From positions 992,001 through 1,056,000 of the forward strand of contig CAWFQB010000001.1 of the NCBI GenBank assembly GCA_963817895.1: 64,000 nucleotides of DNA, written 5' to 3'. The translations under genes and the position numbers were made by a program. Below are positions 1 to 64,000 of the stretch, piece by piece. The notes below the pieces were generated by a model. The model was not told the origin of the DNA. It did no database searches and worked only from the letters and a program-made list of their open reading frames with translations. The DNA comes from an uncultured Chthonomonadaceae bacterium (lineage in GTDB: Bacteria; Armatimonadota; Chthonomonadetes; Chthonomonadales; Chthonomonadaceae). Every line of letters begins with the position of its first letter. Within the stretch, counting starts at the first letter, position 1.

Positions 1-2
1 CC

Positions 3-560
3 GCCAGTTTGGAGATGGATCGGGAAGCGAAACGGCGCGGCCTGCGCTCCAGGTTTCTGGCGACCGGGCAGATCGGCATTTGCATCACCGGGGATCGAAC
101 ATTCGCTTCCGGTGTCGCGCTTGACGCGGTGCGGGTGGATTTCGCGTCCGGGGCAGTGGAGTCTATCGTGATGCGCAATGGACACGACCACGATATTCTG
201 CATGTGGAGGGGCAGGGTTCTTTATTGCATCCCGCTTCCACCGCATGGCTTCCGCTGATACGGGGCGCGTGTCCCACCCATCTTATTCTCACGCATCGGG
301 CCGGACAACAGGGGCTGTCCCGCTACCCGGACATTGCCATTCCGCCCCTTCCCCTCGTGTGCCAACTGTATGAGACAGTCTGCGCGGGGGGAGGCATACA
401 GCCGCCCGCCCGCGTGGTCGGTATCGCGCTCAACTGCGGGCATCTCAACGACGCGGAGGCAGAACGCGCCGTGCAGCAAACGCAGGCGGAAACCGGCCTG
501 CCGACCGTAGATGTGGTGCGGCAGGGGGCGGGATTGCTGCTGGACGCGATTCAGGCATGA
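3..560 (+). CDS. DUF1611 family P-loop protein, C-terminal part (runs off window start)
   Basis: Motifs FLATGQIGI, DAVRVDFASGAVE, VEGQGSLLHP and C-terminal GLPTVDVVRQGA are typical of DUF1611 proteins. Confidence 0.8.
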   Translation, partial: ASLEMDREAKRRGLRSRFLATGQIGICITGDRTFASGVALDAVRVDFASGAVESIVMRNGHDHDILHVEGQGSLLHPASTAWLPLIRGACPTHLILTHRAGQQGLSRYPDIAIPPLPLVCQLYETVCAGGGIQPPARVVGIALNCGHLNDAEAERAVQQTQAETGLPTVDVVRQGAGLLLDAIQA

Positions 561-611
561 AGGCTATTCTCACAGGCCAACAACATCAATGCGAAGAAAC
601 AGGGAGGACAC

Positions 612-965
612 ATGAACAGCGTAAGAGAACAGGCGCATGAACTATGGGACGTGGACGAAATCAAGCGGCACATGCTTTCGGAGGGCAGGCTGTCACCCCG
701 GTTTCATTTGTATCCGGGGGCGGCCTCCTGCGCGATTCGCATTATCTTTTTCGCGAAGGGAACCCAACTGCCGGACCACTTTCACGATAAGGGGCCAATC
801 TACAAGCTGGTTCTGGCGGGTCATATCCGCTACGACGATGACCAGGAGTTTCTGCCCGGAACGCTGGCGATTTTGCCGCCGGAGAAACCCTATCGCGCCG
901 AGGCGATGGAAGATACGTACATGCTCCTGATAGAACCGGGGGATGCCAGACTGGTAAACGTATGA
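612..965 (+). CDS. Cupin-domain protein
   Basis: RBS GGAGG; cupin-like GTQLPDHFH...VLAGHIRY...PGTLAILP...YRAEAMED. Confidence 0.65.
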   Translation: MNSVREQAHELWDVDEIKRHMLSEGRLSPRFHLYPGAASCAIRIIFFAKGTQLPDHFHDKGPIYKLVLAGHIRYDDDQEFLPGTLAILPPEKPYRAEAMEDTYMLLIEPGDARLVNV

Positions 966-1042
966 GGCTGCCGGACACAAGACCAACATGAGAAGCATGA
1001 AAAGATCGTATCGTAACACGAACCGGAAAGGACTATCGCAGA

Positions 1043-1919
1043 ATGTCGAACACCCTGTATTCTTTGTATCCCTCACCCTTCCATCAGGAGGAGGCGCTTG
1101 CGGTTTGCGAGGAGGAACTGAAAGTTTGCCGCGCTTCCAACAACCGCGCGGGCGAGGCAGAGGCGCTTAACAGTCTGGGCGTTGTGTACACAACACAGGG
1201 GCATTATGACGAGGCGGCCAGGGCAACTCAAGAGAGCCTTGCCATTTTCCGCAAGTGCGGGAACCGCGCCGGTGAGGGGCAAGCGCTTGGCAATATGGGA
1301 ACTCTGTACCAACTGTTGGGACGCCATGAGGAGGCGATTACGGTTCTGGAACAGAGTCTGCGCATCCGGCGCGAACTTCAAGACCGGGCCGGCGAAGGGG
1401 ACGCGCTCTACACAATGGGTATCTCTTGCGCCGCGCAGGGCCGCTATGACGAGGCAATCGCGGCCTATCAGCAGAAGTCTTGCCATTCAGCGGGCCACCA
1501 ACAATCGCATGGGCGAGGGCAACACGCTTACCTATCTGGGCAGCGCGTACCGAGTATTGGGCCACTATGACGAGGCGATAGCCACATATCAGCAGAGCCT
1601 TGCCATCAGCCGCGAAATCAATAACCGGGTTGGAGAAGGCCACGCGATTGGCAATCTGGGCAATGTATACACGGGGCAGGGCCGCTATGACGAGGCGATA
1701 GCCGCTTACGGGCAGAGCCTTGCCATCAAGCGGGAGTGCAAGGATCATATCGGGGAGGGGCAGACGCTCATAAATCTCGCGGCGGTACAGAATGCGCAGG
1801 GGCAGGCGGCGCAGGCGCTCGCTTATGCGCGACAGGCCGTAGAGGTACTGGCGACCACGCCCTCACAAAGAGATTTACAGAACGCGCAGAACCTGTTGGC
1901 GCAACTGCAAGGCGGCTAA
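1043..1919 (+). CDS. Tetratricopeptide repeat protein (one frameshift near 1475)
   Basis: Repeated ~40-aa units (GEGxALxNLGxxYxxxGxYDEAIAAYQQSLAI) continue from ORF 1043-1570 into ORF 1182-1919; CAGCAGAAGTCTT here vs CAGCAGAGCCTT in sister repeats marks a +1 indel. Confidence 0.85.
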
Positions 1920-1939
1920 GAAGCCCTTCCCATCAGGTT

Positions 1940-1967
1940 CCTCTTCTCCCAACTCTGGGAGAAGGGG
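1940..1967. repeat. Hairpin related to the CCTTCTCCC...GGGAGAAGG element at 58646-58851; possible terminator
   Basis: CCTCTTCTCCCA-ACTC-TGGGAGAAGGGG just after the TPR stop. Confidence 0.5.
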
Positions 1968-2228
1968 CTATGTCCACAAGTGGACGCCATCTACATGAAG
2001 GCTAAATGGATTGCCTACCACTCCTGCCCGCGTTGTACAATCTCCTCGCCGCTGAAATCGTGAATGTCCCATTGTCTCACGCTGCTCCTTTCCAAAACAA
2101 ACGTATCGGTTTTCGGCGGAAATGTGCTTTCATTATAGCATGACGCAGCCGCTGCCAATTCGTCTGTGCCGACGGCCTGCAAGAGCGAACCGCTGCTGCA
2201 TCAACACTCACTGCGAGGAGATACGCAT

Positions 2229-5076
2229 TTGAAATCACGGACTGCGACGCTGCTGCCGGGGCTGCTGTTGTGCCTGGCGTGTTTCTGCGCCCCGGCGTGG
2301 AGCAAAGGACAGGGCAAAATGGAATGTGAAAGCATCGCGCGACCCCGTTTTCATTTTGACGGCCTGCTCGGACAGCGCATCGAAGCCAACGAAACAAACT
2401 GGCTGCTGCGCGCCCCGCGTGACAATCCCGGCCTGCTTGATATGTTCCGGGTTCGGGACCGAAAGCCGGAACCCGATCTGGTTCCCTGGGCGGGCGAGTT
2501 CGTCGGTAAATATCTGATGTCGGCGATTCAGGCGCTGCGCATGTCCGACAATCCGCAATTGCGACGTTCAGACAAAGCAGATTGTGGCCGACCTGATCGC
2601 GACGCAGGCCGAAGACGGCTACATGGGGCCGTTTCCCCGCGCCGTCCGCCTGAAAGCGAATTGGGATTTGTGGGGACACTATCACTGCCTGCTGGCCCTG
2701 CTGATGTGGCACGAGGATACGGGCGACGCGGCTGCGCTGGCTTCGGCCCGCAAAATCGGCGACCTGATTTGCAGTACGTTTCTCCACACCAACCTGCGCA
2801 TACGCGACGCCGGTTCTCCCGAAATGAATATGGCGGTCATTCACGGATTGGGCGTTTTGTATCGGCATACGAACGAACCCCGCTATCTTGCCATGATGCG
2901 CGAAATCGAAACGGATTGGGAAACGGCGGGCGATTATTTGCGGCAGGGGATCGCGGGCGGTTCCATTTTACCAGACGCCGCGCCCGCGCTGGGAAAGCCT
3001 GCACGATCTACAGGGACTGGTGGAACTGTACCGGATTACGGGCGACGCGAAGTATAGGCTGGCGTTTGAAAACCTGTGGCGCAGCATTTTGCGCTGGGAT
3101 CGGCACAACACGGGCGCGTTCTCTACCGGGCGAAGGCGCGATCGGCAATCCCTACGCTCCCGGCGCGATTGAAACCTGCTGCACAATCGCCTGGATGGCG
3201 ATTACGCTGGATATGCTGCGGCTGACCGGCGATTCCCGCGTGGCCGACGAACTGGAATTGTCTACCTGGAACGCCTGCCTGGGCGCGCAGCATCCGAACG
3301 GCGAGTGGTGGACGTATGACACGCCCATGGCCGGAACCCGCATTCCCTCCTACAAAGCCATTGCGTTTCAGGCGCGTCCCGGTACGCCCGAACTCAACTG
3401 CTGCTCCGTGAACGGCCCGCGCGGATTGGGGATGCTGACCGAATGGGCGGTTATGCGCGATACAAACGGCCTGATCGTCAACTTCTACGGCCCCGGCTCG
3501 TTTCGAGGCAAACTGCCGGATGAAACGCCTGTTAGAATTGAAATGGGAAACCGGATACCCGCGCAGCGGAGTTGTACGCCTGCATGTTTCTCCTTCACAT
3601 CCGCATCGGTTTGCCCTGAAATTACGTATTCCCGCGTGGTCGCAGGAAACGTACGTAACAGTAAACCACAAAGCCGCCACAGGCAAGCGGATCGTGCCGG
3701 GGCGTTATCTCACGCTGCTAAACGAATGGAAGACCGGCGATGTAATCACGCTGAACTTCGACATGCGCCTGCGGATTGTCCCCGGAGCGCGCGAGGCGGC
3801 GAAGCATGTGTCACTCTATCGCGGCCCGCTTCTGCTTGCGTATGACACGCGCGACAACCACACCCCCATTGCGCAAATGCCTGCCCTGCAACCCTCATTT
3901 GAAAACGGGAATAGCCCCTCTTCAGGTAAGAAACGAGCCGCGAACGCGAGGCCGAGTTTGCGCAGGGGAGGAGTTGGGATGAGGTATCCACAAGACGCAG
4001 ACGCTTTGCTGCGTGTCGCTTGTCCCGCCGCGAATGGGCAGACGGTAATGTTGCGCGATTATGCGGGCGCGGGCGCGACGGGAACCGAGTACGCTTCATG
4101 GCTGCCCGCGCGGGACGCCCCGCCCGCGCCTTCCGAAGCCAAAACGCCCCCGGACGGTTCCACAATTGCGCCCGGTAAAATGCTGTTTCAATGGACTGCG
4201 CCCAAACCGCCCCTTCCCAACTGCTCGTATGCAATCGTTGTTTCGGAAAGCGAAGATTTTGCCCATCCTGTATGGAAGAAAGAGGGGTTGCGCGAGGCGA
4301 GGCTTGTCGTGGAAGCGGCAGAACTGCCCGCGTGGAAACTGAACCACTGGTACTATTGGAAAGTAATCGTCACCGCAAACCCGGGAGGAGTTTCGACAAC
4401 AACGGAAAGCGTTTTGCCGCCTGCCCGGTTCCGCGTGGATACCTCCCTGCCCCCATTACCGGAGAGTTTCTTTGCGCCCAAACCGCGCCGTGACCTGCTG
4501 ATTCAGGACGCCTTACGCGGCAAGTCCGCGCCCGGCATCGGCAGTGTACAGACGGTCGAGAGGTACGCTTCCGCACCCGGCCCGAAGGATGAGCCGAACG
4601 GCGCGGTTGACCTGAACGGCGTTTCCGACATACTGCGCTACAACATTGGCGCGTTCCCCGAAGAAGATTATTCCGCGCGCCTTGCCGTTCGCGTGGCGAA
4701 ATTGCCGACGGGATTGGGGCAGGTGTGCAGCGCGTGGGCCGTGTCGCAGGATGACCCGCTGCGTATCTGCGTGGAAAACGGCAAACTGTTCGCGCGCATG
4801 GAAGCGGGCGGCAACGGCTTTTCAACGGAAGGCGTTCCTGTACAACTAAATACGTGGATGCGCGTTGCTGTCGTGAAAGAGGAATCCACGCTCACTCTGT
4901 ATGTGGACGGGGTTATTCGCGGAGTGTGCCATGTGCCTGTAACGGTTCACTCAACGGCAAAAGACATCGCATTGGGCGGCAATCCGCACTTTGGGGGCAA
5001 AGAGTTTCTTGCCATTCGCGTGTCGGATTTTCGTTTTTACGGGCGGGCGCTTTCGCCACAGGAAGCACAGCGTTAG
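2229..5076 (+). CDS. Secreted GH127-like (beta-L-arabinofuranosidase family) glycoside hydrolase with C-terminal LamG-like domain; several frameshifts (~2575, ~2960, ~3128, ~3540)
   Basis: RBS AGGAG plus TTG; signal peptide; [41 protein letters not shown] motifs; LamG-like tail WMRVAVVK...LYVDG. Confidence 0.8.
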
Positions 5077-5293
5077 GCACATGGCTGAATCGGCAAATTT
5101 TGCGCGCAGAACGCGATTTTAGCGCGTGAATAGGGTATATCAAAGGGTATACAGAAGGTTTTCAGGCAGAGGAAACAGGCGTCTACATGAGAAGCAGGGG
5201 CCGCAGCGTAGTACAAAAGGCTGGTTCTCTTTGTTTGGGTTAATATGTCATAATTGACAGTTGGAAAGCCGTTTCAGGAGAAGTTGAAATTTC

Positions 5294-6337
5294 ATGAATA
5301 TAATACGCGGTCTGCTGGGGCGATACTCCCGCGATATGGGCATTGACCTCGGCACCGCCAATACTCTGGTTCATGTGCGTGGACGAGGGATTTTGCTGCG
5401 CGAACCCTCTGTGGTCGCCATCGAAAAAGATAACCATTCCAAAGTGCTGGCGGTGGGCGAAGAGGCGAAACGGATGCTGGGGCGAACACCCGGCAACATT
5501 ATCGCCATTCGTCCGCTCCGCGACGGCGTGATTGCCGACTTCGAGCAGACCGAAGCCATGATTCGCCGCTTCATTGAAAAAGTGCATCGGCGCAACTATC
5601 TGATTGCGCCGCGCATCGTCGTCGGTGTGCCCTCCGGCGTTACGGAAGTGGAAGAGCGGGCTGTCACCGAAGCAACGCGCAAAGCGGGCGCAAAAGAGGC
5701 GTACACCATTGAAGAGCCGATGGCGGCCGCCATCGGCGCGGGCCTGCCTGTCTCGGAACCGACCGGCAGCATGATTGTGGACATCGGGGGCGGCACGACG
5801 GAAGTGGCGGTTATCTCGCTTGGAGGTATCGTCACGAGCCGTTCGATTCGCATTGCCGGGGATGAAATAGACGAGGCCATTGTTAATTACGTGCGCCGCA
5901 CCTATAATTTGTATATCGGCGACCGCACGGCGGAGCAGGCCAAATTCGAGGTTGGCTCCGCGTATCCTGTCGGCCCGGAACGCACAATGGACGTGCGCGG
6001 GCGCGACCTGATTTCCGGCCTGCCGCGCTGCACGACGATTACCAGCAGCGAAATCCGCGAAGCCATTCAAGACCCCATCAACAGCATCGTGGAGGCCGTG
6101 AAAGTGACGCTGGAGAGTACGCCGCCGGAACTGGCAGCCGACATTTACGAGCGCGGCATCGTCCTTGCCGGCGGCGGCGCACTGCTGGAGGGTCTGGATC
6201 ATCTGCTGTCGCGCGAAACCTCTATGCCCGTTCACATCGCGCCCGACCCGCTCTCCTGCGTGGTACTGGGAACCGGCAAAGTGCTGGAAGAGATTGATAC
6301 CAACGCGATGCTGCGTAAAGTGCTGAGAAGTAGGTAG
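5294..6337 (+). CDS. mreB: Rod shape-determining protein MreB
   Basis: [45 protein letters not shown]. Confidence 0.98.
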
Positions 6338-6342
6338 ACGCC

Positions 6343-7209
6343 ATGCGCCCACAACGAGCGCCACACGCCCGGCGGTATTGGGCGGCTCTGATATTTCTCA
6401 TGTCGGGAACCCTGGCGGGCGCGTGGCACAATCGCAGCGCGGATCAGGGCAGGCCGGACGTCGTCAGCGGCGCGGTCAGAACCGTGGTGGCTCCTCCGGC
6501 GCGGGGCGTGGGGAGTGTGTCGCGCTGGTTCAGCGATCAGACGGGCTGGCTGCTGCATGGCCGCGCCCTGAGCGCGGAAAACGAGAAACTGCGTCTGCGC
6601 GTGGCGGAACTGGAGGGGCAAAACGCCGAGTATGTGGAGGCGCAGCGCCAGAACGAGCAACTGCGGCAGGATTTGAAGTTTGTGCAAAGCCAGAAACACG
6701 AGTTACTCTCCGCCGATGTGATCGCGCGGCGTCCCGATCCCAATTTCGATACCATTCTGATTTCGCGCGGCAGCCGCGACGGGGTAAAGATCAACAGCAT
6801 TGCCCGGACGCGCAACGGATTAGTCGGCAAAGTTTCGGAAGTGTCTCTCACGACTGCCACCGTGATTTTGCTGACCGACCCGAACGGCGGCGTGGGCGCG
6901 CGGGCGCAGCGCGCGGCTTCCAACGCGATTGGCGTTTGTAAAGGCGACTACTCCCCCCTGATTCCCCTGCTCGATCTGGCCGGTGACGCCGACATCAAAC
7001 CCGGCGATGTGATTGTCACGTCCGGCTTCAGTACGGTTGCGCCGGGTGGAACCAAAACCAACCCCAATGTGCTGCAAACCTACCCCAAAGGCATTCCCAT
7101 CGGCACGGTTGTCAGCGTAAAAGGAGAAGAGGGCAGCGTCAGTAAAATCGCCACCATTCGTCCGGGCGTGGACTTCGACCGCCTTGAAACGGTATTCGTG
7201 CTGCCGTGA
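6343..7209 (+). CDS. mreC: Rod shape-determining protein MreC
   Basis: Follows mreB; N-terminal TM, coiled coil (ENEKLR), GLVGKV, GDVIVTSG, YPKGIPIGTV. Confidence 0.93.
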   Translation: MRPQRAPHARRYWAALIFLMSGTLAGAWHNRSADQGRPDVVSGAVRTVVAPPARGVGSVSRWFSDQTGWLLHGRALSAENEKLRLRVAELEGQNAEYVEAQRQNEQLRQDLKFVQSQKHELLSADVIARRPDPNFDTILISRGSRDGVKINSIARTRNGLVGKVSEVSLTTATVILLTDPNGGVGARAQRAASNAIGVCKGDYSPLIPLLDLAGDADIKPGDVIVTSGFSTVAPGGTKTNPNVLQTYPKGIPIGTVVSVKGEEGSVSKIATIRPGVDFDRLETVFVLP

Positions 7210-7721
7210 CCCCATCCGCCCGCCGCGCGCTCGGCCTGAGCGTGGCCGTATTCCTCGCCGTGATTGCGCAGGCGGTTTGGGCTAACGCGCTGCACATCCG
7301 GGGCGCGCAGCCCGACTTTCTGACGGCAACCGCCATTATCTGCGCCCTGTTTTGCGACGCCAATGGCGGCGCGGGAATCGGGTTTGTGTGCGGCCTGCTG
7401 CTCGCGTCGCTTGCCGCCCCTCCGCATGGCGGTTTCGGCAGTCTGATTGTCAGCCGGGTTCTGGTCGGTTTCGGCGCGGGCTGGCTGGAAGAGCGTGTCG
7501 AGCGCGACAACCCCCTGCTTGCAATCGGACTGGTCACGGCGGGAACCGCGCTTGCCGGCTGCCTGTTTTTCCTCTTCGCGCCGCAACACGCCATCGGCCA
7601 CTGGGCGCGCGGCATGATGCTGACCACGCTCTACAATGCCGTTCTCGCCCTCCCCCTCTATTTCCTCATTCGCTGGCTGGCCGGAAAACCGGAAGATTCA
7701 ACCCGAAAAACCTACAAATAA
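7206..7721 (+). CDS. mreD: Rod shape-determining protein MreD
   Basis: GTGA overlap with mreC; hydrophobic; GAQPDFL and GFVCGLL motifs. Confidence 0.85.
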   Translation: MTPSARRALGLSVAVFLAVIAQAVWANALHIRGAQPDFLTATAIICALFCDANGGAGIGFVCGLLLASLAAPPHGGFGSLIVSRVLVGFGAGWLEERVERDNPLLAIGLVTAGTALAGCLFFLFAPQHAIGHWARGMMLTTLYNAVLALPLYFLIRWLAGKPEDSTRKTYK

Positions 7722-7797
7722 CTTGTGGGAGGGGCGCGCTTTTCTCCTGCCGCCGCCGCATGGTATAAAACCTAAAAGGTTTGTTGTCGGTCTGATT

Positions 7798-7825
7798 GCA
7801 GGAATCTGCGCAGTCATACAGGAAT
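7798..7825 (+). promoter_or_regulatory. Sigma-H-like promoter
   Basis: GCAGGA-N18-GAAT; fits the Bacillus sigma-H consensus (RnAGGAwWW-N11-12-RnnGAAT); repeated upstream of the paralog. Confidence 0.6.
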
Positions 7826-7922
7826 TATCAGGTTGTCTGGACGCTTCTATGAAGTCGTCAGGCTGCATATTAGACCGAGCCAACACCCACTCACCAATCT
7901 TAACCCATGAAGGAGCTTTTTC

Positions 7923-9626
7923 ATGAACACTGCTGTACGCAAATCTCGCGCGGTTCGCTTGCTGCCAGCCGCGCTCGTGGCGGCCCTGCTCCTCGTGCCG
8001 ATCCTCTCGCAAGAACAAACATTCTACGGTTCCGGCGGCTCCACAAACACCGCTCCCAACGTGACTAATCTGGCTTTTGGCTACCAGGCTCTTCTTTCCA
8101 ACACGGCGGGCTTTAACATCGCTATCGGCTACCAGGCTCTCCTGTCCAATAGTGGTGGAGTTGTCAACACGGCTATCGGGTATCAGGCCCTCAATTCAAA
8201 CACGTTTGGCGGTCACAATATTGGGATAGGGTATCAAGCCCTCTATTCCAACACCACCGGTGAAAATATTGGCATTGGCTTCCAGTCCCTCTACTCCAAT
8301 ACCACCGGCGTTGCTAACATTGGCCTCGGCGATTATTCCCTTTTCTTAAATACCACAGGGCAATACAACACCGGCCTGGGGATTGGCGCCCTCTACTCCA
8401 ATACCACAGGAAACTACAACATAGCCAATGGGAGCCAGGCTCTCTATTTCAACACCACGGGCAACAACAATACGGCAAATGGATTCTACGCCCTCAATGC
8501 CAACACCACCGGCAATGCCAACACGGCCAATGGCACCAACGCCCTCGACTTCAACACCACAGGCGGCCAAAACACCGCCGATGGGTATGAAGCCCTCTAC
8601 TTCAACACCACCGGCAATGCCAACACGGCGCACGGGTATCAGGCGCTCTTTAGAAACAGCACAGGAAACTACAGCACCGCCGATGGTTATCAGGCTCTCT
8701 TTGCCAACCTCGGAGACTACAACGCGGCCACAGGCAGTTTTGCCCTCAACGCCAACACCAGTGGCACCCAGAATGTCGCCAGTGGCGCCTACGCGCTCTA
8801 CGTCAACACCACAGGAAACAATAATGCCGCGCATGGTCATGCGGGACTTGCCGCCAATACCACAGGCAGCTACAACACTGCCGATGGCGATTACTCTCTC
8901 TTCCGCAACGTGACGGGCAACAACAACATTGGGTTAGGCTTCGGAGCGGGACAGAACGTGACAGGGTACAACAACATCGCTATCGGCAGTCCGGGCGTCA
9001 CTGACGAATCGGGAACCATCCGTTTGGGGACGCCCGGATTGCAGGGCGCAACTTACATCGCGGGCATCAACGGCGTGACGGCCAGCGGCGGCGCGTCGGT
9101 CTACATCAACGCCAACGGCCAACTCGGAACCCTCACCTCTTCGCGCAGGTTCAAGAACGACATCCACGACATGGGCAGCGTGAGCGAGAAGCTGATGCAG
9201 TTGCGTCCGGTCACGTTCCGCTACAAGGACACGGCGGAAAAAGGAACTCATGCGCGGCAATATGGATTGATTGCCGAAGAAGTGGCGAAGGTGTACCCCG
9301 ACCTCGTGCAGTACGACAAAGCGGGCAAGCCCTTCACCATCTACTACCACCTGCTCACCCCCATGCTCCTCAACGAACTCCAAAAAGAACATCGGCAGGC
9401 GGACGCTCAGAAAACTAAACTGGTGTCCTTAGAAGCGGCGCATAAAGCAGAGATTTTTGCTTTGAAATCGGAGTTGGCGGCTTTGAAGCAGTCACAACAA
9501 CAGCAACTTGCCGCCTTGAAGCAGTCGCAGCAACAGCAGTTTGCGGCCTTGAACAAACTCGCCAACATGGTAACTGCGTTCCAGAACAAAACGACCGGGC
9601 AACAGGCAGTATATACGCCCCGTTAA
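7923..9626 (+). CDS. Secreted fibre-like beta-helix repeat protein with peptidase S74 (intramolecular chaperone) domain and coiled-coil tail
   Basis: Signal peptide; ~14-aa repeats NTTGxxNTAxGxxAL; TSSRRFKNDI...LRPVTFRYK...YGLIAEEVAKVYPDLV. Confidence 0.85.
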   Translation: MNTAVRKSRAVRLLPAALVAALLLVPILSQEQTFYGSGGSTNTAPNVTNLAFGYQALLSNTAGFNIAIGYQALLSNSGGVVNTAIGYQALNSNTFGGHNIGIGYQALYSNTTGENIGIGFQSLYSNTTGVANIGLGDYSLFLNTTGQYNTGLGIGALYSNTTGNYNIANGSQALYFNTTGNNNTANGFYALNANTTGNANTANGTNALDFNTTGGQNTADGYEALYFNTTGNANTAHGYQALFRNSTGNYSTADGYQALFANLGDYNAATGSFALNANTSGTQNVASGAYALYVNTTGNNNAAHGHAGLAANTTGSYNTADGDYSLFRNVTGNNNIGLGFGAGQNVTGYNNIAIGSPGVTDESGTIRLGTPGLQGATYIAGINGVTASGGASVYINANGQLGTLTSSRRFKNDIHDMGSVSEKLMQLRPVTFRYKDTAEKGTHARQYGLIAEEVAKVYPDLVQYDKAGKPFTIYYHLLTPMLLNELQKEHRQADAQKTKLVSLEAAHKAEIFALKSELAALKQSQQQQLAALKQSQQQQFAALNKLANMVTAFQNKTTGQQAVYTPR

Positions 9627-9679
9627 TCGTTTCCCAAAATACTAACAGCCACAGGAAACGGTTTGCTGCCGTTCGGATT

Positions 9680-9707
9680 GCAGGAATCGGCATAGTCTTG
9701 GAAGAAT
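9680..9707 (+). promoter_or_regulatory. Sigma-H-like promoter
   Basis: GCAGGA-N18-GAAT in the same GATTGCAGGAATC...GAATTAT context as 7798. Confidence 0.6.
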
Positions 9708-9797
9708 TATGAGACAGCCAAAACGATTTCAAACGTTCGGCTGCGTCCTATACCAGGCCAATACCCCCGGCTCTCTCAACCCTCGAAGGAGTTATCC

Positions 9798-11546
9798 ATG
9801 AACACTGCTGTACGCAAATCCCGTTCCTCTCGCCTGTTGAAGGGCACGCTCGTCTCCGGGCTGCTCCTCTTGCCTCTCGTGGCATTGGCACAGACCTTTT
9901 ATGGTTCCGGTGGCAGTGACAATACGGCTACAAACACCTCTAATGTTGCGTTTGGCTATCTAACGCTCAACGTTAATACCACGGGCTACAACGACACGGC
10001 GTTAGGACTGAATGCTCTCGCTGCCAATACCACCGGTTTCAACAACACGGCAGTAGGTAGGGGTTCCCTGACTACCAACACGGGGGCGACAAACAACACT
10101 GCTGTCGGCGCTTTAGCCCTCAACTCCAGCAACAACTTCGCGAATACTGCTGTTGGCGCTGAGGCGCTCATGTTCAACACCACAGGCTTGGAAAATACTG
10201 CCGTGGGGGCTTATGCGCTTGTAAACAATACACAGGGCAATTACAATACCGCAACAGGTGTAGGCGCTCTTGAGGGCAACACCACTGGCAGCTACAACAA
10301 TGCTTTTGGCTTTCAAGCGCTAGAACAAAACACTACCGGCATGGATAATGTTGCCACAGGCACGGCGGCCCTCCAATTCAATAAAACCGGCAGCTACAAT
10401 ACAGCGACCGGGGACTTTTGCCTCACCTTCAACACGACAGGCAGCAATAACACCGGCATCGGCTGTACAGCCCTCAACAACAATTCAACAGGGAGCAACA
10501 ACTCTGCCAATGGCTACAGTGCTCTGACCAGCAACACCACTGGCAGCTTCAATACGGCTCATGGCAGCTATGCTCTCAACTCCAACACGACAGGCAATAA
10601 CAATATTGCTGTAGGCTACGGGGCGTTGTACGTCAATAGTGCCGGGGTCAACAACAATGCCTTTGGCTACCTGGCTCTGAACCAGAACAGTATGGGCAAT
10701 GACAACGCCGCTTTCGGGTATCTGGCACTGTATACCAACTCCACGGGCACACAGAACGCCGCCTTCGGCAACAATGCCCTGTTTTTCAACACCGCAGGCA
10801 ACGACAACACCGCGCAGGGCTTCAACGCGCTTGCGCTGAACACCACCGGCAGCTACAACACCGCGCTTGGTGACTATGCCCTCAACTCCAATTCCACCGG
10901 CAACAACAACATCGGCGTGGGCTTTGGAGCCGGACAGAGCCTCACGACCGGTCACAACAACATAGACATTGGCAACCCCGGCGCGCAGGGAGATACCGGC
11001 CTTATCCGCATCGGCTCTGCCGGCGTTCACAATGCCGCTCTGATCGCCGGCATCAACGGGGTAAATGTCGGCAATGGCGTTCCTGTGTATATCAACGCCA
11101 ACGGTCAGCTCGGCACAGTGACCTCTTCGCGCAGGTTCAAGAACGATATTCAGGACATGGGCAATGTCAGTGAGAAACTGATGCAGTTGCGTCCGGTCAC
11201 GTTCCGGTATAAGGACACGGCGGAGAAAGGAACCCATGCGCGGCAATATGGCCTGATTGCCGAAGAAGTGGCGAAGGTGTACCCCGACCTCGTGCAGTAC
11301 GACAAAGCGGGCAAGCCCTTCACCATCTACTACCACCTGCTCACCCCCATGCTCCTCAACGAACTCCAAAAAGAACACCGCCGTTCCGAGGTGAAGGAGG
11401 CAGAAATTACGACCTTGAAATCAGAGTTGGCGGCGTTGAAGCAATCGCAACAGCAACAACTCGCCGCGTTGAACAAACTCACCAACATGGTAACTGCGTC
11501 TCAGAACAAAGCAGCCGGGCAACAGGCGGTGTATACGCCCCGCTAA
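9798..11546 (+). CDS. Second secreted beta-helix repeat / peptidase S74 protein (tandem paralog)
   Basis: Same N-terminus MNTAVRKSR, same repeat type, near-identical S74 domain, same end GQQAVYTPR. Confidence 0.85.
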   Translation: MNTAVRKSRSSRLLKGTLVSGLLLLPLVALAQTFYGSGGSDNTATNTSNVAFGYLTLNVNTTGYNDTALGLNALAANTTGFNNTAVGRGSLTTNTGATNNTAVGALALNSSNNFANTAVGAEALMFNTTGLENTAVGAYALVNNTQGNYNTATGVGALEGNTTGSYNNAFGFQALEQNTTGMDNVATGTAALQFNKTGSYNTATGDFCLTFNTTGSNNTGIGCTALNNNSTGSNNSANGYSALTSNTTGSFNTAHGSYALNSNTTGNNNIAVGYGALYVNSAGVNNNAFGYLALNQNSMGNDNAAFGYLALYTNSTGTQNAAFGNNALFFNTAGNDNTAQGFNALALNTTGSYNTALGDYALNSNSTGNNNIGVGFGAGQSLTTGHNNIDIGNPGAQGDTGLIRIGSAGVHNAALIAGINGVNVGNGVPVYINANGQLGTVTSSRRFKNDIQDMGNVSEKLMQLRPVTFRYKDTAEKGTHARQYGLIAEEVAKVYPDLVQYDKAGKPFTIYYHLLTPMLLNELQKEHRRSEVKEAEITTLKSELAALKQSQQQQLAALNKLTNMVTASQNKAAGQQAVYTPR

Positions 11547-11568
11547 TCGTTCCCGCTCCTGATGCGAC

Positions 11569-11602
11569 AACAGCCTTCTTCCATCGTTGGAAGAAGGCTG
11601 TT
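11569..11602. terminator. Strong hairpin downstream of the S74 pair
   Basis: AACAGCCTTCTTCCA-TCGT-TGGAAGAAGGCTGTT, perfect 15-bp stem. Confidence 0.65.
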
Positions 11603-12006
11603 CGTCTGCCTCATGCTGCCCTGTCTGTGGTCTTGCCTGCCTTGTTCCCGGCCTGAACGCCACAAGCCCCTCCGACGTGGAAGGGCTTGCTGACGTCCTT
11701 GCGTATTCCTGCCTGGGTCGTGTATAATTGGGGTAGGTGTTCCCCATACGGAGGCCGTATCCAATCGCCCCGTCATCATCGGTGAAGGTCAGCGTCGTAC
11801 CTGAAATTGGGGACAGGGCTGGCCTTTTTTGCCTGTCTGTAAACAACACAATGCTTTAAACCACAAAAAAACTTTTTTGATTTGCGTCTTCACACCCGCG
11901 CCCTTGCTGACAATCCGCTTGCTCGTCTTCGCCTCCATCCCTGCGCCCTCTGCCCCGACTGTTCACTGTATCCCGTCCTGCCTTGCCAGTGACACGCGCG
12001 GCTCAG

Positions 12007-12105
12007 TTACGCCTGTTCTTTCTCCACATGCTTTACAGGGAGGCGAAACCAGAAGGTTAAACCTTTGCCGTGTCCTTCACTCTCTACCCACGCCTCCCCG
12101 CCCAT
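12007..12105 (-). pseudogene. Remnant C-terminus of a histidine kinase HATPase_c domain
   Basis: MGGEAWVESEGHGKGLTFWFRLP is the terminal G-rich strand motif of HATPase_c; no upstream kinase body. Confidence 0.6.
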
Positions 12106-12315
12106 AAACTTGAGCAGCATGTTGGTAAGACGCCAATCCTCGAGACGTGAATTGTAGTTCACGTTTGAGTAGGAGGAAGGATAGCCTTGTGTTCCACTCA
12201 CAGAGTGACTCCGAGCATAGACAGGAGAGTCGCTTTGCCCGCCTATCCGTACTCTTCGCTTAACTGGTTTCGGCTCCATACTCACTCCTCTCGTTCCCAT
12301 CGTACAGTTTCCCTG

Positions 12316-12520
12316 GTACACCGTCAATGTAGAATGGTTAGGTAGGGGCGCTGCTTGCTGCGCCCAATACAGCTGCTTGCTGCGCCCAATACAGTTGCTT
12401 ACTGCGCCCTCTGCAAACGGTTGCCGCGCCTTTGTCTGAGGAGGGTTCAACCAATGTTGAGGAGGGTTCAGCAAGCAGAACCCCTGCAATGTACCCTGCT
12501 CTTCTACCTTGACGGTGTAC
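12316..12520. mobile_element. MITE-like element with 19-bp terminal inverted repeats and a nested GTAG-type REPIN (12342-12487)
   Basis: GTACACCGTCAATGTAGAA ... TTCTACCTTGACGGTGTAC (1 mismatch); inside GTAGGGGCGCTGCTTGCTGCGCCC ... GGGTTCAGCAAGCAGAACCCCTGC. Confidence 0.6.
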
Positions 12521-13275
12521 TAACGCAACCGGTAATACACGGCGTACAGCCAGATTAGAAAGAGGATAGAAAACAGGCTCAACACAAGCGCGGCAATAAA
12601 CAACGTTCGGCCCAGGCGCGTGACGCCATAATGCGGGTTCAGGATATGCGGGTCGAACAGCGCCGCCAATCCACTCCACAGAGCGGGCGGGCCAAAGATG
12701 ATGGGATAGAAAAACAGAGTGTGGTCATGCAGAATGCTCTGATGGTTCCACCCTACCATTGTCACCCCGGCGATGAACAGAAGCAGGGGATAAAAACGAT
12801 CCAGCAAAAACGTCTGCGTGGGAGAGCGGGACTGGCGAATCGCGGCTTCCTTTTCCCGCCGTTCGCGGCTCCAGGCTTCTGTCGCTGCCAGCGCCGATAG
12901 CTGTGCCTGTTGTTTCTGCGCGGCGTCTGCCAGGTTGTCGAAATCCGGGGGCGGGGGGACGCTGAATCGGTCCAGCCGAGAACGGGGGTTGAGCGCCCGC
13001 GCGCGTTCCGCAATCTTACGCGCCACATACGCGCACCCGGCGCAAACCCCTGCCACTCCCAACCCCACCGCCAGCCATACCCCGGCATAGCGGTACTCTT
13101 TATCAGCAAAACTGAGGCCTGTCATGATGCCCATTCCTATCGTCAGCAATGCCGCGCAGGACGCGAGCAGCCACAATCCGCCACCCGCTATTTTCAGTCC
13201 GGCCCACTTCGCCGTCGCCTTCGCGTATTCCCGCTTGCCCACGCTCTGCTCGCCCGTGTCCGGTGTCTGCTTCAT
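12520..13275 (-). CDS. Hypothetical multi-pass membrane protein
   Basis: 251-aa ORF with about 5 hydrophobic segments and an AGAGGGG RBS-like sequence. Confidence 0.65.
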   Translation of the reverse strand: MKQTPDTGEQSVGKREYAKATAKWAGLKIAGGGLWLLASCAALLTIGMGIMTGLSFADKEYRYAGVWLAVGLGVAGVCAGCAYVARKIAERARALNPRSRLDRFSVPPPPDFDNLADAAQKQQAQLSALAATEAWSRERREKEAAIRQSRSPTQTFLLDRFYPLLLFIAGVTMVGWNHQSILHDHTLFFYPIIFGPPALWSGLAALFDPHILNPHYGVTRLGRTLFIAALVLSLFSILFLIWLYAVYYRLR

Positions 13276-13352
13276 GCCTGCCCCTCTACTTCCCCGCCCA
13301 ATTCTTCCGTCCTCTACTCCCCTTCGGCTTTCCGCTACGGACGCGGGGTATG

Positions 13353-13901
13353 CTACTTTACGCCTGCGGCGCGCTGGTACACTTCCTGCACAGTGCCGCT
13401 GCTCGGAAGCGCTTGCACGGCAAAGGTATTGACATTGGCAGCAAAGTCCGGGTGGAGGGTGAGGGTGTTGTTGGTCAGATCCACCACGCCATGCGCGTAG
13501 CCTCCTATGCCGCTATTATGTGGAGGTGGTGCGTTGGGGTCGTTTTGTATTATGAGGCTCACCTGGTTCGTGCCGGGCGTGAACGCATACCTGTACGTGA
13601 GGCTGCCTCCGTTGACGCGGTAGTAGCCATCCCGGTAAAAGGTGAGCGTATCGCTGCTGGCGCATTGGTTGCCGTACTGTCCTATGCTTGTAGGGGCAGT
13701 GGCGAACGCGGCAGGACAGGTCTGGGTGGTAGTGCCATCCGTGAGGGAACGCGCCGTCCAGGTTCCGACGAGGCTGTTGGGATCATTGGCAGGAGTGTTG
13801 TTGTCCGGGTTGGCGCTGCTGCCGCCGCCCCCACACCCTCCTAACGCGCACCCCAGGCACAGACAGACAAGCAGAGTAACCCATAGACGTACAGAAACCA
13901 T
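13353..13901 (-). CDS. Putative lipoprotein, lipocalin-like
   Basis: Lipobox LGGC after hydrophobic leader; SLVGTW motif; RBS AAGGA. Confidence 0.65.
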   Translation of the reverse strand: MVSVRLWVTLLVCLCLGCALGGCGGGGSSANPDNNTPANDPNSLVGTWTARSLTDGTTTQTCPAAFATAPTSIGQYGNQCASSDTLTFYRDGYYRVNGGSLTYRYAFTPGTNQVSLIIQNDPNAPPPHNSGIGGYAHGVVDLTNNTLTLHPDFAANVNTFAVQALPSSGTVQEVYQRAAGVK

Positions 13902-14034
13902 GTTAAATTCCTTTGTGAATGTGTTGGAGATTCCGTTGTAACATTAGGCGGCGACAGTTGACTCTCCTGCATACCTGCGCGATCCGTCTTTCTCTACAGG
14001 ATTGTGGCTGATTTGCTTTTGGCTTACGGGCAGT

Positions 14035-14994
14035 TCAGACGGATTCGAGCAAATCGTTGTCGCGCATCCAGTCGTCGTTGAAGATTTTGCACAGGTAGTT
14101 GCGGCCTGTATCGGGCAGCAGCGCCACAATCGTCTTTGCCGGCGTTTTCCGGGCGACTGCCATAACGCAGGGCGGCGGCAACCGCGCAGCCTGCCGCGCC
14201 GCCGACAAGCATGCCCTCTTCCCGCGTGAGCCGCCGCGCCATCTGGAACGCTTCCCGGTCGGTAATGGTAATGGCCTCGTCCATCACGGCCGCATCGAAA
14301 TTTTGCGGCGCGACGGCTGCCCCGATGCCTTCCAGCAGATACGCGCCCGCTTCCCGCCGCCGAGGATGGAGCCTTGCGGGTCGGCGAGAATGATCTGAAC
14401 GGCAGGATTTTGTTCTTTCAGATAGCGTCCCGCGCCGCTCAAACTGCCGCCCGTGCCGACGCCGCAGACAAACGCATCCACTTTGCCTTCCGTATCCGCC
14501 CATATTTCCGGCCCGGTCGTCCGGTAATGAATGTCGGGATTGGCGGCATTGGCAAACTGGTCGGGCAGAAACCAGCCGTTTTCCCGCGCCAATCGCTGCG
14601 CCACCATCAATGAAATTGTCCGCGTCGCCTGGCGGCGCGTTGGGCGTTCGCACCACTTCGGCCCCATACGCCCGCAGCAAATCCTCTTTGTCCCGGCTCA
14701 TCTTTTCCGGCATCACGAACACGCACCGATAGCCGCGCACAGCCGCCACAAGCGCCAGACCCGACGCCCGTATTGCCCGCCGTCGCCTCGATAATCGTCG
14801 CGCCAGGGCGCAGGTTGCCGTCGCGTTCCGCCGCGTCAATCATCGCCAGCGCCGATCCGGTCTTTCACGATGCCGCCCGGATTGAGCATCTCCACTTTGC
14901 CCAGAATGGTTGCCGGACAATCTTTGCCCACGCGCGCCAGACGCACAAGCGGCGTGCGTCCAATACATTCCAGAATGTTCTCATAGATAGGCAT
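14035..14994 (-). CDS. PLP-dependent cysteine synthase / cystathionine beta-synthase family protein (multiple frameshifts)
   Basis: MPIYENILECIGRTPLVRL, NPGG-VKDR, IEATAGNTG, GVGTGGS, EGIG, ARRLTREEGMLVG distributed over frames. Confidence 0.85.
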
Positions 14995-15045
14995 AAATGT
15001 TTTCAGTTTATTGTTGACTTATGATTCAGATGATTCAAACAGGTT

Positions 15046-16264
15046 TCAGTCCAATGCCTGTTCCAGATCGGCAATCAAATCGTCTGCGTCCTCAATTCCG
15101 ACGGACAGGCGCACCAGCGCGGGACTGATTTCGATGGAGGAGCCGGCCAGACTGGCATGTGTCATTGCGCCCGGATGCTCGATGAGCGATTCCACGCCGC
15201 CCAGACTTTCGGCCAGCGTGAACAGTCGGGTTCTGGCGACGAGTTCGCGGGCTTTTGTTTCGCCGCCCCGCGCCAGAAACGATACCATGCCGCCATACCC
15301 GGCGCGTTCCAATGCCTGTTCCGGCGTCGCGCTTCCGTGCCACGCTCTCCATCGCCCCGCCGCTTGCCATGTTGCGCCTTGCCGCGTCATGCTGCGGATC
15401 TGTTGGCAGGCCGGGATAAAACACTTTTTCAACCGCCGCGTGTCGCGATAGAAACTCGCGCCACGCTGCAGGGCGTTTGCCCCATGCTGCCGCATCCGTA
15501 TGCCCAGCGTCTTGATGCCCCGCAGCACGAGAAAACAGTCCTGCGGGCCGGGTACGCTTCCCGTCGCGTTCTGATGAAACGCCAGTTTGCCGCGCAGTTC
15601 GTCATCGTTGAGAACGATCAGGCCGCCCACCACATCGCTGTGTCCGCCGAGATATTTTGTCGCGCTGTGCAGAACGAAATCCGCGCCGAACAGCAACGGA
15701 CGCTGCAAGTACGGGGACGCGAACGTGTTGTCAACGGCAAGCCATGCGCCATATTCGATGCGCCAGTTCTGCCGTTTGCGCAATGTCAATGCTTTTCAGC
15801 CAGGGATTGGTCGGCGTTTCCAGCCACACCATTCTGGTTTGCGGCGTAAACGCCGACTTTGCTTTGTCCCTGTCCGTCAGGTCGGCAAGCGCGAACGTGA
15901 TGCCGTAACGGGACAGGACGCGGGCGAACAGGCGGTACGTGCCGCCGTACACATCGTCGCTCAACACAACATGGTCGCCCGGTTCCAGCAGATAGCAAAG
16001 CGTTGTGGTCGCCGCCATGCCGCTGGCAAACGCAAGCCCGTGTTTGCCGCTTTCCAGTGACGCGATACACTCTTCCAGCGCTTTGCGGGTCGGGTTCTGA
16101 GTGCGGGCGTACTCGTAGCCGCCATACGGCTTTCCCACCTCATGTTGCGCGAACGTGCTGGTCTGGTAGATGGGAACTGATACGGCCCCCGTATGTGGGT
16201 CGGGCGGCTGTCCCGCGTGAATAGCCCGTGTCGCAAAACCTAAATGGGTCGGGTCGCCTTTCAT
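15046..16264 (-). CDS. Cystathionine gamma-lyase/synthase (frameshifts near 15780 and 15450)
   Basis: FATRAIHAGQ, PIYQTSTF, YARTQNPT, FASGMAA, ETPTNP, VDNTFASP, HSATKYLGGHSD, AESLGGVESL, RLSVGIED. Confidence 0.92.
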
Positions 16265-16428
16265 GTTTTCCTCTTGTCGCGATTTTTTGATGTTGCCCTG
16301 TATCAGCGTATTACGCGCAATTATACCCTTCTGCCTACGCGATTTGACGGCAGAAAACGTAATACACAAAGAGCGCTGAAAAAGCCAGCAGAAACAGGTT
16401 GAAAGCAACGACGGATAAGGAACGGCTT

Positions 16429-17609
16429 ATGATGTCAGATACGAACAATTCCGCCGATGATGGCATGAATGTAAAACGCAGGCGGTTTCTAAAGGCCGCC
16501 GCGCTTGCGGGCGCGGGGCTTGCGGCAGGCGCAAACGCGAACGCGCAGGCGGCGCAAATTACTGCCGCCGATACGAACGACGCGCCGATGCCCGCGCTTT
16601 CGCCCCTGCCCATGACCCATACGGGCGCGGGGCAGATACCGCAAAAGCCACTCGGCAAAACGGGCGTCAATGTCTCCATTCTGGGCATGGGCGGCCACCA
16701 TCTGGGCGATGTGGAAAGCGTGGATGAGGCCGTTCGCATGGTGCAGAAGGCGGTTGACGCGGGCATTACGTTCTTCGATAACTGCTGGGAGTACCACAAC
16801 GGCAAAAGCGAGGATTGGCTGGGCCGGGGCTTGAAAGGGCGGCGCGACAACGTGTTCCTGATGACGAAAGTGTGTACGCACGGGCGCGACGCGCAAACTG
16901 GGAATGCAGATGCTGGAAGAGTCGCTGCGCCGCCTGCAAACCGACCATCTCGATCTGTGGCAGATACACGCCATCACCTACGACAACGATCCCGCCCTCG
17001 CCTACGCGAAGGGCGGCATTCTGGAAGCCATGAGCAAGGCGAAACAGCAGGGCAAAGTGCGATTTGTCGGCTTCACGGGACACAAAGACCCCGGCATGCA
17101 CCTGGAAATGCTGCGGCGCGGTTTTGCCTTCGATACCGTGCAGATGCCGCTCAATCCGTTCGACGCCAATTTCTTCAGTTTTCAGCGGCAGGTATTGCCG
17201 GAAGCCATGCGGCGCGGGATTGGCGCGTTGGGCATGAAGCCGATGGGCGGCACGGCGGAGTCCGTCAAGCGCGGCGTGGTCACGCCCGAAGAACTGCTGC
17301 GCTACGCCATGAGCCTGCCCGTCGCCACAACCATCAGCGGCATGGATTCTGCTGGAAGTGCTGAACAAAAACATCGCGCTCGCGCGGGGTTTTCAGCCCC
17401 TGAGCGCGTCCGACAAGCAGAGCTTGGAACAGCGGTGCGCCCCGACTGCCGGGGATGGCCGCTTTGAACTGTACAAAGTGTCCCTCAAGTACGACAACCC
17501 CGAAACCCGCCAGCCGCACGGCTTCCCGATTGACATGCAGCAAAAGGAAGTGAAAGAGTCGTTGCAGCAAAAAGGCCGGCCCGGTTCGGACGAGTCGCGT
17601 TTGAAGTAA
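16429..17609 (+). CDS. Tat-exported aldo/keto reductase (frameshifts near 16900 and 17350)
   Basis: Twin-arginine leader KRRRFLK; LGKTGVNVSILGMGG, FFDNCWEY, LRRLQTDHLDLWQIH, GKVRFVGFTGH. Confidence 0.85.
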
Positions 17610-17620
17610 AAGGAACCTCA

Positions 17621-18814
17621 ATGAAAGACAAAGATACAGAAATAGACGCGCCGCAAAATAGCGAACGGCGGCGTTTTTTGAAGCAGGCGGGGGTTTTGGG
17701 CGCGACCCTGACATTGCCGGGACAAAGCGGCGCGGCGCAGGAACAGCAGAAACCGCCGCCCCCGGAAGGCGGGCAGAGTACGCAAACCCCGTCCGCGTTC
17801 GCGGGTAAAAACGTCATCAATCAATCGGCGGCGCGGCCCTCGCAGCCCCTGTCGCCGCTTGCCATGACCAACACGGGCGCGGGCCAGATACCGCAAAAGC
17901 CGATGGGCAGCACGGGCGTCAGCGTTTCCATCATCGGCTTGGGCGGTTCCACGCTCGGACAGGCGGACTCCTACGACACGGCGGAAAAGATCACGCATGA
18001 GGCCGTAGACGCGGGCGTGACGTTTATGGACAACGCCTGGGAGTACAATGACCACAAAAGCGAAGATTGGATGGGACGCGCCTTGCAGGGACGGCGCGAC
18101 AAAGTGGTGTTGATGACGAAAGTGTGTACGCACGGGCGGGACGCGAAAGTCGCCATGACGCAACTGGAAGAGTCTTTGCGGCGTTTGCGTACCGACCATC
18201 TGGATGTGTGGCAAATACACGAGTGCGTGTACTGGAACGATCCCGATTTGCACTTTATGCCGGGCGGCGTGGTGGAAGCCCTGGCGCAGGCGAAACAGCA
18301 GGGCAAGGTGCGCTTTGTCGGCTTCACGGGACACAAGAACCCGATGATTCATCTGCGGATGCTGGAACTCGCCGATAAGCGGGGCGTCAAGTTCGACACG
18401 GCGCAAATGCCGCTCAACGCTTTTGATGCCACGTATCGCAGTTTCGAGCAGCAGGTGCTGCCGGAAATCCAACGGCGCGGCATGGCGGCGTTCGGTATGA
18501 AAAGTTTGGGCGGAAATGGCGAGGCCGTGATGCAGGGGGCCGTCACGATTACGGAAGCCCTGCGCTACGCGATGAGCCTGCCCGTCGCCACCACCATCAG
18601 CGGCATTGATTCGCTGGCCGTGCTGCGACAGAACTTAGGCGTGGCCCGCGACTTCAAGCCTATGTCCATGCCGGAGATGCAGGCTCTGCGCGAACGGTGC
18701 AGCATCGCCGCGTCCGACGGCCATCTGGAACTGTACAAATCCACCAAGCGCTACGACGCGGCGGTAGGCCGCCAGCAGCACGGCTACCCCGATGATGAGC
18801 AACTGCCTATCTGA
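17621..18814 (+). CDS. Tat-exported aldo/keto reductase (tandem paralog)
   Basis: ERRRFLK leader; same AKR motifs as upstream paralog; intact ORF. Confidence 0.9.
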   Translation: MKDKDTEIDAPQNSERRRFLKQAGVLGATLTLPGQSGAAQEQQKPPPPEGGQSTQTPSAFAGKNVINQSAARPSQPLSPLAMTNTGAGQIPQKPMGSTGVSVSIIGLGGSTLGQADSYDTAEKITHEAVDAGVTFMDNAWEYNDHKSEDWMGRALQGRRDKVVLMTKVCTHGRDAKVAMTQLEESLRRLRTDHLDVWQIHECVYWNDPDLHFMPGGVVEALAQAKQQGKVRFVGFTGHKNPMIHLRMLELADKRGVKFDTAQMPLNAFDATYRSFEQQVLPEIQRRGMAAFGMKSLGGNGEAVMQGAVTITEALRYAMSLPVATTISGIDSLAVLRQNLGVARDFKPMSMPEMQALRERCSIAASDGHLELYKSTKRYDAAVGRQQHGYPDDEQLPI

Positions 18815-18924
18815 TACTACTCTCCTATTCTGTAAGCGCTATGAGAACTGTTTGAACTCTTTTTCGAGGCTGTAGTAACGCCGCAGGGAACATAACATAT
18901 TATGTTCCCTGCGGCATTGTGTCC

Positions 18925-21282
18925 CTACGCGAGTGCTTGGAAGAGGCGGTAATCCGGCGTGGATAGACGCTGCGCGGACTGGAGAGCACTCCAGTTGATG
19001 CCGCAATCGCGCAGGTAACACTCCAGAGCGTCTTCCAGCGGCTGTAGCATTTGCCCCCATTCCGTGCCAAGTACCGTGTACAGCGGACGCCGCGCGGTCA
19101 GGCGCAGTTCACGGGTCGGGCATGCATGCAGGGTTGCCGCTTCAATGCCCGCTTTTTCCGCCGCCATTCGCGCCAGTTGTTCCCAGGTGACGGCTCCCGC
19201 ATTTGCCAGATGCCATACGCCGGTCGCGCCGTCAAGCAGCAGGTCCAGACAGGCGTGAACCAGATCAGGCACATACGTCGGGGAAACGATAGCATCATTG
19301 ACGGCGACAAACGAGTCGCCTTCCGCCAGCGCGCGCAGGGCGGTCGCGACGAAATTGCAGCCGTTCCACGGGCTGAACAATGCGCTCGCGCGGACAATCA
19401 GCGCGTCGGGCATAATCTCCTGCACCAGTTTCTCGGCCTTGCCCTTGCTTCTGCCGTACACGTTCATCGGCGTCGGCGGGTCGCTTTCCAGATACGGCTC
19501 GGTCTTACGCCCGTTGAAAACCAGATCGGAAGAGAAGGTCAGCAGGGGGATATTCAGCCGCTTGCACTCCGCCGCCAGCAGGGCAGGTCCGGCGGTATTG
19601 GTCTGATAACAACGCTCCTCGTCCCCCTCCGCCCCATCTAAATCCACGTAGCCCGCCGCGTTGATAATCGCCCAGGGGCGATGCCGCTCCAGTTGCGCTT
19701 CCACGGAAGACACATCGGTAATGTCCATGTCCGGGCGTGACAGCGCGACGTGCGGGATACGCCGCATCTGGCACAATCGCGCGAACGCATAGCCCAGTGT
19801 ACCCGCCGCGCCCGTGATAAGCAGGGGACGCGCTTCCTTGAAGCGGGGACGGCGTTTCACAAGCGTGGCAGGCTTCCGAGGTTCGCGCTGTTCCCCGGCA
19901 TCCGCTTCTTCCGTCTCAAGCGACGCCGTTTTCTGTTCCTGCTGTTGTTCCCGGTTCAATTGTTCCAGACTCCAATCTTCGGCAGGGTACAGCAGGCGCA
20001 GGGGTTCGCGCCACCAGCCCTGCGCGGACATGACCGGATGATCGGGTTTTTGCCCCCGCGCCAGTTGCCGCGTCAACTCGGCCAATGCGGTGGGGCGCGG
20101 ATGACCGCCCCGAACATCGAACACGCCCGACTCGTAGTGTCCCCGGCAGTTGGTCAGAAGGCTGTCCCAATCATAGGAGCCGAGCAGCGCCCATACCGTC
20201 ACAGCCTGCATGTCTATCCCCTGCTCGCGCGCCTCCGTCGCCGCCTGCCACACGTCCCACAGCCAGCGCATCTGCTCCTCGCGGGTGCAGCCTAAATGCG
20301 CTTCCGTAATCGCGAGGGGTAAATGGTACCGCTCCCATGCTTCCGCTATGATACCCCGAATTCCTCCTACGCCCTCCATCAGGGCGCGAATAGCCTCCAC
20401 ATCCGCGTAGCGGTCGCGTCCATTGCCTGCCCGTGTCTGTTCGGGATAGCGTTCACAGTGCTCATCCAGAAAACGTTCGCTCGTCAGATAGTGGTTGATG
20501 CCGATAATATCGGGCGGGCAGGGGTTTTCCTGAAACCACGCCAATTCCGCTTCGCTAATTTCACAGCCGCGCAAATGTTTCCACATGCGATGCTCCCGGT
20601 TGACTCGCCCACACAGCAAATCCCAGGTAATCCAGCGCCGCTCGTTTTCAAAATCCGCCTGATACCGCATGTGGGGCGTACTGTACGTTTTGCCCAGATC
20701 ATCCGTTTGTATCAGCCGCGCGGCGGGGTTTATCTCGCGAATGGCCTGCATGGACAGGGCAACCGCGAGGCACTGATTGACCACTGCCCGGGCAAAACAC
20801 GGCTCATCCGTGCCGTGCGGATACCAGTGTCCGTACAGGCCGCTGAACCGCGCCGTCGTGAGCGGCTCATTTACGGGCGTGTAATCCTGAACCCAAGGAT
20901 AGCGGCGGGCCACGCGGCGGGCGTGAGAAGCCAGACCGTCCGCGAAATCGGGGGAAACCAGGCTCGTATGGCGCGGGCCGCTGCCGTGATGCGTCAGACC
21001 CACAATCGGGCGAATGTTCAATTCGCGCAGCCGCGCCATGCGCGTATCCGCCCAGGACCAGTCGCAGTCGCCCGTATTGTTTTCGCCCGTGAACCGCTCC
21101 CACAGAACCGGGTAGCGCAGGGCGCGGATGCCCAATCCGGCGAACAAATCCAAATCTTCCAATCGGGCGGCGTGGCCGTTGCGGGCAAGCTGATCGTTAT
21201 AATCATTACCTACGCGATTTATCGTACATTCAATGCCTCCCCAGAGCTGCGGGGCCGGGGGATGCGGGTGTTGCTTCGTCAA
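18925..21282 (-). CDS. Fusion of GH1-like glycoside hydrolase and RmlD-like (dTDP-4-dehydrorhamnose reductase) SDR domain
   Basis: LWGGIEC, YPVLWE, TPVNEP, GINHY, AITEAH; then LITGAAGTLG, NAAGY, FSSDLVF, YGRSK, SPTYVPDL; likely TTG start at 21282 after GGGAG. Confidence 0.85.
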   Translation of the reverse strand: MTKQHPHPPAPQLWGGIECTINRVGNDYNDQLARNGHAARLEDLDLFAGLGIRALRYPVLWERFTGENNTGDCDWSWADTRMARLRELNIRPIVGLTHHGSGPRHTSLVSPDFADGLASHARRVARRYPWVQDYTPVNEPLTTARFSGLYGHWYPHGTDEPCFARAVVNQCLAVALSMQAIREINPAARLIQTDDLGKTYSTPHMRYQADFENERRWITWDLLCGRVNREHRMWKHLRGCEISEAELAWFQENPCPPDIIGINHYLTSERFLDEHCERYPEQTRAGNGRDRYADVEAIRALMEGVGGIRGIIAEAWERYHLPLAITEAHLGCTREEQMRWLWDVWQAATEAREQGIDMQAVTVWALLGSYDWDSLLTNCRGHYESGVFDVRGGHPRPTALAELTRQLARGQKPDHPVMSAQGWWREPLRLLYPAEDWSLEQLNREQQQEQKTASLETEEADAGEQREPRKPATLVKRRPRFKEARPLLITGAAGTLGYAFARLCQMRRIPHVALSRPDMDITDVSSVEAQLERHRPWAIINAAGYVDLDGAEGDEERCYQTNTAGPALLAAECKRLNIPLLTFSSDLVFNGRKTEPYLESDPPTPMNVYGRSKGKAEKLVQEIMPDALIVRASALFSPWNGCNFVATALRALAEGDSFVAVNDAIVSPTYVPDLVHACLDLLLDGATGVWHLANAGAVTWEQLARMAAEKAGIEAATLHACPTRELRLTARRPLYTVLGTEWGQMLQPLEDALECYLRDCGINWSALQSAQRLSTPDYRLFQALA

Positions 21283-21393
21283 ATACTTACTCCCAATTCC
21301 ATAAGCGAATGGCTGCTGTTGTCTGCGATTGCTATTCAAACGTTGCTGCAAACGGACGCCAACACGCGCTTATGGAGTGTTCCCGCCGGACAT

Positions 21394-22365
21394 TCATCCT
21401 GGAATATTCGTCCGGCAGGAGATATTGTCTTGCTCGGTTTGAGCCGCTACGGCAATGGTTTGCCCTGTTCTCTGAATCGCAAGGCTTGCCGGACGGCGTT
21501 GTGTTAAATCGAAACGGTCGTTATGGCTTAAAATGTGCAGGGTGAGATTATAAAGAGAAAGGGCGGAATCGCGGGCTTCATCCGCAATGTTGGAGTAGGT
21601 CACGCGCCCCCCATCCGCCACATACACTCCCCCGTTGCCCAGCACGGTAAACCCCTGCTGCGCGTCGTCTACGACAATGGCGGTATTCTCATCAATGCCG
21701 ATGCCCAGGATACGCGGGTTTTGCGCTACCGCGCCGAGCAGCCTGCCGATACGTCCCCGCTCGGCGAAATGCTGGTCAATAATCGCGCTGCCAATCAATC
21801 CCAGGCCGGGGGCCATCATCAAATCCCCGATACGGTACGATTCGTCGCCTGTGCCGCGCACAAGCATGGTTTCGCACATGGCGGACGCGCCCGCCGATGT
21901 GCCGGCAATCACGCCGCCCCCGTTGTAAATCGCCTGAATCCGCTCCATAATGGGCGTGTCGCCGATCTGGCTGGTGATTTTCAACTGGTCGCCGCCCGTA
22001 AAGAACAGGCACGCCGCGCCCTCCAAAAGCGCGACCCTGTCCTCCTCAAAAGCTTCATGACGGTTTCGTATAGTAAGTTCTACGACTTCGGACGCGCCCA
22101 ATTCCCTGAATGCGGTCTGGTAGGGTTCAAAGTAGCCCTCCGGCTGATGCGAGGCGACCGTAGTGACGACAATTTTGCCGCCCCCGACGCGCCGCGCGAT
22201 TTCGCTGAGAATTATTTTCTCGCCGGTTTTGTCCTCATGCCCGCCGATGATAACGAGTGTGCCGCTTGTCTGATTTGTTCCCTGCAATCTACTGTTGCCC
22301 CGTGTTTCCGTGCCATTTTTTTCGCGATGCTTTCCGTTTGCCGTATGTTCACTGGTTTGGGTCAT
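21394..22365 (-). CDS. cphB: Cyanophycinase
   Basis: IIGGHED, FTGGDQ, GTSAGA (catalytic Ser), IDQHFAERGRIGRL, GIDENT. Confidence 0.93.
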   Translation of the reverse strand: MTQTSEHTANGKHREKNGTETRGNSRLQGTNQTSGTLVIIGGHEDKTGEKIILSEIARRVGGGKIVVTTVASHQPEGYFEPYQTAFRELGASEVVELTIRNRHEAFEEDRVALLEGAACLFFTGGDQLKITSQIGDTPIMERIQAIYNGGGVIAGTSAGASAMCETMLVRGTGDESYRIGDLMMAPGLGLIGSAIIDQHFAERGRIGRLLGAVAQNPRILGIGIDENTAIVVDDAQQGFTVLGNGGVYVADGGRVTYSNIADEARDSALSLYNLTLHILSHNDRFDLTQRRPASLAIQRTGQTIAVAAQTEQDNISCRTNIPG

Positions 22366-23284
22366 GCGCGTTCCCCCCTTCCTCGCCCTTTTCTTCGCTC
22401 TTTTGAATATAAGCGCGGGGCGCATCCGTTTGGTTGCTCTGGTACGCGCAGGCCATTTGCGCGGAATTGTGCGTCCACCCGATATTCCCGGCGTTATTCA
22501 GCAGAATACAGCCGGCCTCTCCCTCCGCGTACTCCACCAGCATTTGAATCGCGGCCTGTCCGGCTTGTTCTACAGCAGCATCTGTTTTTAATCGGTCAAT
22601 AGTACGCGCCGCAAGCGCGCTGCGCATGATCGCTTCGCCATCGCCCGTCATGGCGCAGCCTCCCGTTCGGCTGTCCGCATAGAATCCCGCGCCGACCGAG
22701 GCGGAATCTCCCACGCGACCGGGGATGTTGTTGCCCGTGCCGCCTGTGGAAACGCCGCAGGCTATATTGCCCGACAAATCCAGCGCGACTGCGCCCACTG
22801 TGTTGTTTGCGAGTGGCTTTTGAGAGGCTTGCTGCTGCTCCGTTTCCCACTTCTCGCATTGTTCATCCGTTATCAGGGCGTCGGGATTACAGAGTTCCGC
22901 GCCGTTTTGCTCCGCGAACTGCCGCGCATACGGCCCGACAATCAGAACGGGCGGCTGTTCCAGCACAAGACGCGCTACGGAAATGGGATGCCGAACGCCT
23001 TCGATAGCGCCGACTGCGCCCGACTCGCGGCGGCTGCCGTCCATGATTCCGGCGTCCATGCGCGCCTTGCCGTCCGCGTTCAACACCGAGCCGTAGCCCG
23101 CATTGAATACTGGATCGTCCTCCAGAACGCGAATCGCCGCTTCTACGGCATCCAGCGCGCTACCGCCCTCTTCCAGCAGTTTCCACCCGACGCGGACAGC
23201 ATTCAGGCAGCCCTGTTTCGCCGGTTCGCGCTTTTCCGGGGGCCACGATTTGGCCCCTCCGTGAACAATCAACGCGATACTCAT
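22349..23284 (-). CDS. iaaA: Isoaspartyl peptidase / L-asparaginase (Ntn hydrolase)
   Basis: IVHGGA, LEDDPVFNAGYG, MDAGIMDG, N|TVGAVA autocleavage Thr, STGG, GRVGDS, TGDGE. Confidence 0.92.
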   Translation of the reverse strand: MSIALIVHGGAKSWPPEKREPAKQGCLNAVRVGWKLLEEGGSALDAVEAAIRVLEDDPVFNAGYGSVLNADGKARMDAGIMDGSRRESGAVGAIEGVRHPISVARLVLEQPPVLIVGPYARQFAEQNGAELCNPDALITDEQCEKWETEQQQASQKPLANNTVGAVALDLSGNIACGVSTGGTGNNIPGRVGDSASVGAGFYADSRTGGCAMTGDGEAIMRSALAARTIDRLKTDAAVEQAGQAAIQMLVEYAEGEAGCILLNNAGNIGWTHNSAQMACAYQSNQTDAPRAYIQKSEEKGEEGGNAHDPNQ

Positions 23285-26133
23285 ACCTGCTCCTGTTCTT
23301 TCGCTTCGCCCGATTGCGGGGTCGGATACTGGAACGACGTGATGCGCTCCCAGCAGCCATAGTAGTTGTCGCAGAACACCAGCACCAGATCGTTGGGGCG
23401 GGCGCGTTCCAGCGCGCCCTGAACCGCCGCGCACTCATCGCTGATGTGCGTGATATTATCTTTGGACAGCCCGCCCGCAATAGCCCCCTCCTCAATCAAC
23501 TGAGGAACTATGCCTTTGGGCCTGCCGCGCAGCAGCGTCGTCTCTTTGATAACCATCTCGTCGCTGATTTCCGCCACAATCGCGCCCAGATCCCGCGTGT
23601 CCTGATCGCGCCGATCCCCCGTACCCGTCAGCACGGATAGAACGCGGTTGTAGCGGGACCGCATCCGCTTGATAAGCCCGATAAACTCGCGCATCCCGTC
23701 CGGGTTGTGCGCGTAATCCAGAATCACGCGGAACGGCAACTTGTCGTAGATGTTGAGCCGCCCCGGATTATGCTCGAACGTGGTCGCGAAACTGCCCAGC
23801 GCTTTGCGAATGGTGTCGGCAGGAACGCCAAGCCCGTATGTAATCGCCGCCGCCGCCAGCGCGTTTTGAACGTTGAAACGCGCCATGCCCTCAATCGTGG
23901 CGGGTATCTCATGCGCCCACAACAGGGGGATATACTGCTCGCCATCATAGATGGTGAGCATGTCGCCCTTCAATCCCGGCTGCAAAACGACCGCTTTGCC
24001 GCCGCCCTGTATGTGTTGGCGCAGATGTTCCGGGCTGTCCTCGCCGCCATGCATGGAAAAGAAGATCAGTTTCCCCTCGGCGCGGCGGCGCATCCGCGTG
24101 GTCAGCGGGTCATCGGCGTTGAGAACGCTGTGTCCGTCCTCCTTCACCACTTCCACGATCAGCGATTTCACCCAGGCGAGGTCTTCAATGGTTTCCACGC
24201 CCTTCAGTCCCAGGTGGTCGGGCTGAATGTTCAGCACGGCTCCCACATCGCAGCGGTCGAAGCCCAATCCTTCGCGCAGAATGCCGCCCCGCGCCGTTTC
24301 CAGCACGGCCACATCAATGGTGGGGTCTTGCAGCGTCATGCGCGCGCTTTTCGGCCCGGTCGTATCCCCCGACATCAGCAGATGCTCATCAATATAAATG
24401 CCCGTCGAAGTGGTCAGACCCACGCGCTTGCCGGTCGCTTTCACGATGTGCGCCACCATGCGCGATGTGGTTGTTTTGCCGTTTGTACCCGTAATGGAGA
24501 TCACGGGGATGCGGCACGGAACCGGGTCCGGGAACAGCATGTCTATCACGGGTCGGGCCACATTGCGGGGCTTGCCTTCCGAGGGCTGCAGGTGCATCCG
24601 AAAACCCGGCCCGGCATTTACCTCCACGATCCCGCCGCCCGCTTCGCACAGGGAACGAGTGATGTCCGGGGCCACGATGTCAATGCCCGCCACATCCAGC
24701 CCGATGATATGGGCGGCGCGTTCGCAAATCTCGATGTTGTCGGGGTGCATCACATCGGTCATATCAATGGCCGTGCCGCCCGTAGACATGTTGGCCGTCG
24801 CCCGCAAATAGCACATTTCGCCCTGCGGCAGCACGGTTTCCAGCGTATGCCCGGATTGTTCCAGCAACCGCTCCACCTGCGCGTCAACCGTGATGCGCGT
24901 CATCACTTTTTCATGTCCCACGCCCCGGCGCGGGTCCTGGTTGACGATTTCGATTAGTTGCGCAATGGTATGCTCGCCATCCCCGACAACGCGCGCGGGA
25001 ACGCGCTGCGCGCAGGCGACCACCTTGTAGTTGACCACGAGAACCCGGAAATCATAGCCCTCGTAATAGCGTTCCACGATTACGGCGCGGCTGTGCTGCT
25101 GCGCCTGCTCGAAGCCCCAGATCACCTGTTGGGCGTCCATCAGGTTCAGTGACACGCCCCTTCCGTGGTTGCCGTCAACGGGCTTGGTGACGACCGGGTA
25201 GCCGATTTTTTCGGCGGCTTCCACTGCTTCTTCCGAAGTTCGCGCCATCGTTTGCTGCGGCACGGGAATGCCGGCTTCGGACAAAAGGTGGCAGGTCAGG
25301 TTTTTATCGCTGGCAGTCTCCAACGCGATATGTGAGGTCATGCCGGTCACGCTGGCGCGGATGCGTTGCTGATAGCGTCCATATCCCAACTGCACCAGAC
25401 TCTGCTCGTCCAGACGCAGAGCGGGGATGCCCCGCTTGCGAGCCTCGTCTACAAGGGATTGCGTGGTCGGGCCAAGCGCCTGCCGCTCGGCGATCCGAAT
25501 CAGGGCTTCCAGTTCGGTCTGGAAATCGAACGGCGCGTCGGGCGTTTCCACCAGTCGGGCGTCAGCAGGAACAAACATTTCCAGTCCCGCGATTCCGCAC
25601 AGTTCGGGCGGCAACAGGGTGTCTATCAGGCGCAGCGCCATCCATCCGGCCAGCAGGCCCACCCGCTCTTCCAGATAGGAATAAACGACATTGTAGCTTC
25701 CCGGCTGCTCCTTGAGTTCGCGCGTTTTACCATAAGTGACGGGCGTACCAGCCAGGCATTGCAATTCCATCGCTACATGCTCGGCAACGTGTCCAAGCCA
25801 GGTTCCCTCTTCCAAACGCCGGACAAAGCCGCCCGGTTCTCCATACGAGCAGCCATGCTCATGCAGAGACGGAACCAGTTTCAGCAATTTTTGTGTAAAT
25901 CCAGGCAGGCGATTGGTCGGGAACTGTTCCAGAGTTCCGAGGTCAATCACAAACCGAACGATGGGACGATAGCCGTAGGGATTGGGGCCGCGATACACGC
26001 GAGTTTCCATTATCCGCATCGGCTGCGTGTCTTCAGCCATTTCCGCGTGTCGGCCCTCCTGAGCATGCGCGCTGAGTTCTTGAATTTGCGCTACAGCCCC
26101 GGCGGCGAGTTCTGTAGCCATTATATTTTCCAT
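23281..26133 (-). CDS. cphA: Cyanophycin synthetase CphA1
   Basis: RGPN, LGPTTQSLV, QLGYG, ATP-grasp KPVDGNHGRGV, EVNAGPGFRMH, Mur-like ITGTNGKTTT, ETARGGI, DYAHNP. Confidence 0.97.
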   Translation of the reverse strand: MENIMATELAAGAVAQIQELSAHAQEGRHAEMAEDTQPMRIMETRVYRGPNPYGYRPIVRFVIDLGTLEQFPTNRLPGFTQKLLKLVPSLHEHGCSYGEPGGFVRRLEEGTWLGHVAEHVAMELQCLAGTPVTYGKTRELKEQPGSYNVVYSYLEERVGLLAGWMALRLIDTLLPPELCGIAGLEMFVPADARLVETPDAPFDFQTELEALIRIAERQALGPTTQSLVDEARKRGIPALRLDEQSLVQLGYGRYQQRIRASVTGMTSHIALETASDKNLTCHLLSEAGIPVPQQTMARTSEEAVEAAEKIGYPVVTKPVDGNHGRGVSLNLMDAQQVIWGFEQAQQHSRAVIVERYYEGYDFRVLVVNYKVVACAQRVPARVVGDGEHTIAQLIEIVNQDPRRGVGHEKVMTRITVDAQVERLLEQSGHTLETVLPQGEMCYLRATANMSTGGTAIDMTDVMHPDNIEICERAAHIIGLDVAGIDIVAPDITRSLCEAGGGIVEVNAGPGFRMHLQPSEGKPRNVARPVIDMLFPDPVPCRIPVISITGTNGKTTTSRMVAHIVKATGKRVGLTTSTGIYIDEHLLMSGDTTGPKSARMTLQDPTIDVAVLETARGGILREGLGFDRCDVGAVLNIQPDHLGLKGVETIEDLAWVKSLIVEVVKEDGHSVLNADDPLTTRMRRRAEGKLIFFSMHGGEDSPEHLRQHIQGGGKAVVLQPGLKGDMLTIYDGEQYIPLLWAHEIPATIEGMARFNVQNALAAAAITYGLGVPADTIRKALGSFATTFEHNPGRLNIYDKLPFRVILDYAHNPDGMREFIGLIKRMRSRYNRVLSVLTGTGDRRDQDTRDLGAIVAEISDEMVIKETTLLRGRPKGIVPQLIEEGAIAGGLSKDNITHISDECAAVQGALERARPNDLVLVFCDNYYGCWERITSFQYPTPQSGEAKEQEQV

Positions 26134-26575
26134 GGGGGTTCCTTTTAAGTTACTTGCATGCTTTCGCGAAGCCAGGCTTCGCAAATTGAATTCGACCCGG
26201 CGCGGGCGGCGGAACAGCAGCCCTCCGGCGCGTTTCCTGCCATTGGTTCTGCTGCGGGCGCGGGGAAATCCCAGCGCGTCGGCAACGCCGCGCTGTTCGG
26301 ATGCCGCGCCGCCATTGCAAAGGGCAGGGAGGATGGGTAAACTTCGGGCGTGATCGGCATCCTTGCGAATAACTCCCTCCGGCAGCAGGTTAAAATTTGT
26401 GCTACGATGAACAACAGGCGCGGTATGTGTCGAAATTCAGATTGCGCCCGATACCTGTAAGTTCACGCGGCAACATACTGTAACACGTAAACAGGTAGAA
26501 AGCTGTTGTGTTTTTTTGTTATACGAATGGCCTATTCTGAACCGTGAAATTAGAAAGAGGGCGGGGTAAGCAATC

Positions 26576-27085
26576 ATGCAGAAATCGGAAAAGCAGGGGA
26601 AACACAACGGAATGGAAGAGGCGCGGGCAGTGGCGTACCGTTTCATCGGCTATGCGGCCCGCAGCCGTAGCGAGATTGAGAAACGATTGGAACGCGACGA
26701 GTTTACGCCCGAAGTGATTGCCGCCATTGTGGCCGAGTGCGAGGCGCAGGGATGGATAGACGACACGAAGTTCGCCGGGGATTGGATCGCGGATCGCGCC
26801 GACCGCAAAAAGTACGGCAAGACCCGCCTGAAGATGGAACTCCAGCGCAAAGGAATAGACAAAGACACGCTCAACGAAGCCTTAGACAAAGTGGACGATG
26901 AGGACGAACTGAAACGCGCCCTTGCCGCCGCCCAAACCAAATGGCGGCCCGAAACGTTTTTCGGCCTGCCCCGCGACGCGCAGCAAGCCGAAAAACAAAA
27001 ACTCTCCAATTTTCTCATGCGGCGCGGCTTTACGTGGACGACCATCAAACAGGTACTGGCGGAACTGGCGCTCAGAGACGACTGA
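26576..27085 (+). CDS. recX: Regulatory protein RecX
   Basis: RSRSEIEKRL, GWIDDTKFA, YGKTRLKMELQRKGI, FLMRRGF. Confidence 0.9.
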   Translation: MQKSEKQGKHNGMEEARAVAYRFIGYAARSRSEIEKRLERDEFTPEVIAAIVAECEAQGWIDDTKFAGDWIADRADRKKYGKTRLKMELQRKGIDKDTLNEALDKVDDEDELKRALAAAQTKWRPETFFGLPRDAQQAEKQKLSNFLMRRGFTWTTIKQVLAELALRDD

Positions 27086-27102
27086 CCTCTATTTTCGCCG
27101 GA

Positions 27103-29787
27103 TTACTCGATAGTGAAGGAATCGAAAATCTCTTCCGCAAGTTTTAGATTCATGGAATCCACATCGGAGGCGTCCTGCACAATGGCAATCGTAACAACAG
27201 TTCCCCGCTTGCTGCTTGACGCGCGGGCAATCTCTAGCGCGTCTAAACCGAGCGTTACATCTTTTACAGAAATGCGCGACTCAACCCATTCAACTCCTGC
27301 CTGGGAGAACGTTCTCTTCGCATCTAATGGACAAACCACTTGGACATTGTACAATCCCGCGTCCGTAGGACGCTTGGCGGAACGCCACTCAGACGGGTGT
27401 TTTCAACACTCGGAACCCCGCCATAGTACAATCTTTATCTGGTTTGTCCATAAGGTGGGCTTACTGTTGCCTTTTCCTTTGGTTATATTCCGCCAATCCA
27501 CCTGGGCTACCTTCAGGCGGGTTGCCGGCAAAGCAGAAACATCCGTTTGCTGCTTGAATGAAATCACCTGGATTGTCAACAAGTTGTCAGGAGAGCGAAA
27601 CCAGTAATCAACGGCATCGCTCTCAGGCTTCAACATTTGAAAGGTTGAAGGGGCTGTGAAATGGTAGGGCACAACCTTGCCGGAAAAGGGAATGTTTTCC
27701 GGTGGAACAATCGCTTGCGGAATTTGCGCCGCTGGAGCAGGAGGCTGCGAAGCCTCGTTCGACGGAGCAGCCCAATGCGAAACTGGATTCGTGGGAGCAA
27801 TTGCCTGCAATCCCTCACTGGACTGCACAGGTTGCTGCGCAGTCTGAGAGCCGAAAAGCGCATGTCCTACATGTTCGACAGCGGCAACCGGCGCAATAGC
27901 AACTCCCCAACCAACCACGATGGCAGCCATACTTGCCAGCGCGGTCCGCGCTCCCCAGGGCCAACGCGCTGCGAGTGGCTGTTCCTGCTTGCCTTCGTCT
28001 TTTCCCTGAAGAAAGGGCTGCAGCGTATAGGGCAGATCGGCGGCCTCGCCGGTCAGCGGCCACAGCACCGGACACTTGTATCTCACTTCCTGCACGATTG
28101 GATTCCAGTTCGCGTCAAAGTAGACGAAAGCGGGCGCTTCCAGAAAGGGAACCACGCGCGGCATTTGAGCAGGAAAAACGCTGTCCACCAGGCGGCAGAG
28201 TTCCTCATACCTTTCCGGCTCTTGCCAGTAGCCCACCAGGCACATCAGAACTTTGCAGGGTTCGACCAGGCTGCGGATTTGCTCCAGTTCCCACTTCACC
28301 CCCGGGGAAGTGCCGGGCTGCAGCACGACACACTGGCAGCGCTGAAGTTCGTCGCGAACCAGTGTCTGCCACTCATTGTGAGTCGTGGCGGACAGGTAGG
28401 CGCGGGCAGCTCCAGCTGTAGGCAGCAGTTCGCCGGGGCGTCCGATGGCCCTCACAGGACCGTAGGCCCTTAAATAATGGGCGATGGTCTCTTCGGAGGA
28501 GCCGGCGCCCAGCCCGATAACCATGCGTAACAAAGAAACAGGATGGGCAACGAGTACCATTTCGAGAATGGATACGCGCCCGGCATTGTCTTCACGCGCT
28601 ACCTGATTGCGCCGTATCTGGATTTTGTCGCGTACTCCCAGTAACAGCGACAATGCGCCTGACGGCTGGAGCGTCGTCATTGCGTCGTCATTGAAGGGGC
28701 GCAGGTAAAGGATTGGTTTACGGGCATCCTCGCCTTTCTGCGGATCGTAGCGTTGCTGGCACAGTCGGTATCCGGCGTAGATCATCAACGGGGACGGTAT
28801 CACGAGCAGTTGCCAGATATAGTGAATGGCCTGATAGTTGTTGCCGATTAGCGCTTCCATCGGCTTAAAGAGGAGGTCCTCTGCGCCACTGACGAGGAGT
28901 ATCCAATACACAACGCCCATAATCTTGAGCGTCCAGCCCAGCCCTTGTGAGTAGAAGGGGGGTTTTGGTTGTAAGCCTGTTTCCTGCGGCTTCCCGTCAG
29001 GAGCGGCTTCCGGGGAAAGAGAGGCAAGCTTTTTGAAAGTGGATTGCCCCGCGCTCAGGAAGTGCAATCCACCGAAAAGCAACGCGAGACTTAGCGCCGT
29101 GACGACAACCGCTGCCGGCGACTGTGTAGCTGCCGCAGTTGCTGCCGCAAACAAGAAAGTGATAAGACCGACTAAAATCATCAAGGCCGCGATGCATCCT
29201 CCTCCCCTGGGAGCATTAACGTAATAGCGATCCTCCATTACCTTGAACAGCATGGAGCGGACATCCTGAACCTGCGTGTTCGGGATGGAGAAGCGGAGGT
29301 CTTTGCCCTCTTTCTGGCGCAGAATGAACTCGATCATGTGCCTCTGAGAGCGGAGTTTTTTCTCGCTGACAGGCTTTTTTTCGCGCAGTCGCGTCACGTC
29401 AACGAAAGCGATGCCGCGCGGCTGACGCAAATGCCGCTTCAACTCCTCTTCCCCCGACTCCTGACACATCTTCTCGGTAAGTTCAACGCGCCGGGGCAGA
29501 TGGCCTTTGAGCAGATGGTCCTTGTAGATGGCAACCACTTCCGTGTGAAAAAGTCCCTGTTGAGATAGGTTCCGGTTTAATCTCAGAATCGGATAACGCG
29601 TCTGGCAAGCGTCAGAAGAGGATTTACCGGGCGCGGGCGTGACATTCGATGCCGCAGGCGCGTCAACGCCATTGCCTGTGGAACCCGGAAGCGTGGATTG
29701 TGGCGCGTCCGAAGGCGCGTTGCGGGTGTCGTCCGGCGCGGCAAATCGGTTGTCCGGGCGCTCTCCATCGGATTGTGTCTGGCTCAT
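27103..29787 (-). CDS. Large membrane protein with a TIR/NDT-like alpha/beta domain (probable frameshift ~27400-27470 joining ORF 27103-27354)
   Basis: Several TM segments; PILYLRPF...AIGRPGE..P..GAAR...WQTLV...VVLQPGTSPGVKWEL block; C-terminal PsbP-like beta segment. Confidence 0.6.
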
Positions 29788-30149
29788 CTGTTACTCCTCT
29801 GACTTCGATCCGCGTCTGCTGGAAGGCTTGCCTGATGCAGGCTTCGATCCCGCGAACATAAGCAACATAGCATTATGAATTCTATCTCGACAAATGCGCG
29901 CTGGAGTTCATGCGTAAATCAGTAATGTGATAAACCACACCGCTGTTGTTGCCAATCAACGAAAATCAAGAGACAGAAGTTCAAATTTTAATCTCTGACG
30001 AACAAACTACGTCAACATTGACTAATTTCATGTTTACAGAGCAATAGGCCGCATTTAGCCGCATTTTCATGATTTCGGTTAAATGCGCCAGGTCAATGTT
30101 TATCCGGCTTGTCCATGATTTTAGAAAATGCTGCACGTTCACGCAAGCC

Positions 30150-30177
30150 ACAGGTGAAATGAACAAGGGAAGCGAAC
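30150..30177 (+). promoter_or_regulatory. Sigma-H-like promoter candidate
   Basis: ACAGGT-N18-GAAC in intergenic DNA upstream of the cyclase gene. Confidence 0.35.
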
Positions 30178-30300
30178 GATGCCTGGCGAAATGGTAATCA
30201 AGTGAAAAGTATTTAAGTGAAGAGTGAAAGCAAAGGCGCGTTCGCTCTTACTTCTCGACGCTCACTAAACAGATTGTGTAAAGGCGGTCAACCAGGCAGT

Positions 30301-32343
30301 ATGAGGGAAAACAAACAGCATCTATTTCGCTCGCAGCCGTACGATTCTCCCACGAGTCAGGCTGAATGGGAAGTCGCCGCCGCGCGACTTTTGGATGAGG
30401 GGCAGGCGTTCCTCGCCTTCGATCTGGCGCGCAACGGCTTGGCGCGTTACCCGGATAGCCTCCGCTTGAAGCAATCGGCGGCGCTGGCTATGATTTGGGT
30501 GGGCGCGCTGGAGGAGGCCTTGAAACTGCTGGAACCACTTTGCCCGCCCTTGCATCGAGACCCTCAACTGCTTCAAGAGGTCTACCATAGCCTGCAAAGC
30601 ATACTTCCGGCCCCGGCCCCGCCACTGAATAGCCCTGAAGATAATTTGCTGGAGCGGATGGATCATTTCGTCAACGCGCTTGAACGCATACTGGCTTCCG
30701 CGCAACGACAGGAGAAGCCGGACGAAGAAACGCTGGGGATGCTGGCGCGGATTTACAAAGATAAGTGGCGGCACTCCGGCGACAAAGAGATGGCGCGTCG
30801 TTCCCGTGATATGTACCATTACAGCTACCGGGCGACCGGAGGCTATTACACAGGGATTAATGCCGCGACCATGTCTCTTCTTATCGGAGATGTGGATCTG
30901 GCGCAGGCGTTGGCTCGCCAGGTCCTTGAACAGTGCCGCAAGGCGCAGGCTGAACAGAGAGACGATTACTGGCTTCTCGTTACCATGGGAGAAGCGGAAC
31001 TGCTCCTGGGAAACACCAACGAGGCGATTATGCTGTATCGCCAGGCAGCCCAGGTCGCCGGTTCGCGCCATGCCTTGATTATCTCGTCACGCCAGCAGCT
31101 CCTTCTGATGAAGGAACACGGGATCAAAGTGCCCCCGGCGTTACTGTGTATCCTTCTGCCGCCCTGCGTTGTGGTGTTTGTCGGACATATGATAGATGCG
31201 CCTGACCGCCCGATCCCGCGCTTTCCGGCGGAACTGGAGGGGCAGGTTGCGGCGCAGATTGCCGATAAACTTGCGGAGTTGGAGGCGCGTATCGGCTACT
31301 GCTCCGCCGCCTGCGGCTCGGATATTTTGTTTATTGAGGCCATGCTTGCGCGCGGGGCCGAAGTAAATGTCATTCTTCCCTTTGCCGAAGAGGATTTTAT
31401 ACACAAGAACGTGGCTTTTGCCGGCGAACGCTGGCTTATCCGTTACCGAAATGCGATCAAGCTGGCGCACTCTGTCTCCTTTGTTACCAAAGAGCCGTTT
31501 TTAGGCGACAACGCCCTGTTGGATTTTATGGCGCGCATCTTTCATGGCTATGCGGAATTGCGCGCCCACACGCTGCTGATTTCGCCGCGCCTGCTGGCGG
31601 TTTGGGATGGCGTACCGACCGAAATGGTGGGCAGAACGGCGGATTTCATCAGACGCTGGCCCTATAAGAACAAGCGCGAGATAATCCGTCTTGACAGCCT
31701 GACGCCCCCAGGCGCGCCGCGCAATGCCCCGCCTGCTTTCACCGGTAGGACTGGAGACAAGCCGCGCGCCCCGCAGGGCGCGCCCACTTATCCTGGGCAG
31801 CGTCGCATCTGCACGATGCTGTTCGCGGATGTGGTGGGTTACAGCAAACTCGAAGAGGCCTCCATTCCCGCGTTTCTGTACGAGTTCTGGATGACGGTCG
31901 CGGATCGCCTTACGCCGAAGCCGCTTTTTGTGAATACGTGGGGCGATGCGATCTTTGCGGTCATGGAAAAGGCGCAGGATATGATGGAGTACGCGCTTTC
32001 TCTGCAAAAAGCCGTCAAGGAAACACCCTGGAAAAATACGGACGCGCGGAAGGGGATTGATGCGCGTATCGCCCTGCATGTCGGACCGATTTTTGAAGCA
32101 AAGGACCCGATCACGCAGCGACTCAACTATTATGGTTCGCATGTCAATCGCGCCGCGCGTCTGGAACCCATCACCGTACCCGGCCACATCTACGCCACGG
32201 AGCAGTTCGTCGCCCTGCTGATGTCCGAGGTGAGTGGCCACCGCGCCGTTTCAAAGCTATTCAGCTGCGAGTACCTGGGAGTTCTTTCACTGGCGAAAGA
32301 TTTCGATGAGCAGGTCACTTACCATATTCGTGGCACAGATTAA
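30301..32343 (+). CDS. TPR/DUF4071 (TRAF-binding-like) + SLOG-like + class III nucleotidyl cyclase multidomain protein
   Basis: ETLGMLARIYKDKW...YTGINAATM...DDYWLLVTMGEA; FVGHMID..RFP...SAACGSDILFIE; MLFADVVGYSKL, TWGDAI, RIALHVGP, GSHVNRAARLEP. Confidence 0.85.
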   Translation: MRENKQHLFRSQPYDSPTSQAEWEVAAARLLDEGQAFLAFDLARNGLARYPDSLRLKQSAALAMIWVGALEEALKLLEPLCPPLHRDPQLLQEVYHSLQSILPAPAPPLNSPEDNLLERMDHFVNALERILASAQRQEKPDEETLGMLARIYKDKWRHSGDKEMARRSRDMYHYSYRATGGYYTGINAATMSLLIGDVDLAQALARQVLEQCRKAQAEQRDDYWLLVTMGEAELLLGNTNEAIMLYRQAAQVAGSRHALIISSRQQLLLMKEHGIKVPPALLCILLPPCVVVFVGHMIDAPDRPIPRFPAELEGQVAAQIADKLAELEARIGYCSAACGSDILFIEAMLARGAEVNVILPFAEEDFIHKNVAFAGERWLIRYRNAIKLAHSVSFVTKEPFLGDNALLDFMARIFHGYAELRAHTLLISPRLLAVWDGVPTEMVGRTADFIRRWPYKNKREIIRLDSLTPPGAPRNAPPAFTGRTGDKPRAPQGAPTYPGQRRICTMLFADVVGYSKLEEASIPAFLYEFWMTVADRLTPKPLFVNTWGDAIFAVMEKAQDMMEYALSLQKAVKETPWKNTDARKGIDARIALHVGPIFEAKDPITQRLNYYGSHVNRAARLEPITVPGHIYATEQFVALLMSEVSGHRAVSKLFSCEYLGVLSLAKDFDEQVTYHIRGTD

Positions 32344-32454
32344 ACGGAGAGCCTTTTAGACCACCCCACATAGTGACCGCCAGGCTGCTAATTGCAGATA
32401 CGACAAAAATCACTTTACTTTTTACCTCCATCACTCCAATTGGAGTACAATCAA

Positions 32455-32482
32455 GCAGGTATTGGCGGAACGGACGCCGAAT
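32455..32482 (+). promoter_or_regulatory. Sigma-H-like promoter
   Basis: GCAGGT-N18-GAAT upstream of the rny leader. Confidence 0.5.
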
Positions 32483-32542
32483 ACTGAATAACTTTTCGTG
32501 GTTTTTGCGTTGGAAGCGGGTTTTGCAACTTGAATTCGCTTT

Positions 32543-32712
32543 GGAGCGCAGTCAACCTGCCAGTCGCAGCAGGCCGGAGTTCATAACAACAGACATTCCG
32601 CCCGATACAGCCTTTTTCCCGTTTCTCTGCTTGTTACAGACTTGTCAGGAAACGGGCCGGGTGTGGCGGAGGTTGGTTGGGAACAGACGGTCGGCTGTTT
32701 ACCCTTGCTCAA
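32543..32712 (+). ncRNA. Candidate long rod-like structured RNA (6S RNA-like) upstream of rny
   Basis: Nested pairings GAGC/GCTC, GCAGC/GCTGT, GGCC/GGTC, GTTC/GAAC, A-rich bubble, TCCGCC/GGCGGA, CCCGTTTC/GAAACGGG; ~170 nt; strand assumed. Confidence 0.4.
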
Positions 32713-32763
32713 TCTCGGACAGAGGTTCGTGGGCTGCCCACTATTCTGTCTGGAGGTGAGGGA

Positions 32764-34338
32764 TTGTTACCAAATCAAGTCATCGCTTTTCTTTTAGTCA
32801 CACTCTTAGCATTGCTCGTAGGGTTTTTTCTTGAACGAACCTTTTTGATTAAGCCAATTGAAACGCGCGAACGCGCGCGCGTTGCCGAACTGGTACAGAC
32901 ACAGCAGCTGGAAGCGCAAAAGTTGAAAGACGACGCGCTCAAAGAGGTCGAGTCCGCCAAACGGCAGGCGGTTCTGGAGGCGAAAGAAGACGCGCTTCAG
33001 TTCCGCGAGGAAGTTGAAACTGAAAACCGGGAGAAACGAGCTGAAGTCCAGAGGTTAGAGCGAAGACTGGCACAAAAGGAAGAGAATCTCGACCGTCGGG
33101 CCGAAGGCTTCGAGGGTCGGGAACGCCAGATACAGGATCGCGAAGCGCAAACCTTGCAGGTGCGGCAGGAAGTGGAAACCCTGCTGACCAAACAGCGGCA
33201 GGAACTCCAACGTCTTGCCGGACTGTCGCAGGAGGATGCCCGCGCTCTGTTTATGAAAAACGTCGAGGACGAAAGCCGCCACGATGCCGCGAAACTGATG
33301 CGCGACATTGAGGAGGGCGCGCGCCGGGATGGAGAGCGAAAAGCGCGTCAGATCGTCACGGATGTCATACAGCGGTGCAGCGTGGATCAAACGTCGGAAA
33401 CAACCGTTTCTGTCGTTCCCCTGCCCAACGACGAGATGAAAGGGCGCATCATCGGGCGCGAAGGCCGCAACATTCGCGCCTTCGAGACGATTACGGGCGT
33501 GGATTTGATTATTGATGACACGCCGGATACGGTCGTGCTGTCCGGCTTCGACCCGGTTCGCCGGGAAAAAGCGCGTATCGCCCTGACCAATCTGATTGTA
33601 GACGGGCGCATCCATCCGGGGCGCATCGAGGAGCTGTACAAAAAAGCGGAAACCGAGGTGGAAGCGCGGATACAGGAGGCGGGCGAGCGGGCGGTGCTGG
33701 AAACCGGCATGACCGGGCTTTCCACGGAAATCGTGCATCTGCTCGGCAAAATGAAATATCGCACCTCCTTCAAGCAGAACGTGCTGAATCACAGCATCGA
33801 AGTATCCCTTCTATGCGGCATGTTGGCGGCGGAAGTGGGCGCGGATGTTCACATCGCGCGGCGCGCGGGATTGCTGCATGACCTGGGCAAAGCCGTAGAC
33901 TTCGAGATTGAGGGACCTCACGCGCTGATTACCGGAGAGATTTTGCGTCGCAACCACGAATCCGAACCGGTTGTCCATGCGGCGGAAGCGCACCATCACG
34001 ACGTGGAACCTGCCACTGTCGAGGCTATTCTGGTGATTTGCGGCGACCAGATTTCCGCCGCCCGTCCCGGCGCGCGGCGTGAAACGCTGGAAACCTACGT
34101 CAAGCGCCTGAAGAAACTGGAAGACATCGGCGAAAGTTTTGCAGGCGTGGAGAAAGTGTTCGCGGTGCAGGCGGGCCGCGAAATTCGCGTGATCGTGCGC
34201 CCGGAGCAGCTTGACGATCTGGCGTCCCTGAAACTGGCGCGCGACATGGCGAGGCGCATCGAAGACGAAATGGAGTACCCCGGCCAGATCAAAGTAACCG
34301 TCATCCGCGAAACCCGGTCGGTGGATTTTGCGAAGTAG
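32764..34338 (+). CDS. rny: Ribonuclease Y
   Basis: RBS GGAGGTG plus TTG; N-terminal TM, coiled coil, KH (KGRIIGREGRNIR), HD (GLLHDLGK), SAARPGAR, YPGQIKVTVIRE. Confidence 0.97.
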   Translation: MLPNQVIAFLLVTLLALLVGFFLERTFLIKPIETRERARVAELVQTQQLEAQKLKDDALKEVESAKRQAVLEAKEDALQFREEVETENREKRAEVQRLERRLAQKEENLDRRAEGFEGRERQIQDREAQTLQVRQEVETLLTKQRQELQRLAGLSQEDARALFMKNVEDESRHDAAKLMRDIEEGARRDGERKARQIVTDVIQRCSVDQTSETTVSVVPLPNDEMKGRIIGREGRNIRAFETITGVDLIIDDTPDTVVLSGFDPVRREKARIALTNLIVDGRIHPGRIEELYKKAETEVEARIQEAGERAVLETGMTGLSTEIVHLLGKMKYRTSFKQNVLNHSIEVSLLCGMLAAEVGADVHIARRAGLLHDLGKAVDFEIEGPHALITGEILRRNHESEPVVHAAEAHHHDVEPATVEAILVICGDQISAARPGARRETLETYVKRLKKLEDIGESFAGVEKVFAVQAGREIRVIVRPEQLDDLASLKLARDMARRIEDEMEYPGQIKVTVIRETRSVDFAK

Positions 34339-34344
34339 AGAGGA

Positions 34345-34445
34345 AGATACGAGATACGAGATACGAGTGAAAAGCCTCCTGTTAGTCATAGAAATGGCTC
34401 AGGGTAGAACAAATGAGTTTTACTCGTATCTCGTATCTCGTATCT
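34345..34445. repeat. Inverted heptamer tandem repeat (AGATACG)3 ... (CGTATCT)3
   Basis: 24-nt perfect inverted arms between rny and ymdB. Confidence 0.8.
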
Positions 34446-34461
34446 CGCCCCGGAGTTCTTC

Positions 34462-35265
34462 ATGCGCGTACTCATGGTCGGCGATGTCGTCGGCAAGCCG
34501 GGACGACTGCTCACGCAGGAGTTGGTTCCCCGGCTGAAAACGGAACATAAGGTAGATTTCGTAATCGTCAACGGGGAGAACTCCGCGGGGGGTATCGGAA
34601 TCACGCCGGATATTGTCCTGACCCTGCTGCGCCACCATGTTGACGTGATTACGCTGGGCAACCATGCGTGGGGCAAGCGCGACATTTACCCGATGCTGGA
34701 CGAGGAGCCGCGCCTGCTGCGTCCCGACAACTACCCGCCGGGAGCGCCGGGCAGGGGTTGGGGCGTGTTCGCGTCCCCGGCAGGGCCGTTCGGCGTGGTA
34801 AACCTACAGGGGCGCGTGTTCATGGAATCTGTAGACGATCCGTTTCGCGCTATAGACACCATTCTGGAGGAATTACATCGGCGGACGCGCCTGATCTTCA
34901 TAGATTTCCACGCCGAGGCCACGTCCGAAAAACAGGCGTTCGGCTACTACGTGGATGGGCGCGTCAGCGCGGTTGTGGGGACGCACACGCACATTCAAAC
35001 CGCCGATGAGCGTATTCTGGACGGCGGCACGGCGTATCTAACGGATGTGGGCATGACCGGCCCGATCAATTCCGTTATCGGCATGAAGCGCGACATCGTA
35101 ATTCCGAAATTTACCAGCGGGCTGCCCGCTCGCTTCGAGGTGGCGGAGGGCGAAGCGCAATTAAGCGGCGTTCTGGTAGACATTAATACGGCGACCGGAC
35201 AGGCAACCGCCATTCAGCGCGTTCAATTGCCGCCACATCGGAAAAGTAGTCCGCCTTCCGTATGA
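34462..35265 (+). CDS. ymdB: YmdB / TIGR00282 family metallophosphoesterase
   Basis: GDVVGKPG, NGEN, TLGNH, DFHAEATSEK, VGTHTH, TDVGMTGP; follows rny. Confidence 0.95.
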   Translation: MRVLMVGDVVGKPGRLLTQELVPRLKTEHKVDFVIVNGENSAGGIGITPDIVLTLLRHHVDVITLGNHAWGKRDIYPMLDEEPRLLRPDNYPPGAPGRGWGVFASPAGPFGVVNLQGRVFMESVDDPFRAIDTILEELHRRTRLIFIDFHAEATSEKQAFGYYVDGRVSAVVGTHTHIQTADERILDGGTAYLTDVGMTGPINSVIGMKRDIVIPKFTSGLPARFEVAEGEAQLSGVLVDINTATGQATAIQRVQLPPHRKSSPPSV

Positions 35266-35447
35266 CAATGAACTACCGACTACTTTCCTTCTGATTTTAT
35301 CGTATAATGGAGTCATAATCGGACCTCGCTGCCGTTCAGGTTAAGAATAACCTGCGCGAATAATTTTGCAGGGGGAGCAATTTATTGCGCCCTCTCCCGT
35401 TTTCCATTGCAACATTTACCTGCACAAGCAATTGAGGAGAGCAAACC

Positions 35448-36454
35448 ATGATAAACCGTTCTTTTCGAATCGGCGCAAAACGCCGCCTGTTGGCCGTCGG
35501 CGGCCTTGCTGGAATTGTTGGTTTGAGCGGCGTCGGCGCGGCGTATGCGCGGCAGACCACGAACGCGCTCAACATCTTTCAGGGTACATCCGCGCAAACA
35601 TCGGGACTGAAGCTGGGCAGTTGGGGCAGCGGCAGCGTCACCGAAGATGAGAAAAATGTGTACACGGGAACCGAATCGCTGCGCGTGGTAACGCACGGGC
35701 AGTTTCAGGGCGCTGTGCTGCGCCTGAATAATCCCGTGAACCTGAGCAGCTACGTCGCCAACAAAAATGCGTACTTGCAGATGGCCGTGCTTGTGCCGGC
35801 TCCTCCGACAGGCGCGGGCGCGGGCGCAGGCCCTGGCTTTGGCGGAGCGGGACCCGGCGGCTTCGGGGGATCGGGCGGCGGGTTGGGATTTCCCGGCAGC
35901 AATGGACCCGGCGGCTTCAAGTCGGGCGCAGCCGCGAGTTCGGCGCGCGCGCCAAAGCGATTGAAAACGTGCGCGTGGTTCTAAATCGGGCGGGCGGCAA
36001 AGGCACGGAGTTTATGCTGCCTGTGGCGACCGGGGTTCAGGAGAATCAGTGGCGTCTGGTGAGCATCCCCGTCAGCCAGATTCCGGGCATCAGCGCGGAC
36101 AACGCCCACTTCAGCGAAGTCCGGCTTTTCGGCGATAGTTCCGGCGTGATGTACGTCGGGCGTATCGGCGTCGTGATAGACTCCACGCCCATCAAACTGG
36201 AACCCGTTTCCGATAAGGACGTGTCCACCAAAAACCACTACCGCTATACCGCGAGCGCGAACGCGGGCGCCACACCCCTGAAATACTCCTGGGACTGGGA
36301 CGATAAGGACGGTATTCAGGAAGAATCCGTTGGCCGGAATGTGGATCACGTCTACTACAAAGAGGGCGACTATGTAGGGACGCTGACCGTCAGCGACGCA
36401 TACGGCGTTAAAGCGCCCGTCATCACACACTTCAAAATTCACGCGCACCTGTAG
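35448..36454 (+). CDS. Secreted protein with Gly-rich insert and C-terminal PKD domain (frameshift ~35960)
   Basis: Signal-like leader; YSWDWDDKDG...HVYYKEGDYVGTLTVSD is a PKD signature. Confidence 0.65.
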
Positions 36455-36455
36455 G

Positions 36456-36545
36456 AAGAAGAGGAGAAGAGAAGAAAAGGAGAAAAGGAGAAAAGGAGAG
36501 ACACACCACTTCTCCTCTTCTCCTCTTCTCCTTTTCTCCTTTTCT
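36456..36545. repeat. Inverted octamer tandem repeat (GAAAAGGA/GAAGAGGA)n ... (TTCTCCTC/TTCTCCTT)n
   Basis: Purine tract followed by its complement; fills the gap before aroF. Confidence 0.8.
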
Positions 36546-36568
36546 AGCCGGTGAGGATAAGAAAGAAA

Positions 36569-37591
36569 ATGATAATCATATTAGCGCCGGAAACCACCGG
36601 GGCGCAGCAGGCGGAACTGCTGGAGGAATTGAAGGGCCGGGGGTATGGCGTTCATCTTTCCGAGGGCGTAGAGCGCACCATTATCGGTGTGATTGGCACG
36701 CCCGAACGCGACAAAAGCGATCTGGTCGAGCATTTCGAATCGCGGCCTTATGTGGAGCGCGTGGTTCCCATTCTGAAGCCGTACAAACTGGTCGGCAAGG
36801 CGTTCAAGCCCGAAGGCACGGTTATCAATGTTCGCGGCGTTCAGATCGGCGGCGGGCAACTGTGCGTGATGGCGGGGCCGTGTACCGTTGAATTGCCCGA
36901 AATGCTGTTTGAAACCGCCGCGTTTGTGAAAAAAGCGGGCGCGCATGTCCTGCGCGGCGGCGCGTTCAAACCGTCCACCAGTCCGTACTCGTTTCACGGC
37001 ATGGGCGAAGCGGGGCTGAAACTGCTGGCGGAAGCCAGTCAGCAGACCGGCCTGCCTATCATTACCGAAGTGATGGACACGCGGGACGTGGAACTCGTCG
37101 GCAACTATACGGACATTTTTCAAATCGGCACGCGCAACATGACCAACTTTTCCCTGTTGAGCGAAATCGGGAAAGTTCGCAAACCCGTCATGCTCAAACG
37201 CGGATGGGCCAGCACGATTGAGGAGTGGCTACAGGCGGCGGAATACATCGCCAGTCAGGGCAACTACGAGATTATTTTGTGTGAACGGGGTATCCGCACC
37301 TTTGAAACGTACACGCGCAATACGTTCGACATCAACGCCATACCCGCCATTAAAGAGTTGTCGCACCTGCCCATTTTCGCCGATCCTTCCCATGCGACCG
37401 GCAAGCGCAGTCTGGTCAACGCGGTAACGCGGGGCGCGGTAGCGACGGGCGCGGACGGCATCATCATCGAAACGCACCCCAACCCTGAAAAAGCGATCAA
37501 GGACGGCCCGCAATCCCTGACGTTCGCGCAATTCGAGGAACTGATGCAGGACATTCGCCCCATTGCGCAGGCCGTAGGAAAAACTCTTTAG
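36569..37591 (+). CDS. aroF: DAHP synthase, type I-beta with N-terminal regulatory domain
   Basis: MAGPCTVE, LRGGAFKP, QIGTRNM, LKRG, LCERGIRTFE, DPSHATG. Confidence 0.95.
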   Translation: MIIILAPETTGAQQAELLEELKGRGYGVHLSEGVERTIIGVIGTPERDKSDLVEHFESRPYVERVVPILKPYKLVGKAFKPEGTVINVRGVQIGGGQLCVMAGPCTVELPEMLFETAAFVKKAGAHVLRGGAFKPSTSPYSFHGMGEAGLKLLAEASQQTGLPIITEVMDTRDVELVGNYTDIFQIGTRNMTNFSLLSEIGKVRKPVMLKRGWASTIEEWLQAAEYIASQGNYEIILCERGIRTFETYTRNTFDINAIPAIKELSHLPIFADPSHATGKRSLVNAVTRGAVATGADGIIIETHPNPEKAIKDGPQSLTFAQFEELMQDIRPIAQAVGKTL

Positions 37592-37694
37592 ATGTCTTGC
37601 CGGTGAATAAACGCTCCGGATTTTGGACGTGAAGTATGTATTTTCGGCTGATGCGGATGCTGTATTTGCAGAATACGGCGCAGGAGAAACCACG

Positions 37695-38581
37695 ATGGCA
37701 GCCATAGAAACCATAGAAGCGATCAGGCAACCGCGTAACGACAAACCTGTTGGCAAGCGGGCGGTCTACTACCCGATGGGAGACGGCAAGCCGATGGCTG
37801 AAGACACGTTGCATCGTGAACAGATGGCCTACTGCTGTGACGCCCTCAAATACCGCTTTGCCGCCCGTCCTGATGTGTATGTGGCAGGCAACGACTTTGT
37901 GTACTATCAGGAAGGCAGTCCCAGGCAGCGAATCTCGCCCGACTGCTACGTAGTCATTGGCGTAGAAAAAAGCGGCGCAAGTCCTACAAGGTGTGGGAGG
38001 AGAACGGCGTTGCGCCTGCCGTCGTGTTTGAAATCACGTCCAAAGCCACGCAGAAAGAAGATGTGGAGGACAAACGGCCCCTCTACGAACAGACGCTACG
38101 GGTGGCGGAATATTTCCAGTTCGATCCCACAGGCGACTATCTGCATCCGCGTTTGCAGGGGCAGCGTTTGCAAGGGGGAACGTACCAGAGCATCGAACTG
38201 CGCGAGGACCGGATGTGGAGTGAGCAGTTGCAGTTGGAACTGGTTGTTCACAACGATGCCCTGCGCTTCTACGATCCGGCAAGGGGAGAGTGGCTGCGCG
38301 CCTACGAAGAAGCCGAAACACAGCGTCTTGCTGCCGAGCGTCAGGCTCAGGCCGAAGCGCAACGCGCTGATATGGAGGCGCGACGCGCTAATGAAGAAGC
38401 GCAACGCGCCCTGATCGCAGAAAGGCTGGCGCAGGCCGAAGCGCAACGCGCTAATGAAGAAGCGCAACGCGCTCAGGCCGCCGAGCATCAGGCTCAGGCG
38501 GAAGCGCGCCGCGCCGATAGCGCAGAAGCGGCGTTGGCGCAGTTACGCGCTGATGTGGAAGCCATGCGCCAACAGCAGTAA
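37695..38581 (+). CDS. Uma2 family PD-(D/E)XK nuclease-like protein with repetitive coiled-coil tail (frameshift in A-run ~37970)
   Basis: DGKPMAE, ISPDCYVV, PAVVFEITSKAT, EYFQFDP; tail repeats AQAEAQRANEEAQRA. Confidence 0.88.
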
Positions 38582-38675
38582 TGGCTGCGCGCAAACATGT
38601 CGAGAGTCTCGAGTCGCGTCTGGTTAAGAGGATTTATTCGTCATCATTCACCGTTTATTATCACAAAGTTGTTCA

Positions 38676-39512
38676 ATGGAGCCTTTGCTTCAAGAGGATA
38701 ATTCTCAGCCGCTTTTCAAGCGCGTCGCCATCATTGGCGTCGGGCTGATGGGCGGTTCGCTCGGCATGGCATTACGCGCGCGAGGCGTTACGCAAACGGT
38801 TGTAGGCGTGGATACAAGCGAACGTGTTCTGGCGCGGGCGCGCGAAGTCGGGGCGGTTGACGAAGTTGTAACCGATTTGCAAACGGGCGTCATAGACGCG
38901 GACTGTATCATTTTGGCTGCGCCCGTTGCGGCAATTCCGCTTTTGTTGGAAGCCCTGCCTCCTCTGGTTCGGCCAGACGCGCTGATTACCGACATCGGCA
39001 GCGCGAAACGCGCGATTGTGGAAACGGGCGAAAGGTTGTTTGGCAAACGGTTTGTGGGCGGGCATCCCATGGCGGGCGCGCCGGGGGGCGGCATTGACGC
39101 GGCGCGGGCCGATGTGTTTACGGACGCGGCATGGGGCATTGTCGGCACGGAAGAACCAGACGTGAATACAAATGTATGGGCGGCGAAAGTGGCGGCAATG
39201 GCGCAGGCAGTGGGCGCGCGACCCGTTTTGCTCGACAGCAGACAGCATGACCGTCTGGTGGCTCTGGTCAGCCATTTGCCGCACGCGCTTTCGTTCGCGT
39301 TTGCCGACATGATTGCCGCGCAGCCGGATGCGCCGCAGGCGCGGCAAATGGCGGGCAGCAGTTTCCGCGACCTGACGCGGGTTGCCGTCGCCGACCGCGG
39401 GTTCTGGCAGGCTATCTTTATGGCAAACCGCGAGGAACTGTTGAACGCGCTGAATATGGTTGAGGCGCAACTGCATCAGTTGAAAGCAACGCTTACAGCT
39501 GATAATAAATAG
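38676..39512 (+). CDS. tyrA: Prephenate/arogenate dehydrogenase
   Basis: IIGVGLMGGS, TDIGSAK, FVGGHPMAG, HDRLVALVSHLPH, SFRDLTRVA. Confidence 0.93.
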   Translation: MEPLLQEDNSQPLFKRVAIIGVGLMGGSLGMALRARGVTQTVVGVDTSERVLARAREVGAVDEVVTDLQTGVIDADCIILAAPVAAIPLLLEALPPLVRPDALITDIGSAKRAIVETGERLFGKRFVGGHPMAGAPGGGIDAARADVFTDAAWGIVGTEEPDVNTNVWAAKVAAMAQAVGARPVLLDSRQHDRLVALVSHLPHALSFAFADMIAAQPDAPQARQMAGSSFRDLTRVAVADRGFWQAIFMANREELLNALNMVEAQLHQLKATLTADNK

Positions 39513-39567
39513 GGGTTGCGCCTCTTCATACAGGCCGGTTGCCTGAAATATTTTCAACAATACTTTT

Positions 39568-40191
39568 ATGAACGACGAACTTTTCCTCAAACAACTGGAG
39601 CAGATTGTCCCGCAGGAAGACTGTACGCGGCAGATATATGCTCACGTCGACACGCGCCAACGGCCTCAAACGCAGGTTTCCTGCGCGCAGTCTGCGGAGC
39701 GAACGCGGCATGTCGTCTGGGAACTGCCTGCCGAACCCCGTTTTCAAGTGTCGCGGGGCGGCCAGAAGGGGGATTGGAAGTGGCTGCGCCCGCTTCTCGG
39801 AAATTTAACCTTCCTGACGCTGTTCATTCTCGCGCTGGGCTTCTGGCCTCATTCCCGTCCGCGCCTTGCATCTACCATAACCCCTGCAATGCCGCTGTCC
39901 TCGTCCTCGATTGCGCCGCAAACAACTGTGGCATCCAATTCGTATCGCCCGGTCATGGCAGACAGGCAAACGGTAATGCGCAGGAGGACAGAAACTTCCT
40001 TCGCGGCTTCGTCCGCCAACACTGCGCTGCAAACAAGGCCGTCGCTGTACGCGGATAGTCCGGTTCGCAACACTACGCCCGCGCGTCCGCCAAACCCTTA
40101 CTCTGCCGGGGCGTACCGCGTTACCAGTTACCGGGTTGCGCCCGCCGCGCCCCTGACCGGCAGTATGCCCCCGATGCAGTCGCCCTATTAA
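39568..40191 (+). CDS. Hypothetical protein with one TM helix
   Basis: 207-aa ORF with central hydrophobic segment and low-complexity tail. Confidence 0.5.
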   Translation: MNDELFLKQLEQIVPQEDCTRQIYAHVDTRQRPQTQVSCAQSAERTRHVVWELPAEPRFQVSRGGQKGDWKWLRPLLGNLTFLTLFILALGFWPHSRPRLASTITPAMPLSSSSIAPQTTVASNSYRPVMADRQTVMRRRTETSFAASSANTALQTRPSLYADSPVRNTTPARPPNPYSAGAYRVTSYRVAPAAPLTGSMPPMQSPY

Positions 40192-40255
40192 CGCATTGCA
40201 GAGCAGGCGCCTGAAAAAGAATCCGAACAATTTACGGATCAGGGCGCGAAACCCC

Positions 40256-40307
40256 TTGACAGACTACTGCTAGTAGTGTTATTCTATTCTCAGCCCACAT
40301 TTAGACC
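40256..40307 (+). promoter_or_regulatory. Sigma-70-type promoter overlapped by two candidate NrdR boxes
   Basis: TTGACA-N18-TATTCT; 16-mers agaCtActgcTaGtag (40261) and agcCcAcattTaGacc (40292), 31 bp apart. Confidence 0.5.
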
Positions 40308-40469
40308 ACGCAGGAAACCACATTCGGCAATAACGAAATTATGCAGCGATTTACATTGCGCGGGTCCGCCGGATACAGGCTTTCGCAGGAGTTTTACTCA
40401 GCGGCAATCATCCCGGCAACGGAGCAGGCGTTTTCCCGCGTAACAGCCGGGCAGGAACCATCTTAACGT

Positions 40470-40943
40470 ATGAAGTGTCCGTTCTGTGGCGTTGTCAACC
40501 GGGATCGCGTGCTGGAAACCCGCACGTTGAATGAAGGAGCCTCCATCAAGCGACGGCGCGAGTGCGAACACTGCGGTCGCCGCTTCACCACAATGGAGGA
40601 GATCGAAGAACTGCAATTGTTTGTGGTCAAAAGCAACAATCGCCGCGTACCCTTCGACCGTAAGAAAATCGTGGAGGGTATGCGACTGGCCTGCAAAGGC
40701 CGCAAAGACATCCACGTTGAAACCTTAGAGGAGGCCGCCGCCGACATCGAGCGGATGCTGTACAACCGGCTGGAAAAAGAGGTTCCCTCCCGCGAAATCG
40801 GCGAACTGGTCATGGACAAATTGAAGGCCATAGATCAGGTGGCGTATGTGCGTTTCGCGTCCGTGTACCGCCAGTTCGAGGACGCCACGCAGTTCAAAGA
40901 GATCGTCAACATGCTGCGGCGGCGCGATACAAAAAAACCATGA
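40470..40943 (+). CDS. nrdR: Transcriptional repressor NrdR
   Basis: MKCPFC, RRRECEHCGRRFTT, ATP cone, DQVAYVRFASVY. Confidence 0.97.
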   Translation: MKCPFCGVVNRDRVLETRTLNEGASIKRRRECEHCGRRFTTMEEIEELQLFVVKSNNRRVPFDRKKIVEGMRLACKGRKDIHVETLEEAAADIERMLYNRLEKEVPSREIGELVMDKLKAIDQVAYVRFASVYRQFEDATQFKEIVNMLRRRDTKKP

Positions 40944-41600
40944 AAGCCATTTTATTCGACCTCGACGGCACACTGGCCGACACGCACGGCCTGATTATGC
41001 AGTGTTACGAGCATACGATTGAAGCGCATTTGGGCCGTCCGATGCGGCGCGAAATCTGGGAACGGCTTGTCGGCCTGCCCTTAGATGATACCCTGACGGC
41101 GGTATGCGCGTTCTACAATGTGGAACTGACGCCCACATTGCTCGACGAGTTGCGGCAAACATACCGCGCCCACATGCGGGCCAATTGTGACGATGTTCGC
41201 GCCTTTCCCGGCGTTGTGGAGATGCTGAACGGCCTGCGCGAACGCGGGCTGCGCATGGCGATTGTCACCACCAAGTTCCGTCACAATGGCGGTTCGCCAT
41301 CTGGAAACATCGGGGCTGACGGACTATTTTGAATTCATCGTTCCCGGCGACGAAGTGACCCATCCCAAGCCGGACGCCGAGCCGTTTCTACGCGCCTTAG
41401 CATTGCTCGGCTTGCCTCCCGAACAGGTCGCGCACGTCGGCGACAGCAGCCACGACATCGTGGGCGCGAAAGCCGCCGGTATTTATGCTATCGCTGCTCT
41501 ATGGGGTACGGACAACAAAGACGCTTTGCTTTCCGCTAACCCTGACCTGATTATTTCCACGCCGGAAGAATTGTCGCGACCGCAACAATCGCTTCGGTAA
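40940..41600 (+). CDS. HAD-superfamily phosphatase, PpaX-like (frameshift ~41280)
   Basis: LFDLDGTL, IVTTK, KPDAEP, VGDSSHDI; ATGA overlap with nrdR. Confidence 0.88.
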
Positions 41601-41645
41601 CGCGCATCTTTTCCACCATTTCTTTTTGAAAGGGAGTTCGCATCC

Positions 41646-44643
41646 ATGCAAGACCCCCAGCAGACCAACATTGACAGCGTGATTCATTCCGACGACACGC
41701 AAACCCCGCCCACAGACATCGCCGTAGCCCGCGTCAGCAACGGGCATGGCGTCAGCGACAAAGCCGACAAAGCCAACGGGCGCGTGAAAGTGGCCGCGAC
41801 CAATGGCAGCGGCAATGACAGCAATTTCCGGCTCAACAACGCGACCGGCCTGAAAGTGGAGCGCCGCTTCACCCAACCCGGCGAGGACGTGTACAGCACG
41901 GTGGAATGGGAATTGCGCGACGCGGTAATTTCCAACGAGCGCGGCGAAAAAGTGTTCGAGCAGAAGAATTGCGAAATCCCTAAATCGTGGACGCAACTTG
42001 CCACCAACGTCGTCGTGTCCAAGTATTTCCGGGGGCATGTCGGGACGCCCGAACGCGAACACAGCGTCCGGCAGCTTATCGGGCGCGTGGCCGATACCAT
42101 TGCCAACTGGGGCCGCAAAATGGACTATTTTGCGACTGAAGCCGACGCGCAAACCTTTCAGGACGAACTCACCCACATTCTGCTGCACCAGAAAGCCGCC
42201 TTCAACTCCCCCGTCTGGTTCAACGTCGGCCTCAAAGATCAGCCGGTTCCGCAGGCTTCGGCCTGTTTTATCAACAGCGTGGATGACACAATGGAGTCCA
42301 TTCTCACGCTTGCAAAAACCGAGGGTATGCTGTTCAAGTTCGGCAGCGGCACGGGAACCAACCTTTCTACGCTTCGCGGTTCCAATGAGAAGCTCAAAGG
42401 CGGCGGCACGGCGTCCGGTCCCCTCTCCTTTATGCGCGGTTTCGACCAGTTTGCCGCTGCCATAAAAAGTGGTGGAAAAACGAGACGTGCTGCAAAAATG
42501 GTTTTACTTGATGTAACACATCCCGACATTGAGCCGTTCATTGTCAGCAAGGCCGATGAGGAGAAAAAGGCGTGGGCGCTGATTGACTCCGGTTACAGCG
42601 GCATGTTCAATGTGCCGGGTGGCGCGTATGACAGCGTCCAGTTCCAGAACGCGAACCATTCCGTGCGCGTCACCGACGAGTTCATGCAGACGTACCTCAA
42701 AGGCGGGCAGTGGACTACGCTTAATGTGACGGACAATCAGCCCAACAAAACCTATCAAGCCGCCGACCTGATGAAGAAAATCGGCGAAAGCGCGTGGATT
42801 TGCGGCGATCCCGGCATGCAGTACGACACCACCATCAACAAGTGGCACACATGCAAAAACACAGATAAAATTAATGCAAGTAATCCATGCTCGGAATTCG
42901 TTTTTCTTGATGATACAGCATGTAATTTGTCGTCGTTAAACCTGATGAAGTTCCGCAACGCGCAGTATGACTTCGATGTGGAAGCGTTCAAGCATGGCTG
43001 CCGCAGTTATGATTATCGCGCAGGAGATTCTCGTGGACAACGCGAGCTACCCGACGCCGCGTATTCAGGAGAACTCGCACGATTACCGCCCGCTCGGTCT
43101 GGGCTACGCCAACCTGGGCGCGCTGCTCATGGCGCGCGGACTGGCCTATGACAGCGACGAGGGCCGCGCGTATGCCGGGGCCATTACCGCTATTATGACG
43201 GGGGAAGCGTACCATCAGTCCGCTATCATTGCCCGCGATCACGGCTGGGCCTTTCCCGGCTACCACAAGAACCGCGAACCCATGCTCGATGTCATGCGGA
43301 TGCACCGGCAGGCCGTGGAAGACATCAACGGCAAACTGGTTCCCGCCGACATGATGCAATCCTCCCGTAAGTGTTGGGACGATGCCATTGAGGTGGGAAC
43401 GGACAACGGCTATCGCAATGCGCAGGTCACGGTGTTGGCCCCCACCGGAACTATAGGGTTTCTGATGGACTGTGACACGACCGGGATTGAGCCGGACATT
43501 GCCATCGTCAAGTACAAGAACCTTGTCGGCGGCGGCGTGATGAAAATCGTCAACAACACCGTGCCGGAAGCTCTGATGCGATTAGGTTACTCGGAAACGG
43601 AAGTGAAGAGCATCATCGCCTACATTGACGCGCATGACACCATCGAAGGCAATCCCGATCTCAAACCCGAACACCTGTCCATTTTCGACTGCGCGTTCAA
43701 ACCCGGCAATGGTGAGCGTTCCATCCACTATCTCGGACACGTCCGCATGATGGCTGCCGCCCAACCGTTCCTTTCCGGGGCGATCTCAAAGACCGTGAAC
43801 ATGCCGCATGAGGCGACAGCAGAAGAGATTATGGGCGTTTATGTCGAAGGCTGGAAACTCGGACTGAAAGCCATTGCCATTTATCGCGACGGATCGAAGC
43901 GCACACAGCCGCTGATGACGAAAAAAGCGGATGTGGCGAAAACCGATGAGGGCAAAGGAAAGAGGGAAGAGGGAACAGAAACAGCCCCAACACCAGTCAC
44001 CAGCCACCAATCGCCAGCCACCATTGTCGTCAACAAACCGCTGCGGCGAAAATTGCCCGACGAGCGGGCGGCAATGACCCACAAGTTCAGCATTGCGGGA
44101 CACGAGGGCTACATCACGGTCGGCATGTACCCGGACGGCACACCCGGCGAAATCTTCCTGACCATGAGCAAGGAAGGCTCGACGATTTCCGGCCTGATGG
44201 ACTCGTTTGCGACCGCTATTTCGCTTGCGCTGCAATACGGCGTACCGCTGCAAACCCTTGTGGACAAGTTCGCGCATGCCCGGTTTGAGCCGTCCGGCGT
44301 CACCAACAACCCGGACATACGTTTCGCCAAGTCCATCATGGATTATATCTTCCGGTGGCTGGGTTCCAAGTTCCTCAACCGCGTGCCGGAACCCACGCAG
44401 CCAACGTTGTCCAACGGACACGGCGAAGAGAATTCCATCAGCGCAGCCGCAGAAGCCCCGCCCCTGACGCTGACGGCTGCGCCCACAGTGGAGACGCAAC
44501 CGCAATCCCTTGCGGATCGGGAACATCAAACGTTCCAGAATCAGTCGGACGCCCCCATTTGCACGGAATGTGGCGCAATCATGGTGCGCAATGGCGCCTG
44601 CTACAAATGCCTGTCGTGTGGCTCAGTATACGGCTGTTCGTAA
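41646..44643 (+). CDS. nrdJ: Vitamin B12-dependent (class II) ribonucleotide reductase with TSCPD domain and C-terminal Zn ribbon (frameshift ~43000)
   Basis: FNSPVWFN, QASACFI, SGGKTRRAAKM, ASNPCSE, ACNL, LGLGYANLG, APTGTI, AISKTVN, YRDGSK, CTECG...CYKCLSCG. Confidence 0.95.
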
Positions 44644-44646
44644 AAT

Positions 44647-44721
44647 AGGGAGTGGGGAGTAGGTTAACGCACAGATTGAACGGGGTTCTTCCTACTCCCC
44701 ACTCCCTGCTCCCTACTCCCT
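44647..44721. repeat. Inverted heptamer tandem repeat (GGGAGTR)n ... (CTACTCC/CCACTCC)n
   Basis: AGGGAGTGGGGAGTAGG ... CCTACTCCCCACTCCCT directly after the nrdJ stop. Confidence 0.75.
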
Positions 44722-44737
44722 ATCCTGGAGTTTCCTC

Positions 44738-45142
44738 ATGCTGAAAATCGTTGAAGTACATCCCGCCGCAAATCCACAGAGCGAGTATGTCGTACTGCAA
44801 AATCAGGGGTTAGTGACGGTCAATCTGCGCGGATGGGCGGTCTGTACGGAAGATTATCTGGAGGGCAGCGCACAGGAGGCGGTGGCAGGCATGTATGTCT
44901 TTCGAGACGACATTCCTGTCAAGCCTTATGCGCGGGTAGTGCTGTTTACCGGCGAGGGCATAGCGGGGTGGGTTCCTACTGTGGATGGCAAGCAGGCGTA
45001 CTGCGCGTACTGGGGCCGAACACAGGCTGATCTGGAAACGCTCCAAAACCGTTCATGTGCTGCAAATGGCGGCGTCGCGCAAGGTTGTTCCGCTTGTCCG
45101 CGAAACAACGCCCGTTCCGAGAAAACAAGCGTTAAGCGTTGA
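44738..45142 (+). CDS. Lamin-tail-domain-like small protein (possible frameshift ~45025)
   Basis: EYVVLQNQG..VNLRGW...YVF...VVLFTGEG...YWGR resembles LTD. Confidence 0.55.
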   Translation: MLKIVEVHPAANPQSEYVVLQNQGLVTVNLRGWAVCTEDYLEGSAQEAVAGMYVFRDDIPVKPYARVVLFTGEGIAGWVPTVDGKQAYCAYWGRTQADLETLQNRSCAANGGVAQGCSACPRNNARSEKTSVKR

Positions 45143-45191
45143 GCATTAAACAGTCGGAATAACTTTCGGTCTTAATGCTCAATGCTCAACG
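45128..45191. repeat. Inverted heptamer tandem repeat (AGCRTTR)n ... (YAAYGCT)n
   Basis: AGCGTTAAGCGTTGAGCATTAA ... TTAATGCTCAATGCTCAACGC. Confidence 0.65.
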
Positions 45192-45336
45192 CCAGCTTCT
45201 TAACACATCATTCTTATTACAGGTCAACGCAAATCTGGTTTGCAATTCCGGGTGTTGAAAACACCCGTCTAAAGTGGCGTTCCGCCAAGCGTCCTACCGG
45301 ACGCGAATTCCACTCCCTATTTCTATTGACCTGTAC

Positions 45337-46365
45337 TTAGCGTTGCTGCGCGAAGTCAGGAGTTTTAGCGGCCTGATCTTCGATGTCGCCCACTTCGCCT
45401 TTGTTCTGGTGATCTCCGGCTACGGTTCCGATTGCGCCGCCCTGACGCGGGCCACCGTCATGCATCGTTTCCTGATCCACCACCAATTTTTGCGAGGCCG
45501 CGCCGCTTTCCTGCGGGGGAACCGGGAACTCGCGATCCCGCAACTCCTCGCCAACGGCCATTTTGCCCTCCGCCTGTGTGGAAAGCGCCTGCTCTGCCGC
45601 GCCGCCGGGAGAAGTGGAGGGCGCGGGGCCGGCGGAAGCGGCTGGCGCGTTAGCCGCCTGCGCGCCTGTCACTGGCGTAGACGAAGCGAAGATTGCATCA
45701 CTGTTTGTCATGGAATTGCCTTTCGCACCCACCGAACGATTACCCGCGCTCTCCGAAGTCGGCTGGCTGTTGGCTTGCAGAGCCTGATCGTACTCCTCGC
45801 TCATTTTGCCGCGCTTGCGCGACCCCCCGGATGTTGCCGTATTGGTTGTTGCCGCCGTTGCCGCTATGACCGACGGCGTTATCATCTCCGGCGTTGCTGC
45901 CGCTGATTTCGCTGTCTTGCCTGTTTTGGCCTTCTTTGGAGTAGAAGCCGGTGTGGTAGGAGCGGGCGACTGTAGTGGATTCGCGCCCTGATTTACAATT
46001 GGTTCCGGCGCGGCTTCAGGTTCCACAAGCGCGGTACGCGCATCATTGGTAGGCGTGGCGCTTTGCGGCATCCCCGCAACAAGCGAAACGGATGCGTCCA
46101 CAGCAAGCGGAACCGGCGTACCCGTGCCTTCCGATTGCAGCGCTAAATCTGCTGTCTGGTTCGCGCGCGACGATGGTTTGCCGGATGTTGCCGACGGCGT
46201 CTCCTGCCGCGCCTGCATTGCCCATTTGGCGATAGCGCCTGCCACGCCGACGGCCCCCGCCCCCAGAATCAGCCACGAGCGCATCTGTCTTTTCCGCGCG
46301 GCAAGCGGCGTTTCCTCAAAATTTTTGGTTTGTCTTGATTGCGGGCGCGGTGGCCGGGTTCCCAT
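45337..46365 (-). CDS. Hypothetical membrane-anchored low-complexity (Ala/Thr/Pro/Ser) protein
   Basis: RBS AAGGAG; single TM near N-terminus; disordered remainder. Confidence 0.6.
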   Translation of the reverse strand: MGTRPPRPQSRQTKNFEETPLAARKRQMRSWLILGAGAVGVAGAIAKWAMQARQETPSATSGKPSSRANQTADLALQSEGTGTPVPLAVDASVSLVAGMPQSATPTNDARTALVEPEAAPEPIVNQGANPLQSPAPTTPASTPKKAKTGKTAKSAAATPEMITPSVIAATAATTNTATSGGSRKRGKMSEEYDQALQANSQPTSESAGNRSVGAKGNSMTNSDAIFASSTPVTGAQAANAPAASAGPAPSTSPGGAAEQALSTQAEGKMAVGEELRDREFPVPPQESGAASQKLVVDQETMHDGGPRQGGAIGTVAGDHQNKGEVGDIEDQAAKTPDFAQQR

Positions 46366-46444
46366 AGCAAAGCACTCCTTTATCGGCGCGTTTTGGCAAA
46401 AGGACGTTGGTTTGTCCACGCTTGTTCCGGCAAAGCGCGATACG

Positions 46445-47581
46445 CTAACTCGTCATGTCGCCACCATTGGCAACGGCTTCACGAAAACGGTCTTCATCAA
46501 GCGCAAGCCCAAATCCGGGCGAGTCGGGAATGTGCAGTTTTCCCGCTTCGATAATGTAACCCGGCGCTTCCAGTCCGGGCGTTGTCGCTTCATCCCATTC
46601 GATAAAGGTGAAGTTCGGCAGCGCGGGGGCCAGATGCCCGGAAATGTAGTTGCCCACATGTCCGCCGTAGTGATGCGGAGCCGCGCGAACGTTCCATTGG
46701 GCTATCTGTCGGCCTGTTTGCAGCCACCGGGTAAATCCGTACCCGAAGATGTCGTACTGAATCACGTCAATCAAGCCCTCCTGCGCCCAGTTGAGCAGGC
46801 GCGGGGCAGCATCGCCTTCGCCGTCCGCAATCAGGGTCGGCAGGGCGCGGGCTTGCAGCCACGTTTTCAGGTCGCGATACAATACGGGGTCTTCGTGAAA
46901 CGCCTCTTCCAGCCAGAACAGGTTGCATTCGGCTGTTTCCGCCAGAACGCGCTTGGTAAGATTGAGATTGTAGCCGTTGTTGGCGTCAATGAACAGAGTT
47001 GCGTCCGGCCCTGCCATTTCCCGAACCGCGTGGATAATAGCAATATCCCGCTCGATTCCCGCTTCCAGCGGCAGGTGACGCGCCCCTCTGCCGACTTTGA
47101 TTTTGAAATTACAATGTCCCCGCGCCATATCCTGCCGCGTTTCATCGGCAAGGAGGGCGGCGGCTTCCGCTATGGAATCGAGATGCAGGTCATCGAAATA
47201 CAGTGACGTATCGTAGCAGGGGACGCGCAGAGTTTCCGGCGCGGCTTGTCCCGCAATCCGCGCCGCGAGCGCGTAAACCGGCAGATTGTTTTGCTTGCCA
47301 ACTAAGTCCCACAGCGCGTATTCCACGCCCCTTCCCGTGTCCAGAACTCCGACTTCGGGATCATACAAATCGCTCAGGGACGCGCCGAGCAGACACTCCG
47401 CCTGTTCCTTTTCAATCCGGCTCGCCCCAAAACCCGTAGCGCCGTCTGCGGTTGTCAAACGAACGAGCGGCAGGGGGATGCGGCTGCCGTGTTCTCCCAA
47501 TCGGGCATTGCATCCGGCATTGCGCGGACGCTGCCCCTCCAATTGTCCCCATTCGATGCGTGTAACGCGAGTGTTGTCCAT
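46445..47581 (-). CDS. Mandelate racemase / enolase-superfamily dehydratase
   Basis: EYALWDLVGK, LPVYAL, FKIKVG (KxK), IDAN, WLEE, ADGE. Confidence 0.88.
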   Translation of the reverse strand: MDNTRVTRIEWGQLEGQRPRNAGCNARLGEHGSRIPLPLVRLTTADGATGFGASRIEKEQAECLLGASLSDLYDPEVGVLDTGRGVEYALWDLVGKQNNLPVYALAARIAGQAAPETLRVPCYDTSLYFDDLHLDSIAEAAALLADETRQDMARGHCNFKIKVGRGARHLPLEAGIERDIAIIHAVREMAGPDATLFIDANNGYNLNLTKRVLAETAECNLFWLEEAFHEDPVLYRDLKTWLQARALPTLIADGEGDAAPRLLNWAQEGLIDVIQYDIFGYGFTRWLQTGRQIAQWNVRAAPHHYGGHVGNYISGHLAPALPNFTFIEWDEATTPGLEAPGYIIEAGKLHIPDSPGFGLALDEDRFREAVANGGDMTS

Positions 47582-47609
47582 GTGTATTATCCTGCAAAAT
47601 ACGATGTGT

Positions 47610-48167
47610 TCAGGAAGTTGATGTAGCGTGTTGGGCTTCGCGGCGCGAACGGCGCGTGGAATGGGGTGAGCGTATCATCAGGGCGACCAGCACACAACTG
47701 AGCAGAATAAGTATCAGGATTACTAACCCCCACTTCCGCGTTTTTTGCTCCTCTATGCGGCGTCTCCGAGCGTTATCCGCCTCCTGCCATTCCGCCTGCT
47801 CGGTTTCTTTGTTCCAATCCTCGACAAACGCGCTCAAACTTGCCCACTCTTCCACAATGGAGTGGTCTTCGTGACTGAGCAGGTATACGGGCGAGTGGGC
47901 AAGGGCGGTATCTATCAAGTGTTCGTCACCCGCCGCGCCGTGTCCAATCAGGAGGTACGTCGGCTTCCAGTTTGCCTTGTCGTAATTACCGGCGGGACTC
48001 ATCGGGTCACGAGTTCCCCAAATAACCTCATCAGGATCGTCGTAGAACCAGTAGACCTCCTCATTGCCGATACGGCGGAACGGAAACTCCCGGCTGACGG
48101 CGCGGTAATCGGCGGGCAATTTCAATCCGAGAGTGTCTTCAACTTTGTCCAATTGCGCTTCGGTCAT
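47610..48167 (-). CDS. SMI1/KNR4 (SUKH) family protein with C-terminal TM helix
   Basis: MTEAQLDKVEDTLGLKLPADYR, IGHGAAGD, VYLLSHE, SLSAFV. Confidence 0.8.
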   Translation of the reverse strand: MTEAQLDKVEDTLGLKLPADYRAVSREFPFRRIGNEEVYWFYDDPDEVIWGTRDPMSPAGNYDKANWKPTYLLIGHGAAGDEHLIDTALAHSPVYLLSHEDHSIVEEWASLSAFVEDWNKETEQAEWQEADNARRRRIEEQKTRKWGLVILILILLSCVLVALMIRSPHSTRRSRREAQHATSTS

Positions 48168-48181
48168 TGTTTCACCCCCTT

Positions 48182-48317
48182 TTGTCTGAACCATGATTAG
48201 GCATGATTAAGGTGATTAGCATGATTGTGAAGCGTAAGTTTGCGCGTTTACTCGGAAGGTGAACGGAGAGTACATCGAGATAATCACCTTAATCATGCCT
48301 AATCATGGTTCAGACAA
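48182..48317. mobile_element. MITE-like element with 37-bp perfect inverted arms built from 9-mer (xxxATGATT) units
   Basis: TTGTCTGAACCATGATTAGGCATGATTAAGGTGATTA ... TAATCACCTTAATCATGCCTAATCATGGTTCAGACAA. Confidence 0.75.
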
Positions 48318-50493
48318 TCTCCCATTCCACAACAACGTCGGACAGAAATGTAAGCGGCAATTGAAACTCCAGCCGATGTGTTTCTTCCGAATAGGTAAAG
48401 GGCTGGGAATTGTCGTCGATCAAGATAGTGGCGGGACGTTTCTCGCTCCATGCGAGAAAGCGGCCCTCCCCTCGAACCCGCAGACTAATGCGCTGTTGCG
48501 CTCCGATGGTTTTCAGGAAGCCGCATTGGAGAATAGCACCTCCGCTGTTATACATATCGGCAAGACCAACGGGCGCGAAGCCGTCTCTGATAGACGCGGT
48601 AGTGAACACGTCGCCGGTCAGCGCGGGCAATTCAAACTGCCAGCGTTCTTCTAAATTCAGGACGCGGCACTCGCCTGTGGAATGGCGGAAAACCACATAC
48701 TGCTCGCCAGGAATCCCGTCAATATCGGAAGGGGAGACGTACCCTGCCATGCTCGCCTCTTCCTGAACCACTGCGTTCGGGGCGGCAATATCGGAAAGCG
48801 AGACTTTGTCAACATTAGCGGCGTCCCCGGCTGTTGGCGGCTGATCAGGCGCATGGTAACGCGCATTGAACACCCCGACAACGCCGCCGCGCAGTTCGCT
48901 CCAATTGCGGTTGAAGATTTTGAGCAGAACGTCTTCTTTGGTCGGGTCGTGGAACAGGCAGTCGCGGGTCGGGCGTCCGGGGTTGGGCGAACGCAAAACG
49001 GTTCCATCCGGCAACACCAGTTTGCGCAATACGTCGAAGTTGTGCGTGTCGGGCTTGTCGGACACGTACACGGGACTGCCGCTCACCGCCCGCCCCATCG
49101 CGTGAAACGCGCCCATTTCATGTCCCGACTGAAACATATCCCAATCCGGGTGAACGAATTCGCCGAACCACAGGCTGACAAGCGCGTTCACGTACAAATG
49201 CTCGCCGTGCGATTCAGGTTTGTTGGGCCAAAAGTCGGTAGAGGTTCGCGTGATATTGGAATTGAGCGCGGCGTACAGCATGTCGTTGGCGCAGGACATG
49301 CAGTTGATAAGGTTGCCGTCAAAGTGCGTGTTTACCGAACCCTCCAGCGCCTCGTGGTAGTTGCGCATCAGGCGGACGCGCCCGCCCTCCCCTGCCGCGA
49401 TGCCCTCAATCGTCGCCTGCGTATCCACCTTTACGCCGTCCACGCCCTGTTTGCGCAAATAGCGGTGATAATCCTGAAAGAAGCGGTAAATGGCTTTGCC
49501 GCTCACCAGCCCAACGGTTTCGCCCCACCATTGCGTGTTCAACATCGGGCGATGATGCAGGATACCGGGCGCGAACCGGCGCGGAACCGGGCGAACGTCA
49601 TACTCCGCCATTAAATCTTCATCCACGCCGCCCCAGTAGCCGTTGAGCGCGTGCCACACGAGAAACGTTTGCAGGCCGTACTCTTCCTTTGCCATGCGTA
49701 CCATCGGGGCAAGCCCATCGGGAAACTTTTCGTTGGCGGCAAAGGCGGTCAGGCGCGTTTCCCCGGACGGACGCTTGCGAACGGACTGCCAGCCATCGTC
49801 CAGAATCAGCAGGCGCAGTTGAATGCCGCCCTTGCGAAAACTCTCCAGCCCGACTGCGACTTTATCCTGCGACACATCCTGATAAAAGGCGTCCCACGTA
49901 CACCAGCCGAACTGATTGGCAAATTCGGGCAGGAGTTTATGGCGGCGTAATCTTCCCGTCTGCATCCGCGCCATGACACTTTCCGCCGCCCATTCCATCA
50001 GCAAGTAGGGATTTTTATGCGCGGCGATGAACAGGCAAACGGCTTCGGTTGTGCAGACGGAGGGATCGTTCGACTCGACAACTAGTTCCAAACCCTTCTC
50101 ACCCGCGCCCTGTAAACACGCCCGAAAATCGCCGTCCAGAATGGGCGCGAACAGAACCACGCTTTTATCTTCGCGTTCGCACAGCAGAAATTGCGTTTCC
50201 GGCAATACGTCGCCTGCCCTGACGCCCACTTTGGCGGTCATCCAGAACGGCTCGTAGCGGTGCGCAAAGGTCAGCCGCGCTATGCCGGATAGTTCGCCAA
50301 GCGGAAACACGAGCCGCGCCAGCGGCTTTTCATGGACGCAATGCACAAACACGCCCACGCCGTTCGGATCATCAATCAGGGTTGTGGTGGAAGGCAGTCC
50401 GGTTAAAATGATCGCGCCCTTGACGCTTAAGATACCGTCCGCAAGCGTCCAATCCATTTCAGAAACGATATTGACAGAGGAGTTTTCAGGCAT
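48310..50493 (-). CDS. Sip1 / raffinose synthase-like GH36 alpha-galactosidase
   Basis: FGWCTWDAFY, LILDDGWQ, VWHALNGYWGGV, GVDGVKVDTQ, INCM, PDWDMFQS, YVSDKP. Confidence 0.93.
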   Translation of the reverse strand: MPENSSVNIVSEMDWTLADGILSVKGAIILTGLPSTTTLIDDPNGVGVFVHCVHEKPLARLVFPLGELSGIARLTFAHRYEPFWMTAKVGVRAGDVLPETQFLLCEREDKSVVLFAPILDGDFRACLQGAGEKGLELVVESNDPSVCTTEAVCLFIAAHKNPYLLMEWAAESVMARMQTGRLRRHKLLPEFANQFGWCTWDAFYQDVSQDKVAVGLESFRKGGIQLRLLILDDGWQSVRKRPSGETRLTAFAANEKFPDGLAPMVRMAKEEYGLQTFLVWHALNGYWGGVDEDLMAEYDVRPVPRRFAPGILHHRPMLNTQWWGETVGLVSGKAIYRFFQDYHRYLRKQGVDGVKVDTQATIEGIAAGEGGRVRLMRNYHEALEGSVNTHFDGNLINCMSCANDMLYAALNSNITRTSTDFWPNKPESHGEHLYVNALVSLWFGEFVHPDWDMFQSGHEMGAFHAMGRAVSGSPVYVSDKPDTHNFDVLRKLVLPDGTVLRSPNPGRPTRDCLFHDPTKEDVLLKIFNRNWSELRGGVVGVFNARYHAPDQPPTAGDAANVDKVSLSDIAAPNAVVQEEASMAGYVSPSDIDGIPGEQYVVFRHSTGECRVLNLEERWQFELPALTGDVFTTASIRDGFAPVGLADMYNSGGAILQCGFLKTIGAQQRISLRVRGEGRFLAWSEKRPATILIDDNSQPFTYSEETHRLEFQLPLTFLSDVVVEWEIV

Positions 50494-50505
50494 AGTGGAC
50501 TCCGG

Positions 50506-50545
50506 TTGTCTGAACCATGATCAGGCATGATTATGGTTCAGACAA
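50506..50545. repeat. Minimal copy of the TTGTCTGAACCAT element
   Basis: TTGTCTGAACCATGATCAGGCATGATTATGGTTCAGACAA. Confidence 0.75.
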
Positions 50546-51842
50546 AAACAGGCAAAAGGTCGGCGTGAGCGTGAATGCAGGCGTGGAGGGCTTCCATCCC
50601 TGCGCGTTTGTCTACAATGGTCGGGTCGAGTTCGATGGCGTGATGCAATACGGGCAGACTTCGTTCCTTTGCGGCGCGAACAATGGCGTCGGTGACTGCA
50701 GCGGTTTGTCGGCAGAGTTCGGCAACGGGGGGCGGCAAGGCAATTGTTGCGGGGTGCAGGCCTTTTGCGTCGGCAGCGCAGGGGGTTTCCACAAACACGT
50801 TCCGGGGCAGATTGAGAATTTGCCCTGTGTTTATCAGGTTCAGGGAGTGCAATCGTTGCGGGCGTCCGTAAGCAAGCGCGGCAATCACATCGCCCGGACG
50901 CTCCCACGAGGGCTTTTGCAGCAAAGCGTCCCACGGTTGGCTGCCATCCGCAATGTCGCGCATCAGGTCAAGCCGCTGTTTGCGCTCGTCGGGAGAACCG
51001 TGACCGGGCGCGGATCGCGTCGCGTGGCCCTGTGGCGGCAGAAAATCTCGAATGTGGTCGTCACCCGGCATGGGCAGAAAGCCGGTTTCGCGGGCGATTT
51101 GTTCAGAACGAATTTGCCCGGTTCGGCTTGCGGACGCGCTTGCTTCCAATTCGCGGCGCAGAGTGGGCAATAAATCTTCACTCGTTTCGCAGTTTTGCAG
51201 TTCGCACAGCCACGAAAAATGATTGATGCCCGCCATTGTCGCTTTATATTTTTCCTGCGGTTCCGCAAACGGATACGAGGCCGAAACGCCGTCCAGCAGG
51301 CGCGAAATCATGCCGTAGCCCTGTATGCTGACGGAACAGAAACCGGCTGTTTTCACGCCCCGCTCATGCGCCGCCTGCGTGACGCGGGGCAAAGGGTTGG
51401 ACACGTTGAGCAGCCATGCGTCGGGACACAAGCGGCGCATATCGTCGGCAAGGCTTTCAATGAGCGCGATCTGGCGCAGCGAGTAACTGATTCCCGCAAT
51501 GCCGCCGAACTCCGTGACCAGATGGCCGGGTGAAAGGCGGTCAACAATCTCGCAGTCTATGGCGAACCGCTTCCACATTTGCGGCGCGGCACAGCAGATT
51601 ACGAAGTCGGCCCCGTCCAGAGCAGGTTCGCGGGCGGCATAGGCGGAAACGCGGGTATCCAGTCCCATCGTTTGCGCCATGCGTTTCGCCACGCCCGCCA
51701 TGCCGTTGCGCGCGTCCGTATCCGGGTCTACGAGCGCCAGTTCCAGACCGGGCAGGCGGTGATGCAGCAGGGTCTGCTCCAGCACACTCGGCCCAAACAC
51801 GAAACTCCCCGCCCCCACCACCGCCACTTTGCAGTTCGGCAT
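50538..51842 (-). CDS. Glycoside hydrolase family 4 (NAD+/Mn2+-dependent)
   Basis: VAVVGAGSFVFG, ALDGADFVI, CPDAWLLNVSNP, GFCSV, AGINHF, NLPRNVFVETP. Confidence 0.88.
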   Translation of the reverse strand: MPNCKVAVVGAGSFVFGPSVLEQTLLHHRLPGLELALVDPDTDARNGMAGVAKRMAQTMGLDTRVSAYAAREPALDGADFVICCAAPQMWKRFAIDCEIVDRLSPGHLVTEFGGIAGISYSLRQIALIESLADDMRRLCPDAWLLNVSNPLPRVTQAAHERGVKTAGFCSVSIQGYGMISRLLDGVSASYPFAEPQEKYKATMAGINHFSWLCELQNCETSEDLLPTLRRELEASASASRTGQIRSEQIARETGFLPMPGDDHIRDFLPPQGHATRSAPGHGSPDERKQRLDLMRDIADGSQPWDALLQKPSWERPGDVIAALAYGRPQRLHSLNLINTGQILNLPRNVFVETPCAADAKGLHPATIALPPPVAELCRQTAAVTDAIVRAAKERSLPVLHHAIELDPTIVDKRAGMEALHACIHAHADLLPVFV

Positions 51843-51880
51843 CGGCTACATCCCTTTCCATCGTTTTGGTATGCGTGGCT

Positions 51881-51908
51881 TTTCGCCATGAACGAAGCTA
51901 ATTCCTGC
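51881..51908 (-). promoter_or_regulatory. Sigma-H-like promoter for the GH4 operon
   Basis: Minus-strand GCAGGA-N18-GAAA, ~40 nt before the GH4 start. Confidence 0.5.
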
Positions 51909-52301
51909 CGATGATTCACATACCTGCTAGTCGGAACAGCGTGAGTGGGAAAGCAATATGTAGAGACGTCGTCGAAATAGTGGCAATGCAGCGCTTCCAG
52001 CACTCGGTCTCGTTACGTCAAGTTTTTATGTAGAGGCGTCGTGACCTCCGCATGGTTAAGGCGAACGGATGTGAACAGGCATCTTTTTGCACCTCCCTTC
52101 CTTGTTATTGGGGGACGTTATTTGGTTTTGGCAAGCAACCTACTATTAACATTGGGCGGCGTTTTTAGAAGGTGTAGAAATGGCTGGAATCCAATTTTGC
52201 TGAAAATATTTTCGTGGAGACTGTGGCAGCCGATTTTGTACACACATCAGCGCCTTGGAGTGTCCAAAGCCGCGTATCTGGTACTGGAATTGTAAATGCG
52301 G

Positions 52302-52329
52302 GCAGGAATTGCTAAAACGGAAAGCGAAA
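52302..52329 (+). promoter_or_regulatory. Sigma-H-like promoter for the SNF2 operon
   Basis: GCAGGA-N18-GAAA, ~90 nt before the GTG start. Confidence 0.45.
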
Positions 52330-52417
52330 ATAGTGTGAAGTGGCAGTCTTCATTGCTTTGCGCAACGATCAACAATATACAGCGGCTTTCCTACGCATAT
52401 TCAAAGTGAGGTAAATC

Positions 52418-55400
52418 GTGTCTTCAGAGGTTCCTGTTGAGTTTGTTACCGGGGAAGTTGTTTGTCTGCGCTCCGATGATGAGGTCAGTGGCGTCATCAC
52501 AAAGGTTTTGCCGGGTGTTCCTGAGAACCGCTATCAGGTGTTCCTGAACAACAAACAAGTTTTCTATTACGCCAGTCAATTACAGCGCAGTGTTCCGCAG
52601 GATAGGGCTTCCGCTATTCTGCCTCTTTCTACCTTTCAAGCGCACCTTTGCGCCCTTCAGATACGCCATCCTTCTCTTTCCACGCTGTACTCGCTACATG
52701 CCGCCCGCGTCAATTTTATTCCTTACCAGTTTCGCCCGGTGTTGAAATTTATCCATTCCGACCGACCGCGCCTGTTGATTGCGGATGAGGTAGGTGTCGG
52801 CAAAACCATCGAAGCGGGCCTGATTCTGCGCGAATTGCAGGCGCGGCGCGAGATCAATTCGGTACTGATTATCTGCCCGCGTTCTCTGGTGAAGGAACAT
52901 AAATGGCAAAAGGAATTGAAACGATTTGATGAGGAATTTGAGGAATTGGACGGCGGCAAACTGCGGTCATGCCTGAATGAATTAGATTTAGACGGAGAGT
53001 GGCCGCGCAACCGGCGCAAGTGCATCGTGCCGTTTTCCGTATTCGATGAGCGGCTTGTTTTTGGCAAGGAGGGGCGGCGTTCCCGCAGTCGGGAGGGGCT
53101 TGTCAATCTGGACACGCCGCCCCATTTCGATCTGGTGATTGTGGATGAAGCCCACCACCTGCGCAACAGCAACACCTATCTGCATCAGGGCGTGAAGTTT
53201 TTTTGCGACCATGCGGATGCCGTTGTTTTGCTCACCGCGACGCCGATTCAGCTTGGCGACAACGACCTGTATACCCTCCTGCATTTGCTGCGCCCCGATT
53301 TGATTCTGGATTCAACCAGTTATCAAACCATGTCCGCGCCCAATCCCCACATCAACCGGGCGGTGGAACGGGCGCGGGGCGGCGCGGAGTATTGGCAGGC
53401 GAACTGCCTTGCGGACTTGCAGCAGGCGGGACTTACGGAATGGGGACAACGGCTATTGTCGGGCCTGCCGGAGTTTCAGGGCGCGTGTCAGCAACTATCC
53501 GGGGCGGCGTTGAACCCGGAAGAGCGAATTGCCTGCATCCGCGCAATGGAAAATCTGCACACGTTTTCCCAATTGATAAACCGTACCCGCCGCCGCGACA
53601 TCGGCAATTTCACGACGCGCAAAGCGGAAACCGTGACCGTCAATTTCACGCTCGCGCAGGAACAGTTGCACAACGCGCTGCTGGCGGTTCAGGCGCGAAT
53701 TTTGAAACGGGCGCACAAGGTGGAAATGGCGCAGGCCGTGCAGTTTATGATGACAACTCTGCGGCGGCAGGCGGCAAGCTGCCTGTACGCGCTGGCCCCG
53801 CTTATCGAACAGATATTGACGCGCCGTTACGATCCCGCAAATGCCGACGCATGGGACACTGCCGATGAGGACGACAGCGATGCGGACGGCATGGAAAGCA
53901 TTGCGCCGGACGCCCTCGTTTCGCTGCAAGTGGAAATAGCGAACGTGCTGCAAATGGCGCGTGACCTTGACCCGTTCGACCCGAAATTGCAGGCGTTCCT
54001 CAGTCTGGTACGCGACAAACAGGAACTCGCCAACCGGAAAATTCTCGTATTCAGCACGTTTCGGCATACGCTGAATTATCTGGTGACGCATCTGCTGCGA
54101 GCCAACATTCGCGTCGGACTGGTGCATGGCGGCATTTCGGATGACGAGCGTTCCGACCTGCGCAGGCGGTTTGAACTGGAAGCGAACGACTCGCAGGCCA
54201 TTGACGTGCTGCTGTCTTCGGAAGTGGGCTGCGAGGGATTGGATTACCAGTTTTGCGACTGCCTGATGAACTACGACCTGCCGTGGAACCCGATGCGCGT
54301 GGAACAGCGAATCGGGCGCATTGACCGCTACGGACAGAAAAGCGAAACTGTTTCCATTCATAATTTGGTGACGCCGGGTACGGTAGACTTTGATATTTAC
54401 GAGCGTTGTTTGTGGCGTATCGGCGTGTTTCAGCAGGCGTTGGGCGGCAGTGAAGAGATATTAGGACGGCTGACGCGGGAATTGAAAGCAGTTGCGGAGA
54501 ATCTGGAACTGACCGAAGAAGAGCGGCAGGAACGCCTGGATCAGCTTGCCGACAACGAAATCCGGCTGGTACAGGAACAGGACGCGCTGGAAGCGCAGCA
54601 GGCGGAATTGTTCGGCAACGCGCTGCCGCTAAAGCAGTTCGAGCAGGATGTGAAGGACGCCACAAGCGCGTGGCTGTCCCCGTCCGCGCTGCAAAACCTG
54701 ATCGAGCATTATCTGTCCGAAACGTGCGGCGGCGAGGGGCATATTCTGGGCGCAAAGGCGTTGAAAACCCTGCGGCTCAATCAGGACGCGCGTAATCGGC
54801 TGTTGCAGGACTTCAACAAATTGCCTCCCGCCAAATCCTCCACGCGCCGGGATTGGGAACTCTGGCTGAAAGGTGACGAGCCGCATCTGGCGATTACCTT
54901 TGAGTCGGCCTGCGCGGGCGATAACCGGGCGGCAACCTTTATGACGCCCGTTCATCCCCTCGCGCAGCAGGCGGCGCGGTTGTTTACGGATGTGCCGCCG
55001 TTTCGGACGGCCTGCCGCGTGACAGATGAGGACATTCCGCCGGGAACCTACCCGTTCGCCATTTACCAGTGGCAAAAGCGCGGTATTCGGGATGATGTCG
55101 AATTTCAGCCGGTGTGCGCGAATAAACTGTTGAACGAGCGTTTCCTGACGCTGCTGGAAACCGCGCAGACGGCGGATGGTTCGCCTTCCGACTTTCCCGC
55201 CGCAACGGAATTCGACGCGCTGGATCAGCAGCACTATCCGCTCTGGTCACAGGCGCGGGCAAAGCATCAGGAATTGACGCGGCGCATTGTCGAGCAGAGA
55301 GGGGAAAGCCTTCGCGCCAGCCATAGGGCGCGAATGGCGCAATTGCAGGATCAGCGTGACAACAACACAAACGAAAAAATACGACTGATGCGCGGTTCGG

Positions 55401-55525
55401 AAATCCGCGCCGCCGCCGCCGACTTCGACCGCCGCATAGCCGAAATCAACGCCGCCGAAGGCCGCGCCGACTTGACGGCAACACAGGTAGCCATTGGAAT
55501 ACTAATCGTGGAGGCAAAACAATGA
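52418..55525 (+). CDS. SNF2-family (RapA/DrmD-like) helicase
   Basis: LIADEVGVGKT, VDEAHH, LTATP, SEVGCEGLD, YDLPWNPMRVEQRIGRIDR. Confidence 0.93.
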   Translation: MSSEVPVEFVTGEVVCLRSDDEVSGVITKVLPGVPENRYQVFLNNKQVFYYASQLQRSVPQDRASAILPLSTFQAHLCALQIRHPSLSTLYSLHAARVNFIPYQFRPVLKFIHSDRPRLLIADEVGVGKTIEAGLILRELQARREINSVLIICPRSLVKEHKWQKELKRFDEEFEELDGGKLRSCLNELDLDGEWPRNRRKCIVPFSVFDERLVFGKEGRRSRSREGLVNLDTPPHFDLVIVDEAHHLRNSNTYLHQGVKFFCDHADAVVLLTATPIQLGDNDLYTLLHLLRPDLILDSTSYQTMSAPNPHINRAVERARGGAEYWQANCLADLQQAGLTEWGQRLLSGLPEFQGACQQLSGAALNPEERIACIRAMENLHTFSQLINRTRRRDIGNFTTRKAETVTVNFTLAQEQLHNALLAVQARILKRAHKVEMAQAVQFMMTTLRRQAASCLYALAPLIEQILTRRYDPANADAWDTADEDDSDADGMESIAPDALVSLQVEIANVLQMARDLDPFDPKLQAFLSLVRDKQELANRKILVFSTFRHTLNYLVTHLLRANIRVGLVHGGISDDERSDLRRRFELEANDSQAIDVLLSSEVGCEGLDYQFCDCLMNYDLPWNPMRVEQRIGRIDRYGQKSETVSIHNLVTPGTVDFDIYERCLWRIGVFQQALGGSEEILGRLTRELKAVAENLELTEEERQERLDQLADNEIRLVQEQDALEAQQAELFGNALPLKQFEQDVKDATSAWLSPSALQNLIEHYLSETCGGEGHILGAKALKTLRLNQDARNRLLQDFNKLPPAKSSTRRDWELWLKGDEPHLAITFESACAGDNRAATFMTPVHPLAQQAARLFTDVPPFRTACRVTDEDIPPGTYPFAIYQWQKRGIRDDVEFQPVCANKLLNERFLTLLETAQTADGSPSDFPAATEFDALDQQHYPLWSQARAKHQELTRRIVEQRGESLRASHRARMAQLQDQRDNNTNEKIRLMRGSEIRAAAADFDRRIAEINAAEGRADLTATQVAIGILIVEAKQ

Positions 55526-58500
55526 CCGACTGGTTTGATGAACTGCATGACAAGCGTAAGCGACTGGTTTCTACACTGGAGGAAAACAATACTGACCTGA
55601 GAATGTTGCTCGAAGACAAATACGCCGACCCGGTTCACTTCGTCTACGAACTGCTGCAAAATGCGGAAGATCAAAAGGCAAAACACGTCGAGTTTTTGTT
55701 GACGCCGGACCGTCTGTTGTTTAAGCATTATGGCGACACGTTCAAGCAGCGCGATGTAGACAGCATTACCAACGTCGGCAACTCCTCCAAGCAGGGACAA
55801 GTCAACAAAATAGGCTGTTTCGGCATCGGCTTCAAGTCCGTGTTCGACGTCACAAGCAGACCTCGAATCTACTCCACACTTGACGAAGAACCTTTTGCGT
55901 TTGCAATCGAAGAAAAGTTTGTGCCGGTACGCTTGTCTTGTCCCAAAGAACTGCTGGAACCGAACGAGACGCGCTTTGAATTTCCGTTCAAGCAAGGTCA
56001 GGAAGCGGAAATTTTCAGCAAAGTTTGGAAAAAACTGCGTGAACTTGGGCCGGACACCCTGTTGTTTCTGGATCATATCGAAGAAATTAAATGGCGTACC
56101 ACAACGGAAGAAGGCATTTACTTGTGTGAACGCGCCGATCCTGTAAGCGGCAAGGTTCAATTGGTATGGGAAGCAGGGCCACGGGATACAAGTAAGGAAA
56201 CGCAGTACATGCAGTTTCTTCGCTACTCCAAAATTGCGCCTATCAAGCGCGGCGACAGCGATTTGAAAGTTAGTATTGCCTTTCGGCTTGAAAACGATCA
56301 GATTGTCTCAGAGCCGGGTCTTTCCGTTCTGAACGTCTTCTTTCCAACAAGCGAAAAGACGGGACTAAAATTTCGCTTACATGCCCCTATGCTTCTAACG
56401 GACAGCCGCGCCAACATTCGTCCTGATGATCCCACCAACCGCCAGCTAGTGCGAACATGCGCTGAACTGCTGGCGGAAAGCCTGCCGAAATTGCGTGATG
56501 CAGACATGTTGACAGCCACCTGCCTTAATTGTCTGCCGATACGAGAAGAAGATTTCCCCGAACAAACTGTCTTCCGTCCACTATATGATGCAGTTCTCAA
56601 GGCATTGGCAACGCAAAAACTGCTGCCAACAGCCCGCGAAAGCTCGTGTAAGTATGTGGATGCTGTTCATGCCCGCCTCACCGAATCCAAGCCTCTACGC
56701 GCGTTTATGTCCGAGAAGCAATTGATGGAACTAGAAGATAGCGATATGCCTGTCTGCTGGCTGCCGGAAAACATTGGTAACGATACGACAAGAGATTTAT
56801 GGGTTTATCTCACAAAGCAACTTCACATTGAGACGCTCGACGGCGAAAAATTGGCGCGAAAAATCAGTGAACGCTTCCTGCAAAAACAGCCCGATGATTG
56901 GATTACGTCCTTTTATCATTTTCTTTCGACCTCACCCTATCTTTGGGACAAGAACAGGTACTCTCCACTTCGCAGTAAACCTATCATTCGATTGCAGAAT
57001 GATCAGCATGTCATACCTTTTGACAGACAGGGAAGTCCAAATGCTTTTCTGCCTACGGGCAGCAACTCGGCGCTGGATACGGTGAAAACAAGTGTCTGCG
57101 AGGATGAGAAAGCGCGCAAATTCCTTGTAGATTTAGGCCTCACTCTGCCTGATACGACTGATGAAGTAATACGGCTGATACTGCCTGCCTACAGGCAGTC
57201 ACCGTTACCTCCGTACTCTGTCTCAGAGTACAATTTGCAGCTTACCACTATTGCTACGGCAATTGAAAACTGCAAGCCTGATGAGAGTGACGAGTTACGC
57301 AGCCAACTGCTGCAAACGCCTTTTCTGCGCGTTTGCAATGCTGTTAATTCAAGCACCTGTAAATGGGTGGAGCCTGATAAACTGTACCTGCGCTCGACGG
57401 AGTTGATAAAGTGGTTTGAGGGCAATGGGGAGGCATGGTTCGCCAGTTCAACTGTGACAAAGCATCCGGGTTGGCCCTGTATCTTCAAGTTTCTGAATAC
57501 GCGCCGTAGACCTTCGTTCGGGACGGAGGAAGACGCCGTCGTCACTGACACAGTCGTATTTCGTACCGCATCTAAAGGCAAACATGGATTCGTCCACTTA
57601 TATTCTTCACATGGCTGGCATAGAAGGGGCATCAACGGCTTTGATCCCAGTTCTCAGATAGAAGGTCTTGAATTCGCGCTGTCGCACATAACCAAAGACC
57701 GCGCTTATATCCTCTGGAAACTGCTCTCAAAAGAAGCCTATTTAGTGCAGGGCTGTGTTGAAGAAGCCACTCGCCAAGATTACATCAAAAGTGACTACTC
57801 AATTGAGTTTTCCGTTGTCGGACAACTTTGCCGTAAGCACCCCTGGCTGCCGGACAGAACAGGCAATTACTTCAAGCCAGAAAACATTGCTCTTTCAGAT
57901 TTGTCCGACGACTTCGATTATATGTCTGAGACAGCCATTCAACTGGCAGAAAAACTCGGCATGAAGCAAATCGTTAAAACACAGGAACAACTGCAAGCCG
58001 AAGAACTGCACCTCACTGTAGACATTGTGGAGTACATCAAAAACAATCCTGAACTGATTGCTCAATTTGTGCGCAGCAAGCAATCACCAGTCACATCTTC
58101 ACAGTTTCCGGTGGATGAGGATGTTACGTTCTCTGAACGCAGAGCCGTCAAAGTTCAGGAGGAAGCGCGTAACAATCCAGAAGTAAGGCGAGAGCAGCGA
58201 CTACGTACTGTACGCCTGTGTTCGCCGGAATACAAAGCAGAGGCAAAGCCTTACCTTCAAAGCCACTATAAAGACGATTGGGGAACGATGTTTTGTCAGA
58301 TTTGCGAACTGCCAATGCCGTTTAAACTTCCCAATGGAGAGTCATACTTCGAGATAGTTCAGTACGTGAAGGGTCTGCCTAATGAAAGTCAGCGTCACTA
58401 CTTGGCGTTGTGTCCCCTCTGCGCGGCGAAATACCTTTATGCCAACGGCAACGACGCCGAATCTTTGCAACATGCGGCGGTTCATGCCGATTTACAAACC

Positions 58501-58632
58501 GACTCCCTTACCATACCTGTTGAACTCGCAGGCGACCACTGTACAATTCGCTTTCGCCAAAAACATTTGGGCGACCTCAAAAATACGTTGATTGGCATGT
58601 TACAGCCTGCCGGTGATAGTGAAGAAGAGTAG
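55522..58632 (+). CDS. Sacsin-like GHKL ATPase-domain protein with C-terminal HNH-like Zn-binding domain
   Basis: YELLQNAED (N box), IGCFGIGFKSVF (G box), FFPT...FRLHAP...SRANI; tail CQIC...YFE...LALCPLC; ATGA overlap with the helicase. Confidence 0.85.
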   Translation: MTDWFDELHDKRKRLVSTLEENNTDLRMLLEDKYADPVHFVYELLQNAEDQKAKHVEFLLTPDRLLFKHYGDTFKQRDVDSITNVGNSSKQGQVNKIGCFGIGFKSVFDVTSRPRIYSTLDEEPFAFAIEEKFVPVRLSCPKELLEPNETRFEFPFKQGQEAEIFSKVWKKLRELGPDTLLFLDHIEEIKWRTTTEEGIYLCERADPVSGKVQLVWEAGPRDTSKETQYMQFLRYSKIAPIKRGDSDLKVSIAFRLENDQIVSEPGLSVLNVFFPTSEKTGLKFRLHAPMLLTDSRANIRPDDPTNRQLVRTCAELLAESLPKLRDADMLTATCLNCLPIREEDFPEQTVFRPLYDAVLKALATQKLLPTARESSCKYVDAVHARLTESKPLRAFMSEKQLMELEDSDMPVCWLPENIGNDTTRDLWVYLTKQLHIETLDGEKLARKISERFLQKQPDDWITSFYHFLSTSPYLWDKNRYSPLRSKPIIRLQNDQHVIPFDRQGSPNAFLPTGSNSALDTVKTSVCEDEKARKFLVDLGLTLPDTTDEVIRLILPAYRQSPLPPYSVSEYNLQLTTIATAIENCKPDESDELRSQLLQTPFLRVCNAVNSSTCKWVEPDKLYLRSTELIKWFEGNGEAWFASSTVTKHPGWPCIFKFLNTRRRPSFGTEEDAVVTDTVVFRTASKGKHGFVHLYSSHGWHRRGINGFDPSSQIEGLEFALSHITKDRAYILWKLLSKEAYLVQGCVEEATRQDYIKSDYSIEFSVVGQLCRKHPWLPDRTGNYFKPENIALSDLSDDFDYMSETAIQLAEKLGMKQIVKTQEQLQAEELHLTVDIVEYIKNNPELIAQFVRSKQSPVTSSQFPVDEDVTFSERRAVKVQEEARNNPEVRREQRLRTVRLCSPEYKAEAKPYLQSHYKDDWGTMFCQICELPMPFKLPNGESYFEIVQYVKGLPNESQRHYLALCPLCAAKYLYANGNDAESLQHAAVHADLQTDSLTIPVELAGDHCTIRFRQKHLGDLKNTLIGMLQPAGDSEEE

Positions 58633-58645
58633 TTCTCAACATGGA

Positions 58646-58851
58646 AGTTTCTACCCTCATCCGGCCTCCGGCCACCTTCTCCCTGCAAGGGAGAAGGCTA
58701 AATTATTGGATTGGCACGTTGGCGATGAGCTTTGTTTTGGCGTATAGATTTTTCATTGTTGGCGCTGTCTTTTATTCAGCCGCCCATTGAACACGTTCGC
58801 CTTCTCCCTTGTAGGGAGAAGGTGGCCGGAGGCCGGATGAGGGTAGAAACT
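58646..58851. repeat. 53-bp inverted repeat element (CCCTCATCCGGCC..GGCCACCTTCTCCC..GGGAGAAGG family)
   Basis: Arms 58646-58698 and 58799-58851 are reverse complements with one mismatch. Confidence 0.85.
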
Positions 58852-58859
58852 CCCAAACA

Positions 58860-58894
58860 AAAGGCAGTTCGTAAGAAATTTACGAACTGCCTTT
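58860..58894 (-). terminator. Intrinsic terminator
   Basis: AAAGGCAGTTCGTAA-GAAAT-TTACGAACTGCCTTT, T-run on minus strand, downstream of the 58919 gene. Confidence 0.7.
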
Positions 58895-58918
58895 AACTAC
58901 GTATTCCGCAAAAAACGA

Positions 58919-59413
58919 TTAGCGGGCCTTGCGAACCTCGCGGCCACTGCCCTGTTCGTGGTAGCGGGCACTGTTGTCGCCGACGCGGTAGCCGCTCTGA
59001 CCATCGTTGTAGTTGCGGTTCCGGTTGTTGTTGTACTGGTCCCGGCTGTACTGGTCGTGGTTGTTACGGACATCCTCATGGTAACGGCGGTTGTCGTTGT
59101 AGCCGTAGCCCTCGTTGTTGCGATAACTGTCATTGTAACGGCGATTGTCGTAGCCGTAATCGCGGTCACGGCCATAGCGGTCATGGTCGGAACCGATTTG
59201 CGTGGCGGCAACCAATGCGCCTGCCCCGACAATAAGACCCGGCGCTTTGTTCTTCTGCGTCAGCAACAGGGCGGCGGCAGCCACGCCCAGGCCAAGCGCG
59301 GTGTTGCGTCGGCCCTCTTCGCTGGCATGAGCGGCAAACGGCATCGTCACAAACCCGGCTCCCATCGTTACGGCGAGCGTCAAAGCGGCGAAACGGTTAT
59401 TGGTATATTTCAT
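58919..59413 (-). CDS. Secreted hypothetical protein with glycine-zipper-like segment and R/D/Y/N-rich tail
   Basis: Signal peptide ending AHA|SEEGRRNTALGLG; low-complexity repeats. Confidence 0.7.
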   Translation of the reverse strand: MKYTNNRFAALTLAVTMGAGFVTMPFAAHASEEGRRNTALGLGVAAAALLLTQKNKAPGLIVGAGALVAATQIGSDHDRYGRDRDYGYDNRRYNDSYRNNEGYGYNDNRRYHEDVRNNHDQYSRDQYNNNRNRNYNDGQSGYRVGDNSARYHEQGSGREVRKAR

Positions 59414-59551
59414 GGTGTTCAGTCTCTCTTTCGGTTCCTGCAAGTGTCGTGTGTATACTGTTTAGCAACGGAAACCGGCGTTTGACGTGACAGAAAATAG
59501 TTGAGGGTTGCTAAGTAAGAATTGTGGGGAACTTGCTGAATGTGCCGGATT

Positions 59552-59578
59552 GTGCTACCATTATGGAAAGCGTGTTAC
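59552..59578 (+). promoter_or_regulatory. Candidate NikR-type operator
   Basis: GTGCTAC-N13-GTGTTAC about 50 nt upstream of the MHIPDG start. Confidence 0.5.
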
Positions 59579-59626
59579 GTTTATTCGCCTGCTCTGTTTT
59601 TGGTTCTTGTCCTCAAAGGAAGATTG

Positions 59627-61690
59627 ATGCACATTCCTGACGGCGTACTCAGTCCCTCTACTTCTGCGATTGCCGCAGCCGCCATGCTGCCCGTATGGAC
59701 GCTGGCGGCGCGGCGCGTTCGCTCGGAATTGGGAATGCGGCAAATACCGCTTTTGTCGCTCGGCGCGGCCTTCTGCTTCACCGTGATGATGTTCAACATT
59801 CCCGCGCTCGGTGGCACGACCGCGCACCCGGTTGCGGGAACCCTGCTGGCGATTCTGCTCGGCCCGTGGGCCGCTGTTATCGGCATTTCTGTCGCGCTGG
59901 GCATACAGGCGCTCTTTTTTGGGGATGGCGGCCTGTTGGCGTTCGGCGCGAACTGCTTTACCATGGCGTTTGCCCTGCCGTTTGTCGGGTACAGCGTGTA
60001 CCGCCTGTTTGCCGAACGGGGTTCCCCCGCGAAGTTGCCGCGCGCGTTCGCCGGGGCAATCGGCGCGTACATCGGCCTGAATGTCGCCGCCGCCATTGTC
60101 GCCGTGTTCCTCGGAATTCAGCCCGCCCTCTTCCACGAACCTAGCGGCCACGCCCTGTACTTTCCGTTCGGTCTGAACATAACCCTGCCCGCTATGCTCG
60201 GAACCCATCTATTGGTTGCCGGACCCGCTGAAGCCATCGTCACCGCCCTTGTTGTGAAGTACCTGCAAACGGCAGGCATCGCGCTGTATGGAGAAGAAAA
60301 AGAAAAGGAGAAAAGGAGAAAAGGAGAAAAGGAGACTGAACACCAAATACCGAATACCGAACACCGACAACCCTCATCCCTCATCCCTCATCCCTCTTCC
60401 CTTGCTGTCGGCCTGCTGGCCCTGATTGCGCTTACGCCACTCGGATTGCTGGCGAAGGGAGATGCGTGGGGGGAATGGGACGCGGCGGGCGTTCGGGAAC
60501 AGATCAAGCAGGCGCAGGGTACGGAGTACGTGCCGCAGGGAATCGCGCAGGCGGACGAACACGGCTATAAAGGCATACGCGGCCTACAGGATTATGCGGG
60601 CGACAAGGGCAAACTCGCGTATGCGGGCGCAGGTCTGCTCGGCGTAAGCGCGATTGCCGCGCTCTTGTTCCTCGGTGGGCGTCTGTTGACAAAACCGGAG
60701 GAAGGGGACAGAAAAGGAGAAAAGGAGAAAAGGAGAAGAGGAGAAGAGGAGAGGCTGGAAACAGAACGACCTCTATCAACTCTCAACTCTCAACTCTCAA
60801 CTTCCTTACCTGTCTGGCTGCAAACCTCTCCCGACTCCCGACAAGAACCGCCGAACATGGAGGGACCGCGCCCGAACCCGTTTCTGGAACGGACACTGGC
60901 GGGACTGGCGGAGAATGCGCGAACCAGCCTGCAATCGGAACACTGGGCGCGGCAGGCGGGATACTTGCAGCCGCTGGACCCCCGCGCGAAAGTGGCGTGT
61001 TTTCTCCTTCTGATTGGGATTGTGGCCGGACTGCACAGTTTGCCTGTTCTGCTGCTGCTGTACTCGCTTGCCCTGCTGCTGGCCCATACATCGCGCCTGC
61101 CGGCATCGCTTCTGCTCAAGCGCGTGTGGCTGTCCGTACCCATTTTTGTCGGCGCGTTGGCCCTGCCCGCCATGTTCAGTTTTGTCACGCCGGGGCGGAT
61201 TCTGTTCACGCTTTCGGAACGCCCCCTGATTGCCGTCACCATTCCCGGCCTGCTTGTGGCGGCGACGCTCACGCTGCGGGTTGGGGTTGCCGTCACGTTC
61301 GCTACCCTGCTGACGCTGACCACGCGCTGGAACGATCTGCTTCGCGCCCTGCGCATACTGTTCGTGCCGCGCCTGTTTCTCCTCGTGCTTGCCATGACAT
61401 ACCGCTATCTCGCCGTGCTGACGCAGATTGCCGGGGATATGTTTGTCGCCCGGCGCAGCCGAACGGTCGGCAGAATCAGTCATGCGGGCGGGCGCGGATT
61501 TGTCGGCGGCAGCATGGGCGCGCTCTTCGGCAAAACCCTCGCTCTGTCCGAAGAGGTGCATAACGCGATGCTGGCGCGCGGTTTCAACGGCGAGATGCGA
61601 ACTCTGTCCCCCCTGCGCTGGCGTCCCGCTGACTCCGCGTGGACAGCCGCAATGCTGCTCGTCGCGCTATTATGCGTAGCAATACAGTAA
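59627..61690 (+). CDS. cbiM: Fused ECF Ni/Co transporter: NikM/CbiM + NikN-like (PDGLE) + NikQ/CbiQ
   Basis: N-terminal metal-binding MHIPDG, GTTAH, QALFFGDGG; LTPLGLLA..AWGEW; LDPRAK...MTYRYL...AMLARGF. Confidence 0.9.
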   Translation: MHIPDGVLSPSTSAIAAAAMLPVWTLAARRVRSELGMRQIPLLSLGAAFCFTVMMFNIPALGGTTAHPVAGTLLAILLGPWAAVIGISVALGIQALFFGDGGLLAFGANCFTMAFALPFVGYSVYRLFAERGSPAKLPRAFAGAIGAYIGLNVAAAIVAVFLGIQPALFHEPSGHALYFPFGLNITLPAMLGTHLLVAGPAEAIVTALVVKYLQTAGIALYGEEKEKEKRRKGEKETEHQIPNTEHRQPSSLIPHPSSLAVGLLALIALTPLGLLAKGDAWGEWDAAGVREQIKQAQGTEYVPQGIAQADEHGYKGIRGLQDYAGDKGKLAYAGAGLLGVSAIAALLFLGGRLLTKPEEGDRKGEKEKRRRGEEERLETERPLSTLNSQLSTSLPVWLQTSPDSRQEPPNMEGPRPNPFLERTLAGLAENARTSLQSEHWARQAGYLQPLDPRAKVACFLLLIGIVAGLHSLPVLLLLYSLALLLAHTSRLPASLLLKRVWLSVPIFVGALALPAMFSFVTPGRILFTLSERPLIAVTIPGLLVAATLTLRVGVAVTFATLLTLTTRWNDLLRALRILFVPRLFLLVLAMTYRYLAVLTQIAGDMFVARRSRTVGRISHAGGRGFVGGSMGALFGKTLALSEEVHNAMLARGFNGEMRTLSPLRWRPADSAWTAAMLLVALLCVAIQ

Positions 61691-61691
61691 C

Positions 61692-61816
61692 GTAGGGGCG
61701 TTGCTTGCTGCGCCTTGCATTGCTCATTGCTGCGCCTTGCATTGCTCATTGCTGCGCCCGCGTTTGCGGAGGGTTCAGGCCTCATTTGAGGAGGGTTCAG
61801 CAAGCAGAACCCCTAC
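61692..61816. repeat. GTAG-type REP doublet (REPIN)
   Basis: GTAGGGGCGTTGCTTGCTGCGCC ... GGGTTCAGCAAGCAGAACCCCTAC; homologous to 12342-12487. Confidence 0.75.
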
Positions 61817-61841
61817 AATACACTCTAACCTTCTATCGTAT

Positions 61842-62717
61842 TTGAGTAGCAGACACAAAACGGGAGTCCTCCCCATCGAAAATCGAAAATCGAAAATCGA
61901 AAATCCTAACACCTTCTCCTTAACAAACGTGTCCTATCACTACCAGACGGGAACACCGGCATTGGAAGAGGTGTCGCTGACCATTGCGCAGGGCGAGAAG
62001 ATAGCGATATTGGGCGCGAACGGCTGCGGGAAAAGTACCCTGCTGCGCCTTTTGAGCGGGCTGGCGTTTCCGCAATCGGGACAGGTGCAGGCGTTCGGGC
62101 AAGATCTGACCGAAGCCGGGTTGCAGGACGAAAGTGCGGCCTATCGCTTTCGCCGCCGCGTGGGATTTATCTTCCAGAACTCCGACGCGCAGTTGTTTTC
62201 TTCCACCGTGCGCGAAGAGATCGCGTTTGGCCCGCTGCATATCGGCTTGACGCAGGCGGAAGTGGAAAGCCGCGTTCAGGACGTTGCCCGCCTGCTCGAC
62301 ATCGAAAACCTGCTGGATCGCGCCCCGTTCCAGCTATCGGGCGGCGAAAAAAAGAAAGTCGCGATTGGCTGCGTCCTCACCCTCAACCCCGATGTTCTAT
62401 TGCTGGATGAGCCGACGGCGGGACTCGATCCCCGTTCCCAATCGTGGCTGCTCGACCTGCTGCTGCGCCTCAACGCGGCGGGCAAAACCCTCGTCACCGC
62501 CACGCACGACCTGAACATGGTTCCCACGCTTGCCGACCGCGTGTTCGTGTTCAGCGAACAGCACCGGCTTGTGGCGCAAGGCCCGAGCGGCGACATTCTG
62601 GCCGACACGGATTTGCTGCTGCGCGTCAACCTCATCCATGCCAACTGGCATCGTCACAACGGCCTGTGGCACGTCCACTCGCACCCGCAAAACGCCACGC
62701 ATAATCATACTGTCTGA
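61842..62717 (+). CDS. cbiO: ECF transporter ATPase NikO/CbiO with His-rich C-terminus (start uncertain)
   Basis: GANGCGKST, FQNSDAQLF, LSGGEKKK, LLDEPT, ATHD; tail HANWHRHNGLWHVHSH. Confidence 0.9.
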   Translation: MSSRHKTGVLPIENRKSKIENPNTFSLTNVSYHYQTGTPALEEVSLTIAQGEKIAILGANGCGKSTLLRLLSGLAFPQSGQVQAFGQDLTEAGLQDESAAYRFRRRVGFIFQNSDAQLFSSTVREEIAFGPLHIGLTQAEVESRVQDVARLLDIENLLDRAPFQLSGGEKKKVAIGCVLTLNPDVLLLDEPTAGLDPRSQSWLLDLLLRLNAAGKTLVTATHDLNMVPTLADRVFVFSEQHRLVAQGPSGDILADTDLLLRVNLIHANWHRHNGLWHVHSHPQNATHNHTV

Positions 62718-62858
62718 ACCATGATTAGGCATGATTTTGATGATTAACATGATGATGCGCCATTAACGTGTGACTATCTGATTGGGAGAAGAGTGTGGTG
62801 ATGCGCCTTCTCAATCATGGCAATCACTTAAATCATGCTTAATCATGGTTCAAGACAA
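62711..62858. mobile_element. Third copy of the TGTCTGAACCATGATT MITE-like element
   Basis: TGTCTGAACCATGATTAGGCATGATT ... AATCATGCTTAATCATGGTTCAAGACAA. Confidence 0.75.
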
Positions 62859-62875
62859 TAGAAATCTATTTTTGC

Positions 62876-62904
62876 TTGACATACCTCTTGAATCTATGTA
62901 TACT
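62876..62904 (+). promoter_or_regulatory. Sigma-70 promoter with overlapping palindrome (possible PadR autoregulatory site)
   Basis: TTGACA-N17-TATACT; ACATA-N11-TATGT overlaps both hexamers. Confidence 0.7.
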
Positions 62905-62930
62905 GTTCTTCAAGTGGGAGGAATGGCATT

Positions 62931-63272
62931 ATGGCGCGAGATGTAGTGAAGGGGGATGTGCCAATGCTGGCGCTGTCGGCGCTGGCGGAGGGCGCGTGTC
63001 ACGGGTACGCGATTGCGCGGCGCATCGAGCAGCGCAGCGAAAAAGCCTTGCTGATGCGGGAGGGTTCGCTGTATCCCGCCCTGCGCGTGTTGGAGCAGAG
63101 CGAACTGATTGCGGGCGAGTGGGAAACGCAGCCGAGCGGCCCCGCCCGCAAGGTGTACCGCATTACCACAAAGGGGCAGGCGGAACTTACAAAGCGACGG
63201 CAGGAGTGGGACCAGTACGTCAACACGATCAACGCGATCATGGGGAGGAAAACCGATGCACAGCCGACTTGA
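62931..63272 (+). CDS. PadR family transcriptional regulator
   Basis: HGYAIARRIEQ, EGSLYPALRVLEQ, RKVYRITTKG. Confidence 0.93.
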   Translation: MARDVVKGDVPMLALSALAEGACHGYAIARRIEQRSEKALLMREGSLYPALRVLEQSELIAGEWETQPSGPARKVYRITTKGQAELTKRRQEWDQYVNTINAIMGRKTDAQPT

Positions 63273-63921
63273 GCAGTACGTGGAACAGGTGGAAACGCGG
63301 CTTGCCGAACTGCCGCCCGCGCAACGCGAAAGCGAAACCGAGGAGATGCGGCAGCACATCGCCGCCATGGTCGAGGCGCGAATGGAATCAGGACTTTGCG
63401 AAGACAAAGCCATCACCGAAACGCTGGAACAGTTCGGGCAGGCGCAAACGGTCAGCCGCGAATTGGCGCAGGCGCACGGACGTAACCACAAACTTCTGCC
63501 CGACAATTTGCTGACGGCGACGATTTGCGCCGTACTGTGCATCTGTGGGAGCGCGCTGCTACTGTTCTTGTCGCTTATTCGGATCGAGCGCGACGGTCTG
63601 CATTTGCGCTTATTGGACGGCTGCTCTCAGTATGTGCAGTGGGCTTATGAAGACAGCATAATGCTGGCAGGTTGTCTGGTGGCGGGCGCAATGACGGGCG
63701 CGCTTTTTCCGCGCCGCGCCCTGATGGGAATTTTGCTGCCGTATCTGGTCTGGTGTTCGATGGGAATCAGCAACATTTCCCGTCTGCACAACGTGGCTAT
63801 GCGCGACTATCTATGGGGTTGCGGCTTCTGGATAGTGACAGCGACATTTACGATGGCGGGCGCGAAAATGGGCGCAAGATGGCGCAAACGTCGCTACTAC
63901 CGCCGAAGACTTGTCGCGTAG
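63256..63921 (+). CDS. Membrane protein with N-terminal HAAS/permease-prefix domain (PadR partner)
   Basis: LEQYVEQVETRL...EEMRQHI...LEQFG then about 4 TM helices; overlaps padR; RBS GGAGG. Confidence 0.75.
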   Translation: MHSRLEQYVEQVETRLAELPPAQRESETEEMRQHIAAMVEARMESGLCEDKAITETLEQFGQAQTVSRELAQAHGRNHKLLPDNLLTATICAVLCICGSALLLFLSLIRIERDGLHLRLLDGCSQYVQWAYEDSIMLAGCLVAGAMTGALFPRRALMGILLPYLVWCSMGISNISRLHNVAMRDYLWGCGFWIVTATFTMAGAKMGARWRKRRYYRRRLVA

Positions 63922-64000
63922 CGCGAATGTATAGTGAACTTCATTCCGGCATAAAGGCTTTTGGTTTCCCGATGAACCTTTTACCCGCCTGCCGCAACCA

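Follow-up and report, generated by a model that had tools for sequence, protein, structure and literature searches.

A conserved two-gene module pairing an SNF2 ATPase with a Tiamat-like GHKL ATPase that ends in a degenerate HNH tail: a likely defence pair

Two overlapping genes were located on the forward strand of the window (the whole stretch of DNA that was analyzed, 64,000 nucleotides). The first (ORF1, 52418..55525) encodes an SNF2 ATPase of 1035 aa that is RapA/DrmD/BrxHII-like and carries neither an N-terminal HEPN nor any other added domain, and the second (ORF2, 55522-58632) encodes a Tiamat-like GHKL ATPase of 1036 aa. The two ORFs of about 1035 aa with an ATGA overlap given in the preliminary description were thus confirmed, and the same 4-base overlap recurs in 35 of the 66 genome loci that hold the pair. 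ORF2 comprises a sacsin/Hsp90-type GHKL ATPase with its transducer (residues 1-345, 55522..56556, forward strand), a fast-evolving middle that is probably a sensor (residues 346-860, 56557..58101, forward strand), and a McrA-type HNH fold with four zinc ligands and without the catalytic histidines (residues 861-1036, 58102..58632, forward strand). ORF2 had been called richer in AT than core genes, and its GC content (48.3%, against 57.1% for ORF1) indeed lies among the lowest 1.6% of the 550 ORFs of at least 600 aa in the genome. The flanking genes are unrelated to the pair, as described: GH36 and GH4 glycosidases upstream and CbiM/CbiQ downstream. The neighbors of the window's pair are metabolic genes, which counts against a defense role. 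A promoter motif of its own had also been assigned to the pair and was not recovered: a scan of 51800-52500 for sigma-70-type promoters gave 0 hits at its threshold, where 1.0 would be expected from chance alone. The upstream DNA from 52290 on is kept in congener G002.

The SNF2 protein contains the Pfam domains SNF2-rel (118-450, with the Walker A lysine K129) and Helicase_C (523-639), its nearest solved structure is RapA (1.5e-53), and its dN/dS was 0.11 and 0.20. No HEPN remnant was detected upstream of the SNF2 gene or elsewhere in the genome. In ORF2, Pfam SACS was matched at 26-118, and the ATPase motif residues are E43, N47, D50, the GxG box at 98-105, and R296; E43 is conserved in 183 of 184 sequences, and G98, G101, G103, K105, and R296 in all 184. 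The predicted model of the ORF2 ATPase matched Hsp90/TRAP1 (E 4e-10), and the dN/dS of this part was about 0.08, with saturated dS. The ATPase sites of both proteins are intact, and the window's pair holds no recognizable nuclease, yet it is under purifying selection. The PADLOC TmtA profile matched ORF2 at 4.1e-59 over residues 20-791, which takes in part of the middle region, and Pfam gave no DUF3684 match. Relatives shared with ORF2 a mean identity of 37-43% over its first 200 residues but of 15-21% over residues 401-900, and ORF2, the sensor candidate, evolved about 1.7 times faster. No Pfam match to a NOV_C nuclease was obtained for ORF2, the tail being HNH-like instead.

In this tail, the motifs noted previously, with zinc ligands and with replaced histidines, were all present (CQIC, 925-928; YFEIVQ, 942-947; CPLCAAK, 964-970). 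The predicted tail model (pLDDT 90) matched EcoKMcrA by Foldseek (E 4.5e-4) and VIA TagI (Z 6.9, rmsd 3.3, 97 aligned), and a profile match to 6ghc was obtained at 1.3e-7. McrA-type HNH domains dimerize. A search of the atlas returned unnamed clusters and then HNH; an HNH_2 neighbor gave no alignment with the tail, and GenBank phages gave no match to it. At the tail profile, 685 clusters (50% identity) matched at E 1e-30 or better, and the HNH-like tail was found without this SNF2 clade in 7 genome loci and 1 viral contig. Histidine occupies the positions of McrA YLEVHH / CPNCHRELH in 0, 1, 0, and 5 of 176 tails, and the window has V946, Q947, A968, and L972 at the McrA active-site histidine positions; judged from these alignments, the catalytic histidines of the HNH finger are lost across the family. 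Other residues are retained: H1015 in 175 of 176 and 146 of 147 tails, within an H1015-x-x-D1018 motif in the last helix; D or E at 1018 in 172 of 176 (D in 143 of 147); and E944 in 163 of 176 and 145 of 147.

Two dispersed repeats lie around the module. An inverted repeat (a REP-like pair, 58642-58855, no strand assigned) is present at the module end, as the preliminary description had it, but does not belong to the module, because it is a dispersed element whose arms occur in 45 copies in 26 clusters genome-wide; it was accordingly discarded as a cassette end. A match of this repeat to a plant miRNA in Rfam (82 bits against 230) was rejected as a hairpin artifact. The second repeat (about 150-220 nt, 51951-52171, no strand assigned), upstream of the pair, has 46 other copies in the genome and is likewise not module-specific. 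A candidate empty site in run X4 (joint 52171 to 58642) was not used, since contig C2 also carries these two repeats next to each other.

At the same site in congener G002, SNF2 is 88% identical to that of the window and the ORF2 pieces only 34-53%, whereas ORF2 identity is 69-72% in other pairs whose SNF2 proteins are 87-88% identical. Similarity to G002 returns at the inverted repeat, which forms the right border of the swapped segment. By sequence comparison, ORF2 has thus been replaced in place in G002, a finding new here, and apparently also in a second strain (run X4), whose contig departs from the window at the same point as G002. Frameshifts in the G002 copies were ruled out as a sign of decay, 3 of 4 housekeeping neighbors also being frameshifted. 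The preliminary description had missed this exchange.

Pair conservation, proposed there as a check on homolog neighborhoods, was found: in the best-scoring set (the best 80 by score, a non-random sample), SNF2 lies directly upstream of ORF2 in 66 of 79 genome loci, and the paired loci come from 14 named phyla. The 13 unpaired loci consist of 2 without upstream DNA, 3 true Tiamats with NOV_C tails, 6 behind a type III R-M system with a more distant SNF2, 1 with another RapA-like SNF2, and 1 with none. In the reverse direction, among metagenome loci with a close SNF2, the ORF2 partner was present in all 15 that continue downstream of the gene (4 further close-SNF2 loci end at the gene and are outside the 15), and it was present in 0 of 41 loci with a more distant SNF2; all 6 testable hits in the phylum carried the pair. 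The SNF2 and ORF2 trees largely agree (Mantel r 0.79), an agreement that adjacent genes moving as a unit would show in any case. The pair has a patchy distribution (8 of 301 genomes in the phylum) and was found on 3 plasmids and on 6 of 14 viral contigs. In a hand tally made without control genes (185 hand-picked pieces scanned of 398 neighbors), defense-type neighbors were found in 37 of 60 loci of at least 12 kb, mobile-element or defense genes near 42 of these 60, and neither near 18. No third gene is conserved beside the pair in the loci of relatives. A complex prediction for one domain pair (SNF2 1-828 with tail 860-1030; score 0.06, mark 0.32) was counted neither way.

Among 72 pairs, the SNF2 N-terminus carries HEPN in 40, nothing in 18, a sigma-linked helix (a short helical domain adjoining an ECF-sigma-like gene) in 13, and another domain in 1; the HEPN motif RNxxAH was found in 34 of 35, and the N-terminal domain of locus L025 had no match in the atlas. 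On the trees, from which the fusion ORF of L042 was excluded as a likely assembly error, the HEPN state changed at least 4 to 6 times, and the HEPN-less copies do not form a single clade (p-AU 2e-65). That the N-terminus of SNF2 serves as an optional slot is new relative to earlier knowledge. Among residues specific to HEPN-less copies, none conserved resembles an active site or points to an effector, and the output of the HEPN-less form is therefore a guess. That about half of the relatives bear a HEPN RNase on SNF2 had not been noticed in the preliminary description.

The best explanation, to which we give somewhat less than even confidence, is a conserved mobile pair that likely protects against phages or plasmids, in which the predicted exchangeable sensor is the Hsp90-like protein and the predicted executor is SNF2; a defense role of the pair is likely. 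ORF2 would act as a GHKL clamp that is kept closed up by the pseudo-HNH tail at its end, its variable middle would capture a phage protein or a DNA structure, and its ATP-driven closing would load SNF2 on DNA or switch it on. The output would be set at the SNF2 N-terminus by a HEPN RNase, a helical domain beside an ECF-sigma-like gene, or nothing, and in the window's form the activated motor alone would stall phage replication or transcription with no cutting. More doubtful is a broader plug-and-play chassis, in which the exchanged clamp would set sensing, the motor would bear an optional output (HEPN RNase, ECF sigma release, or none), and the minimal form would block phages via two ATPases with no classical nuclease, by motor blockade or by a rebuilt His-Asp-Glu site on the histidine-less HNH fold. 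The available text of bioRxiv 10.64898/2026.09.30.754977 treats as open both the target captured by Tiamat-type clamps and their coupling to helicases, and the pair is a minimal test case with two genes, no methylase, three natural output states, and natural sensor alleles (window, G002, run X4) whose motors are almost the same. With it, a role of the middle region in setting phage range, and any cutting by an HNH fold that lacks its histidines, can be tested directly.

That the tail is instead an active nuclease whose catalytic site has been rebuilt (E944, E/Q947, H1015, D1018), fed with DNA by SNF2 as in the nick-and-unwind model proposed for Tiamat and with HEPN as a back-up, is unlikely in our estimation. 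It would explain the 32 of 72 pairs that persist without HEPN, fits the near-constant H1015, D/E1018, and E944 and an E947 present in 95 of 176 and 122 of 147 tails, and is left open, with reference to PacI, in the available text of the same preprint; the loss of histidines from the McrA motif positions, Gln at 947 in 62 of 176 tails including the window, and an E944 that is present in McrA as well and may be structural argue against it. We consider it improbable that the HEPN-less pair is an auxiliary module needing an effector in trans (R-M or another nuclease) or a slowly decaying HEPN system. The 6 ORF2-family loci behind type III R-M, others beside R-M or RecD-like genes, a second SNF2-NOV_C and Tiamat-like locus in the same genome (contig C4), and the trans effectors suggested in the available preprint text speak for it, and the low dN/dS values, the intact motifs, and the recurrence, across several phyla, of HEPN-less pairs that share no third gene speak against it. 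A role in DNA repair, RapA-like transcription recycling, or mobile-element upkeep, suggested by the RapA likeness, by the GHKL clamp and helicase of MutL-UvrD (bioRxiv 10.64898/2026.09.30.754977, available text), and by copies amid housekeeping genes or on plasmids and viral contigs, is quite improbable given the patchiness, allele replacement, HEPN RNase fusions, defense-rich neighborhoods, and Tiamat kinship.

Models of PADLOC-DB 2.0 recognize ORF2 as TmtA and ORF1 as DrmD, each on its own and not as a pair. The reading of the locus as a stand-alone module of two genes with a degenerate HNH tail was upheld, and the module is conserved and is not DISARM, Zorya, or BREX. In DISARM class I, DrmD accompanies drmMI, drmA, drmB, and drmC; the window's SNF2 matched the PADLOC DrmD at 4.5e-112, but it scored 304 bits with the NCBIfam DrmD, below the cut-off of 610, and neither drmMI nor DrmABC adjoins it. 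Zorya type I combines ZorD with ZorAB, whereas the window's SNF2 scored 28.9 bits with ZorD (cut-off 1500) and its flanks are unrelated to ZorAB. The tail shares its fold and zinc site with the HNH domains of EcoKMcrA and TagI, but lacks their catalytic and metal-binding histidines and has an invariant HxxD in addition. The SNF2 is RapA-like with the same overall build as the BrxHII, Hma (BR), and DrmD helicases, but has no C-terminal REase, and, unlike BREX type 3 and BR (Hma), the locus has no methylase, DUF499/BrxC ATPase, or PglZ (PMC12839542, available text). Tiamat (TmtA, Bacillus cereus) has a homologous ATPase and apparently a homologous middle, with the catalytic Glu kept (E43 of ORF2 = E44), and its defense requires this glutamate (bioRxiv 10.64898/2026.09.30.754977, available text); it differs in its C-terminal PD-(D/E)xK (NOV_C/DUF3883) nuclease and in being described as stand-alone, whereas the ORF2 family has a nearly fixed SNF2 partner.

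The available texts of PMC3710099 and PMC8195603 do not describe the pair, and the only source found to describe its kind is that of Yuan et al. (bioRxiv 10.64898/2026.09.30.754977), whose figures and supplements may show it, and whose available text lists a Type IV-A architecture and a helicase-partnered Type IV-B neighborhood with no Type IV experiment. The statement that the pair matches no named system did not stand, as ORF2 fits Tiamat-like Type IV-A in its length (1036 aa, against at least 900 aa), its Tiamat-like body, and its HNH-like end without catalytic residues. The adjacent helicase conserved in 66 of 79 loci resembles Type IV-B, although this match is by description only, the available text naming neither the helicase family nor the nuclease. 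In Type IV-B the helicase carries a fused nuclease domain, whereas the window's SNF2 has none and 40 of 72 relatives have HEPN. Absent from the available text of the preprint are a bacterial HEPN fusion, a sigma-linked form, and allele replacement, all of which were seen in the family of this pair.

ORF1 (52418-55525, 1035 aa) and ORF2 (55522-58632, 1036 aa) overlap by ATGA, as the preliminary description had it, and the flanking GH36, GH4 and CbiM/Q genes are indeed unrelated to the pair. The GC content of ORF1 is genome-like (57.1%) and that of ORF2 is 48.3%, within the bottom 1.6% among 550 long ORFs, in agreement with the greater AT-richness first noticed. The upstream promoter claimed for the pair was not recovered, since zero candidates passed the promoter scan of that region. 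The inverted repeat placed at the end of the module is present but dispersed (45 arm copies in total). Another dispersed repeat (150-220 nt, 46 other genome copies) lies upstream of the pair at 51951-52171, and one of its copies directly adjoins a copy of the REP-like inverted repeat on contig C2 of the same genome; neither dispersed repeat is part of the module.

Relatives were collected as 79 loci from the 80 top-scoring of 571 confirmed matches in genomes, and an SNF2 37-60% identical to ORF1 was located directly upstream in 66 of these (14 named phyla). The remaining 13 comprised two without upstream DNA, three ending in NOV_C, six preceded by type III R-M genes and, further upstream still, by a more distant SNF2, one behind another RapA-like SNF2, and one without any. 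In the reverse test, 60 metagenome loci were found with the SNF2 alignment; 19 exceeded 1100 bits, the partner was present in 15/15 of those with downstream DNA and in 0/41 of the other loci, and the proposed conserved two-gene pair is thus upheld. In the phylum of the window, the SNF2 C-terminal part was matched in 8 of 301 genomes, with the partner beside it in all six testable other matches. The SNF2 and ORF2 trees of 72 pairs were correlated (Mantel r 0.79), with a rate of evolution about 1.7 times higher in ORF2, and copies of the pair were found on three plasmids and 6 of 14 viral contigs.

At L060, L063, L077, L081, L087 and L095, an operon of HTH-SNF2, (Abi_C), type III Mod and Res precedes an HNH-tailed Tiamat-like gene and replaces the usual partner. 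NOV_C-tailed relatives at the loci examined lacked the SNF2 of the pair; the five closest NOV_C-tailed proteins are outside that set. Proteins P0046, P0054 and P0058-P0060 share 38-40% identity with ORF2 as far as about residue 860 and then continue into NOV_C with no HNH-like tail, which, judged from sequence, is a tail exchange among close relatives. A second Tiamat-like locus in the genome of the window (L022:5572-14518; contig C4, ~97.5-106.5 kb) consists of a NOV_C-tailed SNF2 and a sacsin-type gene in two frames with a NucS-like domain at its end; L023 has a similar locus, followed by a DUF1156 methylase.

Our preferred reading, held tentatively, is a defence pair in which the GHKL clamp of ORF2, with an exchangeable sensing middle, would switch on the SNF2 motor, the pseudo-HNH tail serving dimerisation or DNA binding. 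Output would vary with the SNF2 N-terminal module, and in the window copy the motor itself might block phage replication or transcription; we infer every step beyond anatomy, pairing and exchange. ORF1 is a RapA-like SNF2 ATPase (Pfam; RapA structure match 1.5e-53). ORF2 carries a sacsin/Hsp90-type ATPase, is matched by PADLOC TmtA over residues 20-791, and conserves N-box E43 in 183/184 and R296 in 184/184 aligned relatives. Its tail is predicted (pLDDT 90) to adopt an McrA-type HNH fold, in which YLEVHH and CPNCHRELH of EcoKMcrA align with YFEIVQ and CPLCAAKYL; His occurs at the four EcoKMcrA His positions in 0, 1, 0 and 5 of 176 tails, and the tail is degenerate as first described. H1015 is retained in 175/176 and D/E1018 in 172/176 tails, and 147 additional tails, chosen with the same profile, show the same residue pattern. 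With both sets of residues considered, a rebuilt nuclease site in this tail is the foremost alternative and an unlikely one.

Gene order in a congener (G002) is the same as in the window, and DNA identity of 84% along SNF2 ends at 55547 and returns at the repeat. The ORF2 pieces of G002 share 34-53% identity with the window ORF2, versus 69-72% in five other pairs whose SNF2s are 87-88% identical. Frameshifts in G002 also occur in housekeeping neighbours. In sequencing run X4, a 4478-nt contig tracks the window SNF2 to 55544, with 77 differences over 1241. Joints of equal depth touch only the N-box stretch, then the repeat; this contig appears to carry another ORF2 allele.

The SNF2 N-terminus in the 72 pairs carries a Swt1-like HEPN (40), a ~60-aa helix (13), nothing (18) or another domain (1). 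The HEPN assignment was matched in Pfam for 10 of 11 tested extensions, and RNxxAH is present in 34/35 genome HEPN copies. At least 4 to 6 HEPN changes are counted among the pairs, and the copies without HEPN do not group as a single clade. No HEPN remnant was found in the window, where SNF2 dN/dS is 0.11 and 0.20 against two congeners. The N-terminal module being optional, the core of the system therefore consists of the two ATPases; in the window it is present in its minimal form, without a recognisable nuclease. An effector in trans, or decay, would also leave such a locus; given these ratios, and with no conserved third gene found around the pair across the loci, it is doubtful.

The 13 helix-type SNF2s have a neighbouring gene that is weakly ECF-sigma-like (~180 aa, directly 5'; L031, L032, L033, L034, L035, L038, L040, L041, L045, L050, L054, L062 and L116; about 6200-6770 in L031 to L062). 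These sigma-linked SNF2s form one clade, their conserved helix is perhaps an anti-sigma domain, and the form is likely also on the plasmid of L178. Two other extensions (L025:6221-6964, L107:3549-4088) gave zero Pfam matches. An RtcB RNA ligase gene lies directly 5' of a HEPN-less pair in Poribacteria (L069:5317-6872, L090:4791-6245). The commonest neighbour, on either side, is a RecD-like helicase of ~1200 aa (eight loci: L025, L026, L053, L068, L071, L099, L102 and L103).

Defence-type neighbours were counted in 37, and defence or mobile genes in 42, of 60 paired loci of at least 12 kb, in a hand tally of Pfam matches over 185 chosen pieces with some generous labels and no control. The locus of the window itself has no defence-type or mobile neighbour. 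A role of the pair other than defence is distinctly improbable.

A literature search found no test of this pair. ORF1 resembles DrmD but is far under its curated cut-off (304 vs 610 bits), and a RapA-like build of such helicases is described in the available part of PMC12839542. In the available text of bioRxiv 10.64898/2026.09.30.754977, where experiments are limited to B. cereus Tiamat, the middle region is proposed as a fast-evolving sensor, the Tiamat-like class Type IV-A has an HNH-like fold without catalytic residues, and Type IV-B is among neighbourhoods with a nuclease-fused helicase. Read against that text, the earlier statement that the module matches no named system is weakened: ORF2 fits Type IV-A, and the pair works like Type IV-B and probably belongs beside it, but its SNF2 in the window lacks the nuclease fusion.
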